From a virus, in the IMG/VR virus record IMGVR_UViG_3300002036_000002, positions 1-34,788 of that record: a DNA stretch of 34,788 nt, one strand, 5' to 3'. The translations under genes and the position numbers were made by a program. Positions within the stretch are counted from its first letter, which is position 1. Each line of letters begins with the position of its first letter. The notes under the pieces are model-generated. The model made no database searches and was not told the origin of the DNA. It saw nothing but the letters and a program-made list of their open reading frames with translations. This document shows positions 1-34,788 of the stretch, piece after piece.

Positions 1-49
1 GAATTGATGCCGCAACAGAAATAGGAGATATTAATGGAGTAGAAGAGGC
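1..49. repeat. Terminal direct repeat, identical to 34740..34788. Indicates a circular or circularly permuted genome, or an assembly overlap.
   Basis: The string gaattgatgccgcaacagaaataggagatattaatggagtagaagaggc is read at both ends of the window. Confidence 0.95.
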
Positions 50-974
50 GTATTCTGAAGGGATCGAAATAGGTGCGTTCACTCCTGGAGAGGCTAAAGG
101 GGGTAAGGCAAGAGTAGCAAAATCTATAAGAGCAAAACAGGCATCCGCTACTCTGGAGGGTTGGTTAATGCAAGCAGAGGCTGATCCCGAGGGGGTTATT
201 GAGTCTCTAGAAGATTTGAGGGATAGCGGAGAAGATGGGCTAGATTTTTCGTCTAGGCTTAAAGTTGAAAGGTTTGCTCAATCTCAGAGCAAGAAACTCT
301 TAAATAGAGAATATGACGAGCTCCTGAACAAGATTTTTTCAGGAGATATTACAAATATAGAAACTCTGGAAAGCGAGGCAAGCCATAGGATTGAATCCAG
401 GCATGTTGCAGAACTTGAAAAAGTAATTAGAAAAAGCGCCGCACCCAAAGAATTTAGCGATGAGGCTATGGCAAAAAATCTTGCAGATGTTTCAAGGGTA
501 GAAAGTGGTGACTATGCAGAATATTTGAAAGTGAAACGTCAAATAGCCAATACTATGCCTCCCGGAGAGCCTAGAGCTTTTGTTTTGGGGGAGCTTGATA
601 CAGCCTGGGGCGGAGAGACGCCGACAAATGATCCCTCTTCATTAGCAATCAAAGCAGCAAAAGAAGATTTACGAATCGCTTGGGAGATAGGAGGCTTAGG
701 GGCATTTAAGCCAGAGCCTGGAAGGCGGGGTAAAAAGGAGCCTCTTCTCCCTGTCCACCGTGATGCTGCGGCAAGATTTAACCAGATGAATAGAGATCTT
801 GATCAAATGTTACGAGAGTTTTCTCAGAGAGAAGGCAGAGATCCGAGACAGTCTGAAATAAAAGATATGGTTGATACTACAATGAAAATTGGAGTGCAGG
901 GGGTAGAGTTTCATTCAGCATCTCTTTTTGGAGTTGATCCAGAAACTGAAATTTTCGATATTTTACGTGAGTGA
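1..974 (+). CDS. 3' part of an internal virion (core/ejection) protein in the T7 gp15 position. It continues from 34214..34739 across the junction, about 499 aa when joined.
   Basis: The frame starting at nt 3 is open up to the track ORF 168..974. It is the same frame as the open ORF 34214..34788 once the 49-nt overlap is removed. Position is between a gp14-like and a gp16-like gene. Confidence 0.7.
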   Translation, partial: IDAATEIGDINGVEEAYSEGIEIGAFTPGEAKGGKARVAKSIRAKQASATLEGWLMQAEADPEGVIESLEDLRDSGEDGLDFSSRLKVERFAQSQSKKLLNREYDELLNKIFSGDITNIETLESEASHRIESRHVAELEKVIRKSAAPKEFSDEAMAKNLADVSRVESGDYAEYLKVKRQIANTMPPGEPRAFVLGELDTAWGGETPTNDPSSLAIKAAKEDLRIAWEIGGLGAFKPEPGRRGKKEPLLPVHRDAAARFNQMNRDLDQMLREFSQREGRDPRQSEIKDMVDTTMKIGVQGVEFHSASLFGVDPETEIFDILRE

Positions 975-3900
975 TATAATTACAGAAGATCAGGCGTTTT
1001 CTATAGTTCAGGGATTTAAGTCTATGAGTCCTTCCGAGAAGGATTCTGCTAAAGGGGAATTAAGAAGATTTGCTACAGCTACAAGGGTGATTGGAGCCCC
1101 GCTATTTCCTCAATTACAGGAAAGGAGAAGGAAGGCTGTTCTTGCTTTGGAGAGTAGATTTTTAGATGATGACGAAACTTTCTTAGAAACTGTCCCGGAA
1201 GAGAACAGAGAAGGAGCTAGGCATATTCTTTCAAATTTAAGCCAAGAATCCCGTAGGCGTGTCGCCAATACTGAATTCCTTCAAGCGGTTACTGGTAAAC
1301 GGGGAGGATATGCTGCTCTTCGGGAGAGTGTTGGGAGGTCTCTTCTTAATATTGAGGGAGAAATAACAGATTCTAATTTTCATAATGAGGTGAAAATTTT
1401 TATGGGGAAAAGAATGGTTCGGCGGGAAATGATTGAGGGTATACCTGAGATCGCCGCAAGAGCCTCTCTTCTTTCTGGAGATGCCGCAAAAGAATTTTCA
1501 AAATGGCAATCTGAGGCAAAGTCAAACTTTGGATATGATCCAAAAGAGGATGATTTATATAGAGGAGTTTTTGAAGAGGCTTTCAAAGTTGGAAATTCAG
1601 TCTTGGAAGGCAAGAGAGACCTTGTAAGGGAAACGGTAGACGAACTAGATAAATTATTTTCTAATACTGATGATGGGGGGCCATCGGATGCTATATCAAT
1701 AGCGGATAAGGTTGCTGCTATTAGCAAAGAAGATGAGCCGATTTTTTTAGCGGCAGTTCAAGCATTTGCAAATCAACAGAGCCTTACATCTAAAGAAGAG
1801 AAAAAGTCTGTAGTAACTCAATCTGGAGAGTCTTTTTCCAGATCATTCGATAATTTACTAGCTGGTCCTACTCTCGCAATAGCAAGGATAGATGAGAAGC
1901 TTGCAGAGATTTTAGGGGATCCTGAAACGATTTCTGATAGCAAGGAAACCCGAAGAGTTTGGGAGCTTAGACAGACGTTACGAGCAATTGGGGAGGGCAG
2001 CATTGATCCTATAAGGAAAATTTTGAAAGGCGGCCCAAGGGGACTTTTAGAAAGTGCAGCATATGGCGTTTCTGGAAGTCTCCCATATACTGCCGTTGCC
2101 GCTGCTCCATATCTTGGAATCCCTACAATAGTGGCAGCAACTGGAGAGAGTAATTTCGCACAGTTGAAACTTGAAAATCCCGATGTTGATGAGAGCGCTC
2201 TTTTAAATCTATCATATGCTTCTGCGGTTCCTGAGGCTCTTCTAGAGAGAATACAAGCTAATATAATTTTCGGAAGACTACCAAAGCTTGGAGGGGCTCT
2301 AAAGAGAGGCGCACAAGCTTCTTCTAGAGGATTAGGTCTAAGGAATTCTGACGCATTACTAGCTATTGGAGCAGAGTTTACGACGGAGTCCGCCCAGAGC
2401 TTAGTCCTTCCTGTAGTTCAGGAAATAGCAACGGCTCTTAGCCAGGATATTCCTGATGTAGACTGGGAGAAAGAGAAAGAGCAGTGGGTAAAGTCTTTGC
2501 CTGAAACTTTGGCTACTGTAATCCCTCTCTCTCTAGTTGGTGTAGGCGCTGCAAATATTAGAGAAATCAATGGGGGATCACTAATAATAAGAGACATAAA
2601 ATCTCTTAGAGCTGCTGGATTATCAGAATCTCAAGCAAAGGAGGTATCAATTTCTAATAATCCACAAGATAAATTGCGAGATCTATGGGGAGAACGTTTA
2701 GGATCAGAAAAAGAAAGGATCGAAGCATCTTCTCAGATCCGAAAGGATTCAGTTGAGATCTCTAATTCATCTAGAGCTCTAGAGGATCTAGGGGTATTCC
2801 CTAAAATAACCAAAAAGAATGGAGAAGATGGCTATATAGTAGATATAGGAGATGGAGAGACAATAGAAACGCAAACCTATGCGGAGGCGTCTTCCGCAAG
2901 AGATTCTGTCTTTGATGCAAACGAACTAGCTCAAGATGAGAGCGTGATCGAGATGGTTAAATTCTTTGAGGAGAAAGCAGCTAAGGGGGAATCATTTGAA
3001 ATTAGTCAGGATTTTAAGACTTTAGAAGATCAGATATCAGAGGGAATTGTAGACGAGGCCCAAGCTTTTGAGAGGGTTAAATTGCTTGAGAAGTCTCAGG
3101 GGCAAGAATTGGGAAGTACAGATCTAAGCTCAATAGCCGTCTTGGGCAGCAATGTCACAGAGTTTAAGGATGGTGTATTCCAGAGTACAAGTAAAATTTT
3201 CAGAGGAGCCTCTGTTCTAACTGTAATTGAAGAAAAAGCAGAAGGTGACGCTAAGCGTTGGCGTGCCGAGGGAAGAGTTAGTACAGAGGATTTGTCAGGG
3301 TTAATAAAAAAATATGAAGAAGCCACGGGTGACAGAATACTTGAGAGCGAAACAGAACAAGCGGTTATCGAAGCATGGTCCGATCTCGTATCAGGATATG
3401 CGGTTGCGAGGTATAGAGACAATGCGCAGCCATTCCAAGGATTTCGTGGCGCGTTAAAGAATTTGCTTAGGGGGTATAGAACTTTCTTTGAACAAGTTTT
3501 CCGTAGGGCTGCAAAAATAAACAAGGCAAGGCGTGATGGATCTCTAGACAGTGATCTAGAAGGTCTTCTTTCGGAATCGATAGGAATCTCTCAAGAACAA
3601 CAGGTGGTCAGAGATTCCTCTGTAGAGATAGAAAGAATATTCGGAGTTTCCGAGTTTTTGAGAGATGCGTCATTTTCTATCGCCCCAGCTGATTTTTTTG
3701 AAAAAGTAGGAAAAACTCTAGACAAAAAACTTAGATCTCCTGACGAAAGGATTAAAGCATTCGAAAAGGCTAAATCTAATCTTCCTGCTGTTAAGCTTGT
3801 AAATAAAAACAAAGATTCTCAGAGAAGAGCATTTGCTTCTTTGAGGGCTATAGTTTCAGCATTCCCACCAGAGGTAAGATCTAAAATAGGAATTCCTGTT

Positions 3901-6609
3901 GGACTGTTGGACTTTAAGACAGACAAGGGTAGAATCGGCGAAATAAATAGACAAGTAGATAGAGTAGATCGAATCTTTGATGAATTCTTGCGCAAGGAAT
4001 ATTTAGATGATGTCTTAAAGATCATAAAAAAAGCGCAGCCCAAAAAAACAGAAAGCCGTAATCTTAAAGGTAAACTTGGTCAAAAAGAACAGGCCAACGC
4101 AATTCTGGCAAAAGATGTTATAGGAATAAGCGCATCAGAAGTTGATTCAATATTAGATGATATTGCAGCCAAACTCGATAAACAAGAAGAAGGAAGCATC
4201 GAGTCTATAAATCTCATAGATAAATATGATCTTATAAACACAGTTGGAGCATTATCTAGCAGGGATAGCGAACATATAAAGTATGCTAGAGATTGGCTCG
4301 ATTCTAAATTTGGAAAGGCTAGACAAAGGCGTAAAATTTTGGAAGAGGCTAGAGCCTCAGAATTAAACATAAAGTCATCAGAGTTGCAGGAAGCAACAGG
4401 CAAAAAGGGAGCAGATCAGAATGATGCTAAGCGTGACGGTAAGCTTAAATGGTTTGGTAATTTTCTAACTGTTCAGCAATTAGATTTTCCTCAATTTCTT
4501 GAAAGAACATTCCCTGGTTCCAATTCTGCAATTTCTGATGGCGAAAGAGCTCAGAATCTTATAGGAAAATATGAGCAATCTATGATAGATCATAGAAAGG
4601 GGTTCGTATCAGCCGTTTCCGATATATTTAAAATAAAAGGGGAGAGGGCCGCCATGAATAAGATGGCAGAATTCATGACCCCTGAAAATAATACTGGGAT
4701 TTTCTATTATAAAGGAGGACAGAAAAAAGAATCTATACCAATAGATAAGGTAGAGGGAATAATATCTCCATTCACAGATGATGCAAAAACTTTAGGGTTC
4801 AATAAATCTGAGGTTGAGATAATAAGATCCGCATGGTCAGATCACCAAAAGAAAATCGCTTCTAGAATTAACAAAGATGGATCTCAGGCCATAGACACGA
4901 CTAAGTCATTAAGTGTAGATTTTAATACTACGAGGAAAATAGAAGAACAATCTATGAGCAAAATGGAAGCTCTTATGGATTGGCTTTTCATAGATCAGCC
5001 CGGAAACCAAGAGAACCAAGCTGCAAGAGGGTTCCCAGAAGAATCCAAGGAGCAAATAGAAAAGTTCATTGGAGATGACCTTATAAAGGTTGGGGAATAT
5101 ATGAAGGGTGTTTTAGGGAAAATGCAACCTGAAATTTCAAAAGTTCACGCTAATATAAATGGCATAGGACTTCCTAATCTTCCAAATTATTTCCCCAACG
5201 TTATGGATGTTTCTTCTAACGGAGAAGCAAATTTATTAGATCCATTTAACCCAAATTATGGAATAGGATCAAAAAATCCAGGAGCACTAAAAAGCCGCAT
5301 AAAAAACGGAGCTCGTCCAAAGAGGGTCAGCGCAATGCATGTGTTTTTTGGGCATGTCCAACAAATGGAGCATTACAAAACGTTTTCAGAATTCACTAGA
5401 GATATGAAAGCAGCCTATGGCAGAGTAGAAACTCGTCATGCTGTAGAGGCTAAATTTGGATCTAACCATGCTGATCTTTTGTCAAGATGGATTACTATTA
5501 TTGAAAATGGAGGGGTTCTAAACTTAGAGGCTGCTATTGAGGATGCAAGGTATTTAAGATGGATTCATAAAAACCTTGCAGGCGGAATTCTTGCTTTTAG
5601 AGCATCTTCCCTGATGGTTCAATGGACGAATGTCCTATCTACATTGCAAGAGGTTCCGTTAAAATCTTGGGCGAAGGCGGCTATTAGGCTTTCCGTTAAT
5701 CCTTCAAAAATGAAGTCCGCAATATCAAGGGCTTGGAATTCTGATATTATAACGAGGCGTCGTGAGCAAGGAGGATCCCCAGAGCTTAGAACTGTTCTGT
5801 CTGCAAGGCCTCAAAAAACAGGCCTGTCTTCCAAATTTGTCCAAGCGGGTCTAGAGCTTCTGAATACAACAGATGCTGGATTTCTAAGTATTTCTGGAGC
5901 AATAGCTTATGAAGCGAATCTTTCTGCTGCTAAAAAACAGGGGTTAAGCGATCCAGAGGCCGTTAGATTTGCTGAGGAAGAGACGGAGCGTAATCTCCAA
6001 AAAACAGCACAACCAACGGATTTTATTAATAAGGGTCTAGCAGAAAATTCCGCTTCTGCGCCTATACGTCTTTTTGCGTATATGTTCATCTCAGATCCTA
6101 GGCGTAAATATGCTAACGCCCAACAAGCATTGGTTAATGCAATAAATGGGGTAGACCGGGAAAAAGCACTTAGAGTAATCCCTCTTCTAATTCTTGTGTT
6201 GCCCACTATGGAATGGGCAACTAGAGCACTTGCCTCCATGATATTTAAAGGTGAAGATGAAGAGGAAGCCTTTGATCCTAAAGAGCTTGCAGCTTCTCTA
6301 ATGACTAACCAATTAAATGGAATCCCGATAGCTGGTCATATGGTTCAAGCTGTCTCTAGATCGGCAATGGGATTAATAAATTTTGGGGACAACCCTATAC
6401 AAGCGCCTCTCAAAGGATTATCAGGAACTATTAATAATTCAATAGACGGATTGGAAGCTGCAAGAGAAGGGGATATGGAGGAGGCGGTTGAAGAATTCTC
6501 TAGAGCTTTGAGGGATGCTGGAAAATTTTATGCCCCCCTAGGAGCATTATCAAATATAGTCACTCAATCATTCGGTGTGTCTAAATTTCTAGATGAAGAT
6601 CAGGAATAA
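928..6609 (+). CDS. Giant internal virion / DNA-ejection protein (T7 gp16 position), 1893 aa.
   Basis: Single uninterrupted ORF located after the gp14/gp15-like genes and before the tail fibre. It has hydrophobic segments near the C-terminus (e.g. LRVIPLLILVLPTMEW). The true start is uncertain: ATG 928, GTG 967 (overlapping the upstream TGA as GTGAGTGA) or ATG 1024. Confidence 0.65.
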   Translation: MELIQKLKFSIFYVSDIITEDQAFSIVQGFKSMSPSEKDSAKGELRRFATATRVIGAPLFPQLQERRRKAVLALESRFLDDDETFLETVPEENREGARHILSNLSQESRRRVANTEFLQAVTGKRGGYAALRESVGRSLLNIEGEITDSNFHNEVKIFMGKRMVRREMIEGIPEIAARASLLSGDAAKEFSKWQSEAKSNFGYDPKEDDLYRGVFEEAFKVGNSVLEGKRDLVRETVDELDKLFSNTDDGGPSDAISIADKVAAISKEDEPIFLAAVQAFANQQSLTSKEEKKSVVTQSGESFSRSFDNLLAGPTLAIARIDEKLAEILGDPETISDSKETRRVWELRQTLRAIGEGSIDPIRKILKGGPRGLLESAAYGVSGSLPYTAVAAAPYLGIPTIVAATGESNFAQLKLENPDVDESALLNLSYASAVPEALLERIQANIIFGRLPKLGGALKRGAQASSRGLGLRNSDALLAIGAEFTTESAQSLVLPVVQEIATALSQDIPDVDWEKEKEQWVKSLPETLATVIPLSLVGVGAANIREINGGSLIIRDIKSLRAAGLSESQAKEVSISNNPQDKLRDLWGERLGSEKERIEASSQIRKDSVEISNSSRALEDLGVFPKITKKNGEDGYIVDIGDGETIETQTYAEASSARDSVFDANELAQDESVIEMVKFFEEKAAKGESFEISQDFKTLEDQISEGIVDEAQAFERVKLLEKSQGQELGSTDLSSIAVLGSNVTEFKDGVFQSTSKIFRGASVLTVIEEKAEGDAKRWRAEGRVSTEDLSGLIKKYEEATGDRILESETEQAVIEAWSDLVSGYAVARYRDNAQPFQGFRGALKNLLRGYRTFFEQVFRRAAKINKARRDGSLDSDLEGLLSESIGISQEQQVVRDSSVEIERIFGVSEFLRDASFSIAPADFFEKVGKTLDKKLRSPDERIKAFEKAKSNLPAVKLVNKNKDSQRRAFASLRAIVSAFPPEVRSKIGIPVGLLDFKTDKGRIGEINRQVDRVDRIFDEFLRKEYLDDVLKIIKKAQPKKTESRNLKGKLGQKEQANAILAKDVIGISASEVDSILDDIAAKLDKQEEGSIESINLIDKYDLINTVGALSSRDSEHIKYARDWLDSKFGKARQRRKILEEARASELNIKSSELQEATGKKGADQNDAKRDGKLKWFGNFLTVQQLDFPQFLERTFPGSNSAISDGERAQNLIGKYEQSMIDHRKGFVSAVSDIFKIKGERAAMNKMAEFMTPENNTGIFYYKGGQKKESIPIDKVEGIISPFTDDAKTLGFNKSEVEIIRSAWSDHQKKIASRINKDGSQAIDTTKSLSVDFNTTRKIEEQSMSKMEALMDWLFIDQPGNQENQAARGFPEESKEQIEKFIGDDLIKVGEYMKGVLGKMQPEISKVHANINGIGLPNLPNYFPNVMDVSSNGEANLLDPFNPNYGIGSKNPGALKSRIKNGARPKRVSAMHVFFGHVQQMEHYKTFSEFTRDMKAAYGRVETRHAVEAKFGSNHADLLSRWITIIENGGVLNLEAAIEDARYLRWIHKNLAGGILAFRASSLMVQWTNVLSTLQEVPLKSWAKAAIRLSVNPSKMKSAISRAWNSDIITRRREQGGSPELRTVLSARPQKTGLSSKFVQAGLELLNTTDAGFLSISGAIAYEANLSAAKKQGLSDPEAVRFAEEETERNLQKTAQPTDFINKGLAENSASAPIRLFAYMFISDPRRKYANAQQALVNAINGVDREKALRVIPLLILVLPTMEWATRALASMIFKGEDEEEAFDPKELAASLMTNQLNGIPIAGHMVQAVSRSAMGLINFGDNPIQAPLKGLSGTINNSIDGLEAAREGDMEEAVEEFSRALRDAGKFYAPLGALSNIVTQSFGVSKFLDEDQE

Positions 6610-6659
6610 TAAATGATGCTTGAACAAAAAGAATTTTTTAATTAAATTGATTAGGTAAA

Positions 6660-9600
6660 ATGTCATTTGAAACTACACAAAATTCCAGGCTATACACCCT
6701 ACAGACAGGTAGCGGAGAACAGCTTCCATTCCCCATACCTATTATAGATTCTGGGAATATTTCGGCATTAAGGAACGGGACAGAAATGTCTCCTGGCTTA
6801 GACTTTTCTGTTACAGTTACTGAGGGATCTATTGGGGCTGTAGTAAATATGATGGTTGGATCTCCCGGAGATGAGATTCTTATACGTAGAGTTGTCCCGG
6901 TTACTCAGGAGGAGAGATATCAAGAAGAGGGAACTTTCCCGTCAGAGACAACAGAAAGGGCTTTGGATAAGCTGACAATGATTGACCAGCAACAAGATGA
7001 GGATTTATCCAGATCTATAAAGGTCCCAATTGGAGATGCTAGCCCAGAGTTTCCCGTATCCTCTGAAAGGGCTGGAAAATATTGGAGATTTGACGATACG
7101 ACTGGAGAAACCAGACTTTTCGATAGAGACCAAGTGTCTGCTGACATAGGAAACGCATTGCCCCCTTCTCAATCTGACAGGCCGACAGATTTGTTTGTTG
7201 ATCCCCAGGGGAGATCTCAGGTAGAGCCTGCCTTTAAAGGGAAGGTGGGAGTTGATCTAGACGCTATAGATGACAATAGCCCTATGAGATCGATAACTGT
7301 ATCCAATGGACAAAATATAGGAAATCAGACTCAAACCCTTAAAGAGGAAGCAGACAGCCTCTACCTTCCCCCTGTAGAAAATGCCGAGGTTTCATTGTCC
7401 GAACAGCTTTCATCGCTGTCTGATGTTCCAAGAGAACCTCTAGTAGAGTATTCCGGCAAAGGGGGATTGGCATCTATAAAAGGTCTTGTAGAAGCTGTAA
7501 ACGTTGTAGAGAATGAAGATGGCAGTTTGCAATTTAGAGGGGATTCATATCTTGTTTTTGAGGATGATCTATTTCCAGTATGCTTTTCTCAAGGGCTTAT
7601 ATTCAATGCTGATTTGGATGTAGTAATAACCAATTCTGCACAGGGTCTTGTTGGCTGTTCTTCTTCAACCGATACCACTAGAGCCGAAATAATAATAGGA
7701 GGAAGAGTGAACGATGCAAACGACGATCGGGCAAATTCAGACAGAGAACTATCTTATTACGTTAGAGGAACTACAAACCTCATTTCGGATCATGGATGGA
7801 GGTGGCCTTCTGCAATAAATACTGGAAGGCAAACGTTAAATTTAACTGTTCGATCTAATTTTGATCCTGCTGAAACGGGCAGTCCACTTTCTTCCCTACA
7901 GGTAGATGGGAATACTGTTCCTGGACAGGTTCTTTTGTCTGGTTCAGTATATGGGATAAGGAGAATTCCTGACAGAAGGTTTTATATTGGGATGGCATCA
8001 GATGGAGGGGTTCCTACCTCTGGAACTGGATTTGTTGGTAGAATATATTCTTTCAGAATTGATAATTCAATTGATCTGAGAGCTAGCAGGACAACGAGCT
8101 TAATCGCTGGAAGAGAAGGAACCACATTCCCGGCATATGGTCTTCCTACTATTGATTGTAATAATGACGATAATGTCATAATTGCAATGCAAAGAAAAAA
8201 TACTAGTCTTGGTGACAGCGGAAGAATAACTGCCGTTCTTACTACAGCCTCTAACCCGGGAGGAGCATTTGGAGATCTAGTGATTTTAGCAGATGACCCT
8301 TTATATGGGTACCAAAATTTTGCTACTTGGTGGAGCGTTGACAGGTGGAAAATTCTAATGTCTCGTTGGGGTTCAGGAGAAGATGAGGGAACATACAGGG
8401 AAAATACTCATACAGTTCCTTTAGAATTTCATCTTGCGGAAGTTTCAAAATCTGGGGAAATTTTGGTTCCTCCACAAAGAATCCCCTCTCTTGATCAAGT
8501 AAATCATCCTGGCCAATTTATAATCCCTAGCCCATCAAGAGCAATAAAGTTAAAAAATGGCCCTAATGCTGGCAGGGTAGTAGCGGCTTGTTGGGGTTAT
8601 GCATCATCTTCTATTTCTTCTGATCAAGTTGTATTGGTGTATTCTGATGATGATGGAGCCACTTGGGATTTCAGCACTCCTACAGGGGGATCTAGTCGCG
8701 TAAATGAATCTTCTATTTGTGAGCTTTCGGATGGGACTATATTTGTTTCTTCCAGGGGGTCTACATCAGGAGAGAGGAGAATAATGCTTTCGGCAGACGG
8801 CGGAGAAACATTAACTCCTCCCGATAGAAGGTGGGGAATAAGGGGGCCGGTCGTCCATCAGGGGATATGTAGAATAGGAACAAAAATTTACATGTCGTCT
8901 CCTCCTTTTCCAGAGGTTAATAATTCTGGAGGCAATGGAAGAGACGCAATTTCTGTTCGGGAACTGAATATTTCAAGCACTTCTGGAATTTCCTCTGTAG
9001 TCGAGCCGGGTCAAATATTTATTCTTCCTGGCCTTAGAGATAATTTGTGCGCATATTCAAATCTTGCGGAAACTTCTGATGGCAATATATGCTTTGTATC
9101 AGAACATGACAATGGTAACAAAGGATTTTTCTTTGATTTCCGACAGTCTGTAAGCTTTGCAGTATTATCTAATTCTAAACCTCCTGTATCACAGGCTACA
9201 TTCAATTCTACTCCAGCACCAATTCCATCTGGGGCATTCATTGGTGATCTTGCTAACGGGACAAATGATCCCGGGAATCTTGTTAGAACTTGGGTTCAGG
9301 CAGGGGCTATTCAAGAGAATTCTGGAACCTTGGAAAATTCTCTTAATGTTCCCATAGACCTGATAATGTCTGGCGGTAATGAAACAACTGCTGCAACTTT
9401 TTTAGGATCTGGTATAATATCCGGGGGATCGGGAGATTTTGGCCTTATCTATCGAGGCACTTGGTCTAGTACAAATGCTCAGGTTCCTAATCAATTTGAT
9501 TATGCAATCATTGTTGTTGCAGAGCTATCGAAAAGACTTTCGATACATGTCCAAAATGGAAATGGTAGTAGCTCAACTCCAGGCCTCAGCCTGTTTACAA

Positions 9601-9941
9601 CAGGTGATGGTAGGTTAATAGCTAGGGGAGCTGTTGGTTCTGAAAGGTTTGCAAAACATCTGCCCTCTTTTACAAATGGCCTTTCTGTTATAAGACTGGA
9701 GATTGATACAAGCGCTGGAACTATATCTGGAGCTCTTAATGGATCTACATCAGGATGGCTAGATGGTGCTGGTGACTCCTCTGTTACAACAGATTCTTAC
9801 ACTCCTAATAGCAATATTATAAGAACTGGAGGATTCGTTATAACGGATATATTAGAAATGGTAGCATTAAAGGCACAATCAACTTCACAGCGAGATTTTG
9901 TAGAATCAGAGCTAATGACTAGACACGGGATAACGCCATGA
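6660..9941 (+). CDS. Tail fibre/tailspike: T7 gp17-like N-terminal adaptor, jelly-roll (LamG-like) regions and a sialidase-like BNR beta-propeller.
   Basis: The N-terminus (YTLQTGSGEQLPFPIPI...ILIRRVVPVTQEE...ALDKLTMIDQQQDE) follows the T7 tail-fibre N-domain pattern. RIP motifs: GIRRIPD and PQRIPSL. Asp-boxes: SDDDGATW (perfect SxDxGxTW) and SADGGETL. Position is directly after the internal core genes. Confidence 0.8.
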   Translation: MSFETTQNSRLYTLQTGSGEQLPFPIPIIDSGNISALRNGTEMSPGLDFSVTVTEGSIGAVVNMMVGSPGDEILIRRVVPVTQEERYQEEGTFPSETTERALDKLTMIDQQQDEDLSRSIKVPIGDASPEFPVSSERAGKYWRFDDTTGETRLFDRDQVSADIGNALPPSQSDRPTDLFVDPQGRSQVEPAFKGKVGVDLDAIDDNSPMRSITVSNGQNIGNQTQTLKEEADSLYLPPVENAEVSLSEQLSSLSDVPREPLVEYSGKGGLASIKGLVEAVNVVENEDGSLQFRGDSYLVFEDDLFPVCFSQGLIFNADLDVVITNSAQGLVGCSSSTDTTRAEIIIGGRVNDANDDRANSDRELSYYVRGTTNLISDHGWRWPSAINTGRQTLNLTVRSNFDPAETGSPLSSLQVDGNTVPGQVLLSGSVYGIRRIPDRRFYIGMASDGGVPTSGTGFVGRIYSFRIDNSIDLRASRTTSLIAGREGTTFPAYGLPTIDCNNDDNVIIAMQRKNTSLGDSGRITAVLTTASNPGGAFGDLVILADDPLYGYQNFATWWSVDRWKILMSRWGSGEDEGTYRENTHTVPLEFHLAEVSKSGEILVPPQRIPSLDQVNHPGQFIIPSPSRAIKLKNGPNAGRVVAACWGYASSSISSDQVVLVYSDDDGATWDFSTPTGGSSRVNESSICELSDGTIFVSSRGSTSGERRIMLSADGGETLTPPDRRWGIRGPVVHQGICRIGTKIYMSSPPFPEVNNSGGNGRDAISVRELNISSTSGISSVVEPGQIFILPGLRDNLCAYSNLAETSDGNICFVSEHDNGNKGFFFDFRQSVSFAVLSNSKPPVSQATFNSTPAPIPSGAFIGDLANGTNDPGNLVRTWVQAGAIQENSGTLENSLNVPIDLIMSGGNETTAATFLGSGIISGGSGDFGLIYRGTWSSTNAQVPNQFDYAIIVVAELSKRLSIHVQNGNGSSSTPGLSLFTTGDGRLIARGAVGSERFAKHLPSFTNGLSVIRLEIDTSAGTISGALNGSTSGWLDGAGDSSVTTDSYTPNSNIIRTGGFVITDILEMVALKAQSTSQRDFVESELMTRHGITP

Positions 9942-10324
9942 AAATAATTTTTATTATAGCTCCATTTATTTTATGTTCTTGCTTCACTACCTTTAGCCAG
10001 GATGCACAAGGTCTTATAACTTATAGAACTACATCAGACGGCGGAGGGTTTCGAAAGGTTTCTCCTGATGGTTCTATTACAGAAGTTTGGGGAGGAAATA
10101 ATTCGAGAGGACAGCAGGAAGCTCGGAAAGCGTTGCTTGGAGCTATAACGCGTGTGGAGCTCGGTAAAACTGTTAGGGCAATTAGCGCGGATGATGTTTC
10201 AAAAATAGAATCTGGCGCAGAGGTGACACGATCTACAAACCTTAGAGAGCTTAGCAACGAAGTCGAAATAAGACAAATAGACGCGAATCAAGCAATAGCA
10301 ACAGAGGTTATCAATGCGCCGTAG
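9938..10324 (+). CDS. Small secreted protein or lipoprotein.
   Basis: N-terminus MKIIFIIAPFILCSCF looks like a signal peptide with a lipobox-like L-C-S-C. ATGA start/stop overlap with the tail fibre gene. Confidence 0.5.
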   Translation: MKIIFIIAPFILCSCFTTFSQDAQGLITYRTTSDGGGFRKVSPDGSITEVWGGNNSRGQQEARKALLGAITRVELGKTVRAISADDVSKIESGAEVTRSTNLRELSNEVEIRQIDANQAIATEVINAP

Positions 10325-10391
10325 AAATCACATGGTCAGAGCCCGAATTAATAGGGGTCGCCGTAAAATAAAACTGAAAAGAAAATATACA

Positions 10392-10757
10392 ATGGAAAAC
10401 GAAACGGAAGGAATTAAAGAGATCGCAGAAGTTGTAACATTTGTTGCAGCTTCATTTGTTGGCATTAAAAATGCCGCTGTTGATGGGTTGGGGATTAGCG
10501 ATCTAGGCATAATCATAGGGCTTTCATCAAGTGCTAAGGCAGCCTTTGAGGGCATCGAAAAAATACCCTCTGAGCTAGGGGACTTGTCTGAACAAGAGGC
10601 AGATGCGCTTGTTGACATGGTTAATGAAAACCTAGCCGGAGCTCTTGGCGATAGAGCAAGACAAATAGTTGGTAAAGCCCTAGCAATTGTCCCTAAAGTA
10701 GTCGATCTATTTGAAGAGATTAGACAGTCTGATGTTCAGACTCCTAGGATTTCATAG
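10392..10757 (+). CDS. Hypothetical protein.
   Basis: ORF in the track (10314..10757). I prefer the internal ATG at 10392, which avoids overlap with the upstream gene. No recognisable motif. Confidence 0.5.
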   Translation: MENETEGIKEIAEVVTFVAASFVGIKNAAVDGLGISDLGIIIGLSSSAKAAFEGIEKIPSELGDLSEQEADALVDMVNENLAGALGDRARQIVGKALAIVPKVVDLFEEIRQSDVQTPRIS

Positions 10758-10762
10758 TTAAT

Positions 10763-11245
10763 ATGACTATTTTCCCTCCAGATCAGCCGCTGAATAGGAC
10801 TTTCAGGAGGTGGGGGAAGACGTTTTACCGATTGGAAGAATCCGCTAGATACGAATGGATATATAACGGGTTGCGTCTTCGGATAACTGCTCCAGAAGGA
10901 TTCGAGAGCGATGGAGGTAGTATCCCTCGTGCTTTATGGAGCTTGTCTGGTCTTAATCCAGATGGAGCAGGAAGAACATCATACCTATTCCATGATGTGG
11001 TTTATAGGGCATCAGGAAAATTACCTTCTGGGATTCTACAAATACAGAATCAAAATGAAGATTGGGTAGAATGGACTAGGCCTATGACTAGATTAGAGGC
11101 GGACAAGCTTTTCTGCCATCTTCTAAGGGTTGCAGGAGTGGGTAAAATAGTTAGAAGAATAGCTTATTACGCATTAAGGGCAGGGGGAGCATTAGCTTGG
11201 AATTCTACTATAGGAAAAGAATTTAGACTAGAGATCGTAAAATGA
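10763..11245 (+). CDS. DUF1353-family phage protein.
   Basis: The motif FESDGGSIPRALWSL matches the DUF1353 signature (F-x-[ST]-D-G-x-S-I-P). Confidence 0.6.
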   Translation: MTIFPPDQPLNRTFRRWGKTFYRLEESARYEWIYNGLRLRITAPEGFESDGGSIPRALWSLSGLNPDGAGRTSYLFHDVVYRASGKLPSGILQIQNQNEDWVEWTRPMTRLEADKLFCHLLRVAGVGKIVRRIAYYALRAGGALAWNSTIGKEFRLEIVK

Positions 11246-11385
11246 AGATTCGACCATGGTTTCATCTAGAGAAAACATCTAGAACAGGTAGGCGTATCCC
11301 ATATTTTGGCGTAAGATTTTCATTGTCTTGGGATAAGGCTGGTTCATTTCTGAGAAATTTAAAATTTTGGAGGAAGAGAAAATGA
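11242..11385 (+). CDS. Small basic protein of 47 aa, not in the track.
   Basis: ATG 11242 overlaps the DUF1353 stop as ATGA. Its own TGA (11383-11385) overlaps the endolysin ATG 11382 as ATGA. Double translational-coupling geometry supports it being real. Confidence 0.4.
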   Translation: MKIRPWFHLEKTSRTGRRIPYFGVRFSLSWDKAGSFLRNLKFWRKRK

Positions 11386-11978
11386 ATATTTTAGGTAGAA
11401 AGAAAAGAATCCAGAAAAAAATCGGAGCGCGTATAGATGGTGTTTTTGGAAAGGAGACAATAACCCTTTTAGAGAAAGCCCTAGATATTAATGTAGAAAA
11501 AATACCTCAAATAATAAAAGGGTCTAATTGGGAAACTCTATACAAGAATAGCCCTAACTGGAGAGGAGTAAATTCTTGCGAAGGGGTCCTATTGCATCAT
11601 TCTTCTGGTTCTTTTATGGGTTCTGTGAACTGGTGCCTCAACCCCGAAAGCGGCGTTTCTTACCACTGTATTATTCATCCTGACGGATATCGTGTTCAAC
11701 TTTGCGAAGACAATCAAAAAGCTTGGCATGCTGGGAAGAGTTCATTCAAAGGCCGTAAATTTTGTAATAGCTATATGCTTGGTCTTGCTTTTTCAGGAGA
11801 CACTAACAAACGAGATTTGACTGAATCTGAAATATCCAGCGCTGCGGACTGGATAAGGATTAAGATGAGATTGTATGGGTTTGGTAAAGAAATGGTGACA
11901 GATCACAGAACTGTAAGCCCGGGAAGAAAATACGATCTTAATCCCTCCCAATTTAAACGAGTGCTTGAATCAATCTGA
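11382..11978 (+). CDS. N-acetylmuramoyl-L-alanine amidase endolysin (Amidase_2 / T7 lysozyme-PGRP fold).
   Basis: Motifs GVLLHHS, VSYHCIIHPDG, KAWHAGKSSFKG, LGLAFSGD and DHRTVSPGRKYDLNP. GGAGGAAG Shine-Dalgarno sequence 5 nt upstream of ATG 11382. The track start at 11367 is a TTG. Confidence 0.85.
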   Translation: MNILGRKKRIQKKIGARIDGVFGKETITLLEKALDINVEKIPQIIKGSNWETLYKNSPNWRGVNSCEGVLLHHSSGSFMGSVNWCLNPESGVSYHCIIHPDGYRVQLCEDNQKAWHAGKSSFKGRKFCNSYMLGLAFSGDTNKRDLTESEISSAADWIRIKMRLYGFGKEMVTDHRTVSPGRKYDLNPSQFKRVLESI

Positions 11979-12035
11979 AAGGTGCGCTATTAGACTTGAG
12001 TGATTTAAAAATAAATCTATTACGCCGTCCCCCAG

Positions 12036-12371
12036 ATGATGCAATGGTTGAACGAAAAATTAATATTGTTCCTAATCGCAGTTTTGGGGGCGAGCTCCCT
12101 TGCAGGGTTGGCCGCACTTCTGAGAAGCGGGAAGGAGTTAACATCGAGAGACATTTTCAGCTCTCTTCTAAACAGCGGAATTATGGGAGCCGGAGTGTTT
12201 GCCGTATGGTGGAGCTATGGAGGAGAGAGCAACCCTATACTAGCGGCAGGAGTATGCACTCTTGCCGGCCTAGGAGGAACTGCTACGGTAGAATTTGTAG
12301 CCGCTAGCGCAAAAAGGGTTATAGACAGAATCTTTGGAGGAGAAAATAATGGCAACCCACACAAAAAGTAA
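12036..12371 (+). CDS. Holin-like membrane protein with 3 predicted TM segments.
   Basis: Hydrophobic stretches LILFLIAVLGASSLAGLAALL, GIMGAGVFAVWW and ILAAGVCTLAGLGGTATV, with a charged C-terminus. Adjacent to the endolysin. Confidence 0.65.
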   Translation: MMQWLNEKLILFLIAVLGASSLAGLAALLRSGKELTSRDIFSSLLNSGIMGAGVFAVWWSYGGESNPILAAGVCTLAGLGGTATVEFVAASAKRVIDRIFGGENNGNPHKK

Positions 12372-12816
12372 TCTATTGCTAATAGTATCTTTTATTCTTC
12401 TTGGAGGAATAATGACTGTAGCTAATAGAATGACAGATACAAATCTCGCTTATTCTCGCGCAATGATGATTTTAGAAGAATCTGGAACATCATTTATTGA
12501 GAGTGACAAGAATGGTAAAATAATAGCCTGGCTAGGAGCCTCAAAGGAAATATTTGGTTATACAAAAGATCAGGCATCTGGGATTTCTATACACGAGCTT
12601 ATAAAGCCAGTTGATAGAAGCCGACATATATCTGCTTACAATATGAGGATGAATGAACCGGCAGAAAGTGGTCATGAATTTAAAGGGCAGCCAGCGATAG
12701 ATTCAAATGGGGTTACTATATTTATAGACGGAATTGTAATGGCTCATAAGGGAGGGGCTTTAGGGATTTTTCAAAAATCGAAAAAGAAAAATAGCAAAAC
12801 ATTCATAAAGCCATGA
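12349..12816 (+). CDS. Membrane-anchored PAS-like domain protein.
   Basis: N-terminal TM segment NLLLIVSFILLGGIMTV. This is followed by DKNGKIIAWLGASKEIFGYTKDQASGISIHELIKP...DSNGVTIFIDGIVMA, which fits the PAS fold pattern. GGAGGAG 6 nt upstream of ATG 12349. Confidence 0.5.
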   Translation: MATHTKSNLLLIVSFILLGGIMTVANRMTDTNLAYSRAMMILEESGTSFIESDKNGKIIAWLGASKEIFGYTKDQASGISIHELIKPVDRSRHISAYNMRMNEPAESGHEFKGQPAIDSNGVTIFIDGIVMAHKGGALGIFQKSKKKNSKTFIKP

Positions 12817-13016
12817 AAATTACTCAGAAATTTCCTATTGCATTTAAACGAAAAGGGGTTACAAGAATACATCTTTCAGAGCGAGTTTATTTAAAAATCC
12901 AGATTATCAACGGAGATCGGGTAGTCTCTATTAATAAACCAGGGACGGGATATACAGCTAGTCAGCGTTTTAAAAGGGGTGATACAGTGGTAAATTTACA
13001 GTCGGCATTAATTTAA
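12813..13016 (+). CDS. Hypothetical protein.
   Basis: ATGA overlap with the upstream gene. No motif recognised. Confidence 0.4.
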   Translation: MKITQKFPIAFKRKGVTRIHLSERVYLKIQIINGDRVVSINKPGTGYTASQRFKRGDTVVNLQSALI

Positions 13017-13018
13017 CG

Positions 13019-13189
13019 ATGAGCCAACCAATAACATTGAGTAAACATATTATTCGTATCCGAAAATATTTGGAATGCGGTGAAGGGGATACCCTAAATG
13101 ATTGGCATACTGTCAAGAAAATCAATCATGCATTGGGGATTGAAGATTTGCCATTGGAAGATTCAAAGCCTTCCAATAAGAAAAAGTGA
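13019..13189 (+). CDS. Hypothetical small protein of 56 aa, below the track cutoff.
   Basis: ATG 13019 to TGA 13187-13189, which overlaps GTG 13186 of the next ORF. It fills an otherwise empty gap. Confidence 0.35.
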   Translation: MSQPITLSKHIIRIRKYLECGEGDTLNDWHTVKKINHALGIEDLPLEDSKPSNKKK

Positions 13190-13383
13190 CTAGAAAAAAT
13201 TTAGATCACGATAATCTAAAAAAGTTTGTTGTCGGGGAAACTTTCTTTGCCATTAGGCGTTGCCATACTGACCATATAGTGAGGACATTCACCCGCACTG
13301 ATATTATGGCAGACTGGTTGAAGACTCAAGCAGAATATCACAAGGACTCCATAGAGGTTGTCCATTGTGGAGTTCTTCTTTAG
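13186..13383 (+). CDS. Hypothetical protein.
   Basis: GTG-initiated ORF from the track. It is the last ORF before the AT-rich intergenic region. Confidence 0.35.
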   Translation: MTRKNLDHDNLKKFVVGETFFAIRRCHTDHIVRTFTRTDIMADWLKTQAEYHKDSIEVVHCGVLL

Positions 13384-13406
13384 ATTCGATATAGTTCATA
13401 TTTTGG

Positions 13407-13436
13407 AATGATGCCTATTCAGGTGTCATTTTTGTG
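13407..13436 (+). terminator. Putative intrinsic terminator closing the late/lysis transcription unit.
   Basis: aatgatgcc / ggtgtcatt gives a 9-bp stem (two G-U pairs) with loop tattca, followed by tttttgtg. Confidence 0.4.
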
Positions 13437-13516
13437 TATTCTTCTGAACATCAGGAATACCTAATTTTCGACTTGGGATTAATAGAGTCGATCGATGCTC
13501 TTTACCTCTATAATTG

Positions 13517-13560
13517 CCTTATTTTAATAAGGTTATGCATATTTAATATGTATTAAATAT
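13517..13560. promoter_or_regulatory. Pair of AT-rich palindromes; candidate operators.
   Basis: ccttatt-tt-aataagg at 13517-13532. atatttaata-tg-tattaaatat at 13539-13560, with perfect 10-bp arms. Both lie 40-90 bp upstream of the putative early promoter. Confidence 0.45.
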
Positions 13561-13602
13561 CAAATATATAGACAAAAAATTGATATTTTTTATGTAAATG
13601 TG

Positions 13603-13631
13603 TTGACTATTATTTATTTGCAGGGTATTGT
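13603..13631 (+). promoter_or_regulatory. Sigma70-like early promoter.
   Basis: TTGACT (13603-13608), a 17-nt spacer, then TATTGT (13626-13631). It sits 25 nt upstream of ATG 13656. The context GTTGACTATT is shared with the site at 22688. Confidence 0.5.
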
Positions 13632-13655
13632 TTTTTAACGAGACAACATAAAATT

Positions 13656-13904
13656 ATGAGCGAAAAAAAATTGAAAGAGCACATCCACAAATATTCAATA
13701 CAGATTTTTGTAACTAAGGAATTGAGGGATTCTATAAAAGAATTAGCTGATAAAAATAGGAGGAGCATGGGTAACCAGCTCCTTTATATGGCTATTGGAG
13801 AAAAAGATTTTATTGGGAAATGATCAATATCCTACTAATTGGCCTAGGTCTGATGATTGGTGTAATCATATCATCCATTCAACAATGGAGGAGGAGCGAG
13901 ATTG
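13656..13904 (+). CDS. Ribbon-helix-helix (Arc/CopG/MetJ-type) DNA-binding protein.
   Basis: My own translation is MSEKKLKEHIHKYSIQIFVTKELRDSIKELADKNRRSMGNQLLYMAIGEK.... This gives a beta strand (YSIQIFV) followed by two helices, as in Arc/CopG. It is an 82-aa ORF absent from the supplied track. The tail after residue ~50 overlaps another plausible ORF. Confidence 0.65.
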
Positions 13905-13956
13905 AGCGCATCAAAATAGAACGAAGCAGGCTGAGAGAAATTTCAACCCCACGTAA
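13819..13956 (+). CDS. Small single-pass membrane protein of 45 aa.
   Basis: MINILLIGLGLMIGVIISSIQQWRRSEIERIKIETKQAERNFNPT: a hydrophobic helix followed by a charged tail. It overlaps the 3' end of the RHH ORF in another frame. Confidence 0.4.
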
Positions 13957-13958
13957 AA

Positions 13959-14240
13959 ATGTGCGTTGAATTTATATTCACAATCGGTGGGTTTGATTTT
14001 GTATGCAAGCATCATCAAAAAATAAAAGGGCATATGTCTATTAATAGTTACAGCCTTTCAGAGGCTCCTGAGCCAGCTAGGGTTGAAATTTGTAAATGTT
14101 ACCATTCATCTAATGGATGGGGACAAGACATTCTTGAAGGCATACTAGAACTAGGAGTAGATATAGATGATTTATCGGAAATGGCCCTTGATTTTTTTAA
14201 TGAAACATTGGGAGATTCTAACGAGACATTCATAAAATAA
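13959..14240 (+). CDS. Hypothetical acidic protein; the start may be ATG 14034.
   Basis: ORF from the track. The internal in-frame ATG at 14034 gives MSINSYSLSE..., 68 aa. Confidence 0.4.
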   Translation: MCVEFIFTIGGFDFVCKHHQKIKGHMSINSYSLSEAPEPARVEICKCYHSSNGWGQDILEGILELGVDIDDLSEMALDFFNETLGDSNETFIK

Positions 14241-14243
14241 ATC

Positions 14244-14576
14244 ATGAACACAGGGAAAAAATCTACTGGAAGTATGGTTGTCGACCAACGTCTTGTTGCC
14301 ACTCAATTTCAACTCTCGGAAAATGTAGCCGCACACTACCCAGCAGGCGTCCACATTGACCGTATGACCAGTCCCATTTACGACGGAATCAAATGGGCGG
14401 TCAGGCGCAGAGGATACGTCTTATCGACTAACGGAGAATGGGAATATGAACCAATGCCATCGAGTAGAGACGATGATTTCTATGCACGTTACCGCTTTGG
14501 TTCACTAGATGCGGCATTGGAGGCGCTCGACCTTTACATGAGCAAAATAAAAAACAATGAAGAAACATACATTTAG
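14244..14576 (+). CDS. Hypothetical protein.
   Basis: ORF from the track. No motif recognised. Confidence 0.45.
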   Translation: MNTGKKSTGSMVVDQRLVATQFQLSENVAAHYPAGVHIDRMTSPIYDGIKWAVRRRGYVLSTNGEWEYEPMPSSRDDDFYARYRFGSLDAALEALDLYMSKIKNNEETYI

Positions 14577-14691
14577 TAAAGAGGCAATGAGGGCTTTTGC
14601 TGACAGTGCAAGGAATTGGCAAGCCTGCGACAGGAGGAAAGTATTCTATGAATGTAACGAGTTCTGGCAAGATCCCTCTGGATTCACATGA
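14557..14691 (+). CDS. Cassette peptide A1, 44 aa.
   Basis: MKKHTFSKEAMRAFADSARNWQACDRRKVFYECNEFWQDPSGFT. It has paralogues at 14931 and 15305, and conservation across three copies argues for a real gene. Confidence 0.6.
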   Translation: MKKHTFSKEAMRAFADSARNWQACDRRKVFYECNEFWQDPSGFT

Positions 14692-14739
14692 CCTACAAGG
14701 TCTGCCTGTCAGGTTGACGGGCTCGAAACAGGTGATAGT
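14692..14739 (+). promoter_or_regulatory. Conserved 48-nt structured element, copy 1.
   Basis: cctacaaggtctgcctgtcaggttgacgggctcgaaacaggtgatagt, nearly identical in all three cassettes. Possible hairpins are GCCTGTC-AGGTT-GACGGGC, or CCTGT paired with ACAGG. Confidence 0.6.
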
Positions 14740-14934
14740 CCCATAGATCCTTCAGGTCAGGAGGGCCTAGCACTAGAAGAGTTTGATCGTTATTTGTATA
14801 GGAAATATTGTTCGAACCGTGAATATAAGCACCTTACATATACAAAATTAATAGACCGTGGAGAGGGAGAACTTATAGCTGACCTGATGGAAGAAGGCAT
14901 AAAGAATGGGGATGAAATTACTATACCAATATGA
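14692..14934 (+). CDS. Cassette protein B1 reading frame with no canonical start codon. It is in frame with A1 through TGA 14689-14691.
   Basis: 81 codons are open after the A1 stop. It aligns with B2 and B3 (LALEEFDRYLY...GEGELIADLMEEGIKNGDEITIPI). Where B2 and B3 have ATG, this copy has ccc ata. The only nearby in-frame candidate is ATA 14743, 6 nt after AGGTGAT. Confidence 0.4.
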   Translation, partial: PTRSACQVDGLETGDSPIDPSGQEGLALEEFDRYLYRKYCSNREYKHLTYTKLIDRGEGELIADLMEEGIKNGDEITIPI

Positions 14935-15065
14935 AAACACACACATTTAGTAAAGAAGCAATGAGGGCTTTTTCTGACAGTGCAAGGAATTGGCATGACT
15001 GTGAAATGAGGAAAACAAGATATCGATGCGGCACTTACTGGCAAGATGAATTTGATTTCACATGA
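14931..15065 (+). CDS. Cassette peptide A2, 44 aa.
   Basis: MKTHTFSKEAMRAFSDSARNWHDCEMRKTRYRCGTYWQDEFDFT. ATGA overlap with the B1 stop. Confidence 0.6.
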   Translation: MKTHTFSKEAMRAFSDSARNWHDCEMRKTRYRCGTYWQDEFDFT

Positions 15066-15113
15066 CCAACAAGGTCTGCCTGTCAGGTTGACGGGCTCGA
15101 AACAGGTCATGGT
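15066..15113 (+). promoter_or_regulatory. Conserved 48-nt structured element, copy 2.
   Basis: ccaacaaggtctgcctgtcaggttgacgggctcgaaacaggtcatggt. Confidence 0.6.
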
Positions 15114-15308
15114 ATGAGGGATGGTTCAGTTCAGGAAGACCTAGCACTAAAAGAGTTTGATGATTATTTTTATAGCAAATATAAGCACCGTAAATATTCC
15201 CTTATATATAGCTATACAGGTTTAATAGACTGTGGAGAGGGAGAATTTATAGCTGACCTAATGGAAGAAGGCATACGGGACGGGGATAAAATTACTATAG
15301 AATTATGA
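15114..15308 (+). CDS. Cassette protein B2, 64 aa, acidic.
   Basis: ORF from the track. Paralogous to B1 and to the B3 N-terminus. Confidence 0.6.
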   Translation: MRDGSVQEDLALKEFDDYFYSKYKHRKYSLIYSYTGLIDCGEGEFIADLMEEGIRDGDKITIEL

Positions 15309-15439
15309 AAACACACACCTTTAGCAAAGAGGCAATGAAGGCTTTTGCTGACAGTGCCAGAGGATGGCAGGACTGTGAAATGAGGAAAACAATATATATA
15401 TGTAAGTATTACCGGCAAGACATATTTGATTTCACATGA
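15305..15439 (+). CDS. Cassette peptide A3, 44 aa.
   Basis: MKTHTFSKEAMKAFADSARGWQDCEMRKTIYICKYYRQDIFDFT. ATGA overlap with the B2 stop. Confidence 0.6.
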   Translation: MKTHTFSKEAMKAFADSARGWQDCEMRKTIYICKYYRQDIFDFT

Positions 15440-15487
15440 CCTACAAGGTCTGCTTGTCAGGTTGACGGGCTCGAAACAAGTGATGGT
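15440..15487 (+). promoter_or_regulatory. Conserved 48-nt structured element, copy 3.
   Basis: cctacaaggtctgcttgtcaggttgacgggctcgaaacaagtgatggt. It carries the paired C>T and G>A changes. Confidence 0.6.
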
Positions 15488-15964
15488 ATGAAGATTTATT
15501 CAGTTGATGAACGCAATGCATTAAAAGGGTTTAATAATTATTTACGTGATAAAGGTTCACTTCATGCACTTATTAACTATAACTATAACTATATAATAGA
15601 CGAGGGAAATGGAGAATTTGTAGCTGACCTGATGGAAGAAGGTATAAGGGATGGGGATGAAATTACTATACCAATATCAAAGGTTGTTCGAAATTTTAAA
15701 ACTATGAACGCATACATACTAACGAGCGAATACGAGGAATATGAACAAAAGGGAGAATACTTCATTGCGTGGTTCCATAAGAAGCCTAGCCTCGATGAGC
15801 TTCAGCAAGTAATGATAAGTAAAGACGAAAAAGATTCTCGTGAGCTTTGCTGTCACATTTTAGATGGTGGTGGTCGCAGAAAGTTGTCGGATTATCAATG
15901 GTATCACCTGCGAGAAGTTCCTTCTGAGAACTTCATAGCTCAGCCGCTTCCAACTGAACTATGA
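15488..15964 (+). CDS. Cassette protein B3, 158 aa: a B domain fused to an extra C-terminal domain.
   Basis: The N-terminal 60 aa align with B1 and B2. Where B1 has ccaataTGA, this copy has ccaataTCA, and the frame continues for about 95 more residues. Confidence 0.6.
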   Translation: MKIYSVDERNALKGFNNYLRDKGSLHALINYNYNYIIDEGNGEFVADLMEEGIRDGDEITIPISKVVRNFKTMNAYILTSEYEEYEQKGEYFIAWFHKKPSLDELQQVMISKDEKDSRELCCHILDGGGRRKLSDYQWYHLREVPSENFIAQPLPTEL

Positions 15965-16167
15965 AATCAAAATCAAACACCGAAGAAGCCAAAGGCAATG
16001 CGTGCGTTGCTGGGGATATTCACATTGTGGATAATCCCGAGGCCGATGGTTCCGACTTGGAGCCAGAGAAAATCCCTTTCGCACTTCTGATAGAATTCGA
16101 TTCAGCCGACGAAGTAAGGAAGGCGATGAGCGATGGATCTTGCACATTTACAGTATTCGGGGGCTAA
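15961..16167 (+). CDS. Hypothetical acidic protein in the GC-richer island.
   Basis: ORF from the track. ATGA overlap with the B3 stop. Confidence 0.45.
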   Translation: MKSKSNTEEAKGNACVAGDIHIVDNPEADGSDLEPEKIPFALLIEFDSADEVRKAMSDGSCTFTVFGG

Positions 16168-16189
16168 CGCCTAAGATAGCCCATCGCCG
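16166..16189 (+). repeat. 24-nt direct repeat, copy 1.
   Basis: aacgcctaagatagcccatcgccg is identical to 16484..16507. It overlaps the stop codon of the preceding ORF. Confidence 0.9.
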
Positions 16190-16210
16190 AACAATCAACC
16201 GACTAAGAAC

Positions 16211-16492
16211 ATGCCAGAAACCATTGAAGAACCAAAAAACTGCGGGTTGGACAGCACCCGCTTGTTCTCCGATTCCGAGCGATTGGAATGGGTGATTGCT
16301 ACCAAAGCCAGCGTGACCCAAGGGGAGCGCATGACGACACGAAAATGGCCACCATCGAAAGATAACCTCGAAACGGTCTATCAATGCGAGTGGTGGAGCA
16401 AAAACGGCGATCTTGTGATGCAGTCCGTGGACGCTCGACACCTGACAATGCGGGATGCAATCGACGCCGCAATGATTTCGGAGAACGCCTAA
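16211..16492 (+). CDS. Hypothetical phage protein.
   Basis: ORF from the track. The motifs SERLEWV and MRDAIDAAM resemble common small phage proteins of unknown function. Confidence 0.5.
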   Translation: MPETIEEPKNCGLDSTRLFSDSERLEWVIATKASVTQGERMTTRKWPPSKDNLETVYQCEWWSKNGDLVMQSVDARHLTMRDAIDAAMISENA

Positions 16493-16507
16493 GATAGCCC
16501 ATCGCCG
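16484..16507 (+). repeat. 24-nt direct repeat, copy 2.
   Basis: Identical to 16166..16189. Here it is followed by gggctat, forming the hairpin atagccc-atcgcc-gggctat. Confidence 0.9.
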
Positions 16508-16607
16508 GGCTATAGACTCACACCCTCAGGATGAAACCTACTAAATCAGATGCAGTGTCGATCCCGCAGAGGGTCGGTGATTGGTTCTCATCGCCTTGTT
16601 AGCCGAT

Positions 16608-16751
16608 ATGGATGCATCAATGTTTAATGGGATCTTCGACGGTCTCCGCTGGGTAATGGGTGGGCTTCTTCTAATGCTACCACTCGGGATTTGGAAAGCC
16701 GTGGAAATCGTAATTTGGATCTTCAAACACGTTTCAATTTCTTTCGGCTAA
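16608..16751 (+). CDS. Small membrane protein of 47 aa, below the track cutoff.
   Basis: MDASMFNGIFDGLRWVMGGLLLMLPLGIWKAVEIVIWIFKHVSISFG, with two hydrophobic stretches. Confidence 0.35.
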   Translation: MDASMFNGIFDGLRWVMGGLLLMLPLGIWKAVEIVIWIFKHVSISFG

Positions 16752-16781
16752 CAGCTAGGATTAACCACCCTGATAAAATAA

Positions 16782-17207
16782 ATGATCACACAAACACAAT
16801 ACCAAAATATCGTATATGCCTCAGAGGCATTAATTGAGAACCACAAGCTAGGTCTTAAGTGTAGAGAAAAATACAGAGATAATGATGAACGTTGTTGTCT
16901 CTGTGTTATGGCAGACCTAGCAGAAGATGTCTTAGAAAGACCTAGAGGTTCTCTAGAAATACCAGAAGAAGTAGGACTTCCAATGTATGAAGAAATGCAC
17001 AAATTTTACGGGATGGATGGGCTCACTTTCAGGTCTGGTTTTAACCCTAAAATTAAAATATTGGGTAAGTATGGAACAATGGCAGACCATAATGATAGTA
17101 ATATTTTCGATTTCTCTGAAGAAGTTATAGGCTATATATCAGAAAAAACCCATGAAGAAATAGGCTTAGCACTACTAGACTGGGCGAACGAACAAGAAAT
17201 AGAATAA
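16782..17207 (+). CDS. Hypothetical protein.
   Basis: ORF from the track. No motif recognised. Confidence 0.45.
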   Translation: MITQTQYQNIVYASEALIENHKLGLKCREKYRDNDERCCLCVMADLAEDVLERPRGSLEIPEEVGLPMYEEMHKFYGMDGLTFRSGFNPKIKILGKYGTMADHNDSNIFDFSEEVIGYISEKTHEEIGLALLDWANEQEIE

Positions 17208-17210
17208 AAC

Positions 17211-17936
17211 ATGAAGCCAGGATATTACATAATAATAGACACGCCAGAGGATACATTTTTCTGGAATGGGACTACATTTAGTTGTGATGATAAAGAAGCG
17301 ATAGTTTTTATATCAGAGAGAAAAGCTGAAATGAGTCTTGAAGACTCAAGAGAGTATTTCCCATCAGCAATGTTAAAATCGTCTGTTTGGGAACTAGGAA
17401 TTTTACTATGTGAATGCACTACTGATGGTCGCGCAAAAATAACCACAAAATATTACGACAAAACAATTGAAGGTAGCGATGTTAAAAACGAGCGGAAACT
17501 AGATCTGAAACAATTGGGCAGTCTAAACGAGCACCAGATCCAAAAATCTTTTTTTGATTGGGTTCGTCTAAATAGGAAAAAACCGGGATTCTCGTGTATA
17601 TTTGCAATACCAAATGGAGGGTCTAGAAATATAGGGACGGCTAGAAAATTAAAAGCGGAAGGCGTTACTCCTGGTATACCAGATGTAATGGTTCCCATTC
17701 CAATAAGTTGCAAAGGGTATTGTGTATCAGGTCTTTACATAGAGTTTAAAACAAAAAAAGGATCCCTTTCAAAAGATCAAAAAAAGATGTGCTTGGCTCT
17801 TAGAGAACTTGGTTATGCGGTTGAAATATGCAGGTCTTCCCAAGAAGCTATAAATTTAGTAACCGAATATATTAATGGGGCATATTCGCCTAAGACATTT
17901 CCTTTTGAAAAAACAAATTCCAATCATGAGCGATAA
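17211..17936 (+). CDS. VRR-NUC domain nuclease (PD-(D/E)XK superfamily) with an N-terminal extension of about 110 aa.
   Basis: IPNGGSRNIGTARKLKAEGVTPGIPDVMV...GLYIEFKTKKGSLSKDQKKMCLALRELGYAVEICRSSQEAI matches the VRR-NUC pattern (G-x-PD ... I-E-x-K ... LS-x-x-Q). Confidence 0.8.
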   Translation: MKPGYYIIIDTPEDTFFWNGTTFSCDDKEAIVFISERKAEMSLEDSREYFPSAMLKSSVWELGILLCECTTDGRAKITTKYYDKTIEGSDVKNERKLDLKQLGSLNEHQIQKSFFDWVRLNRKKPGFSCIFAIPNGGSRNIGTARKLKAEGVTPGIPDVMVPIPISCKGYCVSGLYIEFKTKKGSLSKDQKKMCLALRELGYAVEICRSSQEAINLVTEYINGAYSPKTFPFEKTNSNHER

Positions 17937-18057
17937 ATCAAAGAGTTGCATATTTGTAACAGAATTTGAGCTAGACAAAACAGATAGGGCAAAATTGTAC
18001 TTTGTTCTATTCTTCCAACGAGATCCAAATTTAAACTAATAACTACACAAATTAACC

Positions 18058-19215
18058 ATGAACGAATTCAAATTATCGGAACCTAACAGTAACGAGCTCG
18101 CAGTAAGCGCCGCATCATCTCAGGCCAAAGCTCTTGTAGAGGCAAAGTTTACCATTGCGCTAAACCGACCTAGATCCCTATCTGAGGTTAGAGAGAAATT
18201 GTTGTCAGCATGCAAGAGGAAAAAATTTGCAGAATCAGCAAAATATAAAAAGCCACTAGGACACCAGTCTATCACTGGACCTAGTATAAGATTTGCAGAG
18301 GAGTGCGTTCGATCGATGTCTAATATTGATGTCCAGGCAAATCTACTATTTGAAGATGACGAGAAAAGGATGATAAGAATATCTGTTACGGATTTGGAGA
18401 GTAATACAACGTATGGAGATGACGTCACTATAGTCAAGACAGTAGAAAGAAAAGAGGACTCTCTTCGCGGGAGAGATTGGATTAGGAAGAGAAAAAATTC
18501 TTCTGGAGAAACCATATATGTATGTAAATCCACAGAAGACGAATTTTCTAATAAGCTGGCGTCTGCAAAATCTAAAATAATAAGGAATTCTTCTCTTAGA
18601 ATTGTTCCTTCTGATATAATAGACGAGGCTATGGAAGTCATTGATAAAACTATTTCTAATGGAGACTCCGATCCAAAGATAGAAGCAAAAAAAATATTGG
18701 ATGCAATGGCATCAATGGGGGTTAGCGCCAGGGATTTAGAGAAGTATTTAGGGCATTCTACGGACTCGATGTCACCTAATGAAGTACGGGATTTAAGGTT
18801 TATTTTTACAGCAATCAGAGATGGGGAGACTAATTGGGCATCAGTAATTCAAGTTGAAAAAAAGGATGCAAAGCCCAAATTTTCTAAGGGGCAATCAAAA
18901 AAATTGCCTCCTAAAGAAAAGAAAACACCAGTTAAGGAGGAGCCGGTTAAAGAAGCACCGGTTAAGGAGGAGCCCAACACTGATATTGAATGGTCAAATG
19001 AGCCTGATTCTGAATGGGTAGCTCAGTTTAAATCAAAGCTAAGTGAAGAAGGACTGAATATAAGGCAGGGGATTGATACCCTCAAAAAGTTTGGATTTGC
19101 TAAAAAATCAGCAACAAGAATCGAAGAGGTAGACGAAAGTGCCATTTATACAGCTCTAAGCGATTGGTCTGCGTTTTTGGATGAGGCAAAAATTAAGGAC
19201 CCCTCCAAAGAATAA
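18058..19215 (+). CDS. Putative single-strand annealing protein (RecT-like) with a low-complexity PVKE linker.
   Basis: It lies immediately upstream of a PD-(D/E)XK exonuclease. KLASAKSKIIRNSSLRIVPSD resembles the RecT C-terminal A-x-x-K-x-x-I-R-x-x-x-x-x-x-P motif. Assignment is by context and weak motif only. Confidence 0.45.
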   Translation: MNEFKLSEPNSNELAVSAASSQAKALVEAKFTIALNRPRSLSEVREKLLSACKRKKFAESAKYKKPLGHQSITGPSIRFAEECVRSMSNIDVQANLLFEDDEKRMIRISVTDLESNTTYGDDVTIVKTVERKEDSLRGRDWIRKRKNSSGETIYVCKSTEDEFSNKLASAKSKIIRNSSLRIVPSDIIDEAMEVIDKTISNGDSDPKIEAKKILDAMASMGVSARDLEKYLGHSTDSMSPNEVRDLRFIFTAIRDGETNWASVIQVEKKDAKPKFSKGQSKKLPPKEKKTPVKEEPVKEAPVKEEPNTDIEWSNEPDSEWVAQFKSKLSEEGLNIRQGIDTLKKFGFAKKSATRIEEVDESAIYTALSDWSAFLDEAKIKDPSKE

Positions 19216-19219
19216 AATT

Positions 19220-20137
19220 ATGGACTCAGGTATTTATGCTAATTACAAAGAGTCTGATTATTTTTCTCTCAATGACTCCGTAAAAAGAGGATCTCCTTAT
19301 TGGATAGTTTCAAGGTCAGATTTAGTTGAAGTTCTAAGGTGTCCCAAAGAATGGTATTGTGGTAAACAGGAGGATTACAACGAAAGCCTAAAAATAGGAT
19401 CATTGGTAGATTGCCTCATGTTAACACCCTCAAGGTTTGAGGAATCGTACGCTATTAGGCCATCAACCTATGATGCTCCATCATCAGCAAAAAAAGACTC
19501 GCCGATCATTAAGAAAAAATGGAACGCTAATGCCAATTCTTGCAAAAAATGGGAAAAGGAACAGGCCGATAAAGGAAAGGCAACTGTTTCCAAAAACGAT
19601 ATAGATCAGGCTACTACAATGTGTAAAAATTTAAAATCGAGATGGGTGGATGATTTTGAATGCACTATAGAAGACTTTGTTTCTGAGTGTCAGACACAAG
19701 TTTTGGCTTTGGCTGATTTTACGGATCCTGTTACTGGGATGACAGTAAAATTAAGATCTCTTATAGATATTGTTCCGCCAGAGGGCTTGTGGGATCTGAA
19801 AACTACGCGTGAATTAGAGCCTGGTCATTGGTCGGGATCTGTATCGAGTTTTGGTTACGATGTCCAAGCCGCTATGTATCTAGCTGTTTGGAACAAGGCT
19901 TGTGATGATTCCAGGGAGTCATTTGGGCACATAATAGTTGGAAACCAATATCCATATTTAACCGCTACCCGATATATGAGCGATAGTTATTTGCAGTTGG
20001 GGGAAGCGAAATTTAAAGCTGCTCTAACTAAATATTGTCAATGCATCAGGACTAAAAGTTTTCCTGGATGGTCTCCCGATGGACTTGAAGAAGTAAGGCC
20101 AAGGGAATGGGAGATGAAAAAGTGGGGGGTAACATAA
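19220..20137 (+). CDS. PD-(D/E)XK (RecB/Cas4/RecE-like) exonuclease.
   Basis: The motifs SLIDIVPP...WDLKTTRE (D ... D/E-x-K) and YDVQAAMY (QxxxY). ATG 19220 avoids overlap with the upstream ORF. Confidence 0.75.
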   Translation: MDSGIYANYKESDYFSLNDSVKRGSPYWIVSRSDLVEVLRCPKEWYCGKQEDYNESLKIGSLVDCLMLTPSRFEESYAIRPSTYDAPSSAKKDSPIIKKKWNANANSCKKWEKEQADKGKATVSKNDIDQATTMCKNLKSRWVDDFECTIEDFVSECQTQVLALADFTDPVTGMTVKLRSLIDIVPPEGLWDLKTTRELEPGHWSGSVSSFGYDVQAAMYLAVWNKACDDSRESFGHIIVGNQYPYLTATRYMSDSYLQLGEAKFKAALTKYCQCIRTKSFPGWSPDGLEEVRPREWEMKKWGVT

Positions 20138-20154
20138 AACATAAAAATCATAAA

Positions 20155-20364
20155 ATGGAATCATCAATAGAAGACCAACTGAAATGTGCAGCTACAGAGC
20201 TTGCTAATCGTAGGAACATCTACCCTCTATGGGTATTATCGGGTAAAATGACCGAAGAATCTGCGGAAAAAGGGATTTATAAAATGGGAGAAATAGTCTT
20301 AACCCTTTCTAAAGCTAGGAGAAATGGGGAGATCAAGGCTCCAAAAGAAATTTTCCATGACTGA
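20155..20364 (+). CDS. Conserved small phage protein of unknown function.
   Basis: ELANRRNIYPLWVLSGKMTEESAEKGIYKMGEIVLTL resembles a recurrent motif (R-x-x-YP-x-x-V ... M ... TL) in small proteins of phage replication modules. Confidence 0.45.
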   Translation: MESSIEDQLKCAATELANRRNIYPLWVLSGKMTEESAEKGIYKMGEIVLTLSKARRNGEIKAPKEIFHD

Positions 20365-21328
20365 TAAGATGGCAGATTTACCCTACATGCAACTTTATCC
20401 GTCTGACTGGCTTTCAGATTGCCAGGTTCTTTCAATCGCTTCTCGTGGAGCGTGGCAGACAATCATATGCAAGGCTTGGATTTCTTCAAATCGAGGCGTT
20501 GTCAGTCTTAAAATTGCTGCCTTCGCCCGTCTTTTCGGATCGACCATAGAGGAGGCTCTTGAGGCAATTTTAGAGATCGAGGAAATGGGGATAGCGGACA
20601 TTTCTAGGCTAGAAGATGGGAGAATCGAAATAGTCTGCCGAAGGATTGTCCGTGATATTTCTCGCATGGAAGAGATGGCGAAAAATCGATCGGAGAGGGC
20701 AAAAACTGCCTCAAGAGCTCGATGGGATGCCAAGAAGGGCCTGCAAAAACCAGTCAATGGAACACCCAAAGAATCTTCCGATAATGCTCCAAGCATGCAC
20801 CAAGAATGCGGCAAGCATGACTCAAGCATGACTCAAGCATGCTCCAAGGATTTGCCAAGCAACGGTCAAGCAATCCTTGACGATGCAATACTAGAAGCTA
20901 GAAGTCAGAAGCTAGAAGCTAGAAGTCAGAATCTAAAAACAAGTACCCCCAAAACCCCCAAATCAGAATCCGGGAAAAAATTCAAAAAACCGGAAATTCT
21001 CCAAGTTGCTATGAGGTTCTCATATCTTGGAGCAATCTCTAAAAGAATATCAACAGAACTTGCAGAGAAATTTGTGGCGCATTACGAAAGCAACGGATGG
21101 AAGGTCGGCAAAGTTCCCATGAAATCTTGGGAGTCAGCATGCGTAACCTGGAAATCGAACAACAAGGAATTATTCGAAAAAAAGGAAAAGAGGCCTTCGG
21201 AGCCCAACGGATGGAAGTCGATTGCAAATGACATTGAACCACAAAGGGACTGGTCAAAGGTCAGGTGGGCACACGTTCCTTTTGATCTTCAACACAAGAT
21301 TAAGATCAAACTAGAATCAAATGATTGA
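20357..21328 (+). CDS. DUF1376-family replication initiator / replisome organiser.
   Basis: LPYMQLYPSDWLSDCQVLSIASRGAWQTIICKAW matches the DUF1376 N-terminal signature (YM-x-x-Y-x-x-DW ... G-A-[YW]). It lies directly upstream of, and overlapping, dnaB, and contains the repeat array at 20789. Confidence 0.7.
   Translation: MTDKMADLPYMQLYPSDWLSDCQVLSIASRGAWQTIICKAWISSNRGVVSLKIAAFARLFGSTIEEALEAILEIEEMGIADISRLEDGRIEIVCRRIVRDISRMEEMAKNRSERAKTASRARWDAKKGLQKPVNGTPKESSDNAPSMHQECGKHDSSMTQACSKDLPSNGQAILDDAILEARSQKLEARSQNLKTSTPKTPKSESGKKFKKPEILQVAMRFSYLGAISKRISTELAEKFVAHYESNGWKVGKVPMKSWESACVTWKSNNKELFEKKEKRPSEPNGWKSIANDIEPQRDWSKVRWAHVPFDLQHKIKIKLESND
20789..20876. repeat. Eight phased 11-bp units containing CAAG(C/A/G)A; an iteron-like array and candidate ori.
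   Basis: The units are ccaagcatgca, ccaagaatgcg, gcaagcatgac, tcaagcatgac, tcaagcatgct, ccaaggatttg, ccaagcaacgg and tcaagcaatcc. They start at 20789, 20800, ... 20866. An 11-nt period is not a multiple of 3, so this is not a peptide repeat. Confidence 0.7.
20891..20932. repeat. 2 x 21-bp tandem repeat, internally 7-mers of CTAGAAG/TCAGAAG.
   Basis: ctagaagctagaagtcagaag followed by ctagaagctagaagtcagaat. It encodes LEARSQK LEARSQN. Confidence 0.85.
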
Positions 21329-22682
21329 TCCTTTGCAGGAATTGCCTGATCCAGGGGTGTTAATTTCAATGCCCTACAGCCATGAAGCAGAAAAAGGCCT
21401 TCTAGGCTCAGTTCTGCAAATGCCAAGAGAAGTTCTTGATGAGCTTGCAGGTAGAGTTTCTCAAGCAATGTTCTATGTAGAAGCTCATCGAATAATATTC
21501 GGAATTGTTTCTGATCTATGCGACTCAGGAAAGGTTGTCGATCCTATAACCTTACAGCAAGAGATTACAGATAGAGGCCTTATAGACAATATTGGAGGGC
21601 CTTCATATATTGCGGAACTTTATGTTTTTGTTCCGACTTCTGCGCATTGGGAACATTATTCAGACATCATTAGAGATAAAGCTGCTCTAAGAGATATTAT
21701 AATTACATGTAAGGACACGGTTAAAGAATGTTTCTCTGGAAACCAAGGGATGGAAATTTTAGATAAAATAGAATCTAGACTTTCTGATATAAATGATTCC
21801 CAAGACGTAGCCGGTGAAATCCCCACTCCAAAGGAGGCCGCAATGGAGCTTTTTGACGAGATGCACAAAAAACTAGAGTCCAGAGGGGAATTGGTTGGCA
21901 TCCCTACAAGGTGGTCTTGGATGGACAATTTAACCGGGGGATGGCAAACGGGATTGCATATCGTGGGGGCTAGGCCATCAGTGGGGAAGACTGTTGTTCT
22001 CTGTAATATTGCTTCTAATGCTGCTGTAAATCACAAAAAAAATGTTTTGTTTATTTCTTTAGAGATGGGGAGAACCAAAGTTCTTTCCCGATGCATAGCA
22101 GATCTGAGCAATTTGAACTTTTCAAAACTTAAAAATGGAATGGGATCCATTAATGAGAATAGAAAATTTGCTCAGGGTATTGAGAGCATTACCAAATCCA
22201 CTCTTTGGATAGATGATCGGAAAGATATGGATATTTTAGAAATAAGAGCAAGGGTCAGAAAGCTTAATAGAAAAATCGGACTAGATTTGGTTTTGGTAGA
22301 TTACCTTCAACTAGCATCTGCCAGTAGTGATACGGCAAGACGCGATGACAGGAAACGTTGTAGCGATACAAGCAGGGGGCTAAAGCATCTTTCAGAAGAA
22401 CTTAAAATACCCATAATAGCAGCCGCTCAGCTCTCAAGAGATCATGAGAGAGCCCAAAGACCTCCTAGAGAGTCAGACATCGAGTGGTGCTCTCAGATAG
22501 AACAGGATGCCGATACAATTACCTTAATGCACCCAGACAGGCAGGAGGACGAAGACGAGGATCATGACAAAAGGTTCCGGACTGTGTATTTTAATCTCAT
22601 CAAGCACCGGGACGGCCCTGTTGGAGAAGAGCAAATGAATTTAAATAAAATATGGCAAAGGTTTGAAGAATTAGAAAATTAA
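21321..22682 (+). CDS. dnaB: DnaB-family replicative DNA helicase.
   Basis: N-terminus PYSHEAEKGLLGSVL, Walker A GARPSVGKT, LVLVDYLQL, and AAAQLSRD in the RecA-like domain. Confidence 0.9.
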   Translation: MIDPLQELPDPGVLISMPYSHEAEKGLLGSVLQMPREVLDELAGRVSQAMFYVEAHRIIFGIVSDLCDSGKVVDPITLQQEITDRGLIDNIGGPSYIAELYVFVPTSAHWEHYSDIIRDKAALRDIIITCKDTVKECFSGNQGMEILDKIESRLSDINDSQDVAGEIPTPKEAAMELFDEMHKKLESRGELVGIPTRWSWMDNLTGGWQTGLHIVGARPSVGKTVVLCNIASNAAVNHKKNVLFISLEMGRTKVLSRCIADLSNLNFSKLKNGMGSINENRKFAQGIESITKSTLWIDDRKDMDILEIRARVRKLNRKIGLDLVLVDYLQLASASSDTARRDDRKRCSDTSRGLKHLSEELKIPIIAAAQLSRDHERAQRPPRESDIEWCSQIEQDADTITLMHPDRQEDEDEDHDKRFRTVYFNLIKHRDGPVGEEQMNLNKIWQRFEELEN

Positions 22683-22688
22683 TATCGG

Positions 22689-22717
22689 TTGACTATTTTC
22701 TGATATTGGTCATTATT
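22689..22717 (+). promoter_or_regulatory. Putative promoter for the packaging/structural operon.
   Basis: TTGACT (22689-22694), a 17-nt spacer, then ATTATT. It lies in the intergenic gap between dnaB and terS and shares the GTTGACTATT context with 13602. Confidence 0.35.
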
Positions 22718-22744
22718 GGTTATGAATGATTTTTAATTTGAAAA

Positions 22745-23206
22745 ATGACGGAAGACTCCCCATGGAAGGGCTTGAACGCCCGACAAAAAAAGTGTGTAGA
22801 GCTTTACCAGAAAGGGATGACTCAGCAAGAAGCCTATGAAGCCGCTGGATATACAACCACAGGAAGAGTTTCCGAGACAGCGGCTTCTCGGCTGTTCTCA
22901 AAAGTTAAGACGAAGCGGTATTTGGAATATTTGCAAAAGAAGGCATCTGATGAAACCGTTCTCTCTCTTTTGGAAAAGAGGCGATTCCTAGCAGATGTAG
23001 TGCGGACGCCTATTGGGGATCTTGATTCAAGCTCAAAGCTTATACAGGAAATTGACGAATCTAAAATAAAGCTCATGTCTAAGGCTGAAGCCATAAAAAT
23101 AGACAATCAGATGGCGGGGCATAATGAGCCAGAAAAGATGGATCATAAGCATGATTTGAGTGATGAGCTTTCGTTGATTATGAAAAGCGTTGCTTCTGGC
23201 GAATAG
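22745..23206 (+). CDS. terS: Terminase small subunit.
   Basis: LNARQKKCVELYQKGMTQQEAYEAAGY is the HTH motif typical of Terminase_2-type small subunits. It sits directly upstream of terL. Confidence 0.8.
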   Translation: MTEDSPWKGLNARQKKCVELYQKGMTQQEAYEAAGYTTTGRVSETAASRLFSKVKTKRYLEYLQKKASDETVLSLLEKRRFLADVVRTPIGDLDSSSKLIQEIDESKIKLMSKAEAIKIDNQMAGHNEPEKMDHKHDLSDELSLIMKSVASGE

Positions 23207-23219
23207 GATCAACAAGTAA

Positions 23220-24755
23220 ATGTCCATATCAAATCTAGCTGAAAAGCTTAAGGATCCAATATGGAGATTATCAAATCTTTACAAGGTAAAAGATGAGGCG
23301 ACAGGTAGAGTGCTGCCTTTCAAGCCTAGGCCGGAACAGCTCATCGTTTATGAGGCGATACATCGTAAAAAGCTCAGAAAAATCTTTATACCTAAGGCTC
23401 GTCGTCTTGGTCTTTCAACAGGTATAGACATCCTTGGATTGGATCAATCGCTCTGGACTGAGGGATTTCAGTTTTCTTTGATTGATCAGACTCAAGTTGA
23501 TGCATCAAAAAAGATGCACGACATTGTATATACAGCATTTGATGGGATTGCTGAAGAAATCAGAGATAGGTTCAATGTATTAAGGCGAAATGATTCTGTA
23601 TTCCAGTTTGCTATTCCTGGACTCAATCGATCGACATTCTCTGCCGGGATGAATGCTAGGGGGGGCAACCAGAATGGGCTCCATATTTCTGAGTGGGGGC
23701 CTATTCAATTTAAGGACGCCAGAAGATCAGAGGAGATCATGACCGGAGCTTTGCCTTCTGCAAGGATGGGGTTTACCATAGTGGAAACCACATGGAAGGG
23801 GCGAAAGGGGGGGCATCTTTGGACGATAGCAAAAAATGCCATTGAGACTCCTGAGGAACACAGGACAGACGATGACTGGAACCTTATATTCTTCCCATGG
23901 TGGGTAGATCCTAAGTATTCTACAAAGGGAGACATTTCCCAAATAGATTCAGAAACCAATGAATATTTAGACGATATTGAAAACACTGTCGGGAAAAAGT
24001 TCCTTCCAGAACAGAGGCTTTGGTACTATAAGGCGAAGCAGACATATGGCCTTTTTGTGTATTCTGAGTTTCCTTCTATCGTATCAGAGTGCTGGTTGGC
24101 TCCAATTGAAGGGGCAATTTATCAAAAGATGGTAGCGAGGGCTCGTGAAGATGGGAGAATTTCCAAAGTTCCTGTTGATGGATCTGTTCCAGTAAATACT
24201 TTTTGGGACTTGGGAGCTCCCGAGAACACTGTTGTTTGGTATGTTCAGCTAATCGGGCGCGATATTTATATAATTGATCATGACGCCGGGTTTGATGAGA
24301 CTGTCACCGAAAGGGTTTCTAGAATGATGGCAAAGGGATATAATTATGGAACTCATTACGTTCCTCACGACGGAGTTCGGAAAAACTATAATGGCTGGCA
24401 GATGGATCAGGAACTAAAGCAAGCGGGGCTTAAAAATATAAAAAGCGTTCAGAGAACAATAGATCCGACAATAGGGATAAATAGAGTCCAGCAATTGTTT
24501 CAAAGATTTGTGTTTAGATCTCCGGATTGTGATGAGGGGCTAGAGGCTCTTGAAAATTATCATTGGAAGAAAAACGAGTCTCTTGCTGCGCTTAGAAATG
24601 AGCCAGAACATGATTGGTCAAGCCACCACGCAGATGCTTTAAGAGTTTTGGGGGAGGCTGATATGGCCGGAATGCTAGAAGGAACAAGTAAAACTGCTGT
24701 AGACGGCAGAAGAAGAAGGAACAAGGGGAAAGTTCTAACCGGAATTAGGTATTGA
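23220..24755 (+). CDS. terL: Terminase large subunit.
   Basis: 511 aa. KPRPEQ...IPKARRLGLST is a Walker-A-like motif of phage TerL. The position is between terS and the portal gene. Confidence 0.85.
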   Translation: MSISNLAEKLKDPIWRLSNLYKVKDEATGRVLPFKPRPEQLIVYEAIHRKKLRKIFIPKARRLGLSTGIDILGLDQSLWTEGFQFSLIDQTQVDASKKMHDIVYTAFDGIAEEIRDRFNVLRRNDSVFQFAIPGLNRSTFSAGMNARGGNQNGLHISEWGPIQFKDARRSEEIMTGALPSARMGFTIVETTWKGRKGGHLWTIAKNAIETPEEHRTDDDWNLIFFPWWVDPKYSTKGDISQIDSETNEYLDDIENTVGKKFLPEQRLWYYKAKQTYGLFVYSEFPSIVSECWLAPIEGAIYQKMVARAREDGRISKVPVDGSVPVNTFWDLGAPENTVVWYVQLIGRDIYIIDHDAGFDETVTERVSRMMAKGYNYGTHYVPHDGVRKNYNGWQMDQELKQAGLKNIKSVQRTIDPTIGINRVQQLFQRFVFRSPDCDEGLEALENYHWKKNESLAALRNEPEHDWSSHHADALRVLGEADMAGMLEGTSKTAVDGRRRRNKGKVLTGIRY

Positions 24756-25108
24756 GGGCGTTCGATTCTTTCTATTCTCTTGCTGTTCAAAGAGATAAAG
24801 AGAGGGATTTGGATGAAGCTATTCTGGCTCATTGTGAGAATGGCTATATTCTCAATACTCCTACAACTTTCCTTCTTGCCAGGGCAGTTGAGCGTAGCGC
24901 GTCGGCGCTAGAAATTTCAGATCCTTGGAAGAAATTCCCAGAATCTTCGGACTGCTGGTTTGTCTGGGCGGCCTCTGGAAATATTACAGAAATATTAGAA
25001 TTCATACCATATAAGAAAAAATGGGTTGCCTGGGCTCGCGATGACGTGTTACATTTTCGTGAATTTTGCATAGTAGATAAAATTAGAAGATTTAAAGAAA
25101 GATTTTAA
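24752..25108 (+). CDS. Hypothetical protein.
   Basis: TTG start overlapping the terL stop. There is no internal Met. Confidence 0.4.
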   Translation: MRAFDSFYSLAVQRDKERDLDEAILAHCENGYILNTPTTFLLARAVERSASALEISDPWKKFPESSDCWFVWAASGNITEILEFIPYKKKWVAWARDDVLHFREFCIVDKIRRFKERF

Positions 25109-25109
25109 A

Positions 25110-25442
25110 ATGGGATTCGGAGGCGGAAATAATTCTAGAAGAGAAGCCGAGAGGGCTTCAAAGAATCGAGAGCGAGAACTCGCCAATCGAGAGCGTGATC
25201 TCGAAAGGCAGCTTAGTCGTTTAGAAGAGCAGCCCCTACCAGAGCCTCCTGAACCGATCCCCCCTGCTCCTGCTCCTGCTCAGAGATCAGCGACAGAGAT
25301 TGAAGAAGCCGACCGATCTGCAAGGGAACGGGCTAAAAGGCGTCGAGGGTTAGCTGCCACCCGAAGGGCTGGAGAGACAGGATCAGGCGTAAGGGCTACT
25401 GGACCAGACAGGCTTGGAGGCCAAAAACAAACCTTGGGCTAA
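25110..25442 (+). CDS. Arg/Glu- and Pro-rich small protein.
   Basis: Charged coiled-coil-like N-terminus, a PEPPEPIPPAPAPA linker and a basic C-terminus. TAATG overlap with the portal gene. Confidence 0.5.
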   Translation: MGFGGGNNSRREAERASKNRERELANRERDLERQLSRLEEQPLPEPPEPIPPAPAPAQRSATEIEEADRSARERAKRRRGLAATRRAGETGSGVRATGPDRLGGQKQTLG

Positions 25443-27082
25443 TGGATAGCGACCGCGTAGAGCAGGAGCTTAAAATGGTCGATGCCCTGGAGACTCGCAG
25501 GGCTCCATGGGACTCTAAATTTCAAGAGCTTGCTGAATATATTCAGCCCAGGAAAAGCTACATCACAAGACAGTCGCATTCTCCAGATGGAAGCGCCGAA
25601 GCAAGGCTTTTCGATACTACGGCAGTCCGCGCGAATCTAACCTTGGCATCTGGATTCATGCAATGGATGGTTCCAAAGGGATCTACATGGTTCCGTTTTG
25701 AGCCGCCTCCACAAATTGCAGAATTAGATGCTGTTTCTTCATGGTATAACGAATGCTCATCTAGAGCACTGATCGAGCTTGAAAACTCAAATTTCTATAC
25801 CGAAATCCACGAATTCTTTCTCGATCGATCTTGTTTTGGGACATCGTTACTATTTGTAGACGAGGGAGAAGAGAGGGTTTTCAATTTTCAATGTTGGCCT
25901 GTTGGGCACTTCTCAATTTCAGAAGATCACAATGGATTTGTTGATGTTGTAACAAGGAAATCAAAGAAGACGGCCAAGCAGCTTGAACAGATGTTTGGAA
26001 AAGATGCTCTCCCCGAGAAGATTCAAGAGGCATTGTCCGACATCTCAAAAAGAGAACAAACCTTTGAGATCGTACACGTGATTCGACCGCGTGATCAATC
26101 TGAGATTGACGAGAAAGCCATCGGAGGAGCATCTCTTCCAGTTGCAGATTTATACATTTCCAGAGAAGGGAAGACTCTTCTTAGAGAGTCTGGTTATGAG
26201 GAAATGCCAGCATTTGCCTCAAGGTATTTGAAGTGGGGAGACGGTCCTTATGGGTGGTCCCCCGGGTGGGTAGTGCTTCCAGATGCAAAACAATTGAACG
26301 TCTTGCAAAGATTGATGGATCAATTGTGCGAAGTTCAGGTTCAGCCTAGAGTTTTAATCCCAAGCTCTCACGAGGGGATTATAGATTTTAGAGCACATGG
26401 CAAAACAGAGTATGATGATCCGAACATGATCCCCAGGGAGTGGTTAACCCAGGGGCGATATGATATTGGGATTCAAAGAATTTCGGAGAAGCAGGAAAAT
26501 ATACGAGAGGCTATGCATAATGACCTTTTCCGAATGTTTGCAGCGATTGACAAGCAGATGACAGCGCGGGAGGTGAGTGCTAGAGAAAGCGAAAAATTGA
26601 CCCTGATTTCTCCTACTTTTACTAGACTGACACGAGAAGTGTTTGATCCGATGTTGCGAAGAGTATTCACAATTTTAGTAAGACGATCTATTCCTGATTG
26701 GGAGAGCGGAAGAGATGGAATATTACCCGTTCCTCCTAGAGAAATTCTAGAAATTGCTGGAGGACTTGGAGTATTTGAACCTAAAGTTGCTTATGCTTCA
26801 AGGATCGGCCTTTCTCAGGACGCCCTTGAAAATGAAGGGATATTAAGGACAATGGATACCGCCGCCCAGATTGAGGGGCTGGTTCCTGGGACATTAGACA
26901 ATTTCGATGTTGATGAGATGATCCGAGTGGTAGCTAGAAATAATGGCGCTCCCGAAGGATCAATAAGGGAAGAAGACGAAAGAGATGAAATCAGACAGCA
27001 AAAGGCGGCTGCTGCACAAGAGTCGCAAATAGCAGAGCTTGCAAGTGGGGCTGCAGATGGAAGCATTCCTCTACCTCAATAG
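25442..27082 (+). CDS. Portal (head-tail connector) protein, T7 gp8-like.
   Basis: 546 aa. The position is after terL and before the scaffold and capsid genes. The N-terminal R-x-P-W ... E-L-A-E-Y-I-Q-P pattern is typical of podovirus connectors. Confidence 0.8.
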   Translation: MDSDRVEQELKMVDALETRRAPWDSKFQELAEYIQPRKSYITRQSHSPDGSAEARLFDTTAVRANLTLASGFMQWMVPKGSTWFRFEPPPQIAELDAVSSWYNECSSRALIELENSNFYTEIHEFFLDRSCFGTSLLFVDEGEERVFNFQCWPVGHFSISEDHNGFVDVVTRKSKKTAKQLEQMFGKDALPEKIQEALSDISKREQTFEIVHVIRPRDQSEIDEKAIGGASLPVADLYISREGKTLLRESGYEEMPAFASRYLKWGDGPYGWSPGWVVLPDAKQLNVLQRLMDQLCEVQVQPRVLIPSSHEGIIDFRAHGKTEYDDPNMIPREWLTQGRYDIGIQRISEKQENIREAMHNDLFRMFAAIDKQMTAREVSARESEKLTLISPTFTRLTREVFDPMLRRVFTILVRRSIPDWESGRDGILPVPPREILEIAGGLGVFEPKVAYASRIGLSQDALENEGILRTMDTAAQIEGLVPGTLDNFDVDEMIRVVARNNGAPEGSIREEDERDEIRQQKAAAAQESQIAELASGAADGSIPLPQ

Positions 27083-27093
27083 AAATATAATAT

Positions 27094-27417
27094 ATGAGCC
27101 TTGGAAAAATTACTCTTTCGGAAGATAACGCCGATTCTGATGAGAAGGCGAGGAGATTTTTGGAATCTAAAAGATCTGAGAAGAAGTCTCTCATAGAAGC
27201 CTACCATGAAACATTTACTTCAGAAGCCGGGAAACAAGTTTTTAGAGATCTTCAAAAGCTTTTTGATCCAAATTTATCAGCATTCGATGAGGCTTGTAAA
27301 AAGGGAAGCGATGGGATGACTACAGCAATGGCAATGTCTGCCATAGACTCACAGAGTCGCCCTGTTCGACACATAAGACATATGGTCGAAACGTTCAATA
27401 AAAACCCCAATCAGTAA
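27094..27417 (+). CDS. Small conserved phage protein of unknown function.
   Basis: ORF from the track. FTSEAGKQVFRDLQKLF resembles small portal-adjacent proteins of podoviruses. Confidence 0.45.
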   Translation: MSLGKITLSEDNADSDEKARRFLESKRSEKKSLIEAYHETFTSEAGKQVFRDLQKLFDPNLSAFDEACKKGSDGMTTAMAMSAIDSQSRPVRHIRHMVETFNKNPNQ

Positions 27418-27435
27418 ACATTAAACAGAAAAACA

Positions 27436-27735
27436 ATGCATCCAGAAAGCGAAGGAGATCAAGAGAACGGAAATACACAAGGAGAAGAGATAGAAGTGGT
27501 TTATCCAGAGGATAAGCCTGAAAGGAAGAAGCCGGGCCCAAAGCCAAAATCTTCAAAGAAAGCTCCAGATCCTCCATTAAAAATGCCGCAGTTCGGGGTT
27601 AAGACTCCATCATATTTAGCATGGTGTAAGGTATTTGATTTGAAGCAGTTTAAATCGATTATGGGAGATTATGAAGTTCATGAGAGCCATCAAGAGGAAT
27701 TCGCGCAGGAAGTGAATAAATATCAAAACTTGTAA
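27436..27735 (+). CDS. Hypothetical basic protein.
   Basis: ORF from the track. Confidence 0.4.
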   Translation: MHPESEGDQENGNTQGEEIEVVYPEDKPERKKPGPKPKSSKKAPDPPLKMPQFGVKTPSYLAWCKVFDLKQFKSIMGDYEVHESHQEEFAQEVNKYQNL

Positions 27736-27737
27736 AA

Positions 27738-28625
27738 ATGGAAGCAGCAGCACCAGAACCAGGACCACCAGAACCAGGAGCAGCAGGAGAGGGAGGATCT
27801 CCGTCTCCGAGTGAGCATGCTTTTTCTGGATTGATCGGAGAAGACGGATCATTTGAAGATGGATGGCTAGACAAACTTCCGGACGATAAATTCGCGGATT
27901 ACAAATCTACTCTTTCCAATATGACCTCCCTTGATGGGATGGCTAAGGCTCTTGTAGATAATATGAAGGCGGCTCGGGATAAAAATGAGGGGATGGTAAA
28001 AGTTCCTGGAGAAAATGCCACTCAAGATGAAGTCGCTGAATTTAGAAAAACATTAGGAGTCCCCTCCGAAGCATCAGAATATGGAATTTCCCGTCCGGAG
28101 GGGATGCCAGAAGATTCTTGGAATGATGAAGACGCCAAATTGTTAGGGGAATCCCTCATAAAGCACGGAGCTCCTAAAGATCTTGCATCAGATCTTTTGG
28201 TGTTGGATGCAAAAAGGCAGGAAAGGGCAGCGCAGCAAGCCAAGGATGAATTGATATTAGACCAGCAAAAAATTAAATCTATTTACGGGGATAAGCTGGA
28301 ATCTAAAAAATATCAAGTTCACAGCCTTTTATCAGACCTTAAAACAAAATTTGGCATTGAAAATCTCTCGGCAGATCACCCCGCGATGACTCATCCAGAA
28401 GTATTTCAAGCATTTGCTGAGATCGCGGGAGTTCTAGGGGGATCAAAGGCATCTGGGTTTTCTTCTGTTTCAAATGCCCCTTCAAGTAATCAGGAGCGAG
28501 CAGAGGCTATAATTGGAAATCGGGCTGATGGATCTTCTGATGCGCAGATCGCCAGGGATTATCATGGAGGAGACTCCGCGGCAAGAAAGAAGGCAAACGA
28601 GTTTGTCACAAGCCTTTTGGGGTGA
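27738..28625 (+). CDS. Scaffolding (capsid assembly) protein.
   Basis: Located between the portal and major capsid genes. Acidic and helical, with the motif FRKTLGVPSEASEYGI that is common in podovirus scaffolds. Confidence 0.7.
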   Translation: MEAAAPEPGPPEPGAAGEGGSPSPSEHAFSGLIGEDGSFEDGWLDKLPDDKFADYKSTLSNMTSLDGMAKALVDNMKAARDKNEGMVKVPGENATQDEVAEFRKTLGVPSEASEYGISRPEGMPEDSWNDEDAKLLGESLIKHGAPKDLASDLLVLDAKRQERAAQQAKDELILDQQKIKSIYGDKLESKKYQVHSLLSDLKTKFGIENLSADHPAMTHPEVFQAFAEIAGVLGGSKASGFSSVSNAPSSNQERAEAIIGNRADGSSDAQIARDYHGGDSAARKKANEFVTSLLG

Positions 28626-28639
28626 TTCCCAGCAACAAA

Positions 28640-28690
28640 CCCCTCGGCCTGGTTTTTGGTATAGTGTTTTCCAGGCCGGGGGAATTTTTA
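28640..28690 (+). terminator. Intrinsic terminator-like hairpin after the scaffold gene.
   Basis: cccctcggcctgg / ccaggccggggg form 12 bp with one bulged T and an 18-nt loop, followed by aattttta. Confidence 0.55.
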
Positions 28691-28691
28691 G

Positions 28692-28720
28692 TTGCAATAT
28701 TTAAATGTAGTTGATAATCT
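28692..28720 (+). promoter_or_regulatory. Weak candidate promoter for the capsid gene.
   Basis: TTGCAA, a 17-nt spacer, then TAATCT. Confidence 0.25.
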
Positions 28721-28738
28721 ATATATAGAGCATATGAC

Positions 28739-28841
28739 CCAGGAGAAATCCTGGCCTATCGGCCGCTCGCCGACCTAATAACGGCGACCCGCGTGTGCGG
28801 CTTATCGCTGGAGGCGGAAATAATCCTTCTTCAACGATAAG
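28739..28841 (+). promoter_or_regulatory. GC-rich structured 5' leader of the capsid gene with four consecutive hairpins.
   Basis: ccagga-gaaa-tcctgg (28739-28754). tcgccg-9nt-cggcga (28767-28787). ccgc-gtgt-gcgg (28789-28800). cttatcg-27nt-cgataag (28801-28841), which encloses GGAGG and ends 5 nt before the ATG. Confidence 0.55.
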
Positions 28842-28846
28842 AAAAT

Positions 28847-29734
28847 ATGGACACAATTGATAAAGCGGCAATAACCAAGTTCAAACTTGATTATAATCAT
28901 GCTGTACAACAGGTAAATTCAAAGCTGGAAGGTACTGTAATGGTAGACCAGCACGAGGGAAAGCGTAAGCGTTATACAATCCAAGACGAGCTTTCTTATT
29001 CAGCCAGGTCTGGCAGGCTACAAGACACCACCAATACGGAGGCTCAATATAATTTCCGGTGGCTTAATACAACTCCGTACGATCTCAGCCCAACTTGGGA
29101 TAGGGACGACGAGTTTTTGCTTGCTGAGATGACAAATCCTAGATCTCCATTGATGATGGGGATGACGTATGCTTATAAGCGGCTATGCGATGACATCAAA
29201 ATTGCAGCCCTCTCTGCTTCTGCGGTAGAAGGCGAAGATGGAACCGTGACAACAGCATTTCCTGCAAGTCAGGATGTTCCTGTCGATTATGTTGAGACCG
29301 GAACTGCCGCAAACAGCAACTTCACATTAGGAAAAATGAGGCGGATTCTAGAGGTTTTCAACGAAAATGATGTTGATCCAGGTCTAGAAAAATTCTGCCT
29401 TATTGGGCCTAGCCAGTTGAAGTCCTTACAGAGGATTCCAGAATATCAGAACTTGGATACTAACAGTAAACGAGCTCTTGTAACTGGAGAGCCTACTCCA
29501 TTCCTTGGGCTGACGTTTATTCTTAGCACAAGGCTTTCTGATGCAGCTAATGTTAGGACATGTTTTGCGTATACAAAACCAACGTTGATCTTCAATCCAG
29601 GCCCTCTGGATATTGATTTCAGCGAAAGAACTGATAAAAGGCACGATAGACAGATTTACAGCTATGCTCGTCTAGGAGCAATGAGGCTGTATGACAAGCA
29701 GGTTGTTAGGTTCTTTGCAGATGAGACAACCTAA
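28847..29734 (+). CDS. Major capsid protein.
   Basis: 295 aa. The position is after the scaffold gene and before the tubular-protein genes. It is flanked by strong hairpins, as for highly expressed capsid genes. Confidence 0.75.
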   Translation: MDTIDKAAITKFKLDYNHAVQQVNSKLEGTVMVDQHEGKRKRYTIQDELSYSARSGRLQDTTNTEAQYNFRWLNTTPYDLSPTWDRDDEFLLAEMTNPRSPLMMGMTYAYKRLCDDIKIAALSASAVEGEDGTVTTAFPASQDVPVDYVETGTAANSNFTLGKMRRILEVFNENDVDPGLEKFCLIGPSQLKSLQRIPEYQNLDTNSKRALVTGEPTPFLGLTFILSTRLSDAANVRTCFAYTKPTLIFNPGPLDIDFSERTDKRHDRQIYSYARLGAMRLYDKQVVRFFADETT

Positions 29735-29754
29735 AAAATAAACCCCCAACTCTG

Positions 29755-29798
29755 CCCCTCCCAAGTTCCTATTTTAGCATTGGTAGGCTTGGGAGGGG
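29755..29798 (+). terminator. Strong hairpin after the capsid gene; a leaky terminator or mRNA stabiliser.
   Basis: cccctcccaag / cttgggagggg give a perfect 11-bp stem, with an inner ccta/tagg extension. Only a short T run follows. Confidence 0.45.
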
Positions 29799-29808
29799 TT
29801 CTAATAAA

Positions 29809-30444
29809 ATGGATCGCACTCAAATAGCAAATTTTGCATTACGCCATATAGGCGACGCCGAGATAAATTCGCTTGATGAGAGCACAGAGCCAGCCAGGGT
29901 TTGCAAAAGATTTTTTGATCAATCTAGGGATGAGGCTCTCAGAGAGCACCCCTGGAATTTCTCAATAAAAAGAGCTGTTTTAGCAAGGCTTTCTCCAGCT
30001 CCTCTATTCGGATGGAATTATAGGTATGAACTTCCAGTAGATTGGCTTAGAAACATTAGGCTAAACGATTACGAGGTATGGGATACCTGGCAAGACAGAT
30101 TTGTTATAGAGGGAAGAGAAATCCTCACAAATCAGGACGAGGCTAAAATTATATATGTTGGAAGAGTTGAGAACCCAAATCTTTTCGACGCATTGTTTGT
30201 AGAAGCGCTATCTCTTAAACTAGCTTCTAAAATTGCGGTCAATCTTTCAAACTCCCAGTCCCTAAAGGAAATACTCATTACAGAGTATAACAATCTTATT
30301 GCCCCTATGGCAAAGAGAATTGATTCTGCCGAAAGTAGAGGAAGAAGAAATCAATTTTTTGAAAGCTCTCTAGTTGATGCTAGACAGGACGGCGGTAGAT
30401 CAGGATATACTACAGCGGCAGACTTTAATTTTAGTGATTATTAA
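29809..30444 (+). CDS. Tail tubular protein A / adaptor (T7 gp11-like).
   Basis: IANFALRHIGDAEINSLDES...ARVCKRFFDQSRDEALREHPWNF parallels the gp11 N-terminal pattern. The gene order also fits. Confidence 0.7.
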   Translation: MDRTQIANFALRHIGDAEINSLDESTEPARVCKRFFDQSRDEALREHPWNFSIKRAVLARLSPAPLFGWNYRYELPVDWLRNIRLNDYEVWDTWQDRFVIEGREILTNQDEAKIIYVGRVENPNLFDALFVEALSLKLASKIAVNLSNSQSLKEILITEYNNLIAPMAKRIDSAESRGRRNQFFESSLVDARQDGGRSGYTTAADFNFSDY

Positions 30445-30447
30445 TAG

Positions 30448-33078
30448 GTGCCAAACGATTTCCTAAATAGCTTTAATGGAGGGGAGCTTGGTCCCCTTTT
30501 AGACTCAAGAGCAGATCTAGAAAAGTATAGATCTAGCGGGCGAAGGATATCTAACGCGGTCTCGACAACTTACGGGCCAGCCTTTTCTAGGGGAGGCACT
30601 GAATTTTTTGGAGAATGCAAATTCAATAATCGGCCTACTGGAGTAATAGGGTTCAATTACTCTACAACAACCAATTTTATTATTGAAATTGGGCATCTCT
30701 ATTTTAGGTTTTGGTCTACCAATGGCAGGGTATTCGATCCTGCTTCACCATCTGTTCCTTTAGAAATATCCCACCCATACGAGGACGGCCAGATTTTTGA
30801 CATCAAATTTTTCCAAATTAACGATGTTGTATATTTCGTTCACCCATCCCATCCGGTTTCAACTCTAGTAAGGGTTTCTGATGATCTGTGGGAATTCCAA
30901 GAGGAAGACTATGGGGCTATTGGGAATTATCCCCCAGTTATGGATGAAAATCTTACTGATACGACTATTTCAATGACCTCTACTATGGGGACGGCATGGG
31001 CTGGAAATACAAACTACGATGTATCAGATGTGGTCTCTAATTTAGGCAGCAATTATTCCTGCAAGCAGGACGTTAGAGTAACGGCCACGGCATGGGATAG
31101 AAGGACAACTTACGAAGCTGGGGATTTTGTAGAGGAATCTGGGACTATTTATCGATGCATTGAGAGTCATTCTTCTAGTAATAATTTTTCTGATGATTCA
31201 GACAAATGGGAAGAAGATGATTCTAATGGAGAGACATTTGCTCAACAACTGAGCAGGGGAAAGTGGCAGATTAACGGATTAAGTAGAGACTCGGTTGTAG
31301 CATTGACTGCTAGTTCTAATTTATTCGAAGATGGCCACGAAGGGGGATTTTTCGAAATTTCGCATATTCGGGGAGAGGCATTTGTGGATTTATTTCTGAC
31401 ATTTAATGGTTCTACTGCTGGGCTTTCTACAGTTGGGAAATGGTCTTTTTCTACTTCTGGGAACTGGAACGGAATAGTCAGGATAGAAAGAAGCGATGAC
31501 AATGGGGTTACATGGGAAACGATACGGTCATTCTCTTCTAAAAACGATTCCAACAAATTAGCCAATGGACAGGAGGAAGACCAAGTCTTACTCAGGCTTA
31601 GCCATACTTCTACAGGATTAAATAATAGTGGAACATTTGTTCCTAGGGCTCTTTTAGAATTAGAAAGCGGTAAAGTTTCAGGAGTAGTAAAAATAACAGA
31701 GGTTAATTCTCCAACATCTGCGACGGGAATAGTTACTATTGGGCTCCATTCTGGATCTGCTACCCGCCGATGGGCAGAGGGAGCTTGGAGCAGAAAGAAC
31801 AGTTTCCCAAGAGCCATAGCGTTACACGAACAACGACTTGTTTTTGGAGGAACTCTATCACAACCTCTAAATATTTGGGGATCTGTAATCGGAGATTTTG
31901 GAGATTTTAGGATCTCATCTTTGGATGATGGAGCTTTTTCTTATGCTCTTGCAGCAAGGCAATCTAGCGTTATAGAGTGGATGGAAAGCCTTGATAGGCT
32001 TCTGATCGGCACAAGGGGTCAAGAGTTTATAGTTCGAGGAGGAGGCGAAGATGATCCTATAACCCCCACAAACGTTCAAGTAAGACCCCAATCAGGACGA
32101 GGCAGCCATCCAGTGCAGGCGCTTTTAGCCGATGATGTAGTTTTGTTTGTGCAGAGAGGAGGGCAAAGAATACGTGAATTTGTATATTCTTTTGAAAAAG
32201 ATGGGTTTGTTTCTCCAAATCTTTCCCTTTTGGCTAATCATCTGACTAGGCCTATTATAAAACAGATGGCATTCCAGAGCCACCCCGATGGAATATTGTG
32301 GGCAGTTACTGAAACGGGAGATCTTCTTGCCATGACCTATGACAGGGAGCAGAGCGTTGTTGGTTGGAATCCTCAGCCTATGAGTGGTGGGGATTCGGTT
32401 ATCAGCGTGGCCACTACGTATGGAGAAGATGTAGGGACTGATGAGGTTTGGATTGTAGCACAAAGAACCATAAACGGACAGGTTAAGAACTACATAGAGA
32501 GAATCGATCCGCTTGCTAGAGAAAAGCAAGAAGATGAGGATGTTGATGAATATATAGGCAGTGATTCTGCTATTGTTTCCATAAATACAGACAAGGTTTC
32601 ATCAGTCTCTGGACTTGGTCATTTAGAAGGAAGGACAGTAAAAGTCTTGGGAGATGGGGGAGAGCAACTAGATCAAGTAGTTTCATCAGGAACAATTGAT
32701 ATTCAGAGACCATCTAGAAAAATAGTCGTAGGACTTGAGCTTGAAACATTGATTCAGCCTATGAAATTGTCTGCGGAACTCCAAGACGGCCTATCAAGAG
32801 GAAGAAAGCAGAGAATCCATGCTATGAGGTTAGATTTCTATAAAACTAGAGGGGCAGAATTTACCGATGATCCTGATTCCGGGAAGTGGGATTTTGTAGG
32901 ATTCCGAGATTCTTCTGATAGGATGGATAATCCGTCCCCTCTTTTTACTGGAGAGACAAAAGATTTGCATGTTAATTCACGACACAGAAGACATCTTGAT
33001 TTTGCGGTAAGGCATACAAGTCCTCTTCCATTTTGTTTAAGGGCAATAATACCAAAATATGAATCTTATGGAGACTGA
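30448..33078 (+). CDS. Tail tubular protein B / nozzle (T7 gp12 position) with inserted CBM5/12-like repeats.
   Basis: 876 aa with a GTG start. The gene order fits. See the finding on 30991-31215 for the W...Y..GD.V...G..Y.C repeats. Confidence 0.7.
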   Translation: MPNDFLNSFNGGELGPLLDSRADLEKYRSSGRRISNAVSTTYGPAFSRGGTEFFGECKFNNRPTGVIGFNYSTTTNFIIEIGHLYFRFWSTNGRVFDPASPSVPLEISHPYEDGQIFDIKFFQINDVVYFVHPSHPVSTLVRVSDDLWEFQEEDYGAIGNYPPVMDENLTDTTISMTSTMGTAWAGNTNYDVSDVVSNLGSNYSCKQDVRVTATAWDRRTTYEAGDFVEESGTIYRCIESHSSSNNFSDDSDKWEEDDSNGETFAQQLSRGKWQINGLSRDSVVALTASSNLFEDGHEGGFFEISHIRGEAFVDLFLTFNGSTAGLSTVGKWSFSTSGNWNGIVRIERSDDNGVTWETIRSFSSKNDSNKLANGQEEDQVLLRLSHTSTGLNNSGTFVPRALLELESGKVSGVVKITEVNSPTSATGIVTIGLHSGSATRRWAEGAWSRKNSFPRAIALHEQRLVFGGTLSQPLNIWGSVIGDFGDFRISSLDDGAFSYALAARQSSVIEWMESLDRLLIGTRGQEFIVRGGGEDDPITPTNVQVRPQSGRGSHPVQALLADDVVLFVQRGGQRIREFVYSFEKDGFVSPNLSLLANHLTRPIIKQMAFQSHPDGILWAVTETGDLLAMTYDREQSVVGWNPQPMSGGDSVISVATTYGEDVGTDEVWIVAQRTINGQVKNYIERIDPLAREKQEDEDVDEYIGSDSAIVSINTDKVSSVSGLGHLEGRTVKVLGDGGEQLDQVVSSGTIDIQRPSRKIVVGLELETLIQPMKLSAELQDGLSRGRKQRIHAMRLDFYKTRGAEFTDDPDSGKWDFVGFRDSSDRMDNPSPLFTGETKDLHVNSRHRRHLDFAVRHTSPLPFCLRAIIPKYESYGD

Positions 33079-33520
33079 ATTGAAATTTAGACCATACGAT
33101 CGCAATAGTAAGGAGGACGAAATCCTTATAAATGGGTGGAGAGAATTTCACGGGAGGGCTAAAATGCCGTCTTCTGCCATGTCTCCTTTCTCCATTATAG
33201 TAGAATCAAATGGGGTTCCTGTATCGTTCTGTTCGTGTTATGCGGCATTCGGATGTGGATTTGCATGGGTTGACTGGATAACAGCCCGTCCAGGGAATAG
33301 TCTTTCGATTTCTAGAAAGGCCATAGCTATGGCCGTGGAAGAATCTATAGTTTCTGCTGACTTGTTTTGTAAAAATAATGGAGAAGGGATTTCTATAGTT
33401 TATGGAGCTCTTGAAGAGTCTCTGGCTAATGAGGCAGAAAAAATAGGATTTATTAGGTGCGGATCGGGCGCTACAATTGTGGCAAAACGAATTGATGGGA
33501 AGGGGAATGGTTATGGCTGA
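33059..33520 (+). CDS. Small protein in the T7 gp13 position, with weak GNAT-like features.
   Basis: ITARPGNSLSISRKAIAMAVEE...ANEAEKIGFIRCG resembles the GNAT beta4-alpha3 segment and the C-terminal A-x-x-x-x-x-x-GF motif. This is weak. Confidence 0.35.
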   Translation: MNLMETELKFRPYDRNSKEDEILINGWREFHGRAKMPSSAMSPFSIIVESNGVPVSFCSCYAAFGCGFAWVDWITARPGNSLSISRKAIAMAVEESIVSADLFCKNNGEGISIVYGALEESLANEAEKIGFIRCGSGATIVAKRIDGKGNGYG

Positions 33521-34214
33521 TCCTTATACATGGGTTGCTATAGGATCTTTAGTGTTAGGTGGAGTTTCCGCTGGAGTTAACTATTCTGCTCAAAAAGATC
33601 AGGCAGAAACTCAGGCTTTCTTAGCAGAGCAAAATGCAAGAATTGACTCAAGAAACGCAGCTCTTAGGCAAAGAACTGACGAAATAAATGCTCTTGTAAC
33701 AGAGCGGCAATTAGAGGCAGAGGCTCGCGCAAACGAAGCAAATGCTAGTCAGCTTGAGGCTCAGGGAGAACAGGTAGCTAGCCGAACTAGATCGGAAATA
33801 TCAAGGCAGAGAGACGAGTTTAGAAGAGTCCAAGCTAGACAGAGAGCTCGTATAGCAAAATCTGGAGTAGTAGAATCAGGAACACCTCTTGCAATTTTAG
33901 GAGAAACTGCCGGACAAGTCCAGGTAGCTTTAGAGGAAATACAATTTCAGGGAGAAGGAGAGAGAAGGCAGCTTCAAAGAAGGGCAGACCTAGAAAGATT
34001 CAATGGGAGCCAAAATCTTTTTGATGCAAACATCCAAAAAATACAAGGAAGTGCTGCTGCTGTCAGAGGGACGAATGCTTTAAGGACTGCTGAAATCAAT
34101 CGGTTGGCTGGCGTTGCCGGATCAAGAGCAACGAGACAAAGAGCTAATGCTTCCCTGATATCTTCAGGAGCATCGTTATTTGGGAACGCCAGTAATTTAA
34201 ACTCAATCAGATAA
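33513..34214 (+). CDS. Internal virion protein (gp14 position): N-terminal TM segment plus a long coiled coil.
   Basis: MADPYTWVAIGSLVLGGVSAGVNY is followed by a Q/A/E/R-rich helical sequence. ATG 33513 is preceded by AAGGGGA. The track start at 33477 is in frame and also possible. Confidence 0.6.
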   Translation: MADPYTWVAIGSLVLGGVSAGVNYSAQKDQAETQAFLAEQNARIDSRNAALRQRTDEINALVTERQLEAEARANEANASQLEAQGEQVASRTRSEISRQRDEFRRVQARQRARIAKSGVVESGTPLAILGETAGQVQVALEEIQFQGEGERRQLQRRADLERFNGSQNLFDANIQKIQGSAAAVRGTNALRTAEINRLAGVAGSRATRQRANASLISSGASLFGNASNLNSIR

Positions 34215-34788
34215 TGCCAGAGATTCCGATTATCAGCAATATTCCGACCGCCAGGAATGAGGTGCCAATTGTGCAGAGGCTAGATTTCAGAAGAGTCGAT
34301 CTTTCTGGAGTAGCTTCTGCTGGTCAGAGGTCTAATATTCCAGTTCAACCATTTGTTGACGCTGCTGGAGCAGGTCAGGCTACAGCTAAAGCTCTTTCGG
34401 ATGCTTCCAGCTTTTTACAAGGTGTTGCAGAAAAGCAATTTCAAGCTAGAAATGTAAGAGCTGTGGCTGATGCTGAAACCGCAGTAATACAAGCCCGGGC
34501 AGATTTTGAAGAATTCAAATCTCAAAATTCAAATTCTCCTGAAATTTGGGGAGAAGAGTGGGATAGGGTTACAAAAAAATTAAAGGGATCTCTCATTGAT
34601 CCAAGCAATTCATTATCGCAAGTTGCTGCACAAGAAATAGGATTAAGAATCGATCGCCATATTGCTACAGGATCAGCTCGCGTAAGAGGAGATGCAACGA
34701 AGAGGGAATTTATTTTAACTAGGGATTCTCTTAGGGCAAGAATTGATGCCGCAACAGAAATAGGAGATATTAATGGAGTAGAAGAGGC
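34214..34788 (+). CDS. 5' part of the internal virion protein (gp15 position), continuing into 1..974 across the junction.
   Basis: ATG 34214 overlaps the upstream TAA (ataATGcc). The frame stays open to the window end, and phase is preserved through the 49-nt terminal repeat. Confidence 0.7.
   Translation, partial: MPEIPIISNIPTARNEVPIVQRLDFRRVDLSGVASAGQRSNIPVQPFVDAAGAGQATAKALSDASSFLQGVAEKQFQARNVRAVADAETAVIQARADFEEFKSQNSNSPEIWGEEWDRVTKKLKGSLIDPSNSLSQVAAQEIGLRIDRHIATGSARVRGDATKREFILTRDSLRARIDAATEIGDINGVEE
34740..34788. repeat. Terminal direct repeat, identical to 1..49.
   Basis: Same 49-mer as at the window start. Confidence 0.95.

Follow-up and report, generated by a model that had tools for sequence, protein, structure and literature searches.

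Three tandem phage genes with a conserved in-frame UGA and a SECIS-like hairpin as candidates for UGA recoding, possibly to selenocysteine

A tandem array of three 374-nt units

The window, by which we mean the whole 34,788-nt stretch of viral DNA that we analysed (IMG/VR record IMGVR_UViG_3300002036_000002), contains a tandem triplication. TRF called a single array in it, at positions 14557-15681 (period 374, 3.0 copies, 78% matches, score 1194), which bears out the triplication and the unit starts (14557, 14931 and 15305) described in the initial annotation. The period, given there as exactly 374 nt, holds for the array overall and fails in unit 3, which has a one-codon deletion. The ATGA stop/start overlaps said to chain the units were seen at 14931-14934 and 15305-15308, and also at 15961-15964. 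The three units are as follows.

14557..14934, + strand: unit 1, 125 codons, of which codon 45 is an in-frame TGA, and then the terminal TGA (from translation and stop counts)
14931..15308, + strand: unit 2, 125 codons, codon 45 again being an in-frame TGA; the unit 1 stop and the unit 2 start share an ATGA
15305..15964, + strand: unit 3, 219 codons, with the unit architecture through residue 124 and then a 95-aa extension

Each unit had been described as two genes, one for a 44-aa basic peptide (A) and one for a ~64-aa acidic protein (B). We found the 44-aa ORF in every unit with the sequence given for it. With a pI of 7.8-8.8 the A part is mildly basic, whereas the part after the in-frame TGA is acidic (pI 4.3-4.5), and the third copy has lost its stop (TCA at 15677-15679 vs TGA elsewhere) and gained 95 residues, both as described. 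The description of the locus thus stands for the triplication and does not stand for the ~64-aa acidic protein in each unit, which is true of unit 2 only; unit 1 has no B start.

We confirmed that the array did not arise in assembly. All three units are covered both by the window and by JGI contig 3300002038; the two sequences are 99.9% identical, and all differences lie outside the cassette. Two Logan assemblies were 100% identical to the window. These start at 15078, inside the repeat, and are therefore uninformative on copy number. Their start is the exact first base of the unit 2 hairpin (listed below), a pattern that a repeat-induced graph break would give. A literature search returned no paper citing the identifiers of the runs or samples.

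One open frame through each unit

In all three units the B ORF is in frame with the A ORF, and only a single TGA stands between the two.

14689..14691, + strand: in-frame TGA, codon 45 of unit 1, next base C
15063..15065, + strand: in-frame TGA, codon 45 of unit 2, next base C
15437..15439, + strand: in-frame TGA, codon 45 of unit 3, next base C

This shared frame, and the conservation at the TGA, had been overlooked in the initial annotation.

Frame 0 contained one internal stop per unit vs 10-18 in the other + strand frames (in unit 1, one vs 10 and 14). Over the 66 codons 3' of the hairpin it had no stop vs 7-12 in the other frames, and downstream of the in-frame TGA the reading frame was open for 80-174 codons. 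All segments of the three units, the 16-codon linker among them, had positive codon-usage log-odds in frame 0 (+0.11 to +0.67), compared to -0.19 to -1.9 off-frame (calibration on real genes, +0.39 +/- 0.16).

An independent start codon for a second gene was absent from unit 1. No ATG, GTG or TTG occurs there from the TGA (14689) until a TTG at 14794, and a protein begun at that TTG would have only 46 aa. Despite the missing B start, the downstream frame of unit 1 is open and its C-terminus conserved (probability of an open frame if neutral, 0.09-0.26). In units 2 and 3, gene callers accept an ATG that lies 48 nt 3' of the TGA, and in unit 2 this internal ATG (15114, codon 62) is the start of a public 64-aa gene call (P0002). 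Public protein collections held two of the six half-ORFs; gene callers split or miss these genes.

In this phage TGA is a normal stop, which ends 13 of the 35 + strand ORFs, often in ATGA overlaps, and we found no in-frame TGA inside the long genes of the window. In-frame TGAs are expected of a recoded genome, and a genome-wide alternative code (UGA as Trp or Gly, codes 4 or 25) is effectively refuted by this use of TGA. A sequencing or assembly error would have to have produced the same TGA in all three diverged copies, and again in assemblies made independently from three samples. Alternative code and error together are an extremely improbable explanation.

A SECIS-like hairpin downstream of the UGA

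We observed that the most conserved DNA in every unit was the TGA surroundings and the stretch 3' of the TGA. Column-by-column alignment gave a near-invariant block at and after the TGA, and the same SECIS-like fold was present in all three copies.

14683..14739 (equivalents from 15057 and 15431), + strand: near-invariant block F-T-(UGA)-PTRSACQVDGLET
14704..14722, + strand: SECIS-like hairpin of unit 1, GCCUGUCA-GGU-UGACGGGC
15078..15096, + strand: SECIS-like hairpin of unit 2, sequence identical to unit 1
15452..15470, + strand: SECIS-like hairpin of unit 3, one C-to-U change
14690..14702 (equivalents 15064-15076 and 15438-15450), + strand: small hairpin GACCU-ACA-AGGUC, including the GA of the UGA (-5.3, -4.9 and -5.3 kcal/mol)

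Across the three copies, codons 46-58 showed only two differences, each at a synonymous third position. In the unit 3 hairpin, the change replaces a C-G pair by U-G and leaves the encoded residue unaltered (GCC to GCU). The SECIS-like hairpin has an 8-bp stem and a GGU loop, with the stem beginning 12 nt and the loop 20 nt after the UGA. Its folding energy was -11.0 kcal/mol in units 1 and 2 and -8.2 kcal/mol in unit 3, and none of 200 shuffles was as stable as the unit 1 hairpin (z = -4.08).

The bSECIS structural model (PMC13188914, Fig. 2A) calls for a loop of 3-9 nt, a stem of 4-16 bp, a G in the first two loop positions, a UGA-to-loop distance of 16-37 nt and an MFE of -7.5 kcal/mol or lower. 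The hairpin agrees with the model on all four of its criteria. Only 18 of the 1216 TGA triplets in the window passed the model (1.5%), six of the 18 being this hairpin, and none of the 13 terminal TGAs passed. Among synonymous recodings of the same peptide, 0.32% gave an equally stable SECIS-type hairpin. The hairpin is under selection at the RNA level. No match to SECIS or any other Rfam family was found in the whole window, or in the cassette alone with lax filters.

We rejected a role for the hairpin as an intrinsic terminator, there being no T-run 3' of it and no terminator on the + strand inside the cassette. An internal promoter was likewise rejected, with none found on that strand inside the cassette.

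The small hairpin raises a further alternative, bypassing as in T4 gene 60, in which peptidyl-tRNA(Thr) would leave ACA (codon 44) and land on an ACA 9 or 42 nt further on. Some or all of UPTRSACQVDGLE would then be missing from the product, and the absence of PTRSACQVDGLE is predicted. An ACA does stand 5' of each UGA and again in frame at +9 and +42 nt, the upstream ORF has 44 codons vs 46 in gene 60, and the GA of the UGA sits in a compact hairpin of 5 bp (-5.3 kcal/mol) that resembles the take-off stem-loop of gene 60. However, chance alone brings a codon back within 60 nt at 65% of positions. The supposed gap also differs from a non-coding one: its frame stays open, its codon usage resembles that of genes and its variation is confined to synonymous changes. 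Bypassing is also extremely rare, and Pfam/PHROG annotation of the neighbouring genes revealed no homing endonuclease. We consider it very unlikely.

Divergence among the three copies

Pairwise dS between the units was ~0.3-0.9, in line with the earlier view of an old, maintained amplification, and the TGA has been kept in all three paralogues despite this divergence. The copies are also diversified, as had been proposed: dN/dS reached 1.4-1.8 in codons 62-99, which are flanked by conserved ends. Upstream of the UGA, dN/dS was 0.28-0.63, indicating purifying selection on the A part. After the hairpin it was at least 1, and no protein-level purifying selection was demonstrable in that part. Conservation covers the first 44 residues, the UGA/hairpin block and the last ~25 residues, and the middle diverges. 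C24, C33, C51 and the UGA position 45 are invariant across units. Because conserved ends and a conserved UGA/hairpin block enclose a diversified middle, the pattern suggests that the copies may represent three specificities on one chemistry.

These data bear on the reading with two genes per unit, in which translation stops at the TGA, B of units 2 and 3 starts from a separate ATG 48 nt further on, B of unit 1 is truncated (TTG 14794) or dead, and the hairpin is an intercistronic regulatory or processing element. The public gene calls B2 (64 aa) and B3 (158 aa) do start from ATG, and the 44-aa A peptide, under purifying selection, is plausible alone. The dN/dS of at least 1 after the hairpin does not prove translation of the linker. 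AGGUGAU-like sequences lie 5' of the B ATGs; they carry little weight because the phage does not use Shine-Dalgarno (SD) sequences, and the duplex is worth only -2.1 to -3.8 kcal/mol. Three further cases of same-frame neighbours split by one stop occur on the + strand, but those are TAA-A with the next ATG 1-6 codons on, whereas here the stop is TGA-C and the gap is 16 codons. Two genes would also require the same frame, the open 16-codon linker, its gene-like codon usage and the synonymous-only variation of codons 46-58 to be coincidences, and would leave unit 1 open yet without a start. The absence of a T-run means that the hairpin is not a terminator, and RNase III sites need stems longer than its 8 bp. 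Overall, separate A and B genes are an unlikely arrangement.

The two-component module proposed earlier, a basic peptide with an acidic partner, also fits poorly with a continuous gene-like frame, an in-frame TGA and a SECIS-like hairpin, and no separate B protein could come from unit 1. Rather than two genes per unit, the array probably contains three diverged copies of one small orphan gene.

Searches for homologues

The initial annotation had recognised neither protein family, and our sequence and profile searches of Pfam, PHROGs, NCBIfam and PDB agreed, giving no significant match. The best weak family scores were DUF1967/Obg-C (E = 0.05-0.1 over 15 residues) and CopM (E = 0.15). Protein collections of 5.8 billion and 1.84 billion sequences returned only the window's own ORFs, and a word-indexed search only the window's own ORF. 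Extra matches from exhaustive HMMER searches were long repeat proteins with ~5 bits per stretch and were rejected as spurious. At the DNA level, neither the exact RNA motif nor the TGH-PTRxACQVDG pattern, including its degenerate (U/C)PTRxACQVDG form, had a match in the collections of viral, metagenome and genome DNA, which did not return the JGI contig of the phage either and perhaps lack it. UGA-containing homologues were limited to the three paralogues of this genome, with none in other organisms. No Cys homologue aligned to the UGA was found, which reflects the absence of any homologue and is not a contradiction.

Relatives of the phage reached through a 385-aa protein and TerL were at most 56% identical, and their early regions were unrelated. 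Neither the cassette nor its motif occurred in 40 related loci (tblastn, nhmmer), and no cassette appeared in the gene tables of three more.

The sequence FDFT-U-PTRSAC recalls the BCP motif TPG-C-TVQA-C. We rejected a peroxiredoxin (BCP/PrxQ) active site: hhalign gave a probability of 0.14% with the motif unaligned, and no AhpC-TSA match was found in Pfam or PDB. AlphaFold2 on the 80 aa after the TGA, with a three-sequence alignment, gave a pLDDT of 51.

Phage and host

The genome is that of a podovirus, with the cassette in its early/accessory region, the location that had been noted. Its placement just downstream of an early promoter did not hold up, with 11 sigma-70-like matches in 12600-16600 vs 11.2 expected from shuffles. 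An anti-defence role is pure conjecture. Taken together, the earlier interpretation stands for an orphan, old and diversified cassette in an early/accessory location and falls for the two-component module.

Cultured relatives were at most 33% identical and infect Proteobacteria, the nearest named TerL belonged to a Verrucomicrobiota prophage (49%), and eight of 33 genome loci were Desulfobacterota. SD sequences were not enriched (seven of 38 starts vs 27% background). This low SD use hints at a low-SD host clade such as Bacteroidota or Cyanobacteria, in which a 2006 survey did not detect the Sec trait (PMC1794560). Neither tRNA(Sec) nor any other tRNA gene, and no sel-like Pfam or PHROG match, was found in the phage.

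Proposed UGA recoding, possibly to selenocysteine

In each unit, one gene-like frame is open from end to end apart from a conserved in-frame UGA, and the hairpin fits the SECIS model. Coding signal lies on both sides of the UGA, as expected of a selenoprotein gene, with purifying selection upstream only. We tentatively favour, as a reading somewhat short of probable, that programmed recoding of UGA, most likely to selenocysteine, yields three paralogous proteins of ~125 aa.

Each 374-nt unit would then be one gene, translated from the A ATG. A ribosome at codon 45 would meet a UGA in a weak-termination context (UGA-C), and the conserved hairpin 12 nt 3' would direct its redefinition as sense, giving a product of ~125 aa (219 aa from unit 3). 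The host SelB-GTP-Sec-tRNA(Sec) complex would bind the hairpin and insert selenocysteine; this route is the most likely one because the hairpin has bacterial SECIS geometry and loop sequence. Both products are probably made, since ribosomes that fail to recode would release the 44-aa N-terminal peptide. Residue 45 would stand in an invariant F-T-U-P-T-R-S-A-C motif, and U45 with the invariant C24, C33 and C51 could form a redox or metal-binding centre. We infer from these features that recoding takes place, that the inserted residue is Sec and that it has a redox or metal role. The phage, a lytic-type podovirus, may, on this tentative footing, possess its own selenoprotein family of three tandem, fast-diversifying ~125-aa early proteins with Sec at position 45, dependent on host SelB and a phage-borne SECIS.

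Several observations weigh against selenocysteine. Three paralogues with near-identical UGA regions count for hardly more than a single observation of the signal, and the stem shows one pair-preserving change only (C-G to U-G). With no homologue outside the phage, the standard Cys/Sec-pair test cannot be passed, and the hairpin matches no Rfam SECIS family. The phage has no tRNA(Sec) or sel genes, and low SD use hints at a host clade where the Sec trait is rare. Against the reading as a whole stand the dN/dS of at least 1 after the hairpin and the caller-accepted ATG 48 nt past the TGA in units 2 and 3. Phrase searches of the searchable literature found no report of a phage selenoprotein, which makes the prior low.

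Ordinary programmed readthrough would need no selenium. UGA-45 would be a leaky stop that a near-cognate tRNA (Trp, Cys or Arg) decodes infrequently, giving a fixed ratio of 44-aa peptide to 125-aa fusion, with the hairpin tuning efficiency. It draws on the same single-ORF evidence as recoding. All three in-frame TGAs have C at +4, compared to none of the 13 gene-terminal TGAs, so that a leaky stop context (UGA-C is the classic one; PMC7026636) is combined with an in-frame downstream ORF. Readthrough is also an established viral strategy that requires no special host machinery, and it fits a low-SD host. However, known stimulators typically lie ~8 nt past the stop, and the hairpin at 12 nt is farther away and close to the 11-nt spacing of the E. 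coli SECIS. Readthrough would also leave unexplained the GGU loop, the CAGGU(C)UG likeness to fdhF, and the invariant Cys six residues downstream with two more upstream, residues that point to a role for the chemistry of residue 45. We regard ordinary readthrough as unlikely.

If confirmed, the cassette would provide the first selenoprotein reported for a phage within the literature searched, and a selenoprotein family without Cys-containing relatives. Phages would then tap host Sec machinery, and phage gene expression, perhaps including host-takeover or anti-defence activity, would depend on host selenium metabolism. Selenoprotein surveys rely on Cys/Sec homologue pairs and cellular genomes, and orphan phage genes therefore lie beyond them; a selenoproteome review does not mention phages (PMC13188914). 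Even if the residue is not Sec, hairpin-dependent UGA recoding in three diverging paralogues would be a new bacterial/phage recoding case. The element is compact (60 nt) and directly testable in a reporter.

Comparison with known recoding systems

The cassette is most readily compared with E. coli fdhF. Both have an in-frame UGA followed by C, a stem-loop immediately downstream within the coding region and an apical GGU, with the loop 20 nt past the UGA here vs 18 nt in fdhF. The apex CAGGUUG (CA-GGU-UG) is a near match to CAGGUCUG (CA-GGUC-UG) of the verified fdhF SECIS. The stem here is perfect, whereas that of fdhF has a bulged U. Like bacterial selenoprotein genes in general, the units have a Cys nearby and agree with the bSECIS model throughout. 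Unlike them, they are phage-encoded, have no homologues and hence no Cys counterpart, lack an Rfam SECIS match and form three tandem diverging paralogues.

A 2021 recoding review names two poxvirus GPx genes as the only viral selenoproteins, GPx1-like in molluscum contagiosum virus and GPx4-like in fowlpox virus, the latter with its SECIS within the coding region (PMC8310308). Were the phage case real, these would be the only other viral genes with UGA-Sec recoding. The poxvirus genes are captured cellular glutathione peroxidases with a eukaryotic-type SECIS, whereas the phage genes are an orphan family with a bacterial-type element.

UGA readthrough in A1 of phage Q-beta yields a short major and a longer minor product (PMC7026636). 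The present units resemble A1 in being phage ORFs that extend beyond a leaky UGA, and differ in that the hairpin is their most conserved feature and SECIS-like. Q-beta readthrough is not known to depend on any conserved downstream hairpin. With T4 gene 60 the units share a short upstream ORF (44 vs 46 codons), a stop within a compact stem-loop and matching codons downstream. Unlike in gene 60, the "gap" is in frame, open and positive for codon usage, and the codon match is statistically meaningless.

The extension of unit 3

The 95-aa extension of unit 3 matched phrog_6933 (E = 2.5e-8). Because this match begins at profile position 1, at M134 (ATG 15704-15706), the sequence suggests that the extension was formerly a separate gene.

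Each repeat unit forms one reading frame broken by a single TGA

Tandem Repeats Finder detected one strong array (score 1194), which covers 14557-15681 and repeats a period of 374 nt in 3.0 copies with 78% matches.

Unit 1: starts at 14557 (+); in-frame TGA at 14689-14691; SECIS-like hairpin at 14704-14722
Unit 2: starts at 14931 (+); in-frame TGA at 15063-15065; SECIS-like hairpin at 15078-15096
Unit 3: starts at 15305 (+); in-frame TGA at 15437-15439; SECIS-like hairpin at 15452-15470

The sequence bore out the initial annotation on the three 44-aa ORFs, on the ATGA overlaps (14931, 15305) and on the TGA to TCA change at 15677-15679 that adds 95 residues to the third copy by fusion. The triplication is not an assembly artefact, since JGI contig 3300002038 (34,852 bp, 99.9% identity to the window) also spans all three units; a 12-nt indel (16824-16835) and two terminase-region SNPs are the only differences. 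The window lacks positions 1-116 of this contig; the two records thus end differently and were assembled independently. Sequence identity to the window was 100% in two Logan assemblies built from other runs; both start at 15078, within the repeat, and thus support the sequence and not the copy number. The indel polymorphism lies in frame within gene 16782-17207.

The initial annotation had divided each unit into two genes, the 44-aa peptide (A) and an acidic protein (B), and missed that both share one frame. Translation from the first ATG of each unit gave a single continuous frame with one break (TGA, codon 45), closed by a terminal TGA. Four lines of evidence show that this shared frame is no trivial coincidence. 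Frame 0 holds one internal stop per unit, compared to 10-18 in the other two plus-strand frames; over the 66 codons 3' of the hairpin the counts are 0 and 7-12. When codon usage was scored as log-odds, with 13 long phage genes as the training set, frame 0 was positive in 4/4 segments of 3/3 units (+0.11 to +0.67; off-frames −0.19 to −1.9; real genes +0.39 ± 0.16), the 16 codons from the TGA to the supposed B start included. A start-codon scan of unit 1 found no ATG, GTG or TTG from the TGA to the TTG at 14794, where a separate B1 would span 46 aa at most; the frame of unit 1 stays open with a conserved C-terminus (P of remaining open under neutral evolution ~0.09-0.26). Only six stops split long open frames on the plus strand: three are TAA-A between ordinary neighbour genes, where the following ATG comes after 1-6 codons, and three are the TGA-C codons of the units.

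Two genes per unit plus a regulatory hairpin is the conservative reading, and an AGGUGAU argues for a separate B start. This argument is weakened by the lack of Shine-Dalgarno enrichment in the phage (7/38 starts, 18%, at or below −4.5 kcal/mol vs 27% at random positions), and the reading would need several coincidences as well as a B1 that is dead or truncated. We consider two genes per unit unlikely.

C follows all three in-frame TGAs vs 0/13 terminal TGAs, and UGA followed by C is a weak-termination context (PMC7026636). A genome-wide code change was ruled out because TGA is the ordinary terminator of 13/35 ORFs.

A SECIS-like hairpin follows the in-frame UGA

The best-conserved DNA in each unit was a ~57-nt block around and 3' of the TGA. 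The same 8-bp hairpin, GCCUGUCA-GGU-UGACGGGC, folds in 3/3 copies, with its first nucleotide 12 nt past the UGA. In isolation it reached −11.0 kcal/mol (z = −4.08), and 0/200 shuffles were equally stable. The bacterial SECIS model has a loop of 3-9 nt with a G in its first two positions, a stem of 4-16 bp, a UGA-to-loop distance of 16-37 nt and an MFE <= −7.5 kcal/mol (PMC13188914); the unit hairpin fits all four published criteria. Applied to every TGA triplet of the window, these criteria passed 18/1216, six of which capture the unit hairpin (three in-frame TGAs and three nearby out-of-frame TGAs), and 0/13 gene-terminal TGAs. Of 5000 synonymous codon resamplings of the same 20-residue peptide, 0.32% formed a SECIS-type hairpin of equal stability; selection therefore acts on the structure as RNA, and the hairpin is no by-product of the peptide.

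The SECIS of E. coli fdhF, our selenoprotein reference, is 100% identical in 5419/5426 E. coli genomes. Its apex is GCA-GGUC-UGC with the loop beginning 18 nt past the UGA, whereas the phage apex is GUCA-GGU-UGAC with the loop beginning at 20 nt. Rfam SECIS families gave no match.

An inverted repeat (CUUCAUAGCUCAG...CUGAACUAUGAA) at 15933-15964 covers the unit 3 stop together with the ATG that overlaps it, where the next gene starts, and could occlude that start codon (15915-15985, −13.3 kcal/mol).

Recoding of the UGA is probable

The common frame, the open gene-like linker, the missing unit 1 start, the TGA-C context and a hairpin that lies at SECIS distance and is selected as RNA together argue for a single recoded ORF per unit. 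Taking all mechanisms together, recoding is probable. Selenocysteine insertion is favoured tentatively, because the hairpin fits the SECIS model, has an fdhF-like GGU apex and lies at a 12-nt spacing, and because the neighbouring cysteines are invariant. Its weaknesses are that the three signals are near-identical paralogues, that no Rfam SECIS family matches, and that the host is possibly not Sec-competent. Near-cognate readthrough would require no special host and fits the UGA-C context, but it leaves the SECIS-like details unexplained and seems rather unlikely. ACA codons at −3, +9 and +42 and a small hairpin that contains the stop hint at gene 60-like bypassing; chance alone would produce such a codon match 65% of the time and the 'gap' has the look of coding sequence, and bypassing is highly improbable.

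Unit copies diverge mainly in the middle region

Purifying selection acts on the first 44 codons (dN/dS 0.28-0.63), and the UGA block has barely diverged (dS 0.09-0.19). Codons 46-58 carry only two changes, both synonymous, one of which replaces a C-G pair of the stem by U-G. For codons 62-99, dN/dS was 1.4-1.8 with no third-position bias; because the frame is open and codon usage is gene-like, this region is protein-coding sequence that diversifies, rather than non-coding DNA. Conservation returns over the last ~25 codons. C24, C33 and C51, like the UGA position, do not vary among the three copies. At most, each unit would encode a small early protein that combines a centre of the type Cys3-Sec (or Cys3-X) with a diversifying middle region and an acidic, conserved C-terminus; the three copies would then represent three specificities.

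The 95-aa extension of unit 3 (15677-15961) matches phrog_6933, of unknown function (E = 2.5e-8), with profile position 1 aligned to M134 (ATG 15704-15706). It was probably once a separate downstream gene, fused in frame by the TGA to TCA mutation.

The unit proteins are orphans

Pfam, PHROGs, NCBIfam and PDB gave no match to the unit proteins. Searches of 5.8 billion and 1.84 billion proteins returned only the window's own ORFs and spurious repeat proteins. Scanning the viral, metagenome and genome collections for patterns and related loci revealed no relative, 40 loci retrieved via conserved neighbour genes held no cassette-like sequence, and three further loci found via TerL had unrelated early regions, as judged by gene tables. 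By these searches the family is an orphan. The AlphaFold2 model of the post-TGA part had a pLDDT of 51 and was uninformative, and a lead to a peroxiredoxin-like motif did not stand up when tested. Any role in anti-defence or host takeover is conjectural.

Recoding by UGA and SECIS is an established mechanism. A 2021 recoding review names only two poxvirus GPx genes as viral selenoproteins (PMC8310308), a selenoproteome review does not mention phages (PMC13188914), and phrase searches of the literature found no report of a phage selenoprotein. If true, this phage would carry that mechanism in a new form: a bacterial-type SECIS gene belonging to a family that is orphan, triplicated and diversifying.

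Phage genome and host

The genome is that of a ~34.8-kb podovirus with T7-like genes (portal, capsid, tail-tubular, gp14-like) and genes for DnaB, a RecE-like exonuclease, VRR-NUC and an Amidase_2 lysin. Neither a tRNA nor an integrase nor an RNA polymerase was detected in it. Cultured relatives share <=37% identity and infect Proteobacteria. The nearest named TerL (49%) belongs to a Terrimicrobium (Verrucomicrobiota) prophage, and prophage relatives of a 385-aa neighbour are spread over many phyla (Desulfobacterota, 8/33 loci). The Shine-Dalgarno result suggests a host with SD-independent initiation and hints at a low-SD clade. Phage starts lie in A/T-rich leaders, often directly after TAA. 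A 2006 survey did not detect the Sec trait in Bacteroidetes or Cyanobacteria (PMC1794560).

A promoter-like TTGACT-17-TATTGT (13603-13631) borders an AT-rich, largely non-coding region (12.8-13.65 kb) and is likely the start of the early operon holding the cassette. It precedes a 55-aa ORF (13656-13823) that by eye resembles a ribbon-helix-helix repressor. An exact 24-nt direct repeat, AACGCCTAAGATAGCCCATCGCCG, at 16166-16189 and 16484-16507, overlaps the stop codons of two successive small genes (15961-16167, 16211-16492); the region is locally GC-rich (47%), GGGCTA/TAGCCC-type stems are possible around it, and it could serve as a duplicated site of regulation or processing. Beside the lysis genes, a 155-aa ORF (12349-12816) resembles PAS domains weakly and below the threshold (PF00989, E = 2e-4, 21.6 bits vs a cut-off of 22.6), which is unusual for a small podovirus.

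Two adjoining short tandem arrays occupy 20784-20935, within a 334-aa gene (20324-21328) that has a weak DUF1376 match and lies just upstream of DnaB. They look like replication-origin iterons inside an initiator gene.

Array 1, within 20784-20935: 11/22-nt unit ATGCACCAAGC, ~6 copies
Array 2, within 20784-20935: 7/21-nt unit CTAGAAG, ~5 copies

Follow-up and report, generated by a model that had tools for sequence, protein, structure and literature searches.

The window, by which we mean the whole stretch of DNA analysed (34,788 bp), is a complete virus record with direct terminal repeats. In it, a short reading frame, A, is closed by a TGA, and the same frame runs on through a linker free of stop codons into a second frame, B, whose first copy has no start codon at its expected place. 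This locus raises the question of whether ribosomes pass the TGA, and of which amino acid they would insert there. A model that saw only the letters and a list of their open reading frames had suggested possible recoding here, with initiation at an in-frame ATA, readthrough of the TGA and insertion of selenocysteine as its options; we refer to that note as the sequence-only reading.

We found that the region 14557-15685 is a tandem triplication with a period of 374 nt (Table 1). Every cassette consists of A, TGA, a 48-nt linker and B in a single frame, just as the sequence-only reading had described, and the codons gained by reading beyond the TGA number 80, 80 and 174 in cassettes 1, 2 and 3. 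The stop context ACA-TGA-C is identical in the three copies, the base after the TGA always being C. These cassettes are paralogues of one event and do not count as independent cases. Elsewhere in the genome, one further gene pair, among those separated by at least 12 nt, likewise has an open in-frame linker, in agreement with the earlier caution that such a linker is likely to arise by chance.

Table 1. Positions of the parts of the three cassettes in the window.
Feature	Coordinates	Strand	Description
A1	14557-14691	+	44 codons and TGA stop (14689-14691)
Linker 1	14692-14739	+	16 stop-free codons in the A/B frame; translation homologous to P0008 residues 39-51
Hairpin 1	14704-14722	+	8-bp stem, GGU loop, -11 kcal/mol, starts 12 nt after the UGA
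B1 frame	14740-14934	+	64 codons and TGA; stop overlaps the A2 start (ATGA)
A2	14931-15065	+	44 codons and TGA (15063-15065)
Linker 2	15066-15113	+	carries hairpin 15078-15096
B2	15114-15308	+	64 codons; own ATG 6 nt after AGGTCAT
A3	15305-15439	+	44 codons and TGA (15437-15439)
Linker 3	15440-15487	+	hairpin 15452-15470; C-to-U change leaves a G-U pair, -8.2 kcal/mol
B3	15488-15679	+	own ATG; stop replaced by TCA (15677-15679)

The borders of the cassettes differ among the copies. The A1 frame opens within a 110-aa ORF (14244-14576) and overlaps its last 20 nt, whereas the A2 and A3 starts are ATGA overlaps with B1 and B2. At the other end, the B3 frame has lost its stop and continues in phase into the next gene (ATG 15704, end 15964). 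Residues 73-113 of the 158-aa ORF formed in this way match phrog_6933 from profile position 1, so this ORF is either a fusion of B3 with a small phage gene unrelated to it or another junction of two frames in phase. Two further kinds of frame over this region were rejected: antisense mini-ORFs over the linker (26-29 aa), as all genes lie on the plus strand, and a +1-frame ORF at 14597-14746, which is present in cassette 1 only.

The long ORFs of the window are all on the plus strand. Pfam matches were obtained for a T7-type head-to-tail connector, a DnaB helicase and a VRR-NUC nuclease, and the fibre gene carries BNR and CBM5/12 domains. The best match of the portal among GenBank phages was Cobetia phage Carin1, followed by Vibrio and Pelagibacter phages. 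Since even this best match is just 29.6% identical, we read the phage as isolated and probably as a marine, podovirus-like one. ARAGORN found no tRNA genes in the phage genome, and an Rfam scan of the genome gave no family at gathering score. One ORF (928-6609) encodes 1893 aa, which is very large for a 34.8-kb genome, and has no Pfam match at E <= 0.001.

The TGA codon terminates 17 of the 44 plausible genes, often via ATGA overlaps. Thus, the genetic code of the phage is the standard one and TGA is a normal stop, a caveat that the sequence-only reading had already entered. ORFs of up to 1893 codons are free of TGA and intact under table 11, the portal and the DnaB helicase match Pfam at full length under the standard code, and the only in-frame TGAs are the three paralogous ones of the cassettes, within an early gene. 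A TGA-recoded phage (TGA as Trp, code 4) is ruled out by the 17 genes that end in TGA, by the intact long ORFs and by the lack of a tRNA gene.

To search for relatives, we built a profile from the three read-through translations, in which we set W at the stop, and ran it against a library of 1.84 billion representative proteins. Besides the phage's own A and B, the only non-repetitive match was P0008, a metagenomic protein (ENA) of 105 aa, which clusters with a nearly identical one, P0009; the ENA contigs that encode them are 7,537 and 3,983 bp long. Five matches that ranked higher (P0003-P0007) are long repetitive proteins and were rejected as compositional; of the three scanned with Pfam, two (P0003 and P0004) are fungal Hpf1 YTTT-repeat proteins.

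One uninterrupted ORF encodes P0008 and covers A, linker and B in that order, with query positions 11-111 aligned to its residues 8-100. In this alignment, GFT-TGA-PTRSACQVDG lies ungapped opposite GFNWPACAAVEFDG, and YTKLIDRGEGELIADL lies opposite YTEVIDRGEGDAIAHL. The residue opposite the TGA is Trp in P0008 and likewise in P0009, so that at the protein level the relative has a sense codon at the position of the stop. Scored with W in place of the stop, P0008 reached 35.8 bits (library-wide E = 8.8e-4); replacing this W by X lowered the score to 30.9 bits (library-wide E = 0.028), and masking the entire linker lowered it to 21.4 bits, so that 9.5 bits of the match come from the linker peptide and 4.9 bits from the Trp. 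When P0008 was in turn used as a tblastn query on the six-frame translation of the window, the three cassettes were its top three matches (E = 2e-8, 7e-5 and 0.01), each as a single alignment running through the penalised stop. The evidence for this homology comes from a single distant relative, of which there are two nearly identical sequences.

Other searches gave the following results. No cassette relatives were found in IMG/VR using protein patterns, the neighbouring VRR-NUC gene, the exact 21-nt hairpin core and a degenerate B-motif pattern, none in JGI metagenomes and GTDB genomes, and none among GenBank phages by blastn. When the fusion and P0008 served as queries in word-indexed protein searches, the only match was P0008 itself, and neither Pfam nor PHROGs yielded a significant match to A, B, the fusion or P0008. 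Since P0008 is one ORF over all three parts with Trp at the TGA, we conclude from the protein alignment that A, linker and B descend from one gene in which TGA replaced a Trp codon before the triplication; that this codon was TGG is assumed from the protein.

We then considered the substitution pattern of the cassettes. A codons 1-20 have a dN/dS of about 0.1, so A is by this measure a real coding gene, and the A copies differ from one another by 0.3-0.5 changes per synonymous site, a distance at which an unconstrained linker would have drifted at many positions. No segment of the cassette varies less than the linker: two of the 39 columns in its codons 1-13 are variable, compared with 13/60 and 17/83 in the best-conserved coding parts (Fisher P = 0.02-0.04 against the linker). 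Both changes in codons 1-13 are at synonymous third positions, and two out of two synonymous has P of about 0.07. The linker's three non-synonymous changes are confined to codons 14-16, which fall at a gap in the P0008 alignment. Such a distribution would be expected of a translated helix that passes into a loop, although the counts are small. As the linker is even less variable than the coding parts, its conservation exceeds the coding level and points to an added constraint on the nucleotides, most simply the hairpin described below. As alternatives, a purely RNA-level constraint or gene conversion could account for the low variability of the linker.

Variability is unevenly distributed over the rest of the cassette. 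The most diverged parts are the C-terminal half of A (14617-14688, 39% variable columns) and the N-terminal half of B (14740-14850, 56%); in these two segments and their paralogous positions dN/dS is about 0.6-1.8, with conserved segments on the flanks. Such a distribution suggests that two surface segments of a single domain are under diversifying selection, as would fit a host-interaction or anti-defence protein.

The read-through product of cassette 2 was modelled with AlphaFold2 from an alignment of five sequences. We obtained one compact domain (pLDDT 85, pTM 0.83), whose only two strands are the N-terminal residues 3-5, from A, and the C-terminal residues 122-124, from B. The linker forms a helix at 46-53, in blocks with a mean pLDDT of 88-93. 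A translated spacer would be expected to be disordered, yet the linker is predicted to fold with confidence, which supports one fold made of A, linker and B, alike as a fused product or as a two-piece assembly. In the model of P0008 the helices follow one another in the same order, but its quality is low (pLDDT 57). Searches of PDB and BFVD with Foldseek gave no match (E >= 0.2), the wide fold search with VIA-align gave none either (Z <= 4.3), and the ESM Atlas returned weak viral leads only, with scores of 0.84 or less.

The first B copy differs from the other two at its beginning. As the sequence-only reading had noted, B1 has no ATG, GTG or TTG where B2 and B3 begin; it has CCC ATA at the site of ATG AGG in B2 and ATG AAG in B3, with the ATA at 14743 and the nearest canonical in-frame start at TTG 14794. 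In B2 and B3, the ATG lies 6 nt after AGGU(G/C)AU, a motif absent from most genes of the phage. Gene leaders in the window are mostly A-rich without a Shine-Dalgarno motif, few having GGAGG, and the starts of B2 and B3 are atypical for this phage in being preceded by AGGU(G/C)AU. A start of its own with a ribosome-binding motif is therefore present for B in cassettes 2 and 3, and is missing in cassette 1.

We compared the B copies using P0008 as an outgroup. B1 has one unique change against four in B2, and one against seven in B3, and over the B region the identities to P0008 number 16 for B1, 13 for B2 and 10 for B3. The motif IDRGEG is found in P0008 and, among the three B copies, in B1 only, and all family-invariant B residues are kept in B1. 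By these comparisons B1 is the most conservative copy and the closest to the outgroup. That the copy without a start is the most conservative one argues against the decay of B1 and for expression of B1 via a route that needs no ATG. The openness of B1, which the sequence-only reading had counted towards expression together with the similarity to B2 and B3, says little by itself, as the B1 frame would remain open with P = 0.24-0.46 under neutral substitution. All indels between B copies are multiples of three. Since dN/dS of B is about 1 or higher in all pairs, B as a whole looks fast-evolving, and a protein-level constraint on it is not clear.

RNAfold predicted a hairpin with an 8-bp stem and a GGU triloop, GCCUGUCA-GGU-UGACGGGC, in the linkers of all three cassettes, with energies of -11, -11 and -8.2 kcal/mol. 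It begins 12 nt after the UGA, where the sequence-only reading had put it, and its loop contains a G, as was also stated, with a computed position at nt 21 in place of about 19. Using a loose rule of our own for bSECIS-like hairpins, we found that 12 of the 654 TGA triplets have such a hairpin behind them, seven of the 12 being the cassette hairpin seen from nearby TGAs. Only about 0.8% of the remaining TGA triplets show this geometry, which is thus not trivial. RNAalifold on the three sequences kept the hairpin, in which the only change is a C to U that preserves pairing, and proposed a flanking helix with one possible compensatory pair; one natural cassette variant bears a G-to-A and C-to-U pair of changes. 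The covariation, which the sequence-only reading had taken to favour the other helix, amounts in three sequences to a single event that can be assigned to two different helices. The folding energies of the 91-nt regions are not unusual compared with shuffles (z = -1 to -2). No sigma-70 promoter or intrinsic terminator was found in the linker on the plus strand. A role of the hairpin as a repeated promoter or regulatory site of the phage was rejected because its core occurs just three times in the genome.

A stable hairpin behind an in-frame UGA recalls bacterial selenoprotein genes, in which the hairpin, as a SECIS element, would recruit host SelB to insert selenocysteine. Several features fit this reading: an in-frame UGA is followed by an open in-frame extension, the stem starts at the stated distance and its loop begins with G, the geometry is rare among the other TGA triplets, and the linker has a Cys 6 residues downstream. 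Known selenoproteins all have Cys homologues (PMC12013277), whereas the sole homologue here, P0008 with its mate P0009, has Trp and not Cys or Sec at the aligned position, and this leaves selenocysteine unsupported. The SECIS covariance check proposed in the sequence-only reading, made with Rfam, gave no match of any family, SECIS and tRNA-Sec included, even at E <= 10; bacterial SECIS elements are poorly captured by models (PMC12013277). In addition, AGGUCUGC, which had been placed in the hairpin and likened to the SECIS apex of E. coli fdhF, is present 5' of the hairpin and outside its apex. The phage has no tRNA gene of its own, no Sec-related Pfam family was found among the eight large ORFs scanned, and a full-text literature search returned no paper whose title or abstract deals with a phage selenoprotein. 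We regard selenocysteine at this UGA as highly improbable. Sec-like hairpin geometry behind a UGA is thus insufficient to call selenocysteine, and the residue in the homologue decides.

The reading that we tentatively favour, at a little below an even chance, is that the UGA is a leaky stop decoded as Trp, giving A and a minor A-linker-B product. The earlier idea that ribosomes may pass the TGA is strengthened in this form, by the single ORF of P0008, a linker that may be evolving as coding sequence and the conservative B1, and it has lost its selenocysteine version. The ancestral gene would have had about 105-125 codons and encoded a small helical protein made up of A, linker and B. Its conserved Trp codon, assumed to be TGG, would have become TGA before the triplication and been retained as a leaky stop, at which most ribosomes terminate and release the 44-aa A peptide. 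A few per cent of the ribosomes would insert Trp via near-cognate Trp-tRNA(Trp), which restores the ancestral residue, and would continue through the linker into B, producing a 125-aa A-linker-B protein. B2 and B3 may also be made alone from their own ATG, and B1 would depend on readthrough. The balance between termination and readthrough may be adjusted by the stable hairpin that starts 12 nt after the UGA; we know of no example of a readthrough-stimulating hairpin in bacteria, or of a phage hairpin that stimulates Trp readthrough. A stronger form, in which UGA-C and the hairpin are a dedicated signal that sets a fixed ratio of 44-aa to 125-aa product by Trp readthrough in three fast-diversifying paralogues, with B1 wholly dependent on it, seems to us rather unlikely. 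Basal readthrough of UGA by Trp-tRNA(Trp) is 2-4% in wild-type E. coli (PMC10570021), and UGA-reading tRNA(Trp) variants occur in diverse bacteria (PMC13092985). From the early-gene position, the tandem amplification and the two fast-evolving segments, our guess is that the protein binds a host factor, for host take-over or anti-defence.

A split gene would explain much of the same evidence, and we hold it to be a serious possibility although we incline to doubt it. Here the TGG-to-TGA change would have cut the ancestral gene, so that A (44 aa) and B (64 aa) would now be separate proteins that assemble non-covalently, B being made by re-initiation or coupling at the ATG 48 nt downstream of the TGA. 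The linker would be kept as an RNA element, for instance a hairpin that makes the mRNA more stable or uncovers the start only during translation of A. The TGA is an ordinary stop for 17 of the 44 genes, many of them with ATGA overlaps, and the placing of the B2 and B3 ATG behind AGGU(G/C)AU fits independent initiation of B. A linker less variable than the best-conserved coding parts is what a nucleic-acid element would show, and the hairpin is kept through its C-to-U change, with one possible compensatory pair in the flanking helix; against this, the folds are no more stable than shuffles, and there are three sequences with a single covariation event that fits two helices. The terminal strands contributed by A and B in the model form an arrangement that is also open to two fragments. 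For B1, the split gene offers a weak product from ATA 14743 or TTG 14794, or a copy on its way out. AUA initiates at 1-2% of the AUG level in E. coli (bioRxiv 10.1101/063800), because of which initiation at ATA 14743 would be no stronger than basal readthrough. However, a split gene does not predict that both changes in linker codons 1-13 are synonymous, that the non-synonymous ones fall at the gap of P0008, that the B copy without a start is the most conservative, or that an untranslated linker is modelled as a confident helix inside the domain. The third explanation is that the arrangement has no current function: the TGA would be an inherited nonsense mutation, the linkers would be similar via gene conversion, and linker and B would not yet have been degraded, in cassette 1 or perhaps in all three. 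The dN/dS of B at about 1 or higher, the fair chance that each copy stays open under neutrality (P = 0.24-0.46) and the mosaic divergence along the cassette, which tandem-repeat recombination can produce, are consistent with it. On the other hand, the indels between B copies keep the frame and B1 retains every family-invariant residue. The linker is flanked by the most diverged segments (39% and 56% variable), which is odd for conversion tracts, and the TGA is kept in all three copies though one transition would restore Trp. We consider this explanation improbable.

If the split-gene reading is true, the case is ordinary. Trp readthrough of the cassette UGA would matter in other ways. Leaky stops are textbook matter for the RNA phage Qbeta and for eukaryotic viruses, and to our knowledge they are hardly documented in dsDNA phages with the standard code. 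Gene callers would annotate such cases as two tiny orphan genes. Since the leakiness of UGA follows the levels of tRNA(Trp) and RF2, it could couple the output of an early gene to the translational state of the host. The UGA with its hairpin and linker is a 60-nt, easily cloned test object with three natural variants, and bears on whether a downstream structure can make the bacterial ribosome read UGA as Trp.

The closest known system is the coat gene of Qbeta, where Trp is inserted at a leaky UGA to give the A1 readthrough protein. The cassettes are similar in that the phage otherwise treats UGA as a stop, that the in-frame UGA has an open extension behind it in each of the three copies, and that a major short and a minor extended product are proposed, with near-cognate tRNA(Trp) as the proposed decoder. 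They differ in that the phage is a dsDNA, podovirus-like one and the gene a small early gene, whereas the Qbeta case concerns a virion protein. The cassette stop lies at an ancestral Trp codon inside a domain and not at the end of a complete protein, it is present in three tandem paralogues with a stable hairpin after it, and two of these have their own start for the downstream part; readthrough is here inferred from sequence.

Bacterial selenoprotein genes such as E. coli fdhF (PMC12013277) share three features with the cassettes: a stable stem-loop some 12 nt behind an in-frame UGA, an apical loop that contains a G and lies at about 21 nt, and the string AGGU. The cassettes differ from them by the Trp in the homologue, by the lack of a match to a SECIS covariance model and by the lack of a redox motif around the UGA. 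TGA-recoded phages (Borges et al., bioRxiv 10.1101/2021.08.26.457843; code-25 phages, PMC10746230) likewise have TGA where relatives have Trp. In such phages in-frame TGAs are numerous, most of them in late genes, and a suppressor tRNA is generally encoded, whereas here there are three, in an early gene, and no tRNA. Finally, structure-stimulated readthrough in RNA viruses of animals and plants (PMC13517186) resembles the cassettes in having a stop with a conserved downstream stem-loop and a dual constraint, on coding and structure, behind it; it involves eukaryotic ribosomes and release factors, and its spacing is typically about 8 nt (PMC13517186). If the dedicated form of the proposal is true, the UGA-C and hairpin signal would be a bacterial counterpart of the structure-stimulated readthrough of eukaryotic viruses.
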